Assembly: GCA_965249065.1 (NCBI GenBank) | Contig: CBDFLG010000001.1 | Span: forward strand, 1,192,318 to 1,256,317 | Reading direction: 5' to 3' | Length of the DNA: 64,000 bases | Origin: Dehalococcoidia bacterium | GTDB lineage: Bacteria > Chloroflexota > Dehalococcoidia > Lucifugimonadales > UBA3495 | Part shown: positions 1 to 64,000 of the stretch, piece after piece | Position numbering within the stretch: position 1 is the stretch's first letter | How the letters are laid out: every line of letters begins with the position of its first letter | Position numbers and translations under genes: made by a program | The notes under the pieces: model-generated | Seen by the model: the letters and a program-made list of their open reading frames with translations, nothing else | The model's database searches: none | What the model was told of the DNA's origin: nothing

Positions 1-396
1 GTGCCGGTCTACGGCGAATGCGGCGGACTGATGTATCTAGGCCGCAGCCTCAGCGGGTTCGACGGGATAGCTTATCCGATGGCCGGCCTAATTCCGGCGG
101 CGTCGGCGATGTCGCAGTCGCGCCTGTCTCTCGGTTACCGCGAGGTCGAGGCGCGCGCCGACGGCCCGCTGCTGGCCTCGGGCCAGCGGATTCGCGGCCA
201 CGAATTCCACTGGTCAACCCTGGAACAGCCGCCGCAGGACGACGAATCGGTCTACCGCGTGGTCAATCAGGGCGGGCGCCCCGACGGCTTCCGCGCCGGC
301 AGTGTTTGGGCCACCTACGTCCACGTCCATCTGGGCAGCGGTCCGGGGCTGGCTTCCCGTTTCGTCGAAACCTGCGCCGCCCACAGCGCCATCTAG
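1..396 (+). CDS. cobB: Cobyrinate a,c-diamide synthase, C-terminal glutamine amidotransferase part (5' truncated by window)
   Basis: YGECGGLMYLG, RGHEFH and ATYVHVH motifs of the CobB/CbiA GATase domain; adjacent to cobO. Confidence 0.9.
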   Translation: MPVYGECGGLMYLGRSLSGFDGIAYPMAGLIPAASAMSQSRLSLGYREVEARADGPLLASGQRIRGHEFHWSTLEQPPQDDESVYRVVNQGGRPDGFRAGSVWATYVHVHLGSGPGLASRFVETCAAHSAI

Positions 397-477
397 TCCA
401 AGAAACCCCCGTGCCTCACCCTAACCCGAGCGTAACCATCGGCCCAACAACAAAATCAGTCCTGCGAGAATCGAAAA

Positions 478-1068
478 ATGACCACCAGCGATCAGTCAAC
501 ATCCGGCGCCAGTCCGTCCAACGCCCCCCAGTCCGTTACCGGCCCCCGTATCAACAAAGGACTGGTCATAGTCAACACCGGCACCGGCAAGGGCAAGACC
601 ACCGCCGCCATGGGCGTAATGCTGCGCGCCTGGGGCCGCGACATGAAGGTTATCATGCTCCAGTTCATCAAGCACACCACGGCCAACTTCGGCGAGCAGC
701 GCGCCGCCAAAAAGATGGACATCGAGATGCGGGCGATGGGCGACGGTTTCACTTGGCGCTCCCGCGACCTGGAACACACTGCCGACCTGGCCCGGGAACA
801 CTGGGAGGGCTGCAAGGAAGTCATCGCCAAAGGCGAATACGACGTGGTAATCCTCGACGAGTTCACCTACGCGCTGCATTACGGCTGGATTCCGGTGGAA
901 GACGCGCTGGAGACCCTGCGCAACCGCCCGGAGATGATGCACGTCATCATCACCGGCCGCAACGCCCCGCCGGAGCTGGTGGAGTTCGCCGACCTGGTCA
1001 CCGAGATGACCCTAGTCAAGCATCCCTACAACGAAGGCATCAAAGCCCAACCGGGGATTGAGTTTTAG
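478..1068 (+). CDS. cobO: Cob(I)yrinic acid a,c-diamide adenosyltransferase (CobO/BtuR)
   Basis: [13 protein letters not shown]-loop, [30 protein letters not shown]-terminus. Confidence 0.95.
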
Positions 1069-1135
1069 CTACGGCGAAATAGGTCCGCAGGGCGAAGCGA
1101 GAAGACATTGACGCGCTGTTTAACAGGATTGACCT

Positions 1136-2538
1136 ATGACGACAGATGATATTTGGGCGCTGGCCAGTAAATTAGAGTCGGAAAATCTTGGATTCAAAAA
1201 GACTACTGGCGAACGTCGCGAAGCAGCCAAATCAATTTGCGCCATGCTTAACCATCGCGGAGGCGTCGTTGTATTCGGTGTTACTCCCAAGCGCGAAGTG
1301 GTTGGTCAAATGGTGGGCGAAAACACCATAGAAAAATTGAGTGCTGAGTTATATCTAATTGAGCCTACGGTTCTCCCCAGCATAGAGCAAATTCCCGTCT
1401 CTGAAGGCCGGGAAGTCATTGTGGTCAGGGTAAACCGTGGTGAGATGGTTCCATACCGATACCAAAACCTAGCCTTCCGACGAGTGGGCAATACTAATCG
1501 CCGTTTATCTCGCGACGACGAAAATTTGATGTTCTTGGAACGGGTCCATGGAGAACATCGCTGGGAAAATCAACCCGCTTCCGATTGGAGTGTTGAGGAT
1601 CTAGATGCAGACGAGCTTCAACGCACCGTCAACGAGCGATACGGTCGGGGCGTTTGGCCAACCCTGAAACTCGTGAACCTCAGGAAATTCTATTGGGAAT
1701 GGGTTTGGTCAAGGACGGGGCATTGCTGCGCGCCGCTGTTGCCCTCTTTGGCAGTGACCGTCGGCTTGGTTCCGAGTGGACCCAATGCCTGCTACGTGTT
1801 GCCCGTTTTCGCGGAATCGATCGCACCGAGTTCTTAGACAACCGGCAATTTCGCGGTAACACTTTCTCTCTTTTGCGTCACGCAGAGCGGTTTATTCTTG
1901 ACAATCTTCCAATTGCCGGACGAATCTCACCCGATTCATTTGTTCGATTGGACGAGCCACTCTATCCACCGCTTGCACTACGAGAAGCCTTGGCTAATGC
2001 GTTCTGCCATCGGGATTACAGCAGTGGTGGTGGATCGGTAAGCGTGGGCATTTACGACGATCGCTTGGAAATTACCTCGACTGGCTCCCTGCATTTTGGT
2101 CTTACTCCTGAAATTCTTTTCCTGCCCCACGATTCCAGGCCTTGGAATCCGCTGATCGCCGACGTCTTTTACCGGCGCGGCATTATCGAACGATGGGGGC
2201 GGGGGACGATTAAGATGGCGGAACTGACTACCGAGGTCGGTCTTCCTCAGCCGGAAATCGAGGACACCGGCGATTCCGTAACCGTCCGGTTCCGCCCCAG
2301 CCGCTACATTCCTCCGCAGCGAGTGGGGCATGACCTTACTGAACGCCAGCGGGAAATCCTGCTGATTCTCAATGGCGCTCCTAATGGGCTTGCTTTCAGG
2401 GAAATTTTGCCGCTCATATCCAAACCTTACACAGAACAACAAGTAAGATATGACCTGTCCGTCTTGAGAGACCTCAATCTGACAATCTCCCGGGGTCGTG
2501 CGCGAGGGGCAAAGTGGGAGCGAGCGCGGAGCAATTAA
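1136..2538 (+). pseudogene. AlbA_2 (Schlafen-like) + HATPase_c_4 + winged-HTH protein, split by one frameshift near 1636 (possibly a sequencing error)
   Basis: ORF 1136-1837 (FKKT, ICAMLNHRGG, FGV) continues in ORF 1654-2538 (ALREALANAFCHRDY, DRLEI, IERWGRG); adding one G at 1636/1637 gives a continuous ..VNEAIRSGRLANP..; lower GC than flanks. Confidence 0.8.
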
Positions 2539-2708
2539 CCGCCAAAAGACCGCCCAAACCGCTAATTGACCGCTGAAAAACCCGCTATTCCCTATTCCTG
2601 CGCCGACAGCGGGCTAGGCATTGCCCGGACACCACCGTCGGCATTAGAATCACGGGGTACGAGTCAGTCAATCAGATAGGGTCAATCAGATAGGAAGGAG
2701 CAAGTGCT

Positions 2709-3311
2709 ATGACAGCCATCAGAGACCAGGAAGTGGGCGAGAGCCAGTTCAACGGGCAGTTCGGGCCGGCGTCGGAGCGGGCGGTGAAGAAGCTCAAGGG
2801 CCACCTCACCCCATGGGTCCAGGAGTTCGTGAGCAACGCTCCCTTCGTGGTCATGGCCTCCGCCGACGCCGAGGGACGCTGCGACGCCTCACCCAAGGGC
2901 GGCAAGCCGGGCTTCGTCAAGGTAATTGACGACCACCGCCTGCTGTTCCCCGACGTGGCCGGCAACAAGTTGTTCCAGTCCTACCAGAACATCGAAGCCA
3001 GCCCCTACGTCGGCCTGATCTTCTTCATTCCCGGCCTCAACGACACCGTGCGCGTCAACGGCCGCGCCAGCATCGTGGGCAAGGATGAGCTCGACCAGCA
3101 AAACATCGAGCTGTCCCTCTACGAGACCGACGACAATTCCCGCCACTTGCAGGGCCTGCTCATAGAGGTGGAGGAGTCTTACAGCCATTGCCCTCGCGCC
3201 CTGAAGTTCTCCAAGCTGTGGGACGCCGACGAGATTGGCAGCAACAGGTCCAACGCGCCGATCAGCGAACGCACCGACGAGAACTACTGGGCACACGAAG
3301 CCGGGGCGTAG
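2709..3311 (+). CDS. Pyridoxamine 5'-phosphate oxidase-like FMN-binding protein
   Basis: DASPKGGKPGFV, PDVAGN, RVNGRA, HCPRA motifs; AGGAG RBS upstream. Confidence 0.85.
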   Translation: MTAIRDQEVGESQFNGQFGPASERAVKKLKGHLTPWVQEFVSNAPFVVMASADAEGRCDASPKGGKPGFVKVIDDHRLLFPDVAGNKLFQSYQNIEASPYVGLIFFIPGLNDTVRVNGRASIVGKDELDQQNIELSLYETDDNSRHLQGLLIEVEESYSHCPRALKFSKLWDADEIGSNRSNAPISERTDENYWAHEAGA

Positions 3312-3313
3312 GC

Positions 3314-3664
3314 GTGGGAACTTTCAAGGTTCCTCTTCAAGTAGGAAACCCCAATCGCGGCCCTGTCGAAACTGTGGATGCCCTGGTGGATACCGGCGCC
3401 ACTTTTTCGATGATACCGGCGTCCATGCTGAAACGTATGGGCGTTGAGCCTGATGCTACGCTCCCTTTTCGGGTGGCTACAAGAGAAGTCGTTGACTTCG
3501 ATACTGGCGAGGTACCGTTAGCGACAGAGGGCCGCCGCCGTACCTGTCCCGTCATATTTGGGCCCGAAAACCATTACATCATGGGCGCTACGGCAATGGA
3601 ACTGCTACTGCTGACAGTTGACCCGGTACATCAGCGTCTCGTTCCCATAGAAGGGGAAGCGTAG
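3314..3664 (+). CDS. Retropepsin-like aspartyl protease
   Basis: ALVDTGAT catalytic motif, C-terminal IMGATAME..VDP; GTG start 2 bp after previous stop. Confidence 0.8.
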   Translation: MGTFKVPLQVGNPNRGPVETVDALVDTGATFSMIPASMLKRMGVEPDATLPFRVATREVVDFDTGEVPLATEGRRRTCPVIFGPENHYIMGATAMELLLLTVDPVHQRLVPIEGEA

Positions 3665-3730
3665 GCGCTTTTCTGGAATGCGCTCTCTGCGCTTCGCGAA
3701 TTCAGCACAGTCAAATATAAGGAACAGCAG

Positions 3731-6382
3731 ATGGTCACCATCGCCTTCGAGCAGCACAAGCTATCCAACGGAATGGACGTTATCCTCCATGAAGACCACA
3801 CCATCCCGCTGGTGGCGGTCAACATGTGGTATCACGTCGGCTCCAAGAACGAGGAAATGGGCCGCACCGGGTTTGCCCACCTGTTCGAGCACGTGATGTT
3901 CGAGGGCACCAAGCACCACAACCGCAGCCACTTCGAGCCGTTGCAGAAGGCGGGCGCCAACCTCAACGGCTCCACCACCACCGACCGCACCAACTACTGG
4001 GAAGATGTGCCGTCCAACTACCTGGAGCTGGCCCTCTGGCTGGAGGCCGACCGCATGGGCTTCCTGCTGGACGGGCTGGACCAGCAGAAATTTGACGTGC
4101 AGCGCGACGTGGTGAAGAACGAGCGTCGCCAGTCCTATGAAAACCGTCCCTACGGCATGGCCCACTGGCACTTGCAGCCGTCCCTGTTCCCCCTGCCCCA
4201 TCCCTACCACTGGATGACCATCGGCTCCCAGGAAGACTTGGACGCCGCCAGCTTGGACGATGTAAAGGACTTCTTCCAGCGTTTCTACGGCCCCTCCAAC
4301 GCCAGCCTGGCCATCGCCGGCGACTTCCACCCAGAGCAGGCGCTGGAGCTGGTGAACCGCTACTTTGGCGACCTTCCACCCGGCGAGAGCGTGCCGCGCG
4401 TCGGCCGTCACGACTCCGCGCTGTCCGGCCGAATTGACATCGAGATGCGTGACAAGGTGACCCTGCCCCGTCTCTACATCGCTTGGCCCGCGCCGCCGGA
4501 GGGCCATCCCGACGATGCGCCGCTGGAGTTGTACCAAGCCGTGATGTCCGACGGACTTAGTGCCCGCCTGCATCGCTCTCTGGTCTACGAAAAGCAGATT
4601 GCCCAGCACGCCTTTATACGCTACGGTCCGTCGGAAATTGCCGGGCAGCTCTTGGTCCAGGTGACCGCCGCCGAAGGCCACAGCCTCGACGAGGTGGAGG
4701 CCGCAGTCGAAGCCGAGCTGAAGGACATCCACCGCAACCCGCCCACCGACGAAGAAATCGCCCGCTCCAAGAACCGCATCGAGGCCAGCCACTACCGTCA
4801 GTTGGCTCGCATCGGCGGCTTCGGCGGGCGCGCTGACCAGCTCAACCACTTCAACGTGTTCGAGTCCGATGCCGGGCTGATTAACACCAGCCTGGACCGG
4901 TACTTGGCAGTCCAACGCGAGGACATCCTGCGCGTCGCCGAGACCTACGTGTCGGATAACCAGGTGCGGCTGCGGGTGCTGCCCGAAACGCCGCTGTCTG
5001 CCGCCGCCACCACCGTTGACCGCAATATCATGCCCCCGCCCAAAGCGGAGCCGGCCTTCGCCCCGCCGCTGCCCACCCGCGACCGCCTGCCCAACGGCAT
5101 GGGCGTGACCATGGTCGAGCAGCGCGGAATGCCCATCGTCGCTTTCGGCCTGCTGCTGGGTTCCGGCGCCGCCGGAGACCCGGCGTACCTGCCCGGTCTG
5201 GCCGGGATGCTTGCCGGGATGCTGCCGGAGGGCGCAGCCGGCAAGTCCAGCCAGCGGATAGCCAACGACTTTGAGTTTATCGGATCCCATCTGTCGGTGG
5301 ACAGCCGCCGCGAATACACCCTGGTGTCCACCGAGACCCTCTCGAAACACTGGGGTCGCGGTCTGGAGATGATGGGTGAGATTGTCCTGTCCCCTGACTT
5401 CCCGGCTCACGAACTGGAGCGGGTGCGCCGCGAACACCTGACCGACCTGCGCCGCAGTAAAGACGAACCCAACGCCGTCGCCGAGCGGTTGATGTCCGGT
5501 CTGGTCTACCCTGCCGCTAGTGGATACGCCCACCCCATCTCCGGCACCGAGTCCTCCACGCAGGCCGTATCCCGCGACGACATTGTGGACCAGTTCCGTC
5601 GCGACTACCGCCCGGACAACGCCCATCTGCTGGTCGTCGGCGATGTGGACCGGGAGGAAGTGATGCGCCGGGCTACCGCGGTCTTTGGCAGTTGGAGCGG
5701 CTCCGCTGCGAGAGCCGACGGCGACGAAGGCGAACTCGCTACGAACCCGGCCACAATCTACTTGGTAGACCGCCCCGGCGCGCCGCAGTCGGTGATTCGC
5801 GCGGTTCACCAGGCCATCCCGCGCCACCATCCCGACTACTTCGGGTTGCTGCTGGCCAACTACGTTTTTGGCGGCCAGTTCTCGGCGCGTCTCAACCAGA
5901 ACCTGCGGCAGGACAAGGGCTACAGCTACGGCTACCAGTCTTTCGTCCAGTGGCATCGCGGCCCGTCCCTGCTGGTGGCCGGCGGCTCGGTGCAGAGCGA
6001 CGCCACCAAGGAATCGGTCTACGAAACGCTCAAGGAGTTCAACGAAGTTCGCGGCGACCGGCCCATCACCGCCGAGGAACTGGCCAACGCCAAGGATGGG
6101 CTGATGCGAGCCTACCCCGCCAGCTTCGAGCGCCCTGCCTCCGTTTTGGGCCAACTGGTGTCCATGGAGCAATACGGACTGCCCGACGACTACTTCCGCA
6201 CTGTCCGCCCGTCCGTGGAAGCCATCACGCTGGAGGAAGTGCATCGCGTGGCCCAGGCTCACATCCTCCCGGACAGCCTGCAAATCCTGGTAGTGGGCGA
6301 CCGTGCTTCCGCCGAGGCTCCGCTGGCGGAGCTCAACCTGCCCATAGTCCACCTGACGGAAGACGGCGAACCGGCAGCCTAG
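3731..6382 (+). CDS. M16 family zinc peptidase (both halves fused)
   Basis: HLFEH inverted zincin motif, NGST..DRTNY, C-half SARLNQNLRQDKGYSYG. Confidence 0.92.
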   Translation: MVTIAFEQHKLSNGMDVILHEDHTIPLVAVNMWYHVGSKNEEMGRTGFAHLFEHVMFEGTKHHNRSHFEPLQKAGANLNGSTTTDRTNYWEDVPSNYLELALWLEADRMGFLLDGLDQQKFDVQRDVVKNERRQSYENRPYGMAHWHLQPSLFPLPHPYHWMTIGSQEDLDAASLDDVKDFFQRFYGPSNASLAIAGDFHPEQALELVNRYFGDLPPGESVPRVGRHDSALSGRIDIEMRDKVTLPRLYIAWPAPPEGHPDDAPLELYQAVMSDGLSARLHRSLVYEKQIAQHAFIRYGPSEIAGQLLVQVTAAEGHSLDEVEAAVEAELKDIHRNPPTDEEIARSKNRIEASHYRQLARIGGFGGRADQLNHFNVFESDAGLINTSLDRYLAVQREDILRVAETYVSDNQVRLRVLPETPLSAAATTVDRNIMPPPKAEPAFAPPLPTRDRLPNGMGVTMVEQRGMPIVAFGLLLGSGAAGDPAYLPGLAGMLAGMLPEGAAGKSSQRIANDFEFIGSHLSVDSRREYTLVSTETLSKHWGRGLEMMGEIVLSPDFPAHELERVRREHLTDLRRSKDEPNAVAERLMSGLVYPAASGYAHPISGTESSTQAVSRDDIVDQFRRDYRPDNAHLLVVGDVDREEVMRRATAVFGSWSGSAARADGDEGELATNPATIYLVDRPGAPQSVIRAVHQAIPRHHPDYFGLLLANYVFGGQFSARLNQNLRQDKGYSYGYQSFVQWHRGPSLLVAGGSVQSDATKESVYETLKEFNEVRGDRPITAEELANAKDGLMRAYPASFERPASVLGQLVSMEQYGLPDDYFRTVRPSVEAITLEEVHRVAQAHILPDSLQILVVGDRASAEAPLAELNLPIVHLTEDGEPAA

Positions 6383-6426
6383 CGCACAACAAAAAACGGG
6401 GCGGGCTTCGACCCGTCCCTAAGTCC

Positions 6427-6527
6427 GTCATTCCCGCGAAAGCGGGAATCCAGAGACCCAAGCCACCTATTTCGGTCAGAAAATCAGCACTCAACCCGCC
6501 CTAAATTCCCGCGAAAGCGGGAATGAC
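6427..6527. repeat. Pair of REP-like hairpins, family A (GTCATTCCCGCGAAAGCGGGAATCCAG)
   Basis: ATTCCC-GCGAAAGC-GGGAAT at 6427-6453 and 6505-6527; same unit recurs at 8041-8066 and 8106-8132. Confidence 0.85.
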
Positions 6528-6584
6528 GATGCCGGGCTGACTGTGAATTATCTCGCACCGGCAATTTCTTGCTACCTGATGACG

Positions 6585-6619
6585 CCCTCACCCTAACCCT
6601 CTCCCAGAGGGAGAGGGGA
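6585..6619. repeat. REP-like element, family B (CCCTCACCCTAACCCTCTCCCAGAGGGAGAGGG)
   Basis: Other copies at 12731-12765 and 15585-15617; degenerate copies near 414-427, 19139-19170, 32777-32806 and 55247-55274. Confidence 0.85.
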
Positions 6620-6649
6620 CTTTCCCCGAAAATGCAATAGCTCCGACCC

Positions 6650-7381
6650 TTACACCCGGCGCAGCGCCTCCCGCTGGGCGTGGAACACCGGCTCCAGCCC
6701 TCGCGCCGCCAGTGACAGCACCTGCTCCACCATCGGGCGGGGGAAAGGGCGGGCTTCCGTTGCGCCTTGCAGTTCCACCAAGCCACCGCGGGCTGTCAGC
6801 ACCACGTTGAAATCCACATCGGCCTCGTAGTCCTCGGCATAGCAAAGGTCGAGGAGCAGTTGCTCCCGCAGTATGCCCACGCTCACCGCCGCCACCGGAC
6901 ACTCCAGCGGCACGCGGCGCAGAATCCGCTGGCGCACCAGCAGCGTCATGGCCTGATGCAGCGCCACGTAGGCTCCGGTTATCGCCGCCGTCCGGGTGCC
7001 GCCGTCGGCCTCTATAACGTCGCAGTCAATCTGCACCGTCCGCTCGCCCAGCGCCTCCATGTCGGTCACCGCCCGCAGCGACCGCCCGATGAGCCGCTGG
7101 ATTTCCTGCGAGCGCCCGCTGACCCTCCCGGCGTCGCGCTCGCGCGCGGAGCGGGTGTTGGTGGCCCGCGGCAGCATCGAATACTCGGCGGTGACCCAGC
7201 CCCGCCCCTGCCCGCGCAGGAAGGCGGGCACCCGCTCCTCCAGCGAGGCGGCACACAGCACCCGCGTGCCGCCCATTTCAATCAGTGCTGACCCCTCCGC
7301 CGACCGCTGATAGCCCACGGTGATATTCACCGGGCGCGGCTCGTCCCACCGCCGCCCGTCAACCCGCTTGATGCCAGTCAA
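6650..7381 (-). CDS. rph: Ribonuclease PH
   Basis: GWVTAEYSMLPRAT, RSQEIQRLIGRSLR, DCDVIEADGGTRTAAITG; TTG start at 7381 behind AGGGGG. Confidence 0.95.
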   Translation of the reverse strand: MTGIKRVDGRRWDEPRPVNITVGYQRSAEGSALIEMGGTRVLCAASLEERVPAFLRGQGRGWVTAEYSMLPRATNTRSARERDAGRVSGRSQEIQRLIGRSLRAVTDMEALGERTVQIDCDVIEADGGTRTAAITGAYVALHQAMTLLVRQRILRRVPLECPVAAVSVGILREQLLLDLCYAEDYEADVDFNVVLTARGGLVELQGATEARPFPRPMVEQVLSLAARGLEPVFHAQREALRRV

Positions 7382-7486
7382 AGTTCGCCCCCTAATCTTG
7401 TGATCCTGCCAAAACCATAATCCAACGGCAAAGAAAAAGGCAACCATCCCGGCTGCCCCTTTTGCTTTGCGCGATACTCAGGACGG

Positions 7487-7906
7487 TCACTGCGAATCCA
7501 ACGCCTCTGATATTGTTACCATCCGTTCCACGAACTGCTCCACCGACCTTTTGGCCGTAGTGAAGAACCATCCGTTACCGCCATTCTGGTCCATGTCACG
7601 GTGGTAGAAGTGTACGTGGTAGTTAGAGGCAATGACGAAGCCCGACCCAAGCAGCTCCGCCGCAGATTCGTCTCCGGTTTCTCTCAGTTCGTCACCTATC
7701 CGGCTAACCGCTTCGCTCATAGCCCGGTGGCTTCGGTGACGCCATCCCCTCTGCTGGCAGACGGCGATGACGGCGTGGGCCGCCGCGCCCCACATCTTTT
7801 CCGCCCCCTGCAAATCATCATCCAAAGCGAAAAACTGCTCGGCCTCGCGGAGGAACTCCTGGGCTGCTTCCCGGTGCTCAACTACTCCCATAGTATGAGT
7901 TTGCAT
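7487..7906 (-). CDS. PaREP1/HEPN-superfamily-like protein
   Basis: QGAEKMWGAAAHAV..RGW.H.SH and HVHFY pattern of PaREP1-like proteins. Confidence 0.65.
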   Translation of the reverse strand: MQTHTMGVVEHREAAQEFLREAEQFFALDDDLQGAEKMWGAAAHAVIAVCQQRGWRHRSHRAMSEAVSRIGDELRETGDESAAELLGSGFVIASNYHVHFYHRDMDQNGGNGWFFTTAKRSVEQFVERMVTISEALDSQ

Positions 7907-7979
7907 CGGATTCTCCTGCTTGCACTGGCAAGAGCATACCGAAAGGCGGGAGAAAGGACAACCGACAAGCCTGCCCCTT

Positions 7980-8173
7980 CAGGGCGACCGCATTCTAATC
8001 CCGACCGCCTCTTCACACGTTATTTCCCAGTCTAACACCTTCATTCCCGCGAAAGCGGGAATCCAGTGGGTCTTGTTTGGTGGAAATTGGCATTGCAAAG
8101 GCGCTCTGGATTCCCGCTTTCGCGGGAATGACGGGCCACTGCAAGGCCATTCAATTAGAATGCGGTTGCCCTG
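7980..8173. mobile_element. MITE-like element (194 bp) carrying an inverted pair of family-A REP hairpins
   Basis: TIRs CAGGGCGACCGCATTCTAAT / ATTAGAATGCGGTTGCCCTG (19/20); 10-bp direct repeat CCTGCCCCTT at 7970-7979 and 8174-8183. Confidence 0.85.
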
Positions 8174-8182
8174 CCTGCCCCT

Positions 8183-8344
8183 TAGGGCAAACGCATTCTA
8201 AAATCCGGTGATCTGGGAAGGCCGAACCCTTCAGCAACCGGCACCAAATATGTGCCGATTTGGGCAACTCTGGTCAATTCTACGATGATGGGACAATGAA
8301 CTGACGGCAAATTTCCTACCTTAAATTAGAATGCGTTTGCCCTG
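8183..8344. mobile_element. Second MITE-like element (about 162 bp), same TIR family, different interior
   Basis: TAGGGCAAACGCATTCTAA ... TTAGAATGCGTTTGCCCTG; flanks CCTGCCCCT / CCTGCTCCT (8/9). Confidence 0.75.
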
Positions 8345-8380
8345 CCTGCTCCTGAATGGACGGGTTTGCGATCGTCCACT

Positions 8381-10834
8381 CTACCGCTCCGTTCGCACCT
8401 CCAGCAATGCGCCGTTGGTGGTGAATTCGACGTGGCCGTGGCGATCGGTGCGGAAGACGTTTTCTGCGCCTGCCTGCGCTTCCAGCCGCTCCACAACCGC
8501 TTGCGTTGGGTGGCCGAAGGAGTTGTCGCGCCCGGCGGATATTATTGCGACGGCGGGGTTGACGGCGTTCAGGAAACTTGGGATGGTAGAGGTGTTGCTG
8601 CCGTGATGGGCTACCTTCAATACCGTGCTGTGGAGTTCCGCGCCGCTGTTCACTAATCGTTCCTCGGCTTCGCGCTCGATGTCTGCGGTTAGCATAAAAC
8701 TTACATCGCCGTAGGTAAGCCGCAGGGCTATCGAGTCGTTGTTGAAATCGCCAAACAGGCGGTCTTGCGGCGGATTTAACACCCGAAGCTCTACGCCGTC
8801 GTCAAGGTGAATAACATATCCAGCGCGCACTTCCAGCGGCGTTATATTGTGCTGTTGCAGCCGCTGCTCCCATTGCGCCTGCATCTCGTTGCCCGGCGGT
8901 TGCGGCCCGGCCAGCACCGCGCCCACAGTGTAGCGGTCCAGCACATTCAGCAGCCCGCGGCTGTGGTCGGAGTCGAGGTGAGTCATCACCACTAGGTCCA
9001 GGCTGCGGTCGCCGCCGGGCAGCGTGTCGGCCAGCGCTTGGGACACACTGTCCCCGTCCGGCCCGCCGTCTATGAGCGCCTGCCGTCCTGACGGCGTGAC
9101 AATCAAGATACTGTCGCCCTGGCCGATGTCGAGGAAGTGGACGTGCAGGTATCCGTCGGGGCCGCCCGCCGCCCTGGCCCACAGGATGGCGGCGGCGATG
9201 CCCAGCGCCACGGCAACCGTCATCGTGAAGTAGGGGCTGGGCAGAGGCCAGCGGCTCCCAGCCCCACTCTGCCCCCCAGAGCTGGCCCCAAAGCTGTCCC
9301 TCAGCCGCGCCGCCGCTCTGGCTATGGCCTGCCGCCAGCGGCGCGTCCGGTGCGGCTGCGCGGCCAGCAGCGCCAGCCCTAGGCCGCCGTACCAAGCCAG
9401 AAGCAGCGGCTTGCCCACCCAATCCGCTTCCACCGTCCACGCCGGGAAGGCCGACACTACGGCAATCAGCCAAGCGGCGGGGGCTGCCGCAATCCCGCCC
9501 AGCAACACGCCCAACGGCGGGAATGCCAGCCCGGCCACGGCTGCCCCCAGCACCGTTGCGATGAGCGGGGCCATCGCCGGAATCGCCAGCAGCGACACCG
9601 GCACGCCCAGCAGCGCGACTTGGCCGAAGTTTGCCGCCGCCAGCGGCCACGTCGCCAGCGTAGCCGCCGCCGACACCACGATCAGCGCCGCCGCCCATCC
9701 TGCCAGCCGCTTTGCCCAGCCCGCCGTCGGCGAGCTTCCCCAACCGAGCCTGCCGCCCAGCATCGCCTGAGTCAGCGCAATCCCGCCCACGGCGGCGAAG
9801 CTCAACTGAAAGCTGACCTGCCGGACAAGATTGGGCGACGCAACGGTCATCAGCGCCGCGGCCAATGCCAAGGCCGGCAACACGCTGGACGGACGGCCCA
9901 GCCCCAGCGCAGCCAGGTACACCGTGCCCATCACCGCAGCCCGCAGCGCCGACGGCGATGCTCCGGCAGCCAGAGCGTAAAGCCAGATTGCTGCCGCCGC
10001 GATTATCAAGTAAGTTGGCCGCCGCCGGCCCAGCAGCCAAGACGCTGCGCCTGCCGTCACTGCCAGCAGGACACCGACGTGCAGCCCGGAAATCGCCAGC
10101 AGGTGCGCCGCGCCGGTGCCGCGAAACTTGTCTACCAGTTCCGGCGGCAGCGATTCCCGCTTGCCCAGCAGCATCGCTGCTCCCAATGCCGACTCCGGGA
10201 AGGGCATGGCCTGCTCGATGCTGTCGGCCATCCGCCACCGCGCCGCGTAGATTGCGGCCCGCCACCACGCTCCGCCCTCGCCGGTGACCTGCGCTTCCCG
10301 CGCGAACAGCGTTGCCGTGATGCCTTGCGCGGCCAGATACGCCGGATAGTCGAACCTGTCAATGGGCTGAGGTTCCTGGGGCGTTCCCCGGACGGATACC
10401 TCGTCACCGTAGCGGAAAAACGGCGCGCTCCGCCGCGCCACCAGTTCGTCGGCTGGACTGGCGTAAACCAGCCACCGCTCGTTGGCGTGCCGCGTTTCGC
10501 CGTCAACGCTGATTTGGGAAACCCGCAGCTCGAAGCGGACTCTCGTTGCCGTATTTTCCGGGTCGTCGGCAATCCGGCCTGTGGCGATAATTTCCTGCCC
10601 ATCGTGCCCGGCTGCGGCTCCGTATCCGATCTGCGAGGCGTCGGCGCGCGCCAGTCCCAACAGCAAGACCGCCGCCAGAATAGCCGGGAAGGCGGGCATA
10701 CTCGCCAGCCGCAGCCCGATGGCCGTCAGCCCGGCAGCGCCAGCCAGCAGCAGCATCGCGGCAGTCCCCAGATCCGAGGACTGCCCCAGCAGTACCCCGC
10801 CCAGCCAGGCCGCTGCCAACAGCCCCAGTCTCAA
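8381..10834 (-). CDS. comEC: DNA internalization competence protein ComEC/Rec2
   Basis: AHLLAISGLHV, SFQLSF, metallo-beta-lactamase domain (DIGQGD, THLDSDH, KVAHHGS, FGHP). Confidence 0.95.
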   Translation of the reverse strand: MRLGLLAAAWLGGVLLGQSSDLGTAAMLLLAGAAGLTAIGLRLASMPAFPAILAAVLLLGLARADASQIGYGAAAGHDGQEIIATGRIADDPENTATRVRFELRVSQISVDGETRHANERWLVYASPADELVARRSAPFFRYGDEVSVRGTPQEPQPIDRFDYPAYLAAQGITATLFAREAQVTGEGGAWWRAAIYAARWRMADSIEQAMPFPESALGAAMLLGKRESLPPELVDKFRGTGAAHLLAISGLHVGVLLAVTAGAASWLLGRRRPTYLIIAAAAIWLYALAAGASPSALRAAVMGTVYLAALGLGRPSSVLPALALAAALMTVASPNLVRQVSFQLSFAAVGGIALTQAMLGGRLGWGSSPTAGWAKRLAGWAAALIVVSAAATLATWPLAAANFGQVALLGVPVSLLAIPAMAPLIATVLGAAVAGLAFPPLGVLLGGIAAAPAAWLIAVVSAFPAWTVEADWVGKPLLLAWYGGLGLALLAAQPHRTRRWRQAIARAAARLRDSFGASSGGQSGAGSRWPLPSPYFTMTVAVALGIAAAILWARAAGGPDGYLHVHFLDIGQGDSILIVTPSGRQALIDGGPDGDSVSQALADTLPGGDRSLDLVVMTHLDSDHSRGLLNVLDRYTVGAVLAGPQPPGNEMQAQWEQRLQQHNITPLEVRAGYVIHLDDGVELRVLNPPQDRLFGDFNNDSIALRLTYGDVSFMLTADIEREAEERLVNSGAELHSTVLKVAHHGSNTSTIPSFLNAVNPAVAIISAGRDNSFGHPTQAVVERLEAQAGAENVFRTDRHGHVEFTTNGALLEVRTER

Positions 10835-10933
10835 CGCTGAAACCCCTCGCGAGGCATTATTCGAGGCCTGAGCATCCGGGCGGGAATGCGGGCGAGTGTC
10901 CGAGTGAGAATCCGGGAAGGTGAGAGCAAAGCG

Positions 10934-11575
10934 CTATGGCCTTCCCGACACAGTCACGAGCTGGCGTATTGCTTCCAGGGTCTTGGGGCCGATGCCGGGG
11001 ACGTTTTCCAAGTCGTCAATGGCGGCGAAGGGGCCGTTGGCATCGCGGTGAGCGATTATCCTGCCCGCCATCACCGGACCGATTCCGGGCAGCGCTTCCA
11101 GTTCTTGCGCCGAGGCCGTGTTGAGGTCAATCAGCGAGCTGGCGCTGCCGTTTCCGGCCCTGTCATTTCCGGCCCTGTCATACTCAGCCACACCGCCGCC
11201 GGACGTTGAGGCAGCGGGCGCAGGCGGCGTTTCGCCGAAGAAAGGGACGTAGTAGTGAGCTTCATCCTGCACCCGGAGGGCGAAGTTGATGCCCGAAAGG
11301 TCGGCGTTGGGGCCAAAGCCCCCGGCGGCGGCCACGGCGTCAAACACCCGGTCGTTGGCGTTCATTGAATACACGCCGGGTTTCATAACCTCCCCGCTGA
11401 CCTGCACCTTGATATCCGCAGCGGCTTCGCTGACTGCGGTGGCTTCCGGCGCGACGATGCGCACCGGCGCGGCGTCATCGCTGCGGGTCAGAAGCACCAC
11501 GGCGACGGCCACCAGAGCCAGCGCCGCCAGCAACGCCAGCCCTGCGCCAACAACCCTGGCTGCTTGTCCGCTCAT
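10934..11575 (-). CDS. comEA: Competence protein ComEA (SLBB + helix-hairpin-helix)
   Basis: N-terminal TM, VSGEVMKPGVY, IDLNTAS..LPGIGP..VPGIGP; upstream of comEC. Confidence 0.92.
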   Translation of the reverse strand: MSGQAARVVGAGLALLAALALVAVAVVLLTRSDDAAPVRIVAPEATAVSEAAADIKVQVSGEVMKPGVYSMNANDRVFDAVAAAGGFGPNADLSGINFALRVQDEAHYYVPFFGETPPAPAASTSGGGVAEYDRAGNDRAGNGSASSLIDLNTASAQELEALPGIGPVMAGRIIAHRDANGPFAAIDDLENVPGIGPKTLEAIRQLVTVSGRP

Positions 11576-11756
11576 CCTCCGGCTCCATAGCCCGGCCTAA
11601 AACCAACCGGCCCGTGGGATTATAGCCCACAGTCCGGTTATTTTGTCCGTGCCGGGCAACTTTGCCAGCTTGCCATAATCGAAGTGTCCGGCAGGTTGTC
11701 ATAGATTTACGGTTTCCAATATAATCTAGCCTGATTCTGACCCAAGGACAGATAAA

Positions 11757-12725
11757 ATGACCAACCGCGCGGCATCCGTCAATGGCGCTCCCCATCCCCA
11801 ATTCGCCTTCTTCCAGGGCGAGGTGGTGCCTTTGGAGGACGCCCGTGTGAGTGTGATGACCCATGCCCTCCACTACGGCACGGCCGTTTTCGAGGGCATC
11901 CGGGGCAACTGGAACGAAGAAAAAGAGACGATGTTCATCTTCCGCCTGCGCGAGCATTACGAGCGGCTGATACAAGGCTGCCGGATGCTCATGCTGGACA
12001 TCCCTTACACCGTTGACGACCTCTGCCGCATTACCGTCGAGCTGGCGGAGCGAAACGGCAACCGCTCCGATGTTTACATCCGTCCCTTGGCCTACAAGAG
12101 CGAGGAGCTGGTCGCCAACCTCAAGCTCCATGAGATTGCCAGCGACTTCACCCTGATTGTCATACCTTTCGGCAACTACCTGGGCACCGAAAACCTGCGC
12201 TGCTGCACGTCGTCCTGGCGTCGGCTCGAAGACCAGATGACGCCGACGCAGATCAAGACCTCGGCCAACTACCTCAACAGCATCCTGGCCAAGACCGAGG
12301 CGGTGCTGGCCGGGTTCGATGAGGCCATACTGCTGAACCAGGACGGCCACGTTTCCGAAGGTTCCGGCGAAAACCTGTTTATGATGCGGAAGGGCAAGCT
12401 GATTACCCCGATTCTGGAAGACAATCCCTTGCCCGGCATCACCCGCGAAACGGTGATGGAGCTGGCCCAGGAAGACCTGGGGCTGGAAGTCGTGGAGCGC
12501 CGCATTGACCGCAGCGAGCTGTACTTGGCCGACGAGGTGTTCCTCAGCGGCACGGCGGCCCACCTCACCCCGGTAATTTCCCTCGACAGCCGCCCCATCG
12601 CCGACGGAAACCCCGGCCCGGTGTCCACTGCCTTGAAGCGGATGTACTTCGACATCGTGTTCGGACGAAACCCCAAGTATCTGCATTGGTGCACCGCCGC
12701 CGTCCCCAACTTGGTCGCGGCTTAA
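11757..12725 (+). CDS. ilvE: Branched-chain amino acid aminotransferase
   Basis: HALHYGTAVFEGIR, catalytic K in QIKTSANY, EGSGENLF, LPGITR, ADEVFLSGTAA. Confidence 0.93.
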   Translation: MTNRAASVNGAPHPQFAFFQGEVVPLEDARVSVMTHALHYGTAVFEGIRGNWNEEKETMFIFRLREHYERLIQGCRMLMLDIPYTVDDLCRITVELAERNGNRSDVYIRPLAYKSEELVANLKLHEIASDFTLIVIPFGNYLGTENLRCCTSSWRRLEDQMTPTQIKTSANYLNSILAKTEAVLAGFDEAILLNQDGHVSEGSGENLFMMRKGKLITPILEDNPLPGITRETVMELAQEDLGLEVVERRIDRSELYLADEVFLSGTAAHLTPVISLDSRPIADGNPGPVSTALKRMYFDIVFGRNPKYLHWCTAAVPNLVAA

Positions 12726-12730
12726 ATAAA

Positions 12731-12838
12731 CCCCCTCTCCCTCTGGGAGAGGGTTAGGGTGAGGGCGTTTCACTGTTTACGGCGTTGCAGGGCTGTATCG
12801 CCAATGCCCGCGTAGGGGCGCACAGCCGTGCGCCCCTA
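12731..12838. repeat. REP cluster: family B copy (12731-12765) and GTAG-type hairpin GTAGGGGCGCACAGCCGTGCGCCCCTA (12812-12838)
   Basis: Palindromes read directly; related hairpins at 32727-32752 and 35218-35248. Confidence 0.8.
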
Positions 12839-12924
12839 TCGTATATCTCGCACCTATCGTAATAGGGCGCCCTTCCCGTATACGTGCGCCCCATACCAGA
12901 TAAAGGAGACCGCCGCCGGCGCTC

Positions 12925-13524
12925 GTGGAAACGCTGACCGAGATTGCCTACTGGCTGGGGCTTGGACTGCTGGCCTATGCCATCGGTGGAATCCCCACGG
13001 CGTACCTGTTTGCCCGCTTCGCCATGGGCCGCGATATACGCGGCATCGGCGACAACAACAGCGGCGCGGCCAACGTGTTCCGCGAGGTCGGCCCCCGGGC
13101 GGGGATGGCCTGCGGAGTTATCGACATCATCAAGGGAGGGGTTGCCGTTGCTGTGGTGCGCCTCATTGCCCATGACAGCGGAATCGAGATGATGGCCGGC
13201 GTCTGCGCCATCACCGGGCACAACTGGCCGGTCTATCTGCGCTTCCGGGGAGGACGGGGAGCATCCGTAGCCGTTGGGGTGCTTATCGCCATGCTGCCGC
13301 TGATTGCGCTGCCCCTGGGGGCGCTGTCATTGGTGGCCTTGTATCACACCCGAAAGGCGATGTTTGCCTTGGCGATGTTCCTCATCGCCCTTCCGGTGCT
13401 GTCCTGGCTGGCCGGCTATACCGTGGCGGTTGCGCTCTATGCTCTGGCAGTTCCTCTGCTGGTAGGCATGAGCCACGTCTACTCGACAAAAATCCTGCCC
13501 CGGCTCAGTGCTCGCGCTTCCTGA
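12925..13524 (+). CDS. plsY: Glycerol-3-phosphate acyltransferase PlsY family
   Basis: GGIP, DIRGIGDNNSGAANV, DIIKG, GHNWPV..FRGGRG motifs. Confidence 0.88.
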   Translation: METLTEIAYWLGLGLLAYAIGGIPTAYLFARFAMGRDIRGIGDNNSGAANVFREVGPRAGMACGVIDIIKGGVAVAVVRLIAHDSGIEMMAGVCAITGHNWPVYLRFRGGRGASVAVGVLIAMLPLIALPLGALSLVALYHTRKAMFALAMFLIALPVLSWLAGYTVAVALYALAVPLLVGMSHVYSTKILPRLSARAS

Positions 13525-13551
13525 AGCCGGCCTGCAAACAAGGATGATGGA

Positions 13552-14679
13552 ATGTCCAACATAGAAGTAATCGGCATGATCGGCGTCAACCGCGAGCGAG
13601 ATTCCTCGCGCGGGGTGACTCTCAGCCTGTTCGGGGGCGGCATCAATCCCGCCAACGAAATACCGGCGGGCATTGACCCGGAGTACATCGCCGAGTTCTC
13701 GCAGGCCCACGAGCAAAGCGGCTTCGACAAAGTGCTGATAGGCTACTCGTCGGCCACCGCCGACGGGTTCGCCGTGGCGGGTTATGCCGCCACCCGCACC
13801 GAGACCTTGGGCTACCTGATCGCCCACCGCGCCGGGTTTATGGCCCCCACGTTGGCCGCGCGCCACGCCGCCACCCTCGATCAGCTAAGCGGCGGGCGCA
13901 TCGCCCTGCACGTCATATCCGGCGGCAGCGACGAGGAGCAGCGGCGCGACGGCGACTGGCTGGACCACGATTCGCGCTATCGCCGCACCGGGGAGTGGAT
14001 GGACATAATGCGCCGAATCTGGACCGAATATGCGCCCTTCGATTACGAAGGCGAGTTCTACCGGCTGGCGCAGGCCCACGCCCAGGTCAGGCCCCAGCAG
14101 CGGCCTCACATCCCGCTGTACTTCGGCGGAGCTTCCGAGGCTGCGCTGGAAGTCGGGGCGCGGCACGCCGACGTTTTCGCGCTGTGGGGCGAGCCGATCG
14201 CCGCCATCCGGGGGCAGATAGCAGACATCCGCGAGCGGGCTGCCCGCTACGGCCGATCCATGCGCTTCAGCCTCTCGGTGCGCCCTATCCTGGGCGACAC
14301 GGAAGGCGAGGCGTGGGAGCGGGCCCGCGGCATTCTGGAGCGAGTGCGCGGCTCGGTGGACGGCTCGGTAGGCCCCGACCGCCCGGCGCGGCTGCAATCG
14401 GTCGGCTCCCGTCGGCTGCTGGACTTCGCGGCCCAAGGCGAAATCCATGACAAGCGCCTCTGGATGCCCATTGCCGCCGCCACCGGCGCCGCCGGCAGCA
14501 CCACCGCCCTAGTCGGCACCGCCGAGCAGGTGGCCGAGTCGCTGCTGGCCTACTACGACGCCGGCTGCGCCACCGTCCTCATTCGCGGCTTCGACCCGCT
14601 GCAGGACACCTTCGACTACGGCAAGGAGCTTATCCCAATACTCCGGTCAGAGGCCGCTTCCCGTCCCGTACCAGTCTAG
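13552..14679 (+). CDS. LLM-class flavin-dependent monooxygenase (SsuD-like)
   Basis: IAHRAG, ATLDQLSGGRIALHVISG, PLYFGGAS, ALVGT motifs. Confidence 0.88.
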   Translation: MSNIEVIGMIGVNRERDSSRGVTLSLFGGGINPANEIPAGIDPEYIAEFSQAHEQSGFDKVLIGYSSATADGFAVAGYAATRTETLGYLIAHRAGFMAPTLAARHAATLDQLSGGRIALHVISGGSDEEQRRDGDWLDHDSRYRRTGEWMDIMRRIWTEYAPFDYEGEFYRLAQAHAQVRPQQRPHIPLYFGGASEAALEVGARHADVFALWGEPIAAIRGQIADIRERAARYGRSMRFSLSVRPILGDTEGEAWERARGILERVRGSVDGSVGPDRPARLQSVGSRRLLDFAAQGEIHDKRLWMPIAAATGAAGSTTALVGTAEQVAESLLAYYDAGCATVLIRGFDPLQDTFDYGKELIPILRSEAASRPVPV

Positions 14680-15518
14680 CCGCCGGGACTACCCTCCATC
14701 ATTGGCGTCCCGCACTTGAGAGCCGCCTCGAAGAACGCCTGATTAGGGTCGCCTCCTTCCGTCGGTAGCAGTGCTGCGACCACACCTTCTGGGCCGCCCA
14801 ATTCTTCCATAACGCATTGGATGTTCTCACGTTCTCCCGGTTCCGCCCCCAAGGACGGGCCGGCAGCTTCCCACTCCTGTTCGTTCATACAGGAGATGGT
14901 CAGTATCATGCTAGTCATGCTTCCCGCCATGGCCGCACCCTCATCGCCTCCTATGGACGAGGTGAGCATTATGGAGCGAAGGTCAATCTCGGAGAATCCG
15001 GCGCGAATGCACATCGAGGTCTCATCGCTCAGCCGGCCTGCCTCACTGATGAGTCCAGTCAGGAACAACCTGAGCAACGTATCGTCACTCAGACACTGAA
15101 TTAACTGCTCTGTCTCCTCTGGAGAAGCCAGTTCAGGATTGCCTATTAGTGCTGCGAGCCGTTGAGGGCCGACGTCTTCCGAAAGGCAGGACTGCTCTGC
15201 GCCCGAAAGTTCGGCTAGGAATGCCTGCGGGTCATCCATTCTCAGAGGAGCGATCGATCCCGTGGCCGATGCCTGGTCCGGCATCGCCGTAGGCTCGGGC
15301 GCTGTAGTTGCCGTAGGTTCGGGCGCTGTAGTTGCCGTAGGTTCGGGCGCTGTAGTTGCCGTAGGTTCGGGCGCTGTAGTTGCCGTGGGTTCGGGCGCCA
15401 TGGTTGCCGTAGGCGCCGGTGTATTAGTGGGGGCAGGGGTCGGCGTCGCGCTGGAACAGGCCAACAGCGCCGTCACCGACACAAGGATCGCGCAGTACAG
15501 GAGCTTCGACATAGGCAA
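14676..15518 (-). CDS. Hypothetical lipoprotein with Pro/Thr-rich linker and Cys-containing helical domain
   Basis: Lipobox LLAC, five TAPEPTAT-type repeats, lower GC than neighbours. Confidence 0.75.
   Translation of the reverse strand: MPMSKLLYCAILVSVTALLACSSATPTPAPTNTPAPTATMAPEPTATTAPEPTATTAPEPTATTAPEPTATTAPEPTAMPDQASATGSIAPLRMDDPQAFLAELSGAEQSCLSEDVGPQRLAALIGNPELASPEETEQLIQCLSDDTLLRLFLTGLISEAGRLSDETSMCIRAGFSEIDLRSIMLTSSIGGDEGAAMAGSMTSMILTISCMNEQEWEAAGPSLGAEPGERENIQCVMEELGGPEGVVAALLPTEGGDPNQAFFEAALKCGTPMMEGSPGG
15286..15413. repeat. Coding tandem repeat, 24 bp x 5.3
   Basis: Unit GCCGTAGGTTCGGGCGCTGTAGTT at 15286, 15310, 15334, 15358, 15382. Confidence 0.95.
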
Positions 15519-15567
15519 CCTTCTTCACATAATAACCCTAACAAATATAGCACACTCCCCGTCTTCC

Positions 15568-16103
15568 CAGAACGATTGCAAAGTTCCCTCTCCCAGAGGG
15601 AGAGGGTTAGGGTGAGGACGTTCCCCAGACGAAAACTGTCCCGAACGAATGCCGCAGCCCTTGCCGGGTTCCCCTAATACGATTTTATGACACCCGGTCT
15701 TTATGACACTTGGCCCTTGCCAAGCCCTATGACACCTCCCTAGCATAGTTCCTGTATGCCCCTGCCCGTCCGCCATTCGGCTCTCAACACGGCCGCCCCA
15801 AACAGAAAATAACCAAATGGCCGGAAATGGCCGGGAATGACCGGGAAACCAAAAAAAGCCACTCAGGCAGCATCAGGAAGTGCAGTCATGTCTTTGTGTA
15901 AAGTCCTCAAGAGTCCGCCCATGGCGAGCTGGTCGAACCACCAACGCACTCGGACAACTCAGGGCCCAGCAGGGCAATTGCAAAGTCATGTTCAGCCACC
16001 AAACCGTTAGTCCTGAGCTGGTCGAAGGACGGTCTCTGAGAATCCGCTCGCGGTTCGACCAGCTCACCAAGAACGGATTCTCAGAGACTTTGCAATCGTC
16101 CTG
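15568..16103. mobile_element. Nested MITE-like element (536 bp) containing family-B and family-C REPs and an internal left end at 15970
   Basis: CAGAACGATTGCAAAGT (15568-15584) / ACTTTGCAATCGTCCTG (16087-16103); 10-bp direct repeat CCCGTCTTCC at 15558-15567 and 16104-16113. Confidence 0.85.
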
Positions 16104-16218
16104 CCCGTCTTCCGGCGAAACATGACAGATGTATCGGGGAAAGGCCCTTGATTGCAGTACAGTCCGGCAGCGGGCAAGGCCTTGTCCTGTTTTGGAAAGG
16201 GGTTTCGCTGCCAGCAGG

Positions 16219-17115
16219 CTAAAGGCCGCGCCATTCCAGCAGGCCGCTCAGCAGGTCAAAGAACCTCGGGGCGTCCACCTCTGCGGCCAGCGCGACGGGG
16301 CCAGGTTCGTCTGCGACCGTCGTTTCGCCCCAGCGTTCTCCCGGCGAAGTGCCCACGGTCACAGCCACCCGGCGCAGTGTCGCTACACCCGGATCCAAGG
16401 CCATGGCAACCGCCAGCGGGTCGTAAAACTCGAACCGCTCCCGCCGGGCGTCGCGGGCAAACCAGCCCTGCACTATCCGCAGCGCCAGCCGTCCCAGTAG
16501 GGTGTCCGACGACAGTGCCGCCGTCTGCTCCCGGCTGATGCCCACCTGCCGGCACGCGGCCAGGTCTGCCAGCATCATGGGGGTGTCCAAGCCTAGAATG
16601 TGGGCCGCCGCCAGCGGGTCGCTGTGGAAATTGAACTCCGCCCGCGGCGTGACGTTGCCGGGGGTTTCCACCGCGCCGCCCATAACTGCTATGCCCGCGC
16701 TCCGGTTTAGGATTCCTGGCCGCCGCTGCTCCAGGCGCGACAGGTTGGTCAGTGGCCCCAGCGCTACGACGGTGAATCTGCCGGGGGTGCCGGTCAGCTT
16801 TTCTTCCAAAAAGTCCACCGCCGTCTGTTGGACGGCCGCCGCAGCCGGTTCCGGCAGCCTGACAGACAGACCGCCCGGCCCGTGAAACGCCACTGACGGC
16901 CGGTAGCGGCCGGTCAGTGGCCGCGCCGCTCCTTGCGCCACTGGAATATCGGAACGGCCGGCGGCCTGAAGCAGCGCCAGAGCGTTGCGAGTGGCTCGCG
17001 CCCGCGGCACGTTGCCCCCGAGCGTGGTCAGCCCGGCTACCTCGGCTTGGGGTGAGGCCAGCGCCATCAGGATGGCTAACGCATCGTCGACACCCGGGTC
17101 GGTGTCGACGATCAA
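16219..17115 (-). CDS. Nucleoside hydrolase (IU-NH family)
   Basis: DTDPGVDD calcium-binding motif, LGPLTN, MGG..GNVTPRAEFN..DP; start codon uncertain. Confidence 0.9.
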   Translation of the reverse strand: MIVDTDPGVDDALAILMALASPQAEVAGLTTLGGNVPRARATRNALALLQAAGRSDIPVAQGAARPLTGRYRPSVAFHGPGGLSVRLPEPAAAAVQQTAVDFLEEKLTGTPGRFTVVALGPLTNLSRLEQRRPGILNRSAGIAVMGGAVETPGNVTPRAEFNFHSDPLAAAHILGLDTPMMLADLAACRQVGISREQTAALSSDTLLGRLALRIVQGWFARDARRERFEFYDPLAVAMALDPGVATLRRVAVTVGTSPGERWGETTVADEPGPVALAAEVDAPRFFDLLSGLLEWRGL

Positions 17116-17183
17116 GCGCAGCGGCTCTTCGTGATTAGGGATGATCTTGGAACTCCGGTGCAGATAACGGCGCAGTCACACCG

Positions 17184-18164
17184 TCAGCGGATTTCGGCCA
17201 GCTTGGGGAGTTGCTGTTGCGCTTCTTCGTTGTAACTGGCGAGGGCAGACACCGCCTGCGACGCGGTGTACCGGAAGCGATAGCCCGTTGCCCGGTGCAG
17301 GCTGCCCGTGCTCATGATGATCGGCCAGCGATTCAGGTAGTGGGAATAGGCGCCTGAAGTGCCGCCCGTGAGGCGTTTCAGAGGGTAGACCAGCCCCGCC
17401 GGCAACTGAGTTCGCTGGGCCGCAACTGTCTGGACCAGTTCTCTCAAGAAGACCACCCCATCGCTGGCCAAGTTGAAAATGCCGGAAACTTCCTGCGTGA
17501 TGGCCAGACACAGAATCCGGGCCAGGTCGTCGTCGTAAACAAACTGCAATGGCGGGTTGTGGTCGGACAGCCCCACCCAGCCCGGAAAATAGAACTCCCG
17601 CAGCAGCCCCATTGCCGTCATCGTCCCCAGCGCCGGACTGCTGCGGAAAATGGTCACCTTCATGTCGGGAGTGTCCTGAGCAAACTCCAATAGCGATTGT
17701 TCGGCTCGGTAATGGTCTTGGGCGTAGGGAAAACCATGGGACGGGCGCCGGGGAGAATCCTCAAGGACTGGAATGGGATTGTCGGGACGCGCGCCGTATA
17801 CGGTGTGTGAGCTCAGGTAAATCAGATGCCCGACGCGGGCGCGCTGGCAGGACTCCATTACGCTCCGCAGCATTTCCCGGTTCTGTTCGCTCATCGCGGC
17901 CGCGTCGCGCCGGTTCTGGCCGTGCCGCCACACGAACGCCAGATGCACCAGGGTGGTGACTCGCTGCCGGGTTAGTTCCTCGTGGATCGGCGTCGCCACG
18001 TCGCGCCGGAAGGCGGCTATGTTGTGGACCGGAGCACTCAGCGGACGGGTATCAAAGGCGACCAGCTTGCCTAGTCCCGGAGTCTCCTCCAGATGCTCCA
18101 GCAGCTTTGTGCCGATGTGCCCCGAAGAGCCGGTTACAGCAACCACCTTCCGCTGCGTCGTCAT
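17184..18164 (-). CDS. NAD-dependent epimerase/dehydratase family protein
   Basis: VTGSSGHIG Rossmann motif, HLAF, YLSS..VYG. Confidence 0.85.
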   Translation of the reverse strand: MTTQRKVVAVTGSSGHIGTKLLEHLEETPGLGKLVAFDTRPLSAPVHNIAAFRRDVATPIHEELTRQRVTTLVHLAFVWRHGQNRRDAAAMSEQNREMLRSVMESCQRARVGHLIYLSSHTVYGARPDNPIPVLEDSPRRPSHGFPYAQDHYRAEQSLLEFAQDTPDMKVTIFRSSPALGTMTAMGLLREFYFPGWVGLSDHNPPLQFVYDDDLARILCLAITQEVSGIFNLASDGVVFLRELVQTVAAQRTQLPAGLVYPLKRLTGGTSGAYSHYLNRWPIIMSTGSLHRATGYRFRYTASQAVSALASYNEEAQQQLPKLAEIR

Positions 18165-18219
18165 TTCTTGGACCGGCCGCCGGAATGAATTTCGATGCCG
18201 GGCTGAACTATATGGGGAT

Positions 18220-19116
18220 TCAGGACTTGAAGCCGGGCAGTGAGAGTGTGCTGGCCAGCCAGGCCCGGGCGGTGATGCGCGCCTTTTCGCCGGCGCTCAG
18301 CGCGATGCGGCGCTCTCCCAGCACGTCGTAGCCGGAGTCCTCGATGCGGTCCAGCACCCGGGAGTAGATGGCCCCCAGCACTGCCGGGCAGGCCCTGCTG
18401 CGGCGCGACAGGTAGGGCAGCAGCCGGAACCCGCTGCGAAAGTAACTTCTGGCGCGCTCGCCTTGAAACCTCAGCAGTTCGGCGAACGCCTCGTTGCGCA
18501 CTCCGCAGCCCAGATGCTCCTCGGTGTAGCCGAACCGGGCCATTTCGTCTTGCGGCAGGTACACCCGCCCCATGTTCCAGTCCTCGCGGACATCTCGCAT
18601 AATGTTGGTCAGTTGCATCGCCAAGCCCAGGTCCACCGCGAATTCCCGCGCCGCAGCGCCATCTTGGGGCGGGTACTGGAAAATCTGGAGGCAGACCAAC
18701 CCGACCACCGAGGCCACCCGGTAGCAGTATTCCCGCAGTTCGTCGAAGTCCCGGTAGCGGGTTTTGACCAGATCGCTCTCAACACCCAGTATTATCTCAC
18801 GAAAATAGTCTTGGGGAATGGCGTACCGGTCGGCGGTGTCGGCCAAGGCCAAGAACATGGGCGAGGGCGCGCGCCCCTGGTAAGCCTGCTCCAGACTGGC
18901 TTGCAGCCCCGCCAGGGCCGACAGCTTGTCTTCCGGCGAGGCCGCCTCGTCCACCGAGTCGTCGCAGTGGCGGCAAAAGGCGTAGGCCGCGGATATCGCC
19001 TTCCGCTTGTCCTGCGGAAGGGTTATGAACGCATAGTAAAAGTTCTTGGCCTCCCGCCGGGTGAGGTTCCGGCAGTCGGCGTAGGCCAGCTCAAGTTCGG
19101 TATTCGATGCCGCCAA
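18220..19116 (-). CDS. hpnD: Squalene/phytoene synthase family, presqualene diphosphate synthase HpnD-like
   Basis: NFYYAF, FCR.CDDSVD, YCYRVASVVG, QLTNIMRDVRED..GRVYLP; hopanoid context. Confidence 0.82.
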   Translation of the reverse strand: MAASNTELELAYADCRNLTRREAKNFYYAFITLPQDKRKAISAAYAFCRHCDDSVDEAASPEDKLSALAGLQASLEQAYQGRAPSPMFLALADTADRYAIPQDYFREIILGVESDLVKTRYRDFDELREYCYRVASVVGLVCLQIFQYPPQDGAAAREFAVDLGLAMQLTNIMRDVREDWNMGRVYLPQDEMARFGYTEEHLGCGVRNEAFAELLRFQGERARSYFRSGFRLLPYLSRRSRACPAVLGAIYSRVLDRIEDSGYDVLGERRIALSAGEKARITARAWLASTLSLPGFKS

Positions 19117-19201
19117 TACTCCCGCTCCATTCGAGTTTCCCGCACCCGGCGGGGGGGTTCAGGGTGAGGGGAAGTTTCCAGGGCGATAGGGGAACTCTGG
19201 T

Positions 19202-19645
19202 CTATTCGCCGACCACCTGCACCGTCACCTCCCGGTTGCGCGGGTGGTCAAGCTCGATGAAGAAAATGCTCTGGTAGGTGCCGAACTGCATCTCGCCGTT
19301 GAGAATCGGCACGGTCTCGCTGGTGCCCAGCAGGAGGTGTTGCAGGTGGGCGTGTCCGTTGGGAGATTCGTCGGGATTCATGTTGACCGTCCGAATCTCG
19401 AAGTCGTTATGCCGGTAGGGGGCGTGCCGTGGCGCGACGCCTTCCAGGAAGGCGGCCATGTCTTCCAGCAGCAGCGGCTCGTTCTCGTTGATTTTCACCG
19501 CCGCCGTAGTGTGTTTGGAGAAAATGACCGCGAACCCGTTGCTCACCTGGGAGTCGGCGACGCAGCCCGACACCCAATCGGTGATGTCTATGAACTCCGG
19601 GGCCTCCTTGGTCTTGACACTGAGACAGAACGATTTGGTTTTCAT
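19202..19645 (-). CDS. yjbQ: YjbQ/UPF0047 family protein
   Basis: HTTAAVKINE, NGHAHL, GTYQSIFFIELD motifs. Confidence 0.9.
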   Translation of the reverse strand: MKTKSFCLSVKTKEAPEFIDITDWVSGCVADSQVSNGFAVIFSKHTTAAVKINENEPLLLEDMAAFLEGVAPRHAPYRHNDFEIRTVNMNPDESPNGHAHLQHLLLGTSETVPILNGEMQFGTYQSIFFIELDHPRNREVTVQVVGE

Positions 19646-19662
19646 GATTCGCATCCTTATAA

Positions 19663-21753
19663 CTAACCGCGCGGGTGGGAGGGGGACCAACGCGGGACTG
19701 CGGACTGCGTGGAGGTTGCGCCTTTGGACCGGCGCTGGCTCTCCTGACTGGACTTGTCTATGGCCCGGGCGAAGCGTCCCAGAGCCAGCAGGGGCCAGTA
19801 GTTCCTATAAAGGTGATAATTGATCATGAATCCCGCGGGCATATCCAGGCCCTGATAGCCGGACTCACCGGGTTTGGGCATCCCCTTGGGCGGCTGGCCT
19901 ACACGGTAGCCGGGAAAGCCGGTGCCGGTGAAATACGGTTCGTCCCAACTGCCGTCGTCCCGCTGTATGTCCAGCAGATATTGGACCCCCTTATGGCAGG
20001 CTTCCGAGCCGGCTTCTCCCGCCGAGATGAGCGCCAGCAGGGCCCAGGCCGATTGCGACGCTGTGGAGGGGCCGACGCCCCGCAGCGAGTCGTCCACGTA
20101 GGAGCCGCAGCACTCGCCCCAGCCGCCGTCTTCGTTCTGGTGCGACAGCAGCCACTCCACCGCCTGACGGACATAAGGCTGGCTCATATCGTCGCCGATG
20201 GCCTCCATGGCCGGCAGCACCGCTCCGGTGCCATAGATGTAGTTGACCCCCCAGCGGCCGAACCAAGGGCCATCCCCTTCCTGTTCCTGCCGCAGGTATT
20301 GGTAGGCCCGCTGCACCGGTGGGTGGTCCGTGGAGTAGCCCAGCCGCCCGTACATCTCCAGGATGTGCGCCGTGACGTCCGCGCTGGGCGGGTCCAGCGT
20401 TTCCCCGAAGTCGAAGAAGGGAAGCCTGGCCACGTACCAGCGGTCATTGTCCTTGTCGAAAGCGGCCCAGCCCCCGCTGCGCGACTGCATCCCTTCAATC
20501 CACTCCACGCCCCGGTGGATGGCTTCACGCCGTTTCGCTTCTTCGGCGCCCTCCAGCCTTGCCAGGGACAGGGCGATGATGACCTCCGAGGAATCGTCAA
20601 TGTCGGGATACTTCTCGTTGTGGAACTCGAAGGCCCAGCCGCCGGGGGGCGTGTCCTTGGCCCTCACCTGCCAGTCGCCCTCGGCCAGTATCTGGTTGTC
20701 CATCAGCCAGCGGCTGGACTGCTGCGCCATGAGGTCGTCGCCGGGCACCCCGGATTCCAGCAGCGCCAATTGGGCCAGGCAGGTATCCCACACCGGCGAT
20801 ATGCAGGCCTGCATCGAGCAGGTGTCCTCGTCCTCAATGGCGAAGGAGTCGAACCCGTCGTACCCCTTGTTCAGCGCGTCGGAAAACTCCTCCAGCCCGG
20901 CGTGGTGCAGGGCGATGAGGGAATAGACCCACGGCGGCTGGATGCCGCCCCATGCGCCGTCGGCCTCCTGGTGCTCCAGGATCCACTGGATCGCCCGCCG
21001 CCGGGCCAGCCCACGGAGCGGCTGCATCGGTACCTTGCGGTACAGGTTCATCAGCCGGTCCAGCGTGAAGAGCACCCGGGATATCCAGTCGTCCGGTGCC
21101 GACAGCGAGAAGTCGGTCGCTTCCTTGCCGTTGGGATACAGCTCGTCTATCCGGGCCGAGTCCGGCACGGGGCAGTAGGGCCGCTCGGTAAGGATGATGC
21201 TCATTGGCACAATGGTTGCCCTGGCCCAACTGGAAAACTCGTAGATATTGAAGGGCGCCCAGCTTGGCAGCAGTATCAACTCCGGCGGCAGGTTGGGCGT
21301 TCCGCTCCATTCCCACTGCCCGAACAGGGCCAGCCAGATTTTGGTGAATACCCGGGCCCTGGGGATGCCGCCCTTGCTCAGGATGAACTCCCGCGCCCGC
21401 GTCAACGCGGGCGAGTCCGCCGGGTGTCCTGCCAGCTTGAGTGCGAAGTAGCACTCAATGCTGGTGCTTATGTCTCCGGGGGCCTCGTAATACTGCCCCC
21501 AAGAGCCGTCGTCCTGCTGCTTGGTCAGGATGTAGTTGGCAACCTTCCGCCAGCGTTCCGGGTTCTTGCGGCCCAGGAAATGGCTCAACATCAGGTATTC
21601 GGCTTCCATGGTGGGATTCGACTCCAGTTCGCCCCACCAATAGCCGTCCGGGTGCTGAGAGTCCCGGAAATACCTGTGGGAATGGCGGATTGCCTGCTTA
21701 ACTTTTTCCGCCAATTCGGCCGGTTCTATCAGTCCGTTTAGCATTGAACCCAT
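19663..21753 (-). CDS. shc: Squalene-hopene cyclase
   Basis: DIDD catalytic motif, repeated QW motifs (QHPDGYW, QQDDGSW, QEADGAW, QNEDGGW, QRDDGSW), SPVWDT, FTGTGFPG; start placed at ATG 21753 behind GAAGG. Confidence 0.96.
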   Translation of the reverse strand: MGSMLNGLIEPAELAEKVKQAIRHSHRYFRDSQHPDGYWWGELESNPTMEAEYLMLSHFLGRKNPERWRKVANYILTKQQDDGSWGQYYEAPGDISTSIECYFALKLAGHPADSPALTRAREFILSKGGIPRARVFTKIWLALFGQWEWSGTPNLPPELILLPSWAPFNIYEFSSWARATIVPMSIILTERPYCPVPDSARIDELYPNGKEATDFSLSAPDDWISRVLFTLDRLMNLYRKVPMQPLRGLARRRAIQWILEHQEADGAWGGIQPPWVYSLIALHHAGLEEFSDALNKGYDGFDSFAIEDEDTCSMQACISPVWDTCLAQLALLESGVPGDDLMAQQSSRWLMDNQILAEGDWQVRAKDTPPGGWAFEFHNEKYPDIDDSSEVIIALSLARLEGAEEAKRREAIHRGVEWIEGMQSRSGGWAAFDKDNDRWYVARLPFFDFGETLDPPSADVTAHILEMYGRLGYSTDHPPVQRAYQYLRQEQEGDGPWFGRWGVNYIYGTGAVLPAMEAIGDDMSQPYVRQAVEWLLSHQNEDGGWGECCGSYVDDSLRGVGPSTASQSAWALLALISAGEAGSEACHKGVQYLLDIQRDDGSWDEPYFTGTGFPGYRVGQPPKGMPKPGESGYQGLDMPAGFMINYHLYRNYWPLLALGRFARAIDKSSQESQRRSKGATSTQSAVPRWSPSHPRG

Positions 21754-21764
21754 AGATTCTGCCT

Positions 21765-22778
21765 TCAAGACTTTGCGCCGTCCCTCTTGGAATCCAGGTA
21801 ACCGTGGCTGGCGAACCATTCCGCCGCCTGTTCCAGCGCCCGCTCCACCGGGCTTTGGGGTAGTCCCAGCTCGCGCACCGCCCGCTGGCTGCTCACCCAA
21901 GCGGGTTTCCGGGAGGCCAGCACGCCCTCAACGGGAATGGCGGGGTGTCTCCGCAGCAACCCGCCGGAAACGGCCTGCTCCACGTAGCCCGCGCCAACCA
22001 CCAGCCAGTAGGGCAGCCGCACTTTTGGCGCAGGATGCCCCGTTATCCGGCTGAGCATTGCGAACATCTCTTTTAATGTCACGTTCCGGTTGCCCAGAAT
22101 GTATCTTTGTCCGGTCCGGCCCCGCTCCAAGGCCAGGATGTGCCCGGCGCTCACGTCGGCCACGTCCACCAGGTTCAGCCCGGTGGCGAGGTAGGCCGGG
22201 ATGCGCCCGCGCATAAAATCCAGCACGATTTTTCCGGTGGGCGTCGGTTTCACGTCCCACGGCCCTACCGGAGCCGTGGGGTTCACCACCACTACCGGTG
22301 CTCCCTCTTCGGCCAGCCGCAAGGCTTCCCGTTCCGCCTCGAACTTCGACTGCTTGTAATGGCCGTGGAGGGCGCCGGGAGACAATGCGGTAGTCTCGTC
22401 GCCCAGCCCACCGCCGTGGGGCATCCCGATGGTCGAGACGGTGCTGGTGTAAACGATGCGCTCCACTCCTGCGGCGGTGGCGCATTCCAGTACATTGACC
22501 GTGCCTTCTACGTTGGCCCGCCGCACTCCCTGCGGGTCTTTCGACCAGAAGGTGTAAGCGGCGGCGCAGTGGAAGACGGCCGCACAGCCTGCCGCCGCCC
22601 GCTGCACTGACGCCCGGTCCAGGATGTCGCCCTCGACCCGCTCGATGCTGGTGCCTTCGATTGTTAACCTGTTGCTGCCGGGGCGAACCAGCGCCCGCAC
22701 CTGATAGCCCCTGGCGCAAAGCTCCCGGGCCAAGTTGCCGCCGATAAACCCCGTGGCCCCGGTTACCAGAACTTTCAT
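21765..22778 (-). CDS. hpnA: Hopanoid-associated sugar epimerase HpnA
   Basis: MKVLVTGATGFIG, YKQSK, GPWDVKPTPTG. Confidence 0.88.
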   Translation of the reverse strand: MKVLVTGATGFIGGNLARELCARGYQVRALVRPGSNRLTIEGTSIERVEGDILDRASVQRAAAGCAAVFHCAAAYTFWSKDPQGVRRANVEGTVNVLECATAAGVERIVYTSTVSTIGMPHGGGLGDETTALSPGALHGHYKQSKFEAEREALRLAEEGAPVVVVNPTAPVGPWDVKPTPTGKIVLDFMRGRIPAYLATGLNLVDVADVSAGHILALERGRTGQRYILGNRNVTLKEMFAMLSRITGHPAPKVRLPYWLVVGAGYVEQAVSGGLLRRHPAIPVEGVLASRKPAWVSSQRAVRELGLPQSPVERALEQAAEWFASHGYLDSKRDGAKS

Positions 22779-22816
22779 CACGCTCACCCCGCCGCAGCTT
22801 GGTTCCGGGTATGTGC

Positions 22817-23572
22817 CTAGTAGATGGCCTCTGCGGCCGCTTTTTCTCTGACGCTCCTCTGCCTGTCGGCTTCCAGTTGCAGATATGACAGTCCGAACCG
22901 GGTCAGAACTGCCTGGCACAGTTCCATCTGGGACTTGAGCCGCCGCAGCGTTGGAATCCGCCACGGCCTCATCAGCACCTCGGTAAGTATGGCGTTGCGG
23001 CTCCGCGACAGCCCCGGCAGGTAGCCGGGCAAGCGTTGCTCCGCCGTGTCCAGAATCACCCGGACAGACAGGAAGGGCGTCCCCACATCTCTGGCCGCCG
23101 CAGCTACGGCGTGGTCTTCCATATTGACGCTGGCCACGCCGTACTTTTCCCTGAGCTGTTGCCGCTCCCAGCCCTCGGCGATCAGGTGGTTTACCGTCAG
23201 CGAATTGCCGCGATTCACCGGCATCCGGGCGGTTGCGGCAGCGGCCCCCGCCACTTCCAGCATCGCCGGGTCGGGGGCGATGTTCCGGGCCGCTTCGTCG
23301 CCCGAATCCAGGACATAGCTGTCGGCCAGAATCATCTCGCCGGTCTCCATGCCAGGTTCCACTGCTCCGGCGACGCCCAGCATCAGCACGCCCTGGGGGC
23401 GCCGTTTCCCGTTGGAAAGAGCGGCGGCCATAGACGCGCCAGCCCGCTTCGGCCCAATGCCCACTAGGTGGAACTCCACGGGAACGTTCGCCCCCCGCGA
23501 CGGTTTGAGAGCCTTGAGCTCCCGGCGGAGGCCGGCCAGTTCCTCTTCCATGCTGGCTACGACGTAGAGCAA
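22817..23572 (-). CDS. hpnG: Nucleoside phosphorylase-like protein HpnG
   Basis: VVASMEEE, GIGP, GVAGA, VNME, SVRVILD of the PNP/MTAN fold; directly after hpnH. Confidence 0.75.
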   Translation of the reverse strand: MLYVVASMEEELAGLRRELKALKPSRGANVPVEFHLVGIGPKRAGASMAAALSNGKRRPQGVLMLGVAGAVEPGMETGEMILADSYVLDSGDEAARNIAPDPAMLEVAGAAAATARMPVNRGNSLTVNHLIAEGWERQQLREKYGVASVNMEDHAVAAAARDVGTPFLSVRVILDTAEQRLPGYLPGLSRSRNAILTEVLMRPWRIPTLRRLKSQMELCQAVLTRFGLSYLQLEADRQRSVREKAAAEAIY

Positions 23573-23627
23573 TTTTTCCTCACCAGACCCTTTCCAGCCG
23601 GGTCCAGCCGGAGAATAGACTTGATTA

Positions 23628-24680
23628 TTATGCGGCGGTTATGCCGCCCTTGTGGGCGGCCCCAGACTTAATCAGCGTGGCCCAGTCTCGCGGCGACTGC
23701 ACCGCGGTAAAAATGGTTGCAGACTCGAATCCGCAGTGCATCATGCAGTTGGCGCAGCGGGGGTCTTTGCCCACGCCGTAATTTTCCCACAAATCTTTGT
23801 CGAACAGCTCGGCGACGTGCTCCACGTGTTCGTCGGCCAACGGGTAGCAGGGCTTCCGCCAACCCATGACCGTGTAGGTGGGGTTGGACCAGGCAGTGCA
23901 CTGATACTCGCGGTCTCCCTTGAGGAAGTTCAGGTAGAGCGGGTTGTTGTAGAACTTCGCCCCTGCCGAATTTTCCGGGTCGAGGAGCTTCTGGAACAAC
24001 GAGTGGGACTCCTGCCGCGTGAGGAAGATGTCCTGGTCCGGCGCGTCAACGAAGTCGTAGCCCGGCGAGATCATCGAGCCTTCCACCCCGATATCGCCGA
24101 CTAGCCGGAACATCTCCGACAGGTCTTCCACGTCGCTGCCCCGGAAGACCGTGGTATTGGTGCATACCCGGTAGCCGCGCTCCAGCGCCTGCTCCAACAC
24201 GGCAACCGCCTTCTTGAAGACGCCGGCGCGGGCCACTGACTCGTCGTGCTTCTCCTCCATGCCGTCTAGGTGGACCACCCAGCAGAGGTACTTGGAGGGC
24301 GGCACCTTGTCCATCACCCGCTCCAGCAGCAGGCCGTTGGTGCAGCAATAGACGAAATACTTTTCTTCCACCAGCTTGTTGATGATTTCGTGGATGCGCG
24401 GGTGGATGGTCGGCTCGCCCCCGGCGATGGACACAATGGGCGCCCCCGATTCCTTGACGGCGTTGATGGCGACGTCCACGGACATCATCTTGTCCAGCAC
24501 CGGCTTGTATTCGCGGATGCGGCCGCAGCCGATACAGGCCAGGTTGCACATCTCCAGCGGTTCCAGCATGGTGACCAGTGGGAACTTGCTCCGTCCCCGC
24601 GCCTTGTTCTTTAGCATATAGGCGGCAAGGCGGACGGAAAGTTCCAGGGGCCGTTTGGCGCGCTTTGTGGTGGTGGTCAT
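23628..24680 (-). CDS. hpnH: Radical SAM adenosyl-hopene transferase HpnH
   Basis: LEPL.MCNLACIGCG, SIAGGEP, VHLDG, CTAWSNPT, DPRCANCMMHCGFE. Confidence 0.93.
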   Translation of the reverse strand: MTTTTKRAKRPLELSVRLAAYMLKNKARGRSKFPLVTMLEPLEMCNLACIGCGRIREYKPVLDKMMSVDVAINAVKESGAPIVSIAGGEPTIHPRIHEIINKLVEEKYFVYCCTNGLLLERVMDKVPPSKYLCWVVHLDGMEEKHDESVARAGVFKKAVAVLEQALERGYRVCTNTTVFRGSDVEDLSEMFRLVGDIGVEGSMISPGYDFVDAPDQDIFLTRQESHSLFQKLLDPENSAGAKFYNNPLYLNFLKGDREYQCTAWSNPTYTVMGWRKPCYPLADEHVEHVAELFDKDLWENYGVGKDPRCANCMMHCGFESATIFTAVQSPRDWATLIKSGAAHKGGITAA

Positions 24681-24841
24681 CGGGTTATTCCTCATACTCT
24701 GGCAGGCTACCGGCATGGTCTGCGATGATAGTCATAGTCATCGGCATCGGGATTGCGGCGGCTCCGCGGTTCTTCGATTTGCAGTGTGTGCCGTCCGGTT
24801 TTTCGTCAGGGGTTTCATTCATCCGCCGCCGGTCGTCCCGT

Positions 24842-25924
24842 TCAGTACTCACGGCGGGCCAGAAAATCGACCAGCTCCTCGGCTTCGGTCCGGGCCCAAG
24901 CGGGCAGCGAAATGGGGGCCAGCGCTTCCAGGGCGCGGTTGGCTGCCGTTTCGGTCAGCGTTTGGGAGTGTTCCCGCGCACCCACCTCGTCCAGCACGGC
25001 CAGGACCCGTTGAACGTCGTCTTCCTCCAGTTCCGGCTGGGCGTAGATGCGTTGCAGTTCATTCAGCGCCGCTCCGCCCGCCTGTTCCAAGGCGAACACC
25101 ACGGGGTAGGACTTCTTGCGGCGGCGGATGTCGTTGCCTGTCGCCTTGCCCAAGGTGGCCTCATCGCCCCAGATGCCCAGATAGTCGTCTCGAATTTGGA
25201 AGGCCTGCCCCAGCCCCTCGCCGAAGCGGGCAAAGGCCCGCACCTCAGTCTCGCCGCCGTCGGCCAGCAGCGCCCCGGCCTCCAGCCCGCAGCGGATGAG
25301 CGCGCCGGTCTTGCAGGCAATCATGTGCAGATATTCGCCGGTGGTGATGTCGGTGCGCCCCTCGAACTCCAGGTCCAGGCACTGCCCCTCAATCGTTTCC
25401 AGGTAGCTGCCAGTGAGAATCGCCGAAACCTTGAGCGACACTTCCGGCGAAACGCCCTCCTGCGCCACCCTCAGCATCGCCAGATCGCCGGTGGACTGCA
25501 TCGCACTGCCCGCCACCAGCGCCCGGGGGATGCCCCACAGGCTCCAGGCGGTGGGCTGATGCCGCCGCTCCAGGTCTTGGTCCTGTATGTCGTCGTGCAG
25601 CAGCGAAAAGTTGTGAATCAGCTCCAGCGCGGCGGCGGCGGGTATGGCGCGGGCATATCCCGAGGCCACGGCTTCGCAGGCGAAAAGGCAGAGGGTGGGA
25701 CGCAGGGCTTTGCCTTGTGAGGAGGCCGACGCGGCTGGCGCGCCATGCTGGTCAACCCAACCGAGATGATAGCACAGCAGAAGCTGAACGTCCGCGCCGC
25801 TGGTCTCGGGCACGGCGCGGCCAATCTCTTCTTCGATCCAGCCCTTGTAGCGGGAAAACATTCCCGGGAGCCGCGGGCCGGAGCGGGCAGCCGCTGGAGA
25901 GCCAAGAATAGAGTCCGATGCCAT
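24842..25924 (-). CDS. Polyprenyl (FPP/GGPP) synthetase
   Basis: GKALRP, LLHDDIQD..RR, GQCLD, KTG, FQIRDDYLG. Confidence 0.92.
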   Translation of the reverse strand: MASDSILGSPAAARSGPRLPGMFSRYKGWIEEEIGRAVPETSGADVQLLLCYHLGWVDQHGAPAASASSQGKALRPTLCLFACEAVASGYARAIPAAAALELIHNFSLLHDDIQDQDLERRHQPTAWSLWGIPRALVAGSAMQSTGDLAMLRVAQEGVSPEVSLKVSAILTGSYLETIEGQCLDLEFEGRTDITTGEYLHMIACKTGALIRCGLEAGALLADGGETEVRAFARFGEGLGQAFQIRDDYLGIWGDEATLGKATGNDIRRRKKSYPVVFALEQAGGAALNELQRIYAQPELEEDDVQRVLAVLDEVGAREHSQTLTETAANRALEALAPISLPAWARTEAEELVDFLARREY

Positions 25925-26043
25925 CGCCTGCGTCTACTCCGCCTTTCCTTAATTATCGATGACGGCGGGTTAATGCCGCGAACCTAGGGTGGCGGCCCGC
26001 CCGTGTATGGCGGGCAACATCGGCTACCGATGTATGGCAACGG

Positions 26044-26072
26044 ATGCTAACAAAGCCCCATAACGGTGTCAA
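26044..26072 (-). promoter_or_regulatory. Sigma70-type promoter of the hopanoid cluster
   Basis: Minus strand TTGACA-17bp-TAGCAT with extended -10 TG; about 120 bp upstream of ATG 25924. Confidence 0.75.
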
Positions 26073-26116
26073 GTGAATTTTTTCGCAATCCCAGGAAATT
26101 TGCGTTTCACATGGCA

Positions 26117-26154
26117 GTGGTACCGGCCCCAAATGTTGTGGTACCGGCCCCAAA
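26117..26154. repeat. 17-bp direct repeat GTGGTACCGGCCCCAAA x2, 21-bp period
   Basis: Exact copies at 26117-26133 and 26138-26154. Confidence 0.9.
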
Positions 26155-26167
26155 AGTAAGAAAGGGG

Positions 26168-28465
26168 TCAGGGCGGATGGGATTCAGTGAGGGATGACGC
26201 CCCCGAATTGGCCGGCACGAAGTAGGCCGCGTACAGCATCCGGCCTTCCTCTGCCAGTTCCCCGATTTTCACGGCGTCCGGGTATTCCGTCTCCAGGGTT
26301 GCGGTCAAGGGAAGGTATTTGTCCAAGAACACGAAAATAGTATCTTCCGTAATCTCGCGGCGGGGCGGGATTGTGCCTTTGCCTCCGTATTCTTCGCTCC
26401 CGTCGGTTCCTCTGGCCTTGGGCAGGACAAACCTGCGTATGCTGCTGTCGAACGACTGCCTTACCGTGTAGTAGCGTACCGGGTGGTCTTCCTCCAACTG
26501 TTCCAAGAACAACAGCGATTGATGATACTCGTAGTTGAAGAACCATCGCACCGTTCCGCCGTCACCCCAGCGATTCATCTCCCGCAGGTTCTGTCCGGCA
26601 AACAGGGCGGCAAAGACGATGGCGACGATTACGGCCCCGGCAAACCCCAGCCGCCTCGCCCCGGCTGCCGCGAAGCCCCGTTCGCGCAGGTATTCCCGCA
26701 GCCGGACGCCCATCGGAGCCAGCACAGCGTTGACGCCGATGGAGAGCACGACCAGAACAAAGAAGACTCCCAGCAGATACCGTCGGCTTTCCGCCCCGGG
26801 GACTATCAATATGGGCGCCATGCCAATCAGCCAAGCCGCCAGCAGCAGTTGGTAACGCCTCTGCTTGATAAACAGGAGGGAAACGGCCAGCCCTGCCCAG
26901 AAAAACAGAGCAGCCACCAAGGACAGAATGGGGATGGAAGGCGCGCCGTCGATCGTGTTCCCCTCAACCGGCAAGTGCGCCAGCAGAATGGCGTCAAGGG
27001 CAAGGCCGGGAATTTTGAGCCAGGTCGATGGTGAACTCAGCGACACTTGATAGAGGCCGTTCAGGTTGGAGCCGATGTATCCGGAAGTAGCATAGAACAG
27101 CAGCATGGGGGCGCCCACTATCGCTGACACTCCCAGGCACAGCCAGATTTCCCAGCCGCGCCGCAGCTCCCGGTTGACTGCCAGCGACAGCAGCGCCACG
27201 CCCCAGATGCCGACAAAGTAAAGCAGGAAGGCCTTGAAGGTATAAAGCCCCAAACCCAGGGCAATGCCAGCCGCCACAGCCACCAATCGCCGCCGGGACT
27301 GCACCGCCGCAATAATTAGCCACATCACCAGCAGCGCCATGAACACCGACGTGATTCCGGCGAAGGCTATCCGGCTCTGAATCACGAACCAGAAGGAGAC
27401 CGTGAGCATGGCTGCCGAGAGAATCGCCACCCGGAAGGGAAACAGGCTCCGCACCAGCAGGTAACCAACCGGAATGATGGCCGCGCCCGGAATGGCGGAC
27501 GCCAGCCGCATGGTGGTCACGTCCGCTCCGCCCAGCCGGAAAATCAGCCCCATCCAGTGGGCATAACCCGCAGGATTCCCCAAGTTAACGCCCGTCCAGA
27601 TGCCGATGCTTTCGCCCCGAAGAGACCGGAGCGCCTCCATCGCCATTTCGGCCTCATCTCCATGAATCCCGACGGGCGCTTCCGGCAAATTCCAGACCCT
27701 CAGGAACAGAGCCGCCAGCGTCAGCCCGATTACCGCCGCTGCCTCAACATAGCGCGGAACTGCCCACTCCTCGCCCGAAGTCAGCGCAGCCTGCGCCCGC
27801 GCCGTAGCCGCGCCAGCCCCCAGGCGCACGGCGGAAAGCTGATCGCGCAGGCCGGGCGGAACGCGCCGCCGCACCCGAGGCGTACCTTTCTGCGTCACAG
27901 GAGGCGGCTCCGCTGGCCGCGCTGCGGGCTGGCGCGCGGGCGAGCTTGCCGCACGGGGCAGCAGGTGGCTGAGCAGCAATGCCCGCGTCAGCCAGTAAAC
28001 GGCGGCAGGGAACGGTCCCTGCGGCGGGCGCGGTTCGTCCACGGCGCCCCAGGCGTCTGGCGGAGAGGCATCAGGGTTCTGGGTATCTGGAGTCCGGGGG
28101 GACTCCGCAAGGCATGGAACCGCCCGCGATGGCGCGGCTCTTGGCGGCTTCGTGGAGCGCGATGGCCCCTGGTTGATTAGCAGCGCCCGCGCCAGCCGGT
28201 ATACCCCGGCCCGGAAGGAACCCGCCGGCGGCAGGCGCGACTCATCCGGCGGACGAGGAGGAGGTGGAGGGAGAGAAGCAGGAGTGGCCGCCGTGGGCGG
28301 CCCGGCAGCAGGCGACTCCTGCGCTTTGCCCAAAGACTCTCCGCACTGGTGGCAATAGCGATGATCAGGCGGGTTGGCGGTGGCGCAGAACAAGCAAACC
28401 CTGCTCAAATTGCGGCGTCTCTCAGTTAAAATAGAATAAAGCGGGATCGGCTTGCCGTCGGGCAT
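26168..28465 (-). CDS. GT-C (ArnT/PMT-like) membrane glycosyltransferase with N-terminal zinc ribbon and Pro-rich linker
   Basis: CLFC..CHQCG; LRVWNL..GIHGDE acidic motif after TM1; MRLASA; many TM segments; start uncertain. Confidence 0.75.
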   Translation of the reverse strand: MPDGKPIPLYSILTERRRNLSRVCLFCATANPPDHRYCHQCGESLGKAQESPAAGPPTAATPASLPPPPPRPPDESRLPPAGSFRAGVYRLARALLINQGPSRSTKPPRAAPSRAVPCLAESPRTPDTQNPDASPPDAWGAVDEPRPPQGPFPAAVYWLTRALLLSHLLPRAASSPARQPAARPAEPPPVTQKGTPRVRRRVPPGLRDQLSAVRLGAGAATARAQAALTSGEEWAVPRYVEAAAVIGLTLAALFLRVWNLPEAPVGIHGDEAEMAMEALRSLRGESIGIWTGVNLGNPAGYAHWMGLIFRLGGADVTTMRLASAIPGAAIIPVGYLLVRSLFPFRVAILSAAMLTVSFWFVIQSRIAFAGITSVFMALLVMWLIIAAVQSRRRLVAVAAGIALGLGLYTFKAFLLYFVGIWGVALLSLAVNRELRRGWEIWLCLGVSAIVGAPMLLFYATSGYIGSNLNGLYQVSLSSPSTWLKIPGLALDAILLAHLPVEGNTIDGAPSIPILSLVAALFFWAGLAVSLLFIKQRRYQLLLAAWLIGMAPILIVPGAESRRYLLGVFFVLVVLSIGVNAVLAPMGVRLREYLRERGFAAAGARRLGFAGAVIVAIVFAALFAGQNLREMNRWGDGGTVRWFFNYEYHQSLLFLEQLEEDHPVRYYTVRQSFDSSIRRFVLPKARGTDGSEEYGGKGTIPPRREITEDTIFVFLDKYLPLTATLETEYPDAVKIGELAEEGRMLYAAYFVPANSGASSLTESHPP

Positions 28466-28578
28466 CGCCCGGCCCGGCTATCCGGGGCCGCTGATAGAAC
28501 GGCAGCCCCAGCCGTCCTTCTTTATAGTACAATAATGGGACGGTGATACCGGCAATATGGGGCCGCAAGCAAAAATGG

Positions 28579-28630
28579 TTGACACCTTCGCCAGCTTGCC
28601 ATATATTCTTATCTTGTAACGATTGTTACA
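28579..28630 (+). promoter_or_regulatory. Promoter of DUF1800 operon with downstream palindromic site
   Basis: TTGACA(28579)-17bp-TATATT(28602); TGTAAC-GATT-GTTACA at 28615-28630. Confidence 0.7.
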
Positions 28631-28761
28631 TAAGGATGGCATCCCCAAGCTGGCGCCCCATACTTGAGAGGGGTGTCTCCTTGCTGTAACAGGGCAAAAA
28701 CCGCGTTTGAAAGCCTGGTATCCGAAGTTCAAGGGAAAAAGGCTAAGAAAAGGAGGAGAAT

Positions 28762-30180
28762 ATGGCTGACCAGGACATTGCATTGGTAGCTCACCTGATG
28801 CGCCGCGCCGGGTTCGGAGCGAGCCGGGACGAGATCGAAGCCAAAGCAGCCCAGGGCTACGACAACGTGGTCGAGGAACTGCTCAATCCCACCGGCGGCA
28901 TCGACGACGACATTCTCATGCGCTACAACCCGTCCTACTACGAACCGGGCGCCATCGAAGTCAATACCCAGATCTGGGTATACAAGATGATCAACAGCCC
29001 CAACCAGCTCCAGGAAAAGGTCGCGCTGTTCTGGCACATGATCTTCTGCGCCGGCCACAGCAAGATCGACAGCGGCCAAGAAATGGGCATCATGGTCAAT
29101 ATGTTCCGGGAAGATGGCATGGGCAGCTTCCGCGACCTGCTGGTCAAGCTGTCTACCAACCCCGGCATGATGTACTACCTGGACAACACCGAGTCCCACA
29201 AGGCCAACCTCAACGAGAACTATGGCCGCGAGCTGTTGGAGCTCTTCTCCCTCGGCGTCGGCATGGACGAGGGTTTCAACTACTCTGAGGACGACGTAAA
29301 GGTCTGCGCCCGCGCCTTCACCGGCTGGAACATCGCCCCGTCGTACCCGCCCTTCCCCCATGGCCGCAGCCCTTGGGTCTTCCGCTTCGACCCCGCCGAC
29401 CACGACGACAGCGAAAAGACCTTCTTGGGCCAGACCGGCCGCTTGAACGGCGACGACATCATCGACATCATCTGCAAGCAGCCCGCCACTGCCCGCTTCC
29501 TCGCCCGCCACCTGTACAACTTCTTCGTGGCCGACGAGCCGCAGATCCCGGCATGGCGCTTGACCCCGCCGCGTGACATTGAGGCCATTGAGGCTCTCGA
29601 GAAGGCCTACTTCGAGTCCAACTACTCCATCAAGGCCATGCTCGAGACTCTGTTCACGTCCGAATTCTTCAAGGACGAGTCGGTCCGCTATCAGAAGGTC
29701 AAGAACCCGGCCGAGATGGTTATCAGCCTGCTCCGCATGGTTGGCGAGCATAAAGAAATCAAGCCCGGCCTGTTCGAGCTGTCCCAAGAACCCAAGTACA
29801 TGGGCATGGACCTGATGAACCCGCCCACGGTCGAAGGCTGGCACACCGGCCGCGAGTGGATTGACAGCGGCACGCTGGTGGAGCGCATCAACTTCGCCGC
29901 CGAGTTGCTGGGCAACACCGAGCTGGAAGGCGTCCGCGGCCTCGTGTCCCGCCTGATGGACCGCGGCGATACCCTCAACCCCGAGCAGTTCGTGGAAGGC
30001 TGTCTGGAAATGACCGGCCCAGTGCAGGTCACCTCCGACACCCACGGCCAACTCGTGGCCCACGCTGCGCAGGAAGGCAACCTGAGCCACGCCAACGACG
30101 ACGAGCGCGCCACCTTCACCCGCCGCACTGGCGAGATGTTCCAGATGATCGCCGCCACGGCCGAGTTCCAGTTCGAGTAA
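28762..30180 (+). CDS. DUF1800 family protein
   Basis: HLMRRAGFG, LFWH, MYYLDN, NENYGRELLELFSLG, ARAFTGW, PPTVEGW; AGGAGG RBS. Confidence 0.92.
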   Translation: MADQDIALVAHLMRRAGFGASRDEIEAKAAQGYDNVVEELLNPTGGIDDDILMRYNPSYYEPGAIEVNTQIWVYKMINSPNQLQEKVALFWHMIFCAGHSKIDSGQEMGIMVNMFREDGMGSFRDLLVKLSTNPGMMYYLDNTESHKANLNENYGRELLELFSLGVGMDEGFNYSEDDVKVCARAFTGWNIAPSYPPFPHGRSPWVFRFDPADHDDSEKTFLGQTGRLNGDDIIDIICKQPATARFLARHLYNFFVADEPQIPAWRLTPPRDIEAIEALEKAYFESNYSIKAMLETLFTSEFFKDESVRYQKVKNPAEMVISLLRMVGEHKEIKPGLFELSQEPKYMGMDLMNPPTVEGWHTGREWIDSGTLVERINFAAELLGNTELEGVRGLVSRLMDRGDTLNPEQFVEGCLEMTGPVQVTSDTHGQLVAHAAQEGNLSHANDDERATFTRRTGEMFQMIAATAEFQFE

Positions 30181-30206
30181 CCGCGTTTCCAAAATCAGCC
30201 GCCCAG

Positions 30207-30308
30207 CCGTCCATCCTTCGGCAAGCTCAGGACGAACGGCTGGGGTGGCGCCCCGCCAAGGCGGGCCGGATACATCCCGCTCATGGTGAGCCTGTCGAAC
30301 CACGAGCG
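30207..30308. repeat. Pair of REP-like hairpins, family C (GTGAGCCTGTCGAACC / CTTCGGCAAGCTCAGG type)
   Basis: Same family at about 15915-15965, 16003-16076, 53441-53499 and 55119-55177. Confidence 0.8.
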
Positions 30309-30356
30309 CCACTATCGGGTTAAAGAACAACACATCAACACAGGAGGAGACTCTAA

Positions 30357-31499
30357 ATGGTATCGACCGCGAAAGACCCTGTCCTGGCAGTCCTCTCTCT
30401 GTCGGGCGGCAACGACGGCCTGAACACCGTCGTCCCTCGCAACAACGGCTACTACCGGGACTACCGCCCCACCATCGGCGTGCCGGAAGAGCAGATCCTG
30501 CCCATCAACAACGAGTTGGGCTTCCACCCCACCATGGCGCCCCTGATGAAGTATTGGGAAGCCGGGCAGTTGGCCGTCTTCGTTGGCATCGGCTACCCGA
30601 CCCCCAGCTACTCCCACTTCCGCTCCATGGACATCTGGCACACCTGCGAGCCCGAAATCATCGGCACCGAGGGCTGGCTGGGCCGCGCCGCCAAGCTGAT
30701 GGACCCCACCGCCGAGAACGTGCTGACCTCCGTTAACTTCGGCCGCGGCTTGCCCCGCGCCCTGGTGATGGATGGCGTCCCCGTCGCCTCCGTCGGCAAC
30801 CTGGAGACCTACGGCCTGCTGACCGGCATCGACGGCGAAGACCAGCGCAACTCCGCCCTGGACGTGTTCGGCCGCATGTACTCCCCGGCTATCGGCTCCG
30901 GCGCGGTCATGGACTACATCCACTCCACCGGAACCGACGCTCTCAAGGGCGCTGACATCCTGTCCACCGCCCCCGACAACTACACCTCCAACGTCGAGTA
31001 CTCCAACACCGTCATCGGCCAGTACATGAAGAACATCGCCCAGACCCACCTGGCCAATTTCGGGACCCGTGTGCTCTACACCACGTCGCCCTACAATGGC
31101 TTTGACTCCCACGCCAACCAGGCGCAGGCCAACGCCGCCCTGTGGACCGACGTTTCCAACACCGTAGACACCTTCTTCACCGACCTGCGCGACCACGACG
31201 CCAGCGACAACGTAACGCTGCTCCTGTTCAGCGAGTTCGGCCGCCGCGTCGCCGACAACGGCTCCGGCACCGACCACGGCGCAGCCAGCGTAGCCTTCGC
31301 TGTCGGCGAACACGTCAAGGGCGGCGTCTACGGCGCCTACCCGTCCATGGCCCCCGCAGATCAGGAAGAGGGCGGCAACCTGAAGTTCAACCTGGACTTC
31401 CGCTCCGTCTACTCCACCATCTTGGAAGACTGGTTCAGCATGGACGCTGAACCCATCGTCAACGGCAACTTCGAGCGCGTCAAGTTCTTCAACAAATAG
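30357..31499 (+). CDS. DUF1501 family protein
   Basis: LSGGNDGLNTVVP, SHF, FDSH, SEFGRR, GTDHG, DFRSVY. Confidence 0.92.
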   Translation: MVSTAKDPVLAVLSLSGGNDGLNTVVPRNNGYYRDYRPTIGVPEEQILPINNELGFHPTMAPLMKYWEAGQLAVFVGIGYPTPSYSHFRSMDIWHTCEPEIIGTEGWLGRAAKLMDPTAENVLTSVNFGRGLPRALVMDGVPVASVGNLETYGLLTGIDGEDQRNSALDVFGRMYSPAIGSGAVMDYIHSTGTDALKGADILSTAPDNYTSNVEYSNTVIGQYMKNIAQTHLANFGTRVLYTTSPYNGFDSHANQAQANAALWTDVSNTVDTFFTDLRDHDASDNVTLLLFSEFGRRVADNGSGTDHGAASVAFAVGEHVKGGVYGAYPSMAPADQEEGGNLKFNLDFRSVYSTILEDWFSMDAEPIVNGNFERVKFFNK

Positions 31500-31696
31500 A
31501 CCGTCCGAAAGCAACCTCGGGGAATGGACGCCTCGGTGCGTCTCCCCGTCAAGAAACACCGGCGCCCCTCCGGTTTGCCGGATGCGCGCCAGGTCGGCAA
31601 ACTCAGGGAAGGCGTTGCTATGCGCCTTCCCATCCCCTAGCGCGGTTATGAAAACTTGTGCTTGGGCAAACGAACAACGCACTACGAGGTAAGGAT

Positions 31697-32701
31697 ATGG
31701 CAACACATTTTTTCGGTCTGAAAGACCGGACGTTTTACCATAGCCATGCCGTTGGCCGGAACGAATTCGCCGGCACCGGCTTCCGCAATCCTGTGGACAT
31801 GGCTATCGCTTCCGACGGCGCGGTTTATGTCGTCAACCGTTCCTACGAGAACCGTCCCGACGGCGTGCACATGACCGTCTGCACCCTGGACGAGGAATAC
31901 ATCAGCTCTTTCGGGGCCTACGGCGAGGGCGATGGCGAGTTTGTCTGGCCCACCGCCGTGGCGCTGGACAGCGATAACAACGTCTACGTGGCCGATGAGT
32001 GGCTGAACCGCATCACCAAGTTCACCCGCGACGGCGAATACGTGAGCAAGTGGGGCGTCTCCGGTTCCGGCGAGGGCGAGTTCAACGGCCCTGCCGGCAT
32101 CGCCATCGACTCCCATGGCCACATGGTCGTGGTCGACAGCAGGAACAACCGGGTCCAGAGGTTTACCCTCGACGGCCAGTTCGTCGGCGGCTTCGGCTCC
32201 GAGGGCAGCGGCCCCGGCGAGTTCAATATGCCCTGGGGCATCAGCCTCGACAAGAACGACAACATCTACATCGCCGACTGGCGCAACGACCGAATCCAGG
32301 TCTTCAGCCACGATGGCGAATGGCAGCAGTCCATCGGCTCCACCGGCGATGGCATCGGCCAGTTCAACCGGCCCAACGGCCTCTGTGTTGACGCCGACGG
32401 CGACATCTACGTTGCCGACTGGATGAACAACCGGGTGCAGGTCTTCGCTCCCGACGGCCGCTTCATCACCCAGTTCGTCGGCGACGCCTCCCTGTCCAAG
32501 TGGGGCAAGGACAAGCTGAATTCCAACCCCGACATGATTCGGCAGCGGAACATAGCTTTCTCCAACGACCCCACCTACGAGCAGAAGTTCGCTCACCCCT
32601 GCGGTGTGCGGATTGATGAGCAGGGCCGCGTAGCCATCATTGACCACACCCGCGGCCGCATCCAGGTCTACGTCAAGGAAGACGAACCCGTCCTCCGCTA
32701 G
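31697..32701 (+). CDS. NHL-repeat beta-propeller protein
   Basis: Repeated G.G.GEF..P.GIA.D...YVAD..N.RIQ.F units. Confidence 0.9.
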   Translation: MATHFFGLKDRTFYHSHAVGRNEFAGTGFRNPVDMAIASDGAVYVVNRSYENRPDGVHMTVCTLDEEYISSFGAYGEGDGEFVWPTAVALDSDNNVYVADEWLNRITKFTRDGEYVSKWGVSGSGEGEFNGPAGIAIDSHGHMVVVDSRNNRVQRFTLDGQFVGGFGSEGSGPGEFNMPWGISLDKNDNIYIADWRNDRIQVFSHDGEWQQSIGSTGDGIGQFNRPNGLCVDADGDIYVADWMNNRVQVFAPDGRFITQFVGDASLSKWGKDKLNSNPDMIRQRNIAFSNDPTYEQKFAHPCGVRIDEQGRVAIIDHTRGRIQVYVKEDEPVLR

Positions 32702-32726
32702 ACCGACTGTTGCATAGGCAACGACA

Positions 32727-32760
32727 ATAGGGGCGCACAATCGTGCGCCCCTTTCTTTTT
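32727..32760 (+). terminator. Probable intrinsic terminator formed by a GTAG-type REP hairpin
   Basis: AGGGGCGCAC-AATC-GTGCGCCCCT followed by TTCTTTTT. Confidence 0.7.
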
Positions 32761-32828
32761 GCAACCGAATATTTACTCTCCCGGAATGAGAGAGCTAGGG
32801 TGAGGGTTTGCTTCTCTGATTCCCCATC

Positions 32829-33176
32829 CTAGCAGTCTGGGCCGTGGGGCATCCCGTTGTCGATCCAGGCCACGATTTCGTCGATTTCATCCCGCGGCAT
32901 GAACGGCCCTCTCAGTGGCATCCGCCCGGAGGTCCCGACGCTGCGGGCCAGCGAACGGATCAACTGCGTTTCCCGTGCGGGAACGCCCGGCTCGATGGCC
33001 CGGATGCCCGACAGTACCGACGCTTGCAGTTCCTCCGGCGTCTCCCAATAGTATGCGTGGATGCCTGGCAATGGTTCGCGTCCCCACCGCTCCTTCCACT
33101 TGTCCATGATCCCGTCCAGAAGTTCCTTGACCCTAGGCCAGTAGACCGCTTGCTCGTTGCTGGAACCTTCGCTCAT
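32829..33176 (-). CDS. Hypothetical protein
   Basis: 115-aa ORF with AGGGAG RBS. Confidence 0.7.
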   Translation of the reverse strand: MSEGSSNEQAVYWPRVKELLDGIMDKWKERWGREPLPGIHAYYWETPEELQASVLSGIRAIEPGVPARETQLIRSLARSVGTSGRMPLRGPFMPRDEIDEIVAWIDNGMPHGPDC

Positions 33177-33326
33177 GCTCCCTAACCCAAATTCAGATTG
33201 TTGCCATAGATTACTCCCGTTCAGAGCTTGCCATGTGAAGGTTGGGATTCTCAGATGAGAGCCCCAGGATTCGCGTGAGGTCAGTATAACGGATTCCGCT
33301 GGTTGGAGGTGGCAGGGCCTGCCGGG

Positions 33327-33818
33327 TCAGCGCGGGTGCTCGCTCACTGTTTCCCGTTGCAGCAGTTCCACAGCGTGATGCAGCACCGGCTGCACTACCT
33401 CCAGGCATTCACGCACGCCCTTGGTGCTGCCGGGAAGGGTGATTATCAGAGTCTGGCCCCGGATGCCGGCTACCGAGCGGCTCAACATCGCCATCGGCGT
33501 GAACTCCAGCGTCTTTGCCCGCATCGCCTCGGCCAGCCCAGGCACTTCCTTGTCCAGGATTGACAAGCAGGCTTCCGGGGTGACGTCGTGCCGCCCCAGG
33601 CCGGTCCCGCCGGTGGTGACAATCAGGTCAACACCGGGCGCGTCGGCCCACTCTGAGAGTCTTTCCGCAATCAGGCCGTGGTCGTCGGACACTATTGCCG
33701 AGCGCACTACCTCGAACCCGTCCGCCGTCAACATCTCGCGGATGGTTGCCCCGCTGGTATCCTCCCGGCTGCCCTGCGCCCCGGATGTGCTGATTGTCAA
33801 AACACCTAAACCGAACAT
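33327..33818 (-). CDS. mogA: Molybdopterin adenylyltransferase MogA/MoaB family
   Basis: LTIS, D.SG, TTGGTG...DVTPEA, LSR..AG, LPGS; start at ATG 33818. Confidence 0.88.
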   Translation of the reverse strand: MFGLGVLTISTSGAQGSREDTSGATIREMLTADGFEVVRSAIVSDDHGLIAERLSEWADAPGVDLIVTTGGTGLGRHDVTPEACLSILDKEVPGLAEAMRAKTLEFTPMAMLSRSVAGIRGQTLIITLPGSTKGVRECLEVVQPVLHHAVELLQRETVSEHPR

Positions 33819-33925
33819 AAAGCCTCCGCCGCAAATAATACCATAACCTGCTACACCGGAAAATCGGCCCGCAGCGGGAAAATCGTCTTGGAAAAGGCGG
33901 CAACTCAGGACGGGCTGCTTTCGCG

Positions 33926-33954
33926 TTGACAACCCCACGGCCCGCGACTATATT
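33926..33954 (+). promoter_or_regulatory. Sigma70-type promoter for HIT / enoyl-CoA hydratase genes
   Basis: TTGACA-17bp-TATATT. Confidence 0.65.
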
Positions 33955-33996
33955 CACTGCGCATTACGCCGTTTACCGGCATCGGGAAGCAGACCG

Positions 33997-34386
33997 TTGA
34001 AAACCGATCCCAACTGCGTCTTTTGCCAGATAGTGGCCTGCCGTTCTCCTGCTAGGGTGCGTTATCTGGACAACGAAATAATCGTTATAGTCAATCAGCT
34101 GGATTGGGTGCCATTGATGCTTCTGGTTATGCCCAAGGAGCACCTGTCGCAGATTGGGATGTGGGACAGCGGATTGCTGCCGCGCCTAGGCAGGCTGGCG
34201 GTGGACATGGGAGCGATGTATTCTCCAAACGGGTTCCGGATCCTGTCCAACTTCGGACGCGACGGACTTCAGAGCCAGAGCCACGGCCACCTGCACGTGG
34301 TTGGCGGAACTTTCCTCGGCCACTACGTCGAGCATGACTTCGGAGGCTCGTCAACTCCCAGCCCATATCCGGCCCGGCCCCGGTAG
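33997..34386 (+). CDS. HIT family protein
   Basis: CVFCQI, PKEH, HGHLHVVGG. Confidence 0.85.
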   Translation: MKTDPNCVFCQIVACRSPARVRYLDNEIIVIVNQLDWVPLMLLVMPKEHLSQIGMWDSGLLPRLGRLAVDMGAMYSPNGFRILSNFGRDGLQSQSHGHLHVVGGTFLGHYVEHDFGGSSTPSPYPARPR

Positions 34387-34415
34387 CAAGAGTTTTTTCG
34401 AGGGAGCAAACCGAC

Positions 34416-35192
34416 TTGGCTGAAACAATCCTATACGAAAAGCGTGACAACATCGCAGTCATCACCCTGAACCGCCCCGATGCGCTGAACGCCATCAACC
34501 GGCAGTTGAGGAAGGAACTGGCCGACGCGATAACCGAGTTCGACAACGACCCCCAAGCCTTCGTTGCCATCGTAACCGGGGCCGGCCGGGCGTTCTGCTC
34601 CGGGCGCGATCTGAAGGAGCGCGCGGAAGACAACGCCGAGGGTGTGCAGGCCCGCGCTTCCCACAGCATGAGCCCTGACAGGCCCTATATGTGGCCCCAG
34701 ACATGGAAGCCGATGATTGCCGCGGTCAACGGGTTCGCGCTGGCGGGCGGCTGGTCCATCGCCCAGATGTGCGACCTGCGGCTGGCCTCCGAAGACGCCA
34801 AGCTGGGCATCTCCGAAGCCAGGTGGAGCCTCCTGCCTCCATTCGGGACCATCTTGCCCAAGATGATTCCCTTGTCGGCAGTGCTGGAACTGGTGTTCAC
34901 CGCCGAGCCCATCACCGCCCAGCGGGCCTACGACATCGGCTTCCTGAACAAGGTGGTGCCCGCCGAAGACTTGATGGAAGAAGCGATGGCAATGGCCCAG
35001 CAAATCGCCGGGAACGCTCCGCTGGCCGTGCAATACTTCAAGGAATTGGCGTACCGCGGGCTGAATATGTCCACCCAGGACATCTCATCCCTGACCTACC
35101 ACATGTACGACCAGCTTCTCACCACGGAAGACAGCAAGGAAGGCCCCCGCGCCTTCGCCGAAAAGCGCAAACCCAACTGGCAAGGCCGCTAG
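34416..35192 (+). CDS. Enoyl-CoA hydratase/isomerase family protein
   Basis: ITLNRP..LNA, AFCSGRDL, KPMIAAVNGFALAGG, AFAEKRKP. Confidence 0.92.
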   Translation: MAETILYEKRDNIAVITLNRPDALNAINRQLRKELADAITEFDNDPQAFVAIVTGAGRAFCSGRDLKERAEDNAEGVQARASHSMSPDRPYMWPQTWKPMIAAVNGFALAGGWSIAQMCDLRLASEDAKLGISEARWSLLPPFGTILPKMIPLSAVLELVFTAEPITAQRAYDIGFLNKVVPAEDLMEEAMAMAQQIAGNAPLAVQYFKELAYRGLNMSTQDISSLTYHMYDQLLTTEDSKEGPRAFAEKRKPNWQGR

Positions 35193-35295
35193 GCGCCGCA
35201 AGGGTCGCACTGGTAACGTACAGAGGCGGGTGTCAAACCCGCCCCTGCGAATTTGCCGAAACTTTTACGGGCGCTTGACGCTGCGGGAGCCATGG

Positions 35296-35787
35296 CTATA
35301 AAGCATCAATCCCAATGGCTCCCTTATCTTCTAGTTCCTGGCAGATTTCTACCACCATTTCCAAGTCGAGCCTCAGCCGTTCGGATATGTCGTCGTAACA
35401 CAGATTTTTCCCGCTGGCTGCTAACAGGCCAACGATTTCGGCTTGCGCTTCTTTCCTGCTGATTGTCCTGAAACAAATCTCCTCTTCCGGGCGGTCTTCC
35501 GCGGGTGCGGCCTTCAGCTTCAGTCCCAACGCACGGGTGATGCGGCAGACTGCGGCGAAAGAGAGGTTGTCGTCTGCTGATAGCGCCTTACGCAGTTCCT
35601 CGCCGGTAATCTCGAATTCGTGATTCAAGCGGTTCATATCCAGTGCCCGCGCAATGTTATTTAGAACGGCCCGAATCAGCCTGCCGTCCCCGCAGTCTTC
35701 ATCCACGGCGGCCTCAAGGTAACCACGCACAGCCTCTTTGGTATGCAAGTAATTGACGGGGTCCCACCGGGTGAAAGTTTCAGCCAT
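35296..35787 (-). CDS. Addiction module antidote protein (HigA-like HTH) with extra C-terminal winged-helix-like domain
   Basis: WDPVNYL..YLEAA..IARA..ALS..N..F....I..ALG; 8-bp overlap with toxin gene. Confidence 0.8.
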   Translation of the reverse strand: MAETFTRWDPVNYLHTKEAVRGYLEAAVDEDCGDGRLIRAVLNNIARALDMNRLNHEFEITGEELRKALSADDNLSFAAVCRITRALGLKLKAAPAEDRPEEEICFRTISRKEAQAEIVGLLAASGKNLCYDDISERLRLDLEMVVEICQELEDKGAIGIDAL

Positions 35788-36103
35788 TGCTTGCCCTCCA
35801 TTCTTGCGCTAAACGGTGGGCGCGCCGTATGTCGCGCCGTTGGCTGTTTTTGTCGCCGCCGCTGAGAAGGACAATGACGGTGCTGCCCTCCCGCAGGAAA
35901 TAAAGACGATAGCCAGGGCCGTAATCAATTCGCATTTCGGAAACCTGGCCGCCGACGGACCTAGTGTCGCCGAATCGCCCCATTGCAACGTTGTCCAAGC
36001 GAGTGTTAATACGAGCGACCGCGTTCTGGTCTCGCAGTCTGCTAACCCATCTCTTGAATGTGGCGCTTTCAATTACTTCAAATAAGGGAGTGTTCTCAAC
36101 CAC
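35780..36103 (-). CDS. RelE/HigB-family addiction module killer protein
   Basis: FGD.RSVG..VSEMRIDYGPGYRLYF, LSGGDK.SQ.RDI. Confidence 0.9.
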   Translation of the reverse strand: MVENTPLFEVIESATFKRWVSRLRDQNAVARINTRLDNVAMGRFGDTRSVGGQVSEMRIDYGPGYRLYFLREGSTVIVLLSGGDKNSQRRDIRRAHRLAQEWRASNG

Positions 36104-36116
36104 GGTTTATATTCTA

Positions 36117-38558
36117 TCAAGAGGCATTCAATCCCGCCTCACGAATCAGCCGCCGGATGCGGTCGGGGCTTAGGGGCAGGTCGCGCACCTGGACGCCGAG
36201 GGGCGCGAGGGCTTGGGAGACGGCGTTGGCCAAGGCCGCGCCCGTGGCCACGATGCCGATTTCGCCGCCTCCCTTGACCCCCAAGGGGTTCAGCGGCGAG
36301 GGGGCCAGGTCCAGTACCGTCGTCTCGAAAGACGGGATGTCGGTGGCGGTGGGCAGCAGGTAGTCCATCAGGGTTCCCGCCAGCGGCTGGCCCTGTTCGT
36401 CGTAGACCAGTTCCTCCAACAGGGTAGCGCCCACGCCCTGGGCCGCCGCGCCGGTTATCTGCCCCTGGAGCAGCAGCGGGTTGATGACGTGGCCCACGTC
36501 TTCGGCGATTACGTAGCGCAGGATGTCTATTTCGCCGGTCTCCGGGTCCACCGTCACGTGCACCGCATGAGCGCCGCAGGGGTAGAGTTCTTGGGGCGAC
36601 TGGAAGTAGTGGCTGGCCTCCAGCCCGGCCTCGCCCAGGTTGTACCGGCTGGCCGGGGCCGCCAACCGCAGGACTTCGGGCAGCGTGAGGTTCAACTCGG
36701 AGGGTGTGGAGTCTTCTTGGCGGTGAATCAAGCCGCTGGTTAGGGCCAGTTCCGCGGGGTCAACGTCGAGGTAGGCGGCGGCTACGGCCAGAGCGCGCTG
36801 CCGGAGCTTCTGGGCTGCGCCGTAGACGGCATTGCCTGCCAGCGTCGTGCCGCGGCTGGCGTAGGTGCCGCCGCCGTAGGGCGTCAGGTCGGTGCTGCCG
36901 TGGTATACGGTGATGCTCTCCAGCGGCACGCCCAGCCCGTCAGCGCATATCTGGGCGAAAATGGTTTCGTGGCCTTGACCCATCGTGGAAATGCCTAGGT
37001 AGACTGCGACCTCTGCTTGGGTCGCCGCCTGCTGGTCAGGGTGAGGCCGCACCCCTCGCTCGCCCGGCAATGGCCCCTGATGGGGGCCGCCGGAGTTGGT
37101 GATGACGATTCTGGCGTTTTCGCCGGGGTCGCCGGTGCCGGTGCTTTTGACGAAGCAGGCCGATCCGACGCCGTGATACCTGCCGTCAACGCTGCGCCCG
37201 CTGAGCGACCGTATTGAATCGTAGTCAATGTCCGCCAATGCCTGCCGTAGCAGCGCCGGGTAGTCGCCGCTGTCGTAGATGATGGAGTAGGTTTCGGGAC
37301 GGGTGCGGCCAAGTTCGTAGGGCATCATCGAGGGCGGGATCAGGTTCTTGAAGCGGAACTCCGCCGGGTCTATGCCTAGGTCGGCGGCCACTATGTCGAA
37401 CATCCGCTCCCGGAAGAAGCAGGACTCGTAGCGGCCCGGTGCGCTGAACGTCCCCATCCCCACCTTGTTGGTGAGGACACATTTCACGTCCCACTGGTAG
37501 TTGGGGATGTAGTATGGGCCAGTCAGCAGGGCCGTGGTGGATGTAGGCACCGACGCGCCGTGCGTGCGAACGTAGCCCCCAAGCGCGCCGAGAACGGCGG
37601 CCCGCATACCCAGTATCGTGCCGTCGTTTCGGGCGGCAATTTCGAGTTCGCAGACGTGTTCGCGGGAGTGATTGGCGGAGATGAGATGCTCGGCCCGGTC
37701 TTCCGTCCACTTCACCGGGCGGCCCGTCTTGATGGCGGCGAAAGGCACCAAGAAGTTCTCCGGGTAGAACTCGCCCCGAACGCCAAACCCGCCGCCCACG
37801 TCCGGCTCAACGAAATGTATGCGATGCTCCGGCATTTGCAGCAGCGACGACAGCACGCCGCGGTTGTAGTGGGGGACCTTGGTCTCGCCCCATACGGTTA
37901 GCTGTTCCCGCCCCGGGTCATAGGACGCCGCCAGCCCCCGCGTTTCCATCGGGTTGGCGGTGTGGCGGTGGCAGCGAAACTCTTCCTTGCGCACATAATC
38001 GGCGTCGCGGAAGGCAGCATCGGGGTCGCCGATGGAGGAGGAAAACTCGAAAGCTACATTGGTGCCTTGCGCTTCGTGAATCAGCGTCTCGCCCTTCAGC
38101 GATTCCCGCACGTCCACCAAAGCGGGCAGCGGCTCGTAGACGACTTCAACGGCGTCCAGGGCGTCCTCGGCTAGGTAGCGGCTCTCGGCCAGCACCACCG
38201 CCACCGGGTCGCCCACGTAGCGAACTTTGCTGTGGGCCAGCGGGTATTGCAGGAACCGCATCAGGTCGCTGTAGGCCCGCAGCCGCACCGGGATGGGACG
38301 CGGCTCCACCGTGGCTGCGATGTCCTCGAAGGTCAGCACCGCAGCCACGCCCGGCATCTCCAACGCAGCAGCGGTGTCGATAGAGAGGATGCGGGCGTGG
38401 GCGTGGGGGCTGCGGACGATGGCGGCGTGGAGCGCGTGGGGCAGCTTCACATCATCCACAAACTGCCCCCGGCCGGTGAGAAACCGCCGGTCTTCCTTCC
38501 GCCGGATGGGTGCGCCGATATAAGTCTGAGTCATAACTGGCCTCTTTTTCACCGCCAA
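36117..38558 (-). CDS. Xanthine dehydrogenase family molybdopterin-binding large subunit (CoxL-like, not form I CODH)
   Basis: RKED.RFLTG, RSPHAHA, GGGFG, GQGHET, ASRG, KGGGE; start may be 38534. Confidence 0.92.
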   Translation of the reverse strand: MAVKKRPVMTQTYIGAPIRRKEDRRFLTGRGQFVDDVKLPHALHAAIVRSPHAHARILSIDTAAALEMPGVAAVLTFEDIAATVEPRPIPVRLRAYSDLMRFLQYPLAHSKVRYVGDPVAVVLAESRYLAEDALDAVEVVYEPLPALVDVRESLKGETLIHEAQGTNVAFEFSSSIGDPDAAFRDADYVRKEEFRCHRHTANPMETRGLAASYDPGREQLTVWGETKVPHYNRGVLSSLLQMPEHRIHFVEPDVGGGFGVRGEFYPENFLVPFAAIKTGRPVKWTEDRAEHLISANHSREHVCELEIAARNDGTILGMRAAVLGALGGYVRTHGASVPTSTTALLTGPYYIPNYQWDVKCVLTNKVGMGTFSAPGRYESCFFRERMFDIVAADLGIDPAEFRFKNLIPPSMMPYELGRTRPETYSIIYDSGDYPALLRQALADIDYDSIRSLSGRSVDGRYHGVGSACFVKSTGTGDPGENARIVITNSGGPHQGPLPGERGVRPHPDQQAATQAEVAVYLGISTMGQGHETIFAQICADGLGVPLESITVYHGSTDLTPYGGGTYASRGTTLAGNAVYGAAQKLRQRALAVAAAYLDVDPAELALTSGLIHRQEDSTPSELNLTLPEVLRLAAPASRYNLGEAGLEASHYFQSPQELYPCGAHAVHVTVDPETGEIDILRYVIAEDVGHVINPLLLQGQITGAAAQGVGATLLEELVYDEQGQPLAGTLMDYLLPTATDIPSFETTVLDLAPSPLNPLGVKGGGEIGIVATGAALANAVSQALAPLGVQVRDLPLSPDRIRRLIREAGLNAS

Positions 38559-38663
38559 GGGCGTGGATACCGCAGAGATTTCTTGCTGTATCGGCGATGC
38601 TCTGTGTTTCTGCGGTGGACTAGTCCTTGCTGCTTGGCTATTTGGCGATTTACCCTATGATAT

Positions 38664-38924
38664 ATGATGAGACGGAGGCACCGCAGGACGCTGGAAGCGA
38701 TATTTCGGCGCCCAACTCAATCGGGTATCCGCTGGGACGACATTGAGTCACTGTTTCTTGCTAGTGGGGCCTACATTGAGGAGCGGGCTGGCTCAAGGCT
38801 GGCGGTCGAACTCAATGATATTAGGGCAATCTTTCACCGTCCCCATCCTCGACAAGATACTGATAAAGGCGCCGTTGAGTCGGTGCGGAGATTCCTGACC
38901 AGAGCAGGAATTACTGAGGAATAG
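38664..38924 (+). CDS. hicA: HicA family toxin
   Basis: IRWDDIESL, GSR, FHRPHP. Confidence 0.85.
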   Translation: MMRRRHRRTLEAIFRRPTQSGIRWDDIESLFLASGAYIEERAGSRLAVELNDIRAIFHRPHPRQDTDKGAVESVRRFLTRAGITEE

Positions 38925-38926
38925 TT

Positions 38927-39172
38927 ATGATCGAGTATAAGGGCTACCAAGGGGAAGTTTCCTTCGACGACGAGGCTGGCATCTTCCACGGCGAAGTTGT
39001 GGGAACGTCCGATGTCATCACCTTCCAGGGCCAGTCGGTCACAGAACTGCGGACTGCTTTCAGGGACTCGGTTGATGAATATCTGAAGTTCTGCGCCGAA
39101 CGCGGGCGGTTGCCTGATCCTCCGTCCGATGCAAAGGCTCAGGAACGCAGCGGAGCAACGGGCCCTCTGTAA
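38927..39172 (+). CDS. hicB: HicB family antitoxin, short form without C-terminal DNA-binding domain
   Basis: YKGY, FHGEV, DVITFQG, F.DSVDEYL..C; 2 bp after hicA. Confidence 0.82.
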   Translation: MIEYKGYQGEVSFDDEAGIFHGEVVGTSDVITFQGQSVTELRTAFRDSVDEYLKFCAERGRLPDPPSDAKAQERSGATGPL

Positions 39173-39174
39173 CT

Positions 39175-41538
39175 TTAATTTTTCCCAAGGTTCTCCGCGT
39201 TTTGAATCAACTGCCACACCCGTTGCGGGCCGATGGGTGGCTCGGTGACCTCGACGCCCAGCGGCAGCAGTGCATCGGCCACGGCGTTGCCCACGGCGGT
39301 GAAGGCCCCGACGGTGCCGGCCTCGCCCACCCCCTTGACGCCTCCCTCGGTGAAGGGGGACGGAGTTTCGGTGTGCAGGGTCTGGATAGCGGGAACGTCA
39401 GGGGCAATCGGGACCAAGTAGTCCATGAGGGTGCCGGTGAGCAGTTGGCCGGATTCGCTGTAGACCAATTCTTCGTGCAGCGCGTTGCCGATGCCCAAGG
39501 CTATGCCGCCCACCACCTGCCCGTCGACGATTACATGGTCGATGATAGTGCCACAGTCTTCGACGCAGAAATACTGCTCTACCTTCACCGTCCCCGTTTC
39601 CGGGTCGATCCGCGTCACTGCCAGGTGAGCGCCGTGGCCGAAGGTCTGGTGCGGCGGATCGAAGGTGCGAGTGGATTGCAGGCCCCGCTCAATGTTTTCG
39701 GGCAAGGAAACAATGCGCGAAGCGTCGTGGGCCGCCGCGGCCACGGCGGCGAATGAGACGCGGCGGGATGGGTCGTCCGTAGCATAGATTTGTCCGTCGG
39801 CGATTGCCAACTCTTCTCCCTCGCCTTCCAGGAAGAAGCGGGCGATCTCGGTGGCCTTGCGCCGGATGTCCTGCACCGCCAGACGGATGGCCCCGCCGGT
39901 GCTGACCGCGCTGCGGCTGACCCCGGTTCCGGCGCCGAAGGGAGTGGCGTCGGTATCTCCCTCCAGAATTTTGACCGTTTCGTAGGGCACGCCCAGCTCG
40001 CGGGCGACCAGGCTGGCGAAAACGCTGTCGTGGCTCTGGCCAGTGGACTTGGCGCTGACCGCCACCAGCACGTTGCCGCCGGCATCCACTCGAATGGCGG
40101 CCGAGTCGTAGGCGGGCAACCCGAAAACGCCCCGCCTCCGGTAGTCCTGTGAGCCGGTGCTGGAATGCTCCACGAAGCAGCAGATGCCGATGCCGGCCAG
40201 TTCGCCCCGCTCCCGTGCTTCGGCCTGTGCCGCCCGCAATTTTGCATACCCGGAAGATTCCAGCAGCTTTACCAGCGTGTCCGGGTAGTCTCCGCTGTCA
40301 TAGAGCCGGCCCGCCGATGTGTTGAAAGGCTGGTCCTGCGGCTGGATAAAGTTCTTCATACGGACATCCGCCGGGTCCAGCCCCAACTCGGCGGCTACCA
40401 TGTCCATAACCCGTTCAATTACGAACACGCCCTGCACCGTGCCAACACCCCGGTAGGCGGCCCCAGGGCACTTGTTGGTGAGGATGCCATAGGCGTCGCA
40501 GCGGAAGTTGTCTATCCGGTATTGGCCGATGATGGACTGCCCCGCCGTCATCGGCTCCAGTCCCGCCGACGTGGGCCCGAGGGTGTGCGCACCCTGGTCC
40601 ACCAGGACCCGCGAGCGTACGCCAAGAACCCTGCCGTCGCTGTCCGCAGCCACCGACACGTCAATCACCATTTCGTGAGCGTGGCCGCAGGCCAGCAGGT
40701 TCTCCATGCGGTCCTCGACCCACTTGACCGGCCGGTCAATCTTGCGCGACAGAAAGGCCAGGATGATGCTCTCCGGGTAGGCTGCCCCCTTGATTCCGAA
40801 CTCGCCGCCCACATCCGGCGAGATGACCCGCACCGCGTGTTGCGGCAAGCCCATGACGTTGGAGATGGTGGTGCGCACCAAGTGGGGCGAGCGGCATGAG
40901 GCCCAAACTGTCAGCCGGTCCTGCCCTTGGTCGTAGTTGGCGATGACGCCCCGGGCTTCCACGGGAATGGCGGTCTGCCGGGGGAAGCGGAAGGTCTTCT
41001 CCAGCAACAAATCGGCGTGAGCGAAGGCTGTGTCCGTGTCGCCGCCGCCAAACTCGCGATGAAAAACGATATTGTCGTCCATCCCGGCGTGGATAACCGG
41101 CGCATCCGGCGCCAGGGCCTGCTCCACGCCCCCGACGACCGGCAGCAGTTCGTACTCCACTATAACCGCCTCGGCCATGTCCTGAGCGGCGTGGGGAGAG
41201 ACAGCGGCCACTGCGACGATGGGGTCGCCAACGAAGGTCACTTTGCCCGGTGGCATCGGAAACCGGTCGTAGGGGCGGGCGAAATCGCTGGATCCGGGGG
41301 CTGCCGGGCGAATCGGATTCACGTATGGCAGCACTTCATCGGGGGTAATGACACCGATGGCGCCGGGAACTTTCAACGCCTCTTCGACGTTGATTGACTT
41401 GATGTTGGCGTGAGCAACCTCGCTGCGCACGAAGGCGGCGTAGCACATTCCCGGCAGCTTGATGTCGTCCAGGAACTGTCCGCGCCCCCGAACCATGCGG
41501 GCCAACTCATGGCGGGTTACATCTTCGTGAATAACCAT
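39175..41538 (-). CDS. Xanthine dehydrogenase family molybdopterin-binding large subunit, second paralogue
   Basis: FVRS.VAHA, GGEFG, AYRGVG, GQSH, KGVGEAG. Confidence 0.92.
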   Translation of the reverse strand: MVIHEDVTRHELARMVRGRGQFLDDIKLPGMCYAAFVRSEVAHANIKSINVEEALKVPGAIGVITPDEVLPYVNPIRPAAPGSSDFARPYDRFPMPPGKVTFVGDPIVAVAAVSPHAAQDMAEAVIVEYELLPVVGGVEQALAPDAPVIHAGMDDNIVFHREFGGGDTDTAFAHADLLLEKTFRFPRQTAIPVEARGVIANYDQGQDRLTVWASCRSPHLVRTTISNVMGLPQHAVRVISPDVGGEFGIKGAAYPESIILAFLSRKIDRPVKWVEDRMENLLACGHAHEMVIDVSVAADSDGRVLGVRSRVLVDQGAHTLGPTSAGLEPMTAGQSIIGQYRIDNFRCDAYGILTNKCPGAAYRGVGTVQGVFVIERVMDMVAAELGLDPADVRMKNFIQPQDQPFNTSAGRLYDSGDYPDTLVKLLESSGYAKLRAAQAEARERGELAGIGICCFVEHSSTGSQDYRRRGVFGLPAYDSAAIRVDAGGNVLVAVSAKSTGQSHDSVFASLVARELGVPYETVKILEGDTDATPFGAGTGVSRSAVSTGGAIRLAVQDIRRKATEIARFFLEGEGEELAIADGQIYATDDPSRRVSFAAVAAAAHDASRIVSLPENIERGLQSTRTFDPPHQTFGHGAHLAVTRIDPETGTVKVEQYFCVEDCGTIIDHVIVDGQVVGGIALGIGNALHEELVYSESGQLLTGTLMDYLVPIAPDVPAIQTLHTETPSPFTEGGVKGVGEAGTVGAFTAVGNAVADALLPLGVEVTEPPIGPQRVWQLIQNAENLGKN

Positions 41539-41592
41539 CGCGCGCTCCTTTCAGGTTTTGCCTGGAACTTCGGATATTCGGAAGGTATCAGG

Positions 41593-42153
41593 CTATCGTT
41601 GGCGTCGAAAAAAACGCCATACAGGACAAGAGAATCCGGGCAGCACATCTCCACCGTCGAACACATCATCCTCGATCAAAGTCACAGGTTCAGCGTTGGG
41701 CTGGTAGACGGTAAAAGTAGAGTACTGCGGGTCGGCTACTACTGCCAGCCGCGAGCCGTAGCTGAGCCACATATACGCTTTGGCCGCCATTTCAGGGTTG
41801 GAATTGCTGGGAGACTTGACCTCTACTACCAAGTCGGGGGCCATTTCCGGGTAGCCCTGAGTGCCTTCTGGGATGCGGCCCGGAGCAAACCAGGCGACAT
41901 CTGGGGCGCGTACGGTGTCGGGGTCTCGTTCCAGCCGGTAGCCGGGTTCGCCGGTGCGGCCAATTCCATAGTCGTTGGTCTCGGCATAGGTGCCTATTAA
42001 CGTTGATATTCTAAACACGACGATGGCATGAGGGTCTCCTGGCGCCATTTTCGGTACTAACACTCCCCGGATAAGTTCATACCGCTGGCCTTCCCCTTTG
42101 GGAAGCCGCAGCAATTCATCGGCGGTCATCAACTTTTGTTTCGTGGGCGTCAT
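41593..42153 (-). CDS. Uma2 family PD-(D/E)xK endonuclease-like protein, array copy 5
   Basis: RYELIRG, H, RAPDVA, PDLVVEVKSPS. Confidence 0.9.
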   Translation of the reverse strand: MTPTKQKLMTADELLRLPKGEGQRYELIRGVLVPKMAPGDPHAIVVFRISTLIGTYAETNDYGIGRTGEPGYRLERDPDTVRAPDVAWFAPGRIPEGTQGYPEMAPDLVVEVKSPSNSNPEMAAKAYMWLSYGSRLAVVADPQYSTFTVYQPNAEPVTLIEDDVFDGGDVLPGFSCPVWRFFRRQR

Positions 42154-42169
42154 ATTACACAGTCCAAAG

Positions 42170-42730
42170 TCAGCGCTGTCGGCGAAAGAGCCGCCAGACT
42201 GGGGTGGAGAAACCGGGCAGCAGGTCGCCGCCCTCTAATACATCATCCTCGGTGAGGGTGACCGGCTCAACGTTGGGCCGGTGGACAATGACGGTGGTGT
42301 TCTCGGGGTTGAGCACCCACGATTGCTGCGATCCGTAGCAAAGCCACATTGCCGCTTTGGCCGCCATCTCTGCGTTGGAGTTGCTGGGCGACTTGACCTC
42401 CACGGCCAAGTCGGGGGCCAGTTCCGGGTAACCCTGAGTGCCTTCAGGTATGCGGCCCGGCGCAATCCAGGCCACGTCGGGGGCGCGCACCGTGTCGGGG
42501 CCACGCTCCAGCCGGTAGCCGGGTTCGCCGCTTCGGACAACCCCATGATCGTTGTCCTCGGCGTAGTTGCCAACCAGAATAGTAGTCCGGGCTACGGCGT
42601 GACCGTGCGGGTCTCCGGTCGGCATTTTCTCTACCAGCACTCCCCGGATAAGCTCATAGCGTTTGCCCTCCCCTCTGGGGAGCCGCAGCAACTCATCGGC
42701 GGTCATCAGCTTTTGTTTTGTGGTCGTCAT
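42170..42730 (-). CDS. Uma2 family protein, array copy 4
   Basis: Same motifs; ATG at 42730 by comparison with other copies. Confidence 0.9.
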   Translation of the reverse strand: MTTTKQKLMTADELLRLPRGEGKRYELIRGVLVEKMPTGDPHGHAVARTTILVGNYAEDNDHGVVRSGEPGYRLERGPDTVRAPDVAWIAPGRIPEGTQGYPELAPDLAVEVKSPSNSNAEMAAKAAMWLCYGSQQSWVLNPENTTVIVHRPNVEPVTLTEDDVLEGGDLLPGFSTPVWRLFRRQR

Positions 42731-42746
42731 ATTACACAGTCCAAAG

Positions 42747-43307
42747 TCAGCGCTGTCGGCGAAAGAGCCGCCAGACCGGGGTTGAGAAACCGGGCAGCAG
42801 GTCGCCGCCCTCCGATATATCATCCTCGGTGAGGGTGACCGGTTCAACGTTGGGCCGGTGGACAATGACGGTGGTGTTCTCGGGGTTGAGCACCCACGAT
42901 TGCTGCGATCCGTAGCAAAGCCACATTGCCGCTTTGGCCGCCATCTCGGCGTTGGAGTTGCTGGGCGACTTAACTTCCACGGCCAAGTCGGGGGCCAGTT
43001 CCGGGTAACCTTGAGTGCCTTCGGGAATGCGGCCCGGCGCAATCCAGGCCACGTCGGGGGCGCGAACGGTGTCGGGGCCACGCTCCAGCCGGTAGCCGGG
43101 TTCGCCGCTTCGGACAACTCCATAGTCGTTGTCCTCAGAGTAAGTAAATATCAAACTAGAAGTTCGGGCTACCGAGTCACCGTGCGGGTCTCCGGTCGGC
43201 ATTTTCTCTACCAGCACTCCACGGATAAGCTCATAGCGTTTGCCTTCCCCTCTGGGAAGCCGCAGCAATTCATCGGCGGTCATCAACTTTTGTTTCGTGG
43301 CCGTCAT
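42747..43307 (-). CDS. Uma2 family protein, array copy 3
   Basis: Same motifs; ATG at 43307. Confidence 0.9.
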   Translation of the reverse strand: MTATKQKLMTADELLRLPRGEGKRYELIRGVLVEKMPTGDPHGDSVARTSSLIFTYSEDNDYGVVRSGEPGYRLERGPDTVRAPDVAWIAPGRIPEGTQGYPELAPDLAVEVKSPSNSNAEMAAKAAMWLCYGSQQSWVLNPENTTVIVHRPNVEPVTLTEDDISEGGDLLPGFSTPVWRLFRRQR

Positions 43308-43323
43308 ATTACACAGTCCAAAG

Positions 43324-43884
43324 TCAGCGCTGTCGGCGAAAGAGCCGCCAGACCGGGGTGGAGAAACCGGGCAGCAGGTCGCCGCCATCCAGCACGTCGC
43401 CCTCGGTGAGAGTGACCGGCTCAACGTTGGGCCGGTGGACAATGACGGTGGTGTTCTCGGGGTTGAGCACCCACGATTGCTGCGATCCGTAGCAAAGCCA
43501 CATTACCGCTTTGGCCGCCATCTCAGCGTTGGAGTTGCTGGGCGACTTGACCTCCACGGCCAAGTCGGGGGCCAGTTCCGGGTAGCCCTGCGTGCCGACA
43601 GGTATGCGGCCAGGGGCGATCCAAGCCACGTCGGGGGCGCGAACAGTGTCGGGGCCACGCTCCAGCCGGTAGCCGGGTTCGCCTACGCGAGTCACTCCGT
43701 AACCGCTGTCGAAAGTATATTGGGTCAGGAAGTAGGAAGTAAGGGCCGCTGTGTCACCGTGCGGGTCTCCGGTCGGCATTTTCTCTACCAGCGCTCCACG
43801 GATAAGCTCATAGCGTTTGCCTTCCCCTCTGGGAAGCTGCAGCAACTCATCCGCGGTCATCAACTTTTGTTTCGTGGCCGTCAT
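43324..43884 (-). CDS. Uma2 family protein, array copy 2
   Basis: Same motifs; ATG at 43884. Confidence 0.9.
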   Translation of the reverse strand: MTATKQKLMTADELLQLPRGEGKRYELIRGALVEKMPTGDPHGDTAALTSYFLTQYTFDSGYGVTRVGEPGYRLERGPDTVRAPDVAWIAPGRIPVGTQGYPELAPDLAVEVKSPSNSNAEMAAKAVMWLCYGSQQSWVLNPENTTVIVHRPNVEPVTLTEGDVLDGGDLLPGFSTPVWRLFRRQR

Positions 43885-43900
43885 ATTACACAGTCCAAAG

Positions 43901-44455
43901 TCAGCGCTGTCGGCGAAAGAGCCGCCAGACCGGGGTTGAGAAACCGGGCAGCAGGTCGCCGCCCTCCAGCACGTCGTCTTCTGTGAGAGTGACCGGCTCA
44001 ACGTTGGGCCGGTGGACAATGACGGTGGTGTTCTCGGGGTTGAGCACCCACGATTGCTGCGATCCGTAGCAAAGCCACATTGCCGCTTTGGCCGCCATCT
44101 CGGCGTTGGAGTTACTGGGCGACTTAACTTCCACGGCCAAGTCGGGGGCCAGTTCCGGGTAACCCTGCGTGCCTTCGAGGACGCGGCCCGGCGTAATCCA
44201 CGCCACGTCAGGCGCGCGTACGGTGTCAGGGCTTCTTTCCAGCCGGAAGCCGGTATCTCCGGTGGCGATTTCGCCGTAGTCATTGGATATGGAATAGTGG
44301 GACAGAGCGTAGGAAGTCAGCGCCACTACAACACCGTGAGGGTATCCGGGAGCCATTTTTTTAAGCAACACCCCTCTGAGAAGCTCGTGCCGGTTGCCGT
44401 CTTCAGGCAGCCGCAGCAATTCATCGGCGGTCATCAACTTTTGTTTTGTGGTCAT
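43901..44455 (-). CDS. Uma2 family protein, array copy 1
   Basis: Same motifs; 184 aa, more divergent N-terminal third. Confidence 0.9.
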   Translation of the reverse strand: MTTKQKLMTADELLRLPEDGNRHELLRGVLLKKMAPGYPHGVVVALTSYALSHYSISNDYGEIATGDTGFRLERSPDTVRAPDVAWITPGRVLEGTQGYPELAPDLAVEVKSPSNSNAEMAAKAAMWLCYGSQQSWVLNPENTTVIVHRPNVEPVTLTEDDVLEGGDLLPGFSTPVWRLFRRQR

Positions 44456-44526
44456 TTCACACCGCTTCGGCCTTTTTCGTGGTGGAGCCTAGGCAAAATC
44501 GTAGCGCTGTGGAAAGGTTGAAGCTG

Positions 44527-44994
44527 CTAGACCGTTCCGGTCTTGACGATGGCCTGGATTATCGGCGCGTAGCCGGTGCAGCGGCAGATGTTGCCGCCGA
44601 TGCCGGTGCGCACTTCGCTTTCCGTTGGGTTAGGGTTGTCCCGCAGGAGGGCGTAGGCGGTCATCAGGAATCCGGGGGTGCAGAAACCGCATTGGAGAGC
44701 GTGATTGTCTTGGAATGCCGCTTGCAGCGGATGCAGTTCGTCGCCGTTGGCCAGACCCTCGACGGTCATCAGAGACGCCCCGTCGGCCTGCACCGCCAGC
44801 AGCAGGCAGGAGCGGACAGCCTCGCCGTCCACCAAGATGGTGCAAGCGCCGCAAACGCCGTGCTCGCAGCCCAAGTGCGTGCCCGTAAGGTCGAGTTCCT
44901 GCCGCAGAAAGTCGGCCAGAGTGAGCCGTGGCTCCACTCGCCCTGTATACTCCCTGCCGTTCACCGTCATTTTGATGTCTATCAGCGGTGTCAT
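44527..44994 (-). CDS. 2Fe-2S small subunit (CoxS/CutS-like)
   Basis: GCEHGVCGAC, QCGFC, CRCTGY. Confidence 0.93.
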   Translation of the reverse strand: MTPLIDIKMTVNGREYTGRVEPRLTLADFLRQELDLTGTHLGCEHGVCGACTILVDGEAVRSCLLLAVQADGASLMTVEGLANGDELHPLQAAFQDNHALQCGFCTPGFLMTAYALLRDNPNPTESEVRTGIGGNICRCTGYAPIIQAIVKTGTV

Positions 44995-45063
44995 GGTGCG
45001 TCCTCCCTCCGAGCGTTACTTGCGGGGCGTTACTTGACCGGCAGGGGCGTCTCCCCACGCGCT

Positions 45064-45927
45064 TCAGCTTGAACAGGCGTCTTCCAATGCCCGGCGAGCC
45101 ATGACCGCGCTCACTTCCTTGCGGTATTGGGCGGATGCGTGTATGTCTGAGCCCGGAGTCACTGCCTCCGACACCAACGCCGCCGCCTCGCGCCGCGCAC
45201 CGTCGTCCACCACGCGGCCCACCAACGCCGCCTCCGCAGCGGGCATCCGGGCCGGAGCGTCCCCAACGGCGAACATGGTGATGCGCGCCTCTTGGCAAAT
45301 GCTGCCCTCGTCCATACGAAGCATAGCTACGGCGCCCACCAGCGCGAAGTCGCCGTCGCGTCGGCTCACCTCCCGGAAGCCCCAACGCCAGCCGTCGCCC
45401 TGCAACAGGGGCAGCCGGACCTGGGTGAGCAACTGTTCCGGCGCAAGGGAAGTAATCAGCGGGGCGAAAGCGAAATCGGCGGCGGCCACCGTCTGCGATC
45501 CGTTCCTGTCGTTGATCACAAACTCGGCCTCCAGCGCGGTACACAACGCCGGCAACTCGGCGGCGGGGTCGGCGTGGGCCAGGCTGCCCCCGATGGTGCC
45601 CCGGTTGCGTATCTGGAAGTGACCGATGTGGGATATGGCGGCGGTCATCATGGGGAAAGCGCCCTGAATCACATCGGAGCGTTCAAGCTGCCGCTGCCGG
45701 GTGAGCGCTCCCACGGTTATCACGCCGTCGGCGGCGGTTATTCCGGCAAGGCTGGCGACCCGGTTGATATCGATGACCACGGCGGGCCGCACCAGCCTCA
45801 GGTTCATCATGGGCATCAAGCTCTGCCCCCCTGCCAGCGCCTTGGCGTCGGGGCCGTGCTGCGCCAGCAGCTCCAGCGTTTCTTCCAAAGTGGCCGGGGC
45901 AAAGTAATCGAACTTGGCTGGCTTCAT
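45064..45927 (-). CDS. FAD-binding medium subunit (CoxM/CutM-like)
   Basis: MKPAKFDY, AGGQSL, IRNRGTIGGS.AHADP. Confidence 0.93.
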   Translation of the reverse strand: MKPAKFDYFAPATLEETLELLAQHGPDAKALAGGQSLMPMMNLRLVRPAVVIDINRVASLAGITAADGVITVGALTRQRQLERSDVIQGAFPMMTAAISHIGHFQIRNRGTIGGSLAHADPAAELPALCTALEAEFVINDRNGSQTVAAADFAFAPLITSLAPEQLLTQVRLPLLQGDGWRWGFREVSRRDGDFALVGAVAMLRMDEGSICQEARITMFAVGDAPARMPAAEAALVGRVVDDGARREAAALVSEAVTPGSDIHASAQYRKEVSAVMARRALEDACSS

Positions 45928-46014
45928 CTGACACAGCCCCTAACGTAAGAGTGGGTTCACCGTAGAGTTTACCGCAAAAGATGACAAGAATTTCGATTGG
46001 AGCAGGGGCCGGTA

Positions 46015-46446
46015 TTACCGGCGAATCCGGCCGACCCCGAAGCCACCGGCGAAACCGAGAAGCCCCCCAATGATGGCAGTAACTACTTCGTAGGTCTCCC
46101 GAATTCCGAAAAAGACGATAAGTCCTACGGCAGCGGCCAGAATGAGAGTGCCAAACCAAGCCGCCAGCCACCGCTCCGATCTCCCGGCTTTGTGAGCGCG
46201 TAGGGCTGCGTTCTCCCGGTTGTCCAGTACCTGCGTGATATGCTCTGAGGTAATCCTTTCGCTTATCGGGTCCTGTATTGGCCCAGATATTCCCACCGAC
46301 AAACCCAGAGTGCTTCCAATGCGTCGCTGATGCTCGGAAGGGAGATTACCGAGAAATTCATCAGGAAGCATAGCCTCAATGTTATCGTCGTCTGATTCAT
46401 TGGCGTGTGGGTTTTGCGGTGTGATTTGATTTTCGTCTTCAGACAT
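46015..46446 (-). CDS. Hypothetical membrane protein with two C-terminal TM helices (DUF2335-like layout)
   Basis: 143-aa ORF, 8-bp overlap with upstream ORF, low GC. Confidence 0.65.
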   Translation of the reverse strand: MSEDENQITPQNPHANESDDDNIEAMLPDEFLGNLPSEHQRRIGSTLGLSVGISGPIQDPISERITSEHITQVLDNRENAALRAHKAGRSERWLAAWFGTLILAAAVGLIVFFGIRETYEVVTAIIGGLLGFAGGFGVGRIRR

Positions 46447-46804
46447 TGTTGCTATACTCGTTCGCCGTGAACGTGTTTGCGATCGAGTCGGCTAAGGCGT
46501 CGTTTAATTGTTGCCGGACGGTGTAAGTGATGTAGCTGGCCATCATGGCGGACAACAGTTTATTCGCCTGATTCCAGTTGATGATGCGGCGTTGCAACAG
46601 GTCGTGAACCGCCTCAATGCCATCATCGAATATTTGCTCCGGGGACTTGTTAGCCTCCCAATTCTGTCGCCAAGTGTCCCCGGAAGTCCACTTCCGGCCA
46701 ACCCGTTTTCTGGTTTCGCTGGACTTCGGGATGGATAACACTTTGCTCCTCTCTTGCGCCACAATAAAGTTTTGCTGACTGCTGCTGTACAGTACTACAT
46801 CCAT
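46439..46804 (-). CDS. Hypothetical protein
   Basis: 121-aa low-GC ORF coupled to the next gene. Confidence 0.55.
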   Translation of the reverse strand: MDVVLYSSSQQNFIVAQERSKVLSIPKSSETRKRVGRKWTSGDTWRQNWEANKSPEQIFDDGIEAVHDLLQRRIINWNQANKLLSAMMASYITYTVRQQLNDALADSIANTFTANEYSNNV

Positions 46805-46847
46805 GACTGGATTAGATATATGGAGCAGTTTAGTTCACCGCGTCCAC

Positions 46848-48017
46848 CTAAATCTGGTACTCCGGGCGGCGGAGCAGTTGCCGGGCTATGAGCAGGCGCA
46901 TGACCTCGTTGGTGCCTTCGCCGATAATCATCAGGGGGGCGTCTCGGTAGTAGCGCTCCACCGGCGACTCCTTGATGAAGCCGTAGCCGCCGTGGACGCG
47001 CATCGCCTCCATTGTAACCTCTCCGCAGACCTCGCTGGCGAAGAGCTTGGCCATTCCCGATTCTAGGTCTATTCGCCCGCCCTCGTCCTTCTTGGCGGCG
47101 GCGTCGTAGACCAGCAGGCGGGCCGCCTGGATCTTGGTGGCCATGTCGGCCAGCTTGAGCTGGATGGCCTGGTGTTCGGCGATGGGCTTCCCGAAGGTCT
47201 GCCGCTGCTGGGCGTAGCGGATGGCAGCGTTGAAGGCGGCTTGCGCCACGCCCACGGCGCGGGCGGCGACGTTGATGCGCCCGGTTTCCAGACCGCTCAT
47301 CACTTGACCGAAACCGGCGCCTTCCCCTTCGCCAATCAGGTTCTCGGCGGGGATGGCGTAGTTGTTGAAATTGAGCTCCACGGTGTCCAGGCCCCGGTAG
47401 CCCAGCTTGTCCAGGTCGCGGCCCACCTCGAAGCCGGAACCTGGCTCGCCCCGCTCCATCACGAAGGCGCTCAGGCCCCGGTGACGCGGCTCGGCGTCGC
47501 GGTCGGTGCGGGCCAGCAGACAGAACATATCGCCGTACCGCCCATTGGTGATGAACATCTTGGAGCCGTTGATGATGTATTCCTCGCCGTCCTTGATGGC
47601 GGTGGTCTGGAGATTGGCGACATCGGTGCCGCCGCCCGGCTCGGTCAGGGCCAGCCCGCCCCGCTTGCGCCCGGAGGCCAGGTCGGGCAGGAACTTTTGC
47701 CTCTGTTCCTCTGTGCCGTAGTGGGTAATCACGTAGGTCAGGATGTGATGCGTGCCGATGGCCCCGCTGAGGCTCATCAGGCCTTGGCTCAGTTCCTCGA
47801 AGATGCTGGCGAAGGTGATGTAGTCCAGCCCCATCCCGCCGTACTCTTCCGGCACGGTGATGCCGAACAGCCCCAGCTCCTTCATCTGGTCAATCAGGTC
47901 GTGAGGCACCCGGTCTTCGCGGTCCAGCTCGGCGGCCACCGGCTCCACCTCGCGGCGCACGAAGTCGCGCACCAAGCTGACAATCTGGGAACGGGCCTCT
48001 GCGGATGTTGCTGCCAC
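46848..48017 (-). CDS. Acyl-CoA dehydrogenase
   Basis: ALTEPGGGTD, NGSKMFITNG, RQTFGKPI, HGGYG, IGEGTNE; GTG start behind GAAGGAG. Confidence 0.94.
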   Translation of the reverse strand: MAATSAEARSQIVSLVRDFVRREVEPVAAELDREDRVPHDLIDQMKELGLFGITVPEEYGGMGLDYITFASIFEELSQGLMSLSGAIGTHHILTYVITHYGTEEQRQKFLPDLASGRKRGGLALTEPGGGTDVANLQTTAIKDGEEYIINGSKMFITNGRYGDMFCLLARTDRDAEPRHRGLSAFVMERGEPGSGFEVGRDLDKLGYRGLDTVELNFNNYAIPAENLIGEGEGAGFGQVMSGLETGRINVAARAVGVAQAAFNAAIRYAQQRQTFGKPIAEHQAIQLKLADMATKIQAARLLVYDAAAKKDEGGRIDLESGMAKLFASEVCGEVTMEAMRVHGGYGFIKESPVERYYRDAPLMIIGEGTNEVMRLLIARQLLRRPEYQI

Positions 48018-48101
48018 GGTTTGCTCCTTCGTTCTGTTTCGCCACAATCAACACAGTGATTATAGCGATTTCTCTGATATATCTCTCTGCGCTCTTTGTG
48101 G

Positions 48102-50492
48102 TCATTTATCAGGCTGATTCGCCGCGCCGGGAGTGGGGCTGCCGACAGTCTGAAAGCCGCCGGCGCCATCCGGCACGCGGGCGTAGCTCTGGCCTTCCCC
48201 GGCCTGGCCCTCGGCCCAATCCACCGAATCCATCAAGTCGCCGCCCGCCGTCCAGATGCCCAACTCCTCATCGCCGCCCAGAGCAAACCCGGGCCAGCCG
48301 CCTTTGTCCAACACAATTTGCAAGTATCCGCCCGGTGGGATAACAAAGTCGGACGGGAAGGCTACCCGCTTGCCAACATCCGTCAGGTCGTCCGCCACAA
48401 CAAAGTTAGCCAGGGCCAGATAGGAGTCGGATGAATTGTAAAGCTCGAACCAGTCCAGTGGATCCCCCTTGGCGGCTATCTCGTTGATGACTAGGCTCAC
48501 GTCCGCCTGATCTGTGGTGGCCCTGCCTTCGCCTTCGCTTTTGCCGTCCGGGGGGAGCGGCGGCGCGCCGAACCCGAAGACGCCGGAGAAGTGGCCTGAG
48601 ATGGGAGAGCCCGGGTCCGTGTCGGCCTCAATTAACTCCAGCCGGCCGGACGTAAAGGGAGTGAATGTGTCCGGCGCGGAGGTGCCGGCCGGAATGGACC
48701 ACACCCCGCCTGCAATTTTGTCCTCGCCGATGACCAATGCGGCGCCGGCGGTCAACCGTTCCTGCGGCAGCGCCAAGGTTAATCCCCCAATAGAACCGTC
48801 CGGCTCAAGTTTAAGAACGGTGATGGACGCCGTATCGGCAACGCTGGGCAGCAGGCGGCTTTCCTCCGGTCCGGCGACTCCGGCAATCACCCCCGCGCCC
48901 GCCACGGGCTCTTCCGTTCCGTTGAGCAGCAAAAAAGTGACCGCCCCTTCGCCAAAGGGATTGGCCCGGACGTTAGACCCCCAAGCAGTCTCAAAGCGCA
49001 CTTCTAAAGCGCCGGACTCTGACCCGCCGGAAGGCGCGGCGGCCGGTTCGGGCGCAGGCCATTCCGGCGGCTCCGGCGTGATGTCGTCCAGGATTTCCGC
49101 CCGCCGCTTCTTGATGAACTGCCGCACCCGTTCCGCATCGGCAGCGGCGGCGGCCCTGGTTTTGTGCAAGCCATTCTGCTGCACGATGGTGGCCATTTCG
49201 TCAACGCTTGCCAGCAGGTCCTCTTCGTTCCAGACGGTATCCAGCAATTCTTTCAGGCGGCTGACGTATTTCGTGCGCCAGTCGGGGTTGTTGTACAGCC
49301 GGTTGGGGATGGCCGTGAGAGCCAACACTGACGGCGGCGGATTGCTGATGTCGTCAAAGGGGTTGGGATCGTCCTTCAGGTGGAAAGTGTCATCTACGCC
49401 CCAAGGCATGAACACAAAAGGGCCGTCCGGCTCCCGGTAGAACTGGTAGTTGTTGCGGTCACCGGCATAGCCGTCCCAATGGCCCACCAGCACTTCCGTG
49501 GCCCAGAAGGACAGGAAGCGGTCGAGGTCTACGATGGCGGCCAGGGCTTCCAAGCCGGTTCCGGAGGGATCTTGCAGGGCGGACACTACGGCGTCAATGT
49601 CCGACCAGTCATCGGCGTCTTCGTTGGTCTTCTTTTCAATGGTGCCGCGAAATTCAGGGGTGAAATCGCTGACCGTTCCCTCGTAGAGGTTGCCCTCAAC
49701 GCTGGCAAAGTGGCGCGCTAGGAAGGGGGGCTTGATTTCCTCCAAGTGAACGTACAAGCCCAGGTTCTTCCCATTTACCGAAACCGTGGCGAAGCTGCAT
49801 CGGGACGACGGCAGACCGGCGGCGGCAAAAATTTGGTGAGCCAGACAGGTGTTGACCATTGAGGCGTCCTGAATGCTGTTGTTCAAGGTCATACGCTCAA
49901 TGACGCCGCCCAGGGTCTGACCGTCTGCATATTTGTCGAAGCGGAGCTTGAGGGATGGTTTGGTGTCGCTTTGGGAGCCAATGAACCCCTTTTTGCGGAC
50001 GCCGACTTCGGTATGAGTTTCGCCGTCTACGGTCACCTTGCCCGGGAACCAGGTGTAGATGTTGGCGAAGGGTTGAGAGAGTCCGTATTCCTCGATTTCG
50101 GCCATCAAATCCCCGAATGTCCGGGTCTGATGGCGCAGAGTGTCCCAGTCCTCGGGAGCGATTTCAATAACGATGTTCAGTACCCGGTCGAGGGTGAAAT
50201 AGGCGTCGCTGGGATCGGCTCTCCCGGTTTCCTCAGTGGCCGGCGTCGGCGCAGGAGCGGGAGCCGTGGGCGAAGGCGCCGGCGACTCCGTTGCGGCTAC
50301 CGTAGCCGCCGGGACAGTGGTGGGCATCGGTGCTCCGGTGGTTATTGCGGGCGGAGTGGGCGCGGCATCCGGCCCGCAGCCGACGGCTGACGCCGCCAGC
50401 GCGATAACGAACAGCACGCCCACGATCATTCGGGCCAGAATCAATAGCGGAGTTCCTTCTAGCGCGCGGGCGAGTGTGCGGGGTTTAATCAT
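48102..50492 (-). CDS. CotH kinase-family protein with C-terminal lamin-tail domain, probable lipoprotein
   Basis: VGVRKKG, KPSLKL.F, GLY...E, WDGY...NNY, PWGVD; LVINEI...DWFELYN...PTPG..N; AVGC lipobox-like plus PT linker. Confidence 0.82.
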   Translation of the reverse strand: MIKPRTLARALEGTPLLILARMIVGVLFVIALAASAVGCGPDAAPTPPAITTGAPMPTTVPAATVAATESPAPSPTAPAPAPTPATEETGRADPSDAYFTLDRVLNIVIEIAPEDWDTLRHQTRTFGDLMAEIEEYGLSQPFANIYTWFPGKVTVDGETHTEVGVRKKGFIGSQSDTKPSLKLRFDKYADGQTLGGVIERMTLNNSIQDASMVNTCLAHQIFAAAGLPSSRCSFATVSVNGKNLGLYVHLEEIKPPFLARHFASVEGNLYEGTVSDFTPEFRGTIEKKTNEDADDWSDIDAVVSALQDPSGTGLEALAAIVDLDRFLSFWATEVLVGHWDGYAGDRNNYQFYREPDGPFVFMPWGVDDTFHLKDDPNPFDDISNPPPSVLALTAIPNRLYNNPDWRTKYVSRLKELLDTVWNEEDLLASVDEMATIVQQNGLHKTRAAAAADAERVRQFIKKRRAEILDDITPEPPEWPAPEPAAAPSGGSESGALEVRFETAWGSNVRANPFGEGAVTFLLLNGTEEPVAGAGVIAGVAGPEESRLLPSVADTASITVLKLEPDGSIGGLTLALPQERLTAGAALVIGEDKIAGGVWSIPAGTSAPDTFTPFTSGRLELIEADTDPGSPISGHFSGVFGFGAPPLPPDGKSEGEGRATTDQADVSLVINEIAAKGDPLDWFELYNSSDSYLALANFVVADDLTDVGKRVAFPSDFVIPPGGYLQIVLDKGGWPGFALGGDEELGIWTAGGDLMDSVDWAEGQAGEGQSYARVPDGAGGFQTVGSPTPGAANQPDK

Positions 50493-53274
50493 CTTGCAAC
50501 GCCGCTTGCGCCGCGGCCAGCCGGGCCACGGGAACACGGAAGGGAGAGCAACTCACGTAGTCCAAGCCCACCTCGTGGCAGAAGGCGACGCTGCGGGGGT
50601 CGCCGCCGTGCTCGCCGCAGATGCCGATTTCTAGGTCGGGGCGCACCTTCCGGCCTGCGCGAACCCCCATTCGCACCAGCTCACCCACGCCGTCGCGGTC
50701 GATGCTTTCGAAGGGATCGCCGGGCAGCACTCCCTCGTTGATATAGTTGCGCAGGAACTTACCCTCGGCGTCGTCGCGGCTGAAGCCGTAGGTCATCTGG
50801 GTCAGATCGTTGGTGCCGAAACTGAAGAATTCCGACTCTTGGGCTATCGGCCCGGCAGTGAGGGCAGCGCGGGGCGTTTCAATCATCGTGCCGAACTTGT
50901 AATGCACCTCGACGCCCATCCGTTCCTGCGCTTCGGCGGCGACGCGGGTCAGGTCGGCCCGCAGGCGGCGCATCTCCTCCACGTCCACGGTCAGCGGAAC
51001 CATGATTTCCGGGTTCACCACCAGCCCTTCAGCGACCAGTTGCGCCCCGGCGGTTATGATGGCGTCCACCTGCATCCGGTAGATGGCTGGGAACGAGAGA
51101 CCCAGGCGGCAACCGCGATGCCCCAGCATCGGGTTGGTTTCCCGCAGCGAGTCCACCCGTTGCAGGAACGATTCTTTTTCCGCAATTGTTTCGCTGGGCG
51201 CCCCGGTAGCGCGGAGGGTCGCCAACTCGGTGAGCAGTTCGTCGTAGGGCGGCAGGAACTCGTGCAGCGGCGCGTCCAGCAGGCGTATGATCACCGGGCG
51301 GCGCGACATAACGCGCAGGATGCCGCGGAAGTCGTTGGTTTGCAACCGGCGCACCTGGTCCAGCGCCCGGTAAAACTCGATAACCTCCGATGGTATGTCG
51401 GACACATCCGGGTTCATAAAGGGATTGGACAGCGGATCTATGTGGCGGTCCTCATGTTCCCGGCGCCACTCCTCGGCGGCCTCCGAGTTCAGCAGCATCT
51501 GGCGCACGGCCGGCAGGCGGTGGGGATCGAGGAACATATGCTCGGTGCGGCACAGCCCGATGCCTTCAGCGCCCATGATGATGGCCTGCCGGGCATCGGC
51601 CGGGGTGTCGGCGTTGGCCATTACCCCCAGCTTGCGCGTCTCGTCGGCCCAGCCCAAGAGCTCGCTGGCCTCCGGCAAATCTTCCAGCCGCGGGTTCACC
51701 GTTGCCAGTTCCCCGGTATACACCCGCCCCAGAGCGCCGTCTATGCTGATGCGGTCGCCCTCGCGGAGAGTGTGTCCGTTGCCGCTCATTTCCTGGAGTT
51801 CCAAGTCAACCTGCATCCCTTCGCAGCCGACGATGCAGGGCTTGCCCAGACCGCGGGTCACCACGGCGGCGTGGCTGGTCACCCCGCCCCGGCTGGTCAC
51901 CACCCCAGCGGCGGCGATGATGCCGTGTATGTCGTCGGGCTTGGTTTCGGGGCGGACCAGTATGACCCGCTCGCCGCGGCGGGCCAGGTCTTCGGCCATG
52001 TCGGCGTCGAAGCAGACCTTGCCGGAGGCGGCCCCCGGCGACGCGCCCGCGCCGGTGGCAACCAGCCGCTCCGCCAGTTCGCCCGGCGCAAGGCCGGCGG
52101 CGAACTGCGGCACCAGCAGTTGGGTGATTTCCTCCGGGTCTACCCGGTTTAGGGCCTGTTCCCGGTCAATCATGCCTTCGCGGACCATATCCACCGCCGT
52201 CTTGACCGACGACAGCGGGGTGCGCTTGGCGTTGCGCGTTTGCAGCAGGTAAAGGCGGCCCTCTTCGATGGTGAACTCAACGTCTTGAACGTCGCGGTAG
52301 TGCTGTTCCAGGTTTGAGGCCAGACGCAACAGTTCCTCCGACCGCTCCGGCATCGCGCCGGCCAAGGCCGACAGAGGTTCGGGGGTGCGCACACCAGCCA
52401 CCACGTCCTCGCCCTGCGCGTTAACCAAGAACTCGCCGTACATCATTTCCCCAGGAACGGGACGGCGGCCGGTGGAGGGGTCCCGGGTGAACAGCACGCC
52501 CGTGCCGCTGGTTGGGCCGAGGTTGCCGTACACCATGCCCATGATGGTCACGGCGGTGCCCATGTCATGGTCGATGCCATACTGGTTGCGGTAGACGAAG
52601 GCGCGAGAATTGTTCCAGCTACGGAACACTGCCTCCACCGCGCCGAAAAGCTGCTCCCAAGGGTCGTCGGGCGGCGGCGCACCGGCGGACTCGCGGGCAA
52701 TGTCCTTGAAGTCCCGGACCACAGCCTGCAACTGCGCGGCGCTGAGCTGATAGTCCAGCTCCACCCCAGCGCTCGCCTTGTGGCCTGCCAAACACTCCTC
52801 GAAGGACTCCGGGGCCACTTCCTGCACCACTTCCGCATATATCTGGATGAAGCGGCGGTAGGCGTCCCATGCCGGACGCCGGTCGCCCATCATCGCCCCC
52901 AGTCCCTCGACGATTTCGTCGTTGATGCCCAGGTTCAGGATGGTGTCCATCATGCCGGGCATGGAGATGCGGGCGCCGGAGCGCACCGACACCAGCAGCG
53001 GGTTGGCCGACGAGCCGAACCGGTGCCCGATGGACTCCTCCAGCTCGGCGACGCGCTCGCGGACGGTTCCGGCCAGCCCCTCGGGCAGCGTATACCCACC
53101 GGCCAGATAGTCGCGGCAGACCTGGGTGGTGATGACGAACCCCGGAGGAACCGGCAGTCCCAGCCGGGTCATCTCACAAAGATTGCTTCCCTTGCCGCCG
53201 AGGAGGTCCGCCATCGAGGCGTCCCCCTCGCTGAACCGGTAGACTAACTTCGCTGCCTGAGCTTGAGCAACCAT
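50485..53274 (-). CDS. ppdK: Pyruvate, phosphate dikinase
   Basis: LGGKG, VSVRSGA..SMPGMMDTILN, TSHAAVV phospho-His, GLCRTEHM, FGTNDLTQ, GICGEHGG. Confidence 0.97.
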   Translation of the reverse strand: MVAQAQAAKLVYRFSEGDASMADLLGGKGSNLCEMTRLGLPVPPGFVITTQVCRDYLAGGYTLPEGLAGTVRERVAELEESIGHRFGSSANPLLVSVRSGARISMPGMMDTILNLGINDEIVEGLGAMMGDRRPAWDAYRRFIQIYAEVVQEVAPESFEECLAGHKASAGVELDYQLSAAQLQAVVRDFKDIARESAGAPPPDDPWEQLFGAVEAVFRSWNNSRAFVYRNQYGIDHDMGTAVTIMGMVYGNLGPTSGTGVLFTRDPSTGRRPVPGEMMYGEFLVNAQGEDVVAGVRTPEPLSALAGAMPERSEELLRLASNLEQHYRDVQDVEFTIEEGRLYLLQTRNAKRTPLSSVKTAVDMVREGMIDREQALNRVDPEEITQLLVPQFAAGLAPGELAERLVATGAGASPGAASGKVCFDADMAEDLARRGERVILVRPETKPDDIHGIIAAAGVVTSRGGVTSHAAVVTRGLGKPCIVGCEGMQVDLELQEMSGNGHTLREGDRISIDGALGRVYTGELATVNPRLEDLPEASELLGWADETRKLGVMANADTPADARQAIIMGAEGIGLCRTEHMFLDPHRLPAVRQMLLNSEAAEEWRREHEDRHIDPLSNPFMNPDVSDIPSEVIEFYRALDQVRRLQTNDFRGILRVMSRRPVIIRLLDAPLHEFLPPYDELLTELATLRATGAPSETIAEKESFLQRVDSLRETNPMLGHRGCRLGLSFPAIYRMQVDAIITAGAQLVAEGLVVNPEIMVPLTVDVEEMRRLRADLTRVAAEAQERMGVEVHYKFGTMIETPRAALTAGPIAQESEFFSFGTNDLTQMTYGFSRDDAEGKFLRNYINEGVLPGDPFESIDRDGVGELVRMGVRAGRKVRPDLEIGICGEHGGDPRSVAFCHEVGLDYVSCSPFRVPVARLAAAQAALQDD

Positions 53275-53404
53275 AGGCTGGATACCCCTCCAAGACCTTC
53301 AGATTCCCCGGCTTTTCCTCCGCACAGCCCTCCTTTCACGCACAAACCGGTCTTTCATTATACCCGACGGCGTCGGGCAAGGAAATTTGGCCGCGTCGGA
53401 ACTA

Positions 53405-53534
53405 TAGGGCCTTTTCATTCTCGCCATGCCCTTTTTTCCCTTCGCCCTGAGCCTGTCGGGGGCTGTCCGCCCGTGGTTCGACAGGCTCACCACGAACGGA
53501 CTCTCCCACAACTCCAGAGAATGAAAAGGCCCTG
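53405..53534 (+). mobile_element. MITE-like element (130 bp) with family-C REP interior; left arm of composite unit
   Basis: TIR TAGGGCCTTTTCATTCTC / GAGAATGAAAAGGCCCTG; near-identical inverted copy at 55084-55215. Confidence 0.9.
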
Positions 53535-53544
53535 GAAGTGCGCC

Positions 53545-53687
53545 CAGGACGATTGCAAAGTAATTGTCTGAACCGGGATTTACAGGATTTTGGGATTTTC
53601 AGGATATGGCCAATCCTGGGCATCCTTTAATCTTGATAATCCTGGTTCAGACAATTGCCGCTGGTCAAAGACTTTGCAATCATCCTG
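53545..53687. mobile_element. MITE-like element (143 bp), TIR family shared with 15568-16103, palindromic interior
   Basis: CAGGACGATTGCAAAGT / ACTTTGCAATCATCCTG; perfect 10-bp duplication GAAGTGCGCC at 53535-53544 and 53688-53697; interior AATTGTCTGAACC...GGTTCAGACAATT. Confidence 0.9.
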
Positions 53688-53792
53688 GAAGTGCGCCGGT
53701 TCGCAGTTGACGTCCTTTCCTAGTGGTGTGTATCGTTGGGGCGGCAACCCGTGTTCACGGAAGCGGGCAACTCATTTTATAAGGATCCTGGA

Positions 53793-54922
53793 GTGTTATC
53801 CCTGAGAAAAACGGCAATCCTAGCCACTGGTCTTGCATTGATGGTCATAGCTGGCCTGATGTTTGGCTGGCTGGCCGTCGACCGGGCGCAAGGAGATAGC
53901 CCGGCCCAATCGACCCCTGAACGCATAGCTGGGCACGAAGTGCTGGATATGAGGAACAGCGACAACACCGCCTGCTACTCCGATGATGTGCCTACCATCG
54001 TCTTGAGGGCGAGCGCATCAACCCAAGAGAACCTGCTCTCCAGTGATGCCCCCAATCTTGGCGCCATCCAGCGGGGCCTGCGAAGTGCAGGCTTCCCGGA
54101 GGGAACTAGGATTAGCCTGGTGGGGCCGGGGATTACTGCGGAGATGGTGTCGAAGGAGCAGGCCAGGTGGAACTCGATCCGGGAAGCCAACGGCTGCATC
54201 CAATTCGGCGGCCCCCGGAATTCGGAGGTAATCCAGACCAGTGGAGCGGCGCGACCCTCGTACGTGGGCTACATCGACCCCGGATACTCCTCGATGGTGG
54301 ACTCGGAAATCGGCCCATACACCGACCACAACGCCCAGAGCGTCATCCTGGAAGCCCCCGGATCGGGAGCTCGCAGTCGAACTTCAGCGCGTTCCTCAAC
54401 AATGGATTTACCAACGCGCCCCGGGGAGACCTGCTCCAGAATGGTCTAATATTCGACGGCGAAGATGGCGGCGTGGTGTGGACCGACGAGGCCCACGGCT
54501 TGTCGCCGAGGTACTACAGCATGAGTTACCAGGCGAGCCACGATTACTACTTGACCATATCGTACACCAACGACGAGTGGTGGCTGTGTGCCTCCGACAG
54601 GACGGTGGGGCCAAGCACATATGAGTGCGTCATGTCTCCCGACACCGATGGGACCAGACTGTGGGGCGGAGATAACACAAGCGTCTGGTTTGAAAACCAG
54701 AACAGTAACTTCACATGGTATCAAGGATTCACCAATCCGGTGGTAGCGCACACGGCAAGGAACTACGTCAACGGCGTCTCTAGCAATTGGAGCAGGGAGG
54801 TGCAAGAGACCACGTGGTGCGGCAGCGATTTGCCGGACACGCACGATGCCATATCCGGCACCCTGGTGAACAATGGCACGGCGGAGTTCCACCTGCATCG
54901 CGTGCCGCTGCTATGTCCATAA
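53793..54922 (+). pseudogene. Secreted or membrane-anchored protein, possible G1 glutamic peptidase-like C-domain; frameshift in C-run 54355-54359
   Basis: GTG start behind AAGGA, N-terminal hydrophobic segment; one extra C joins ..VILEAP to RIGSSQSNFSAFLNNG..; LLQNG and SVWFE motifs. Confidence 0.65.
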
Positions 54923-54960
54923 GGAGTGCCTAACGGCCCGCAAACGCACCACCCCAAAGA

Positions 54961-54989
54961 TGAACCCCGCTGGACATCAGCGGGGTTCA
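54961..54989 (+). terminator. Strong hairpin after cargo gene
   Basis: TGAACCCCGCTG-GACAT-CAGCGGGGTTCA, 12-bp perfect stem; no clear U-tract. Confidence 0.5.
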
Positions 54990-55083
54990 AGCTTGTCACC
55001 ACCCCCTTTCCAGCTCACCCCAGATCCTAACACCCCGCAGACCGCCACAATCCCTGCCCTCCCAGCATCACCACCGCACTCCC

Positions 55084-55215
55084 CAGGGCCTTTTCATTCT
55101 CTGGAGTTGTGGGAGAGTCCGTTCGTGGTGAGCCTGTCGAACCACGGGCGGACAGCCCCCGACAGGCTCAGGGCGAAGGGAAAAACATGGGCATGGCGAG
55201 AATGAAAAGGCCCTG
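55084..55215 (-). mobile_element. MITE-like element (132 bp); right arm of composite unit
   Basis: Perfect 18-bp TIR CAGGGCCTTTTCATTCTC; reverse complement of 53405-53534 with few differences. Confidence 0.9.
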
Positions 55216-55296
55216 GTCGGAACTGGGCCACCCATGAGCAAAGAATTCCCCCTCCCTTGAGAGAGGGTTAGGGTAAATTCCCACGCAATAAGCGCC

Positions 55297-56298
55297 CTAA
55301 ATTTCCCGAAAGACCGGCTCCGGGTCCTCCAGGTAGAACTTGTTCTGCCACAGCTCATCCATCAGCCCCTGCTCTTCATCGGTCAGCGGCGGAGTGTCCA
55401 CTGCGGCGGTGTACTCCCGCAGATCGTCCATCTTGGTAAAGTTGGGCAGCACCGATACAATCTGCGGCTTCTTCAGCACGAACTGGATGGCCGACTGCGC
55501 CATGGTGCGGGTATCTTCCTGGACGAGGAACTGGACCCGCTGAACCTTCGCCAGCGCCTCGCGCATCCACTCGGCGCGGCGGTGGGCGCGGTGGTCCGAC
55601 TCGTCGAACGCCGGCACCTCGGTGAACTCGCCCGTCAGCGTGTTGGAGGCGTGAGGCACCCGCGACAGCAGCCCAATCCCGCACTCCTCGGCGATGGGGA
55701 AGAAGTCAATGGCCGGCTCCTGCTCTAGGATGCTGTAGATGATTTGCAGGCTGTCCACCTGCCGCTCCCGCATCGACTTTTCGCCCTCCTCGAACCAGCC
55801 GATGTCCGGCCCCAAGGCGACGCCGAAGTGCCGAATCTTGCCCTCGAACTTGAGCTGCTCCAGGACCTCGAAAAGCTCATCGCGTTCCAGTGCGTCCACC
55901 CGCGGGTTGTGAATCTGGTAGAGGTCAATGTAGTCGGTGTCGAGGCGCCGCAAGCTCTGCTCGCAAGCGAACTTCACGAATTCGCGGTCGAACTTCTGCG
56001 GGCGTTCCCGGTGGCCGTCGCGGGGCGCTGGGTCGTAGATGTCGTAGCCGAACTTGGTGGCGATGACGATGTCGTTGCGCTTGTGGCCCAGCACTTGGGC
56101 CAGAATTTCCTCGCCGTATCCGTCGCCGTAGGTGTCGGCGGTGTCGAAGAAGTTCACGCCCAGCTCCACCGCGTTCTCCAGCAGCGCGGCCCGCTCGGCC
56201 TCCTCAATGCGCCCCCACCAGTTGGTGGCAACGGTCCACACCCCAAACCCCACTTCCGAAAGAACAAGATCAGTTCGCGGCATTTGTCGAAATTTCAT
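55297..56298 (-). CDS. Aldo/keto reductase
   Basis: GFG.W, FFDTADTYG, ATKFG, SLRRL.TDYIDLYQIH, GKIR.FGV. Confidence 0.93.
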   Translation of the reverse strand: MKFRQMPRTDLVLSEVGFGVWTVATNWWGRIEEAERAALLENAVELGVNFFDTADTYGDGYGEEILAQVLGHKRNDIVIATKFGYDIYDPAPRDGHRERPQKFDREFVKFACEQSLRRLDTDYIDLYQIHNPRVDALERDELFEVLEQLKFEGKIRHFGVALGPDIGWFEEGEKSMRERQVDSLQIIYSILEQEPAIDFFPIAEECGIGLLSRVPHASNTLTGEFTEVPAFDESDHRAHRRAEWMREALAKVQRVQFLVQEDTRTMAQSAIQFVLKKPQIVSVLPNFTKMDDLREYTAAVDTPPLTDEEQGLMDELWQNKFYLEDPEPVFREI

Positions 56299-56330
56299 GA
56301 TGGTCAACCTCGAATGTGTTGGAATGCCAG

Positions 56331-56756
56331 TTAGCCGACAGCGGGATGAAATTCCCGCACTGATTGAGTTAAGGCTATTGCGGTATCGGCGTCGCCCGCT
56401 TGATAACCGAAAATACCAGCGTGAGATGGGTCGCTCCCTTGTCCCAGGACCTTGAAGCTCAATTGAACGCCCTCGGCCATTCTGCCGGATTGTTCCACAT
56501 TCAGCACAGCGAATCTCCCGTTGGCACTGACGCGAAACCCCTTACTGCTGAGGGCCTGCTGTACCCCCGAGATCTGAATTGGTCTTTCTGACCCGTGAAA
56601 ATGCTCCAGCCAGTTCGTTGAAAGGTAGTTTTCTCCCAAGCGTAAGGAAAATGCCCCCAGTAGGGGCCTGTCATTGCGAATTGTGCGAGGAGAACAGTAT
56701 CGGGCTACATGGTGCTCCGGGCGTAGAATCCTTTCCCCTACTGCTTGGGACGCCAA
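56331..56756 (-). CDS. Hypothetical protein, possible ART/RES-like fold toxin
   Basis: ARY..AF..LSTNW..SHAGI pattern; overlaps upstream gene by 19 bp. Confidence 0.6.
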   Translation of the reverse strand: MASQAVGERILRPEHHVARYCSPRTIRNDRPLLGAFSLRLGENYLSTNWLEHFHGSERPIQISGVQQALSSKGFRVSANGRFAVLNVEQSGRMAEGVQLSFKVLGQGSDPSHAGIFGYQAGDADTAIALTQSVREFHPAVG

Positions 56757-57166
56757 ACAAACAACCCCTTTTTCACCAACGCCTCGGTTAGAATCGCGCG
56801 CTCGCCGACTTTATTTCGCTCCTTCATCTCGACAAACTCGCCCTGATCGTCGGTCGCTGAGAATACCATGCGGTCAGCGTCAAGATACCAGATACCGATG
56901 ACGCCCTTGTCGGAAAACCGCCACTCGCCGACAATCCAGCCATCAGGCGAACATGAAAGACCAACCTTGCTGTCCGATTCCACGCTGGCAAAGAACTCGA
57001 AAAATCCGCGGGCGCTTTCCGGCGTCGCGGGGGATTCACCGGAATCCAGATCCTCGTCAGACGCCAGGTATTCCAGCCTTTCGGCCAAGGCGTCTTCGCC
57101 CATGCTCCGAAGGGAAGCAATTATGTCATCCACAGTTGCGGTTGCAGGAAGAGTCATTCTGGACAC
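56738..57166 (-). CDS. Hypothetical acidic protein
   Basis: 142-aa ORF with SPDGWIVGEW motif; coupled to downstream gene. Confidence 0.65.
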   Translation of the reverse strand: MSRMTLPATATVDDIIASLRSMGEDALAERLEYLASDEDLDSGESPATPESARGFFEFFASVESDSKVGLSCSPDGWIVGEWRFSDKGVIGIWYLDADRMVFSATDDQGEFVEMKERNKVGERAILTEALVKKGLFVWRPKQ

Positions 57167-57193
57167 TCAATATAGCGCAATCCGAGGCGTCTT

Positions 57194-57796
57194 TTACGTG
57201 GATTCGCCCAGCCAGCGGCCCATTCCCTCGATAAAGTCGTCCCTCGCTTCGCTGCTGGCGCCGCAGAACTCTTGGATTAGTTGTTCTTTGAATTCCTGCG
57301 GGTCCTGACCCTCGGCGACTGCGAGGGTATCGATGGGGTTGCAAGCCAGTGTCATGTCGCTGCCGGGTTGAAAAACTGGATTAACGGTCATGCCCAACGG
57401 TTCGGCGCTGCTGGGCCAAGTGGCGTCAACGACCGTCCAGCCCTCGGCCGTGTTGACTCGCAGGTAGGTATGCACGTCAGGAATGGGGCTAACCGCCACC
57501 AAGTCCCGAAGCTCGGGCGGGAAATGCCGGGTGTTGTCTGGCGTGAAGCGGTGGGTGCACATTATCACTTGGGATTCCAGCCCCAACTCGCGGAAGATGT
57601 CGGCCAGCAGGTAGTGCTTCCCTGAGCAGGTCCCCCGCCATTCCTCGACAATCGCGTCCGGCTTCCGTGAGCTGGCCCGCCGGTACGGCATATCCCGCAC
57701 CAACGCGAAGGCCCGCTCAGGCGTGAGCACCCCGTCGCTGGAAAGAAAGCCGCGGTTGCGGCCCTCTTGCTCAAGCAGAGAAAGCAGGCTGGTCAT
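57194..57796 (-). CDS. Transglutaminase-like (Cys-His-Asp) protein
   Basis: GTCSGKH, DVHTYL, VVDATW; GGAGG RBS. Confidence 0.7.
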   Translation of the reverse strand: MTSLLSLLEQEGRNRGFLSSDGVLTPERAFALVRDMPYRRASSRKPDAIVEEWRGTCSGKHYLLADIFRELGLESQVIMCTHRFTPDNTRHFPPELRDLVAVSPIPDVHTYLRVNTAEGWTVVDATWPSSAEPLGMTVNPVFQPGSDMTLACNPIDTLAVAEGQDPQEFKEQLIQEFCGASSEARDDFIEGMGRWLGEST

Positions 57797-57842
57797 ATGC
57801 TCCCCCTCCCAGAAATAGCAGACGGATCACTTTGCCCATGTA

Positions 57843-58490
57843 CTACTCATCCGCTATTTGAGCAGCTCTGGTTTGATGGGTGGGTTGGCTGGCGTCCTTT
57901 CCTGTTGAGGAATGTCTGGCGTGCTTTCGCCTGAATTCGATGTCAGTCATCGTGTCTTTGGCTTGGTTGCAAGTGCTGCAAGCCAATTGGTAGTTGCGTA
58001 TGTTTTCTTGTCCACCCGTCTTTTCGGAATCATGTGTTCGATCTCGAGTTCGTCGTACCCGTATTCGTTGCCGCAGTAAACGCACTTGCCAAGCTGATAG
58101 TCAAACAACAGGCGTTTGTCCTGCGCCTTCTGGTCGTCTTCCAGCATTGCGGTGCGTTCTTCGAAGGTGTCAACCCGGCTGGCTATCTCGCTGATTTCCT
58201 GCACTTTCTTTGCGGTTTGGATCCTTTTGGCACTAAGCTCTTTGGTCTCAAAGCTCGCCGGTTTCGGCAACTCCTTGGGAGTGATGCTTTGTCTTCGCGC
58301 AGTGGCTTTCCGATTGCACGTCGAGGCAAAGAGGATACTTGGCGGTCTTTCCGGTACACGCCGCACTGAGGGTACGCACTTATCGCCACACCCCATCCTG
58401 ACTTTTCTGCCAGTGCTCCCGGCACAGAAAATGGTCGCCCCGTATTTTCTCGTTGCAGGATTGTTCTTTGCAGATGTTAGCTGTTGTCAT
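57843..58490 (-). pseudogene. Zinc-finger + HNH endonuclease gene with multiple frameshifts
   Basis: ATG 58490 behind GAGG gives MTTANICKEQSC..HFLCREH then stop; fragments PQCGVY and KYPLCLD in other frames; CVYCG..IEHMIPK and GGQENIRNYQLACSTCNQAK split by a frameshift at 58015-58017. Confidence 0.75.
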
Positions 58491-58513
58491 ATCTGCCTCT
58501 TGATTTTAGAGTA

Positions 58514-59107
58514 TCACCCAGCCGCCACCGCCAGCCCCAGGCTGCCCTTGACCGCGTCCACTTGCGCCCGGAACTCAGCGTCGCTGAGCACCGGCTCCAG
58601 GCGCCCCAGCGGCACGTCGGTCAGCACTTCCACCCATGACGTGCAGCCGCTGTACTCGGGAATCCACGGTACGGTCACCGGGGCCTCCAGCCGGTAGGCG
58701 CGCAGCAGCATCACCGACAGCGGCAACATCGGCTTCCAGCGCAGCCTCGACTGGGCGTAGGCCGTGGTCCAGATGTGATGCGGCTCTAGGCCGTCGACTT
58801 TCTCTTGGCCGGAGACCTCCAGCACTTCCTCGGCCTTGGCGAAGTGGGAGAAAGTGATTTTGTCCGTCTCGCGGGGCCGGGCCAGCAACTCCTCCAAGGC
58901 CGGTTGATGGGTGGGCTGCAACAGTTCCGGCTTCTGATGCTCGTAGGTTGGATAAAGCAGGAACTCCCGGTGAATCACCCGGAAGTCCTTGCTGTCCTCG
59001 TGAATGCCGCCCTTGCGCAGCAACAGGACCTGCTCGCCCTGGGCCAGGGCCTGACAAGTAACGGCCCATTCCTTCAGTGCCATCTGGCATTTCTCAGGCA
59101 GCATCAC
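58514..59107 (-). CDS. DUF1802 family protein
   Basis: ALKEWA..LLRKGGIHE, FLLYPT.EHQ, GC.SWV. Confidence 0.88.
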   Translation of the reverse strand: MMLPEKCQMALKEWAVTCQALAQGEQVLLLRKGGIHEDSKDFRVIHREFLLYPTYEHQKPELLQPTHQPALEELLARPRETDKITFSHFAKAEEVLEVSGQEKVDGLEPHHIWTTAYAQSRLRWKPMLPLSVMLLRAYRLEAPVTVPWIPEYSGCTSWVEVLTDVPLGRLEPVLSDAEFRAQVDAVKGSLGLAVAAG

Positions 59108-59220
59108 ACAACCTCCGGGGCCGGATTATCAAAACCGGGTCGCGTCCCGCTGTGGCCGGGAGCGAATTTGCCCAAACGGTAACATAAAGGAAGGACAAAA
59201 TAAATCTTGGGCCCCGGCGT

Positions 59221-60003
59221 TTAATCCGTCGGCCAGCGCAGCATCTTGTAGAGATTGCGGGTGGTGACGGCGGCGACTTCCTCGACGGATATGCCCTTGA
59301 CCTCGGCCAAGCATTGGGCGACCTCGGCCACGTGGCGCGGCTCGGTCCAGTTGGAGCGGTACTTCTTGAATGGCTGGGGGTAGGCGTCGGTTTCCAGCAC
59401 GATGTTTTCCAGCGGGATGGCCCGCGCCGCCTCCTGCACCTCCGCCAGCCGCGTCAGCGGGCGCGCCAGCGAGATGTAAAAGCCGCAGTCGATGGCCTCC
59501 CGCGCCGTGGCCTCGTCGGCCTGGAAGTAGTGCATCGCACCGCCCACGTCGCCCGCCTGCTCCTCTCGCAGCACTTGAAACACGGCCGCGTGGGCTTCCC
59601 GCGAGTGGAAGATGATGGGCAGGTCGAGGCTCTTGGCCAGCCGGATGTGCTGCCGGAACACTTGGTCCTGCACCGCGTGGTCGGGCGACTCGGGCAAATA
59701 GTCCAGCCCCACCTCGCTGATGCAGACCACCTTGGGCGATTGCGCCAGCCGCTCCAGCTCAGCATACATAGCGTCGTCCACCAACTCGTATGCCTGGCAA
59801 GGATGAATCCCAACCCCCGCATAGAACGCATCAAACTCCCCGGCCAGCCCGATACAAGCCCGAGTAGACTCCAGCGTAGTCCCCGCCAAAATCACCGAAG
59901 CAACTCCCACCTCAGCAGCCCGCTCCAGCATCCCCGGCAGCTCCGCCGCGTCATACTGGTCCAAGTGCGTGTGGCAGTCGCCAAAGGTCAGCGGCGTGGT
60001 CAT
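59221..60003 (-). CDS. tatD: TatD family hydrolase
   Basis: DCHTH, GIHP, EVGLDY, IFHSR, HYF, LETD.YP; start at ATG 60003. Confidence 0.9.
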   Translation of the reverse strand: MTTPLTFGDCHTHLDQYDAAELPGMLERAAEVGVASVILAGTTLESTRACIGLAGEFDAFYAGVGIHPCQAYELVDDAMYAELERLAQSPKVVCISEVGLDYLPESPDHAVQDQVFRQHIRLAKSLDLPIIFHSREAHAAVFQVLREEQAGDVGGAMHYFQADEATAREAIDCGFYISLARPLTRLAEVQEAARAIPLENIVLETDAYPQPFKKYRSNWTEPRHVAEVAQCLAEVKGISVEEVAAVTTRNLYKMLRWPTD

Positions 60004-60064
60004 AGCGCGGCTCCCTGTTGGTAGTGTTCTTTTCTGCGATGATAGCTGTGCCAGGCGAAGACGG

Positions 60065-61554
60065 TCAAATTTCCGGTGAGTGGGATGTCGCAGCGGGAGA
60101 TCTGGCACGGAGCAGGTAATGGCTTAACGTAAATGCGGTTATCAAGCAGAGGGCAATGGACGCCAGTATGGCAAACGAAATTGAAATTCCCAGAAGCAAC
60201 CATGCTAGCAATGGCACAGCGACAAAAGCGACCATAGCAATATAGCTTCCGAAAGTAGCCCAAAACCACGGAACCCTGAGGCGGTTCTGAGTAGACGCCA
60301 AATAACCTATTCCAACGCCAATGACAATGACAGCCATGAGGAATTTCAACATCCCGACCATAATGGAGCCGACAGGGTCGAGAATTGTATTTATAGTGAG
60401 CAAAGGCACAACGGAGAGCGCAACCAAGAACAACATCACAACCCAGGAAACCAGTCTGCCGACAAAGCCGAAGAAACTGGACGGATTTCGCAAACGGTTA
60501 TGCGCAAGGAAAAAGGCCAGGGTGAGCATGGACATGGGGAAAACCAAAGCCGCTACCCAGAAGTTGTAGCTCGACATCAAGTATTGGACTTTCCGTGCGA
60601 TTGACAAAGAATCAATCGGAGCGAATTGGTCTACAGCAACAGGCGTCCATTGCCCGTCCGGAGTACCCACAACCACGCCTTGTATGCCCATTGCCGCTAT
60701 CAGATTCCCGCTGTGCGGATCATAGGTGATGGTGTCTGGCTCAAATGCAAGATCCCGGCCACCCAAATGTGCCGTCTGTTTGGCTTGCATCCACTCATTC
60801 CCGGATTCCCGCAGGTACTCTGTCGAATAAGCTACGGACTCGCCTGAAGAGTCGGACAGCACGATATTCGGACCCTCGATTTTATATTTCCCTCTGGGGG
60901 TTTCCAGCCATGCACGTTCGTCTCTGGCATCCCAGCCTAAATCAGGCCGAATCTCCCGAATCTTTTTGTCGCGGGAAGGGTCGTCGAAGGCCAGGAAGCT
61001 CCACGTGATCCCGCCGTCTATGCTTTCGTAATACGATTCACCTTCAGACAGCCCATATTCTGAGGTGATAGCGATTACCACAGCCGATGAGGTCTCAACG
61101 TCTGTAATTCCATGGACCTCGCTTTGTTCCGAAGTCGCCACCGTCGCAAACGCCGCGAGGGCGGCGGTTGTCATCCCCAGCCGCGAGCGCAGGCCGCCGG
61201 GCGCCACCGGCCCGCGCCGCCACACCCATACCGCGATGCCCAGGGCGAAAGGGATGACCACCGAGTCGTAGGGGTCCAACGGCGAGCCGCCATTCCCGCC
61301 GGAGACCAGCGAAAGCCCCCGCATAATCCAGTCGTGCAGCGGGGGGAAGGTGTTGAATGCGGCATACAGCAGCGGCAGGCCGACGTAGGCGGCGCGAACA
61401 CCATCCAGGCCAGATCGCTGAGCTTGCCGGTGGTCCACGGGTGCGGCCACAGCGCCTTCAGGGCGAGGTCGTTGACCAGCAGCACAGCCAGCGCCCCCAG
61501 CGTCGCCGGGTGCGTCAGCGCCGACTCGCACCGGCGGCGGAATGTGTCTGGCAT
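60065..61554 (-). pseudogene. Multi-pass membrane protein with extracytoplasmic Asp-box domain; frameshift near 61395
   Basis: ORF 61171-61554 (LLVND..LK..W...TGKLSDLAW) switches frame to ORF 60065-61531 (AYVGLPLLY..; SIDGGITW). Confidence 0.7.
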
Positions 61555-61588
61555 GGCTGACCTCCGTCCGGACCGCTTGTGGGGCAGG

Positions 61589-61813
61589 CTACTGATTGAG
61601 AAGCTGAAAGAATCCCTCGCGGGTCAACCCTGCGTCCCTGATTAAAGCCCTGAGCAATCCCCTTCCCAATTCTCTATGGTTGGGTACCGACAGCCGACGG
61701 CGGTCGCTGTGGAGCAGAATCATGTGGCTGCCTTCAGTATGATCCCGACGGTAGCCTATTCGCTCCATAGCACGCACAAACCGGATACCGGAAATGACCG
61801 GCAAGCGCGCCAC
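61589..61813 (-). CDS. hicA: HicA family toxin
   Basis: GSH, SVPNH.ELGRGLL..LIRDAGLT; GTG overlaps upstream stop (TAGTG). Confidence 0.88.
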   Translation of the reverse strand: MARLPVISGIRFVRAMERIGYRRDHTEGSHMILLHSDRRRLSVPNHRELGRGLLRALIRDAGLTREGFFQLLNQ

Positions 61814-62340
61814 TATAAGGCAACCTCTACCAGTTCCCAATCAACGACAGGAATCTCCTCTCCGTAGTGCTTCATGCTGGAGATGTAGCCCCGGATAGCT
61901 TCTTCGATGTTATTTATTGCCTCTTGTCTCGATCGCCCTTGGGAGTGGCACCCTGGAAGCTGGGGGCAGCTCGCCACGATGTACCCGTCCTCGTCCGGTT
62001 CTAGGGACACCGCAAAGCTGTGCGCTCGGATATCGCCTTTATCGCGCTTCTCAACAAGGTTGCTCCCCGCGGCGGAGACTGACTGACGGTCGAATTCCTC
62101 GATGCCAAATCCGAGCTTCCGAAGAATTCGAAACGCATCGTCGGTGATAAACTCGGCGCGACGCAGGCCCGTCGCTTCGGCGAACAACTGCTTTACAGGA
62201 AGGCGGCGCCCTCCTATGACCACGTAGTATTTGTGCCGCCCGTCAATATCGTCGGGCACGACCCGGCTGGCGGCTTCAACCACCCTTTCGAAATCCAGTT
62301 CGTATCGCCTTCCACCCAGAACGAACTGCATCTGTTGCAC
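61813..62340 (-). CDS. hicB: HicB-like antitoxin fused to an N-terminal SCO5918/ScoMcrA-head-like domain
   Basis: C-half LPGCHSQG.SR.EA..NI.EAI; N-half YV.IGGR.LPVKQ..F.T..A.RIL.KLGF. Confidence 0.78.
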   Translation of the reverse strand: MQQMQFVLGGRRYELDFERVVEAASRVVPDDIDGRHKYYVVIGGRRLPVKQLFAEATGLRRAEFITDDAFRILRKLGFGIEEFDRQSVSAAGSNLVEKRDKGDIRAHSFAVSLEPDEDGYIVASCPQLPGCHSQGRSRQEAINNIEEAIRGYISSMKHYGEEIPVVDWELVEVAL

Positions 62341-62448
62341 CTCTTATCTTCCTTTTCTGTCTACTTCTAATTATTAGATTGAAATAAGACCTCGTCAAGC
62401 AGGTGAAATCCATGTTATGGCCTCCCCGCCGTCCCCCGTCGAATCTCG

Positions 62449-62503
62449 TTGACACCCCTATCTGCCGGTGGTAGCATAATTGTTGACCTAATTGGTCAAT
62501 AAT
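62449..62503 (+). promoter_or_regulatory. sufB promoter with adjacent 25-bp palindromic operator
   Basis: TTGACA(62449)-17bp-TAGCAT(62472) with extended TG; ATTGTTGACC-TAATT-GGTCAATAAT at 62479-62503. Confidence 0.8.
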
Positions 62504-62590
62504 GTTAGCCTACTGCCCGGTCGCCGCAGGCGCGGCGGCCGGTGCCCCGTGATTCCCCCGGCAATTCACTGCTTTCATAAGGAGCAGCCG

Positions 62591-64000
62591 ATGACCACGC
62601 CCAAGGTCATTTCCCGCGACAGCGCGTCCAGCGACCTGGACGCCGATTACAAGTGGGGCTTTACCATCGACATCGACTCCGACCTGGCCCCCAAGGGGCT
62701 GAACGAGGATATCGTTCGCCTCATCTCGGCCAAGAAGGAAGAGCCGGAGTGGCTGCTGGAATGGCGGCTCAAGGCGTTCCGGCACTGGGAGCGCCTCAAG
62801 TACGAAGAACCGGCGTGGGCCAACATCCATCACGACCCCATTGATTACCAGGACATCTACTACTACGCCGCCCCGGCCACTAAGGAGGGGCCCAAGAGCC
62901 TCGACGAGGTTGACCCAGAGGTGCTGGAAGCCTTCGAGAAGCTGGGCATCCCGCTTCAGGAACGGGAGCGGCTGGCCGGCGTGGCCGTGGACGCGGTGCT
63001 CGACAGCGTATCGGTTGCCACCACCTACAAGGATATGCTGGAGAAAGAAGGCATCATCTTCTGCTCCATGAGCGAGGCGGTGAAGAATCACCCAGAGTTG
63101 GTGCAGAAGTATCTCGGCTCCGTGGTGCCTTACACCGACAACTTCTTCGCCACCCTCAACTCGGCGGTGTTCAGCGACGGCTCCTTTGCCTACATCCCCA
63201 AGGGCGTGCGCTGCCCCATCGAGCTGATGACCTACTTCCGCATCAATCAGGCCGACTCCGGCCAGTTCGAGCGGACGCTTATTGTGGCCGAGGAAGGCGC
63301 CTACGTCAGCTACCTTGAAGGCTGCACCGCCCCGGCCCGCAAGTCCCACCAACTGCACGCGGCGGTGGTGGAGCTGGTGACGCTGGACGACGCCGAAATC
63401 AAGTATTCGACGCTGCAAAACTGGTTCCCCGGCGACAAGGAAGGCAAGGGCGGCGTCTACAACTTCGTCACCAAGCGCGGACTGGCCGCCGGGCGCAACT
63501 CGAAAATCTCTTGGACCCAGGTGGAGACCGGCTCGGCCATCACCTGGAAGTACCCCAGCGTCATCCTGAAAGGCGACAACTCCACGGGCGAGTTCTACTC
63601 CGTGGCGCTGGTCAACCGCTATCAGCAGGCCGACACCGGCACCAAGATGATTCACCAAGGCAAGAACACCAAGAGCACCATCGTGGCCAAGGGCATCTCC
63701 GCCGGACACGGCAACGCCACCTATCGCGGCCTAGTCAAAATGATGCCGACGGCCGACGGGGCCAAGAACTTCACCCAGTGCGATTCGCTGCTCGTCGGCG
63801 ATCAATGCGGCGCCCACACCGTGCCGTACATTGAGGTCAAGAACCCCACGGCCCAGATGGAGCATGAGGCGTCCACATCCAAGGTCAGCGACGACCAGCT
63901 CTTCTACTGCCAGCAGCGGGGGATGTCGGTGGAGGACGCCCACTTTATGATCATCAACGGCTTCTGCCGCGGCATCTTCCAAGAACTCCCCTTCGAGTTC
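62591..64000 (+). CDS. sufB: Fe-S cluster assembly protein SufB (3' truncated by window; missing from ORF track)
   Basis: AGGAG RBS; reads [68 protein letters not shown], open to window end. Confidence 0.96.

Follow-up and report, generated by a model that had tools for sequence, protein, structure and literature searches.

A Probable Composite Transposon with ISAs1-Family MITE Ends near the Predicted ppdK Promoter of a Dehalococcoidia Bacterium

RESULTS

Organization of the ppdK-akr interval

The window analyzed here is a stretch of 64,000 nucleotides from the assembled genome of a Dehalococcoidia bacterium (assembly of 3.83 Mb, 94.9% complete). Between ppdK, which is transcribed away from it, and the aldo/keto reductase gene akr lies a unit of 1,811 bp including both of its arms; the features of this region are collected in Table 1. 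The arms, of 130 and 132 bp, repeat one sequence in opposite orientation and share 97.7% identity across 131 alignment columns, with a 100% complementary stretch of 103 nt detected by repeat search and with terminal inverted repeats (TIRs) of 17-19 bp in each. The sequences just outside the two outer ends match at nine of ten positions, a level that random pairs of 10-mers from the genome reach at a rate of 6.7e-5; 55 of the 548 end pairs tested in the genome had a flank match of at least 9/10, versus about 0.04 expected. No duplication of its own was found for either arm (over 9-11 bp, the best matches were 0.22 and 0.27), and comparison of the inner flanks with each other and with the outer flanks showed no copy in either direct or inverted orientation. 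Several solo MITEs of congeners have no duplications either, so the absence of an own duplication is, by itself, weak evidence. When a sequence consensus in the duplications was sought among 34 targets, it had to be rejected, as they showed only a slight preference for G/C and for central A/T.

Just inside the left arm is a third MITE with its own perfect 10-bp duplication; GAAGTGCGCC is common to this MITE and the left arm, which hit the same target twice. The first 16 bp of the third MITE are those of one end of a broken ISAs1 element at G000:C2:1739221-1740451. Within the assembly, the arm MITE has no close copies other than these two arms, the next relatives being 72-79% identical. The unit contains no transposase gene: neither internal open reading frame gave a Pfam match, and no PF01609 or PF13808 match was present at C1:1245722-1247532. 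The hairpin past the cargo stop codon is likely a terminator; it was not called by a consensus terminator scan. Short-read contigs, assembled from runs of two studies and including one sample that is possibly the source of the assembly, covered both junctions (53215-53462 on the left and 55156-55342 on the right) and the interior (53506-55112) with no differences.

A first-pass annotation had described near-identical inverted arms of about 130 bp with 18-bp TIRs, outer flanks alike at nine of ten positions, no flanking duplication for either arm alone, and a third MITE and a hairpin between them, and all of these features were recovered at the same coordinates. It had also placed one lower-GC gene inside; a gene is indeed there, but it is not intact, being split by a frameshift into two overlapping reading frames, and its GC content is only modestly low.

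Table 1. Features of the unit, its neighbors, and related duplication-bounded units (window positions unless a contig, C1 or C2, is given)
Feature	Position	Strand	Basis or remark
ppdK (pyruvate phosphate dikinase), left neighbor	50485-53274	-	ORF; Pfam PPDK_N, PEP-utilizers, PEP-utilizers_C
Predicted ppdK -10 box, TATAAT	53357-53362	-	Consensus prediction; box conserved in congeners
Weak candidate ppdK -35 box (3/6)	53380-53385	-	Outward position 20
Left target-site copy, GTCGGAACTA	53395-53404	+	Equals the single copy of the G022 empty site
Left arm, ISAs1-family MITE	53405-53534	+	TIR CAGGGCCTTTTCATTCTC; outer first base T in place of C
REP-like palindrome within arm	53437-53500	.	Partial matches at many other genome sites
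GAAGTGCGCC, copy 1	53535-53544	+	Inner flank of left arm and first duplication copy of third MITE
Third MITE, 143 bp, of another ISAs1 subfamily	53545-53687	.	
GAAGTGCGCC, copy 2	53688-53697	+	
Predicted cargo promoter, TTGACG-18-TATCGT	53707-53736	+	Consensus prediction
Cargo pseudogene, about 375 aa	53793-54922	+	1-bp frameshift near 54355-54361
Perfect 12-bp hairpin past cargo stop codon	54961-54989	.	Repeat search
Right arm, inverted copy of left MITE	55084-55215	-	
Right target-site copy, GTCGGAACTG	55216-55225	+	Last base unlike the G022 state
akr (aldo/keto reductase), right neighbor	55297-56307	-	ORF; Pfam
Duplication-bounded ISAs1-ended unit with serpin gene	C1:503671-506657		
Duplication-bounded ISAs1-ended unit >1 kb	C1:607306-611283		
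Duplication-bounded unit, LRR lipoprotein between unlike MITEs	C1:1468755-1470604		
Duplication-bounded unit with transposase-like ORF	C2:1933101-1935108		IS66-like by inspection
Two-arm unit without gene	C2:2135531-2136212		10/10 duplication

The cargo gene

Comparison with homologues indicated that the cargo starts at a GTG at 53793 and that the frameshift is a 1-bp loss. A long-read error was rejected as its cause, since the short-read contigs have an identical, ungapped sequence there. The GC content of the cargo is 0.57-0.61, versus 0.617 for the genome and 0.66 and 0.62 for ppdK and akr, and its GC3 is 0.73-0.76 versus 0.83-0.85. No protein profile in Pfam, NCBIfam, or the PDB set matched it. 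The intact homologue in G022, the closest congener, is 380 aa long and has 148 relatives at E<=0.001; a structural model of it (pLDDT 89.7) gave as its top Foldseek matches scytalidoglutamic peptidase (2ifw) and 1s2b (best E 1e-7, TM 0.67 by target), followed by YncM and then neprosin. Family G1 peptidases typically have a catalytic Gln/Glu dyad. In a 79-row alignment, Q218 and E303, candidates for such a dyad, are near-invariant, being conserved in at least 90% of the 79 homologues, and the cargo has an N-terminal hydrophobic segment. From the model and these residues, the cargo is likely to have encoded a secreted glutamic peptidase of the predicted eqolisin fold. The G1/eqolisin proteins (2ifw, 1s2b), Bacillus YncM (4hfs), and neprosin all resemble the fold predicted for the G022 homologue; relative to the G1/eqolisin family, the cargo shows the near-invariant Gln and Glu as a candidate dyad, the hydrophobic N-terminal segment, and an extra N-terminal domain, whereas it differs from the G1/eqolisin structures in having only about 11% sequence identity, no profile match, and, in the window copy, a frameshift. 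ESM features separately placed the protein in a Peptidase_A4 cluster at 0.93, which we take as a lead only. The frameshift cuts off the predicted catalytic part from the N-terminal part with the signal, and this copy probably confers no current benefit, as the cargo is a pseudogene.

A matching ISAs1 element

The TIR of the arms is common to elements of 0.4-3 kb in this genome with duplications of 10 bp, and the superfamily is abundant, with 321 end-like matches at up to three mismatches. The first-pass annotation had called for an autonomous insertion sequence with matching ends, and such an element turned up in the ISAs1 family, in G021 and other congeners, although not in intact form in this assembly. 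The G021 element is 1,273 bp long and carries two open reading frames, both above the NF033564 cut-off and, by their coordinates, offset by +1 (or -2); its ends match the arm TIR at 18 of 18 positions at one end and 17 of 18 at the other. It is present in at least 32 full-length copies of about 100% identity (40 of 76 candidates were scored), and perfect 10-bp duplications (10/10) flank 29 of 35 copies. This partner element is recently amplified; relatives at 77-80% identity occur in G003 and G046. Thirteen ISAs1 elements could be delimited among 29 congener loci, every one with CAGG-type ends and 10/10 duplications, and the available text on ISArsp11, also of this family, gives CAGGGC.. ends and a 10-bp direct repeat (PMC6305408). 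The arms thus share with ISAs1 insertion sequences (NF033564, PF13808) TIRs starting with CAGG and 10-bp duplications and differ from them in carrying a REP-like palindrome and no transposase; judged from their ends, they are ISAs1-family MITEs. PF13808 matched three times in this assembly, each time in a broken gene of another ISAs1 subfamily, and neither an intact cognate transposase nor a G021-type element was found in what is a 94.9%-complete assembly. The helper transposase would therefore have been lost, left unassembled, supplied from a foreign source, or provided by a cross-reacting element.

An empty site and a variable interval

We compared the ppdK-akr interval across 20 congeners. 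In G022, which is about 88% identical, the left flank leads into a single GTCGGAACTA and then into sequence resembling the right flank of this genome, the single-copy empty state that the earlier annotation had predicted. This motif is present at the interval in G022 alone among the 20 congeners; the empty-site evidence comes from one species at about 88% identity, where the unique sequence right of the motif spans only about 25 bp before a hairpin that is a common repeat. Farther along the interval, G022 carries a 3.3-kb insert of its own. The interval is a variable hotspot: 13 of the 19 measurable congener intervals exceed 1.2 kb and differ in content, the other six are 43-377 bp, the region has a different arrangement in G002, and ppdK and akr are unlinked in three congeners (loci L055-L059). 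ISAs1-type ends were found in one of the 13 inserts longer than 1.2 kb, so the suggestion that units of this kind account for lone accessory genes is only partly borne out.

The cargo gene occurs in two of 40 genus genomes. The earlier annotation had named carriage of the cargo at this locus without the MITE arms as the pattern that would speak against its reading; no congener has the cargo at the ppdK-akr locus, and no ISAs1 ends were detected beside the G022 homologue, which lies at a different locus. Beyond the 72-79% relatives, neither a second copy of the unit nor close arms were found in this genome, and none were found in 40 relatives; in 150 genomes of the order (E<=1e-20) the unit was not found again, the third MITE alone being matched. 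Searches for a donor locus yielded one cargo homologue among genome contigs and none among metagenome contigs, without locating the donor itself; cargo homologues of about 88-90% identity lie on short contigs of some sequencing runs. Among the contig joints listed for eight runs, none skipped exactly the unit; as contigs are prone to drop rare variants, this does not count as evidence about an empty allele. No RNA run was among those listed for the sequence.

Spacing of ISAs1-type ends to predicted promoters

Promoters were predicted from the consensus, with matrix weights approximating the sigma70 consensus and a -10 threshold of 6.5. For the 50 outermost duplication-bounded elements of this genome, 17 flanks had an outward-reading -10-like hexamer that started at position 43, and eight had one that started at position 42. 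Such a hexamer fell at 41-43, a window chosen after inspection of the histogram, in 26 of the 50 elements, versus 0-5 in twenty other 3-nt windows, and at 37-48 in 31 of the 50, versus 4.2% of random sites. As an independent test, the same was asked of 35 G021 copies (the 32 plus one longer variant and two interrupted copies, with a contig-end copy excluded); 25 of the 35, which are partly non-independent in that two pairs have a common flank, had a -10 at 41-44, 11 of them on the IRL side and 14 on the IRR side. In G021, 24 flanks had a -35-like hexamer starting at position 20 and six had one starting at 19, with no more than four anywhere else. Among other congener ISAs1 elements, six of 12 had a match at 39-46. 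From these positions, ISAs1-type elements appear to land, as a statistical preference, about 18-19 bp upstream of predicted sigma70-type -35 boxes.

The unit follows this pattern at its left side. From its outer left end, the TATAAT of ppdK starts 43 nt out, the modal ISAs1 insertion position. Inside the unit, 19 bp separate the MITE end from the cargo TTGACG, so that this -35 starts at outward position 20; the predicted cargo promoter is the sole promoter-like match in 53250-55350 (shuffles average 0.6) and stands 57 bp ahead of the cargo start codon, its -10, at position 44, scoring 5.6 and thus under the 6.5 threshold. No promoter-like site was found at the right arm, on either its inner or its outer flank, which is compatible with a donor-locus step for that arm and is not proof of one. 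In two congeners, G018 and G005, other ISAs1-type ends lie at the same ppdK promoter, at position 41, and these insertions led us to the distance-to-promoter test. Neighboring right-end/left-end pairs of ISAs1 elements within 200 bp of each other were spaced 9-11 bp apart in six of eight cases (0.013 expected), and in congeners up to three elements are stacked on one target; such stacking would arise because of a fixed promoter-spacing rule. The rule accounts for the stacked MITEs, for the ppdK promoter being hit repeatedly, and for a gene being captured together with its promoter.

Other candidate carriers

Among 1,376 end pairs tested at distances up to 200 kb, seven delimited ISAs1-ended, duplication-bounded units longer than 1 kb, the present unit and a broken insertion sequence included (Table 1). 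The first-pass annotation had proposed a search for further MITE pairs enclosing genes; two were found, at C1:1057833-1058609 and C2:944348-945519, but neither has a shared outer duplication. Each has a gene-facing promoter-like site at the rule spacing, with -10 scores of 3.9 and 8.1, respectively. No second gene-bracketing two-arm unit was seen in congeners among 28 regions picked by eye from pattern matches in 12 genomes.

DISCUSSION

Origin of the unit

The shared outer duplication, the empty site in G022, and the matching ISAs1 element support the proposal, made in the first-pass annotation, of a one-piece insertion by a transposase acting in trans. We think it very probable that the unit, known from one copy at one site, inserted in this way, an ISAs1 transposase having acted on both outer ends. 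We propose that at a donor locus one MITE would have inserted ahead of the cargo promoter and another copy beyond the cargo terminator, probably ahead of the promoter of the next gene, each arm with its own target duplication, GAAGTGCGCC and CCGCACTCCC. The transposase would then have paired the two outer ends, and the block would have been inserted through a 10-bp staggered cut at the position preferred by the family, with about 19 bp between it and the predicted ppdK -35 box downstream. Either before this jump or after it, the third MITE may have entered the same promoter-defined target next to the left arm. Later decay could have altered a base of the right duplication and the left terminal base, introduced a small indel between the arms, and produced the cargo frameshift.

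Other histories would make use of the same features. Given the stacking of ISAs1 ends on one target, in this genome and in congeners, and the variability of the ppdK-akr interval, the arms might have piled up stepwise by separate insertion at one ppdK target, with the cargo later replacing the middle by recombination or inside-end transposition. Such a pile-up is very unlikely, however: the middle target copy has left no trace, the inner flanks agree at only 2/10 positions and do not form the direct repeat expected from inside-end transposition into a circle, and the inner end of the left arm lies at the family spacing from the predicted cargo promoter, pointing instead to an insertion beside the cargo in a donor locus. 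In maize, Ac/Ds composite insertions arise by same-end transposition between sister chromatids, and a comparable event could have duplicated one MITE in inverted orientation and captured the adjacent gene. The arms are the only near-identical copies of this MITE in the genome, both have the same end on the outside, and AGTGCG is common to the two inner flanks, all of which would fit such an event; yet it would have extended the 97.7% arm identity into the flanks, where likeness is far lower, and the likeness of the inner flanks was rejected as significant, as 7% of 31,562 unrelated flank pairs equal it. We regard this route as no less improbable than the pile-up.

Superfamily MITEs are numerous enough here that two of them could have inserted independently around a resident gene, the outer flanks matching by chance or through a later inversion between the arms. 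The random rate for a 9/10 match speaks against chance, the collapse of the site to a single copy in G022 speaks against separate events, inversion between the arms should have left reverse complements of the outer flanks inside, where none are seen, and a resident gene is hard to reconcile with the absence of the cargo from this locus in the congeners; we consider this account scarcely credible.

Beyond one-piece insertion of this unit, a broader reading can be put forward, tentatively and at somewhat less than even odds. ISAs1 transposases would home to one fixed position just upstream of housekeeping promoters, their MITEs thereby marking where one transcription unit borders on the next, and MITEs paired at successive promoters would excise exactly one promoter-gene-terminator cassette and deliver it, still expressible, upstream of another promoter that is left unbroken, a gene-capture system that trims itself; in this lineage they would have moved genes for secreted proteins (peptidase, serpin, LRR lipoprotein). 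The transposase might find promoters by contacting either the RNA polymerase holoenzyme or the DNA of an open complex.

Relation to known composites

MITE-bounded composites as such are already known, as IMU and TIME-COMP; the ISAs1-family version appears to be new. The accessible portions of the reports describe TIME-COMP1/2 as likewise mobilizable in trans and captured in trap plasmids (PMC4133298, Szuplewska 2014) and IMU as mobilized in trans (PMC3184786), and the parts available of a 2026 survey by Gomi and Yano list Tn3-type cases, count 65 MITEs in ISfinder, and state that no non-TIME examples are known in Enterobacteriaceae (PMC13367494). According to these partial sources, TIME-COMP and IMU resemble the unit in that two MITEs, direct or inverted, bracket cargo without a transposase over 1.2-11 kb, with a single duplication outside the outer ends; they have Tn3-family ends and 5-6-bp direct repeats (DRs), and lie mostly on plasmids with resistance genes, whereas the unit has ISAs1 ends, a 10-bp duplication, a native ppdK-akr interval as its site, a predicted peptidase pseudogene as its cargo, and a seemingly fixed promoter distance. 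The unit therefore falls outside TIME-COMP in the strict sense, which requires Tn3-family inverted repeats and 5-6-bp DRs, and it has the two complete copies, the sole outer duplication, and the absence of an internal transposase that mark a MITE composite. In Acinetobacter, a pair of 439-bp MITEs around class 1 integrons, with one outer 5-bp DR, is interpreted as a composite transposon in the text available (PMC3934969, Zong 2014; PMC10969869). That pair is likewise a non-TIME pair with one outer DR; it differs in its direct orientation, its 5-bp DR, and the lack, in the accessible text, of an IS partner, whereas for the unit the partner family is identified.

MITE composites escape standard annotation, and the present unit would extend their architecture to the ISAs1 family in a form that is directly testable, as an empty site and a partner insertion sequence have been identified. 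Target choice is the more important point, since an apparently fixed promoter distance would here occur in an unrelated DDE family, with 35 near-identical copies of one insertion sequence to examine. Landing near promoters would let such MITEs carry whole genes along with their own promoters. If confirmed, the spacing raises the question of whether the transposase binds RNA polymerase or sigma, and it suggests a gene-sparing integration tool.

Promoter targeting in other families

In the literature searched, targeting at a fixed distance from promoters was described for Mutator-like elements only. In the accessible text of Guerillot 2014, which does not mention ISAs1, TnGBS/ISLre2 and ISKra4-group elements insert upstream of sigmaA -35 boxes with a constant spacing (PMC3942029). 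As described there, elements with near-symmetric inverted repeats use both orientations, as does the G021 element with its IRL-side and IRR-side cases; TnGBS/ISLre2 (p-MULT 3) and ISKra4-group elements differ in having Mutator-like transposases and a spacing of 15-17 bp, versus 18-19 bp from the element end for ISAs1. A fixed promoter distance of the TnGBS type is thus seen for ISAs1-type elements with predicted promoters, and the partner transposase is of the ISAs1 and not of the Mutator-like p-MULT type. Neither an ISAs1 MITE composite nor a family-wide ISAs1 promoter rule was found in this search, the coverage of which extended to few subscription journals.

IS1548 is a member of the ISAs1 family. 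A 2013 study by Flechard is said to be dedicated to IS1548 target sites and may cover an ISAs1 promoter rule. The available portions of three reports describe single insertions of IS1548 in or near promoter regions (PMC2875397, PMC5005324, PMC8744998), and in the first of these the putative lmb promoter begins 9 bp from the element, which is placed upstream of it, a distance compatible with a 10-bp duplication and a further 9 bp.

Other ISAs1-ended units carrying genes

Further units with ISAs1-type ends enclose genes in G000, the source genome of the window, and in two other places paired MITEs bracket genes (see the table). The serpin gene was intact (PF00079, E 1e-112), and with an approximate sigma70 consensus matrix a −10 box was predicted at position 42, counted in nucleotides outward from the element end. 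The LRR unit carries a gene for a 188-aa LRR lipoprotein-like product; inside the mixed unit are half an ISAs1 gene, an ORF for a membrane protein, a second DDE transposase and an apparent tRNA gene, judged by eye. Neither MITE pair had a shared outer duplication, and the genes that they enclose look, on reading of the sequence, like a toxin-antitoxin pair and an aspartyl-protease gene.

Gene-carrying ISAs1-ended units and MITE pairs in G000 (C, contig; L, fetched locus)
Feature	Position	Length (bp)	Ends	Outer duplication	Enclosed gene
Serpin unit	C1:503671-506657 (L103)	2,987	TIR family as in the focal unit	10/10	serpin
LRR unit	C1:1468755-1470604 (L104)	1,850	dissimilar ISAs1-type MITEs	10/10	LRR
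Mixed unit	C1:607306-611283	3,978	ISAs1	10/10	mixed
MITE pair	C2:944348-945519		inverted, 92.5%		apparent toxin-antitoxin pair
MITE pair	C1:1057833-1058609		direct, 96.9%		apparent aspartyl protease

Transposase elements and repeats

An ISAs1 element of the congener G021 (e.g., L094:1424-2696) is present in 32 near-identical copies and was amplified recently. In all full-length copies its transposase is split into two ORFs with a +1 offset at a T/C run, and the recurrence of this split in each of them suggests programmed recoding or slippage. In a broken G000 element (C2:1739221-1740451) a comparable offset falls on an A run, and one more shift is present.

About 20 G000 sites (e.g., C1:165356-165907) hold copies of an amplified, roughly 545-bp element in which a 134-bp MITE is combined with a conserved non-coding cassette and one additional outer end; its moves are accompanied by 10-bp duplications. 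In congener G047 (C1:887345-887486; L113) five 31-bp units lie in tandem, each closed by an ISAs1-type terminal repeat. Both MITE types contain long palindromic REP-like hairpins (window 53437-53500 and 53562-53656); the same hairpins occur without TIRs at many G000 sites and in many unrelated contigs of read sets.

The insertion interval and the cargo family

The interval between ppdK and the aldo/keto reductase gene (window 53275-55296), compared in 19 congeners, is an accessory-gene hotspot: 13 carry differing inserts of 1.3-5.1 kb, most of which lack ISAs1 ends. A second homologue of the cargo family, in congener G022 (C1:3716570-3716893; L102), is truncated, as are several database homologues; therefore, this family decays often.
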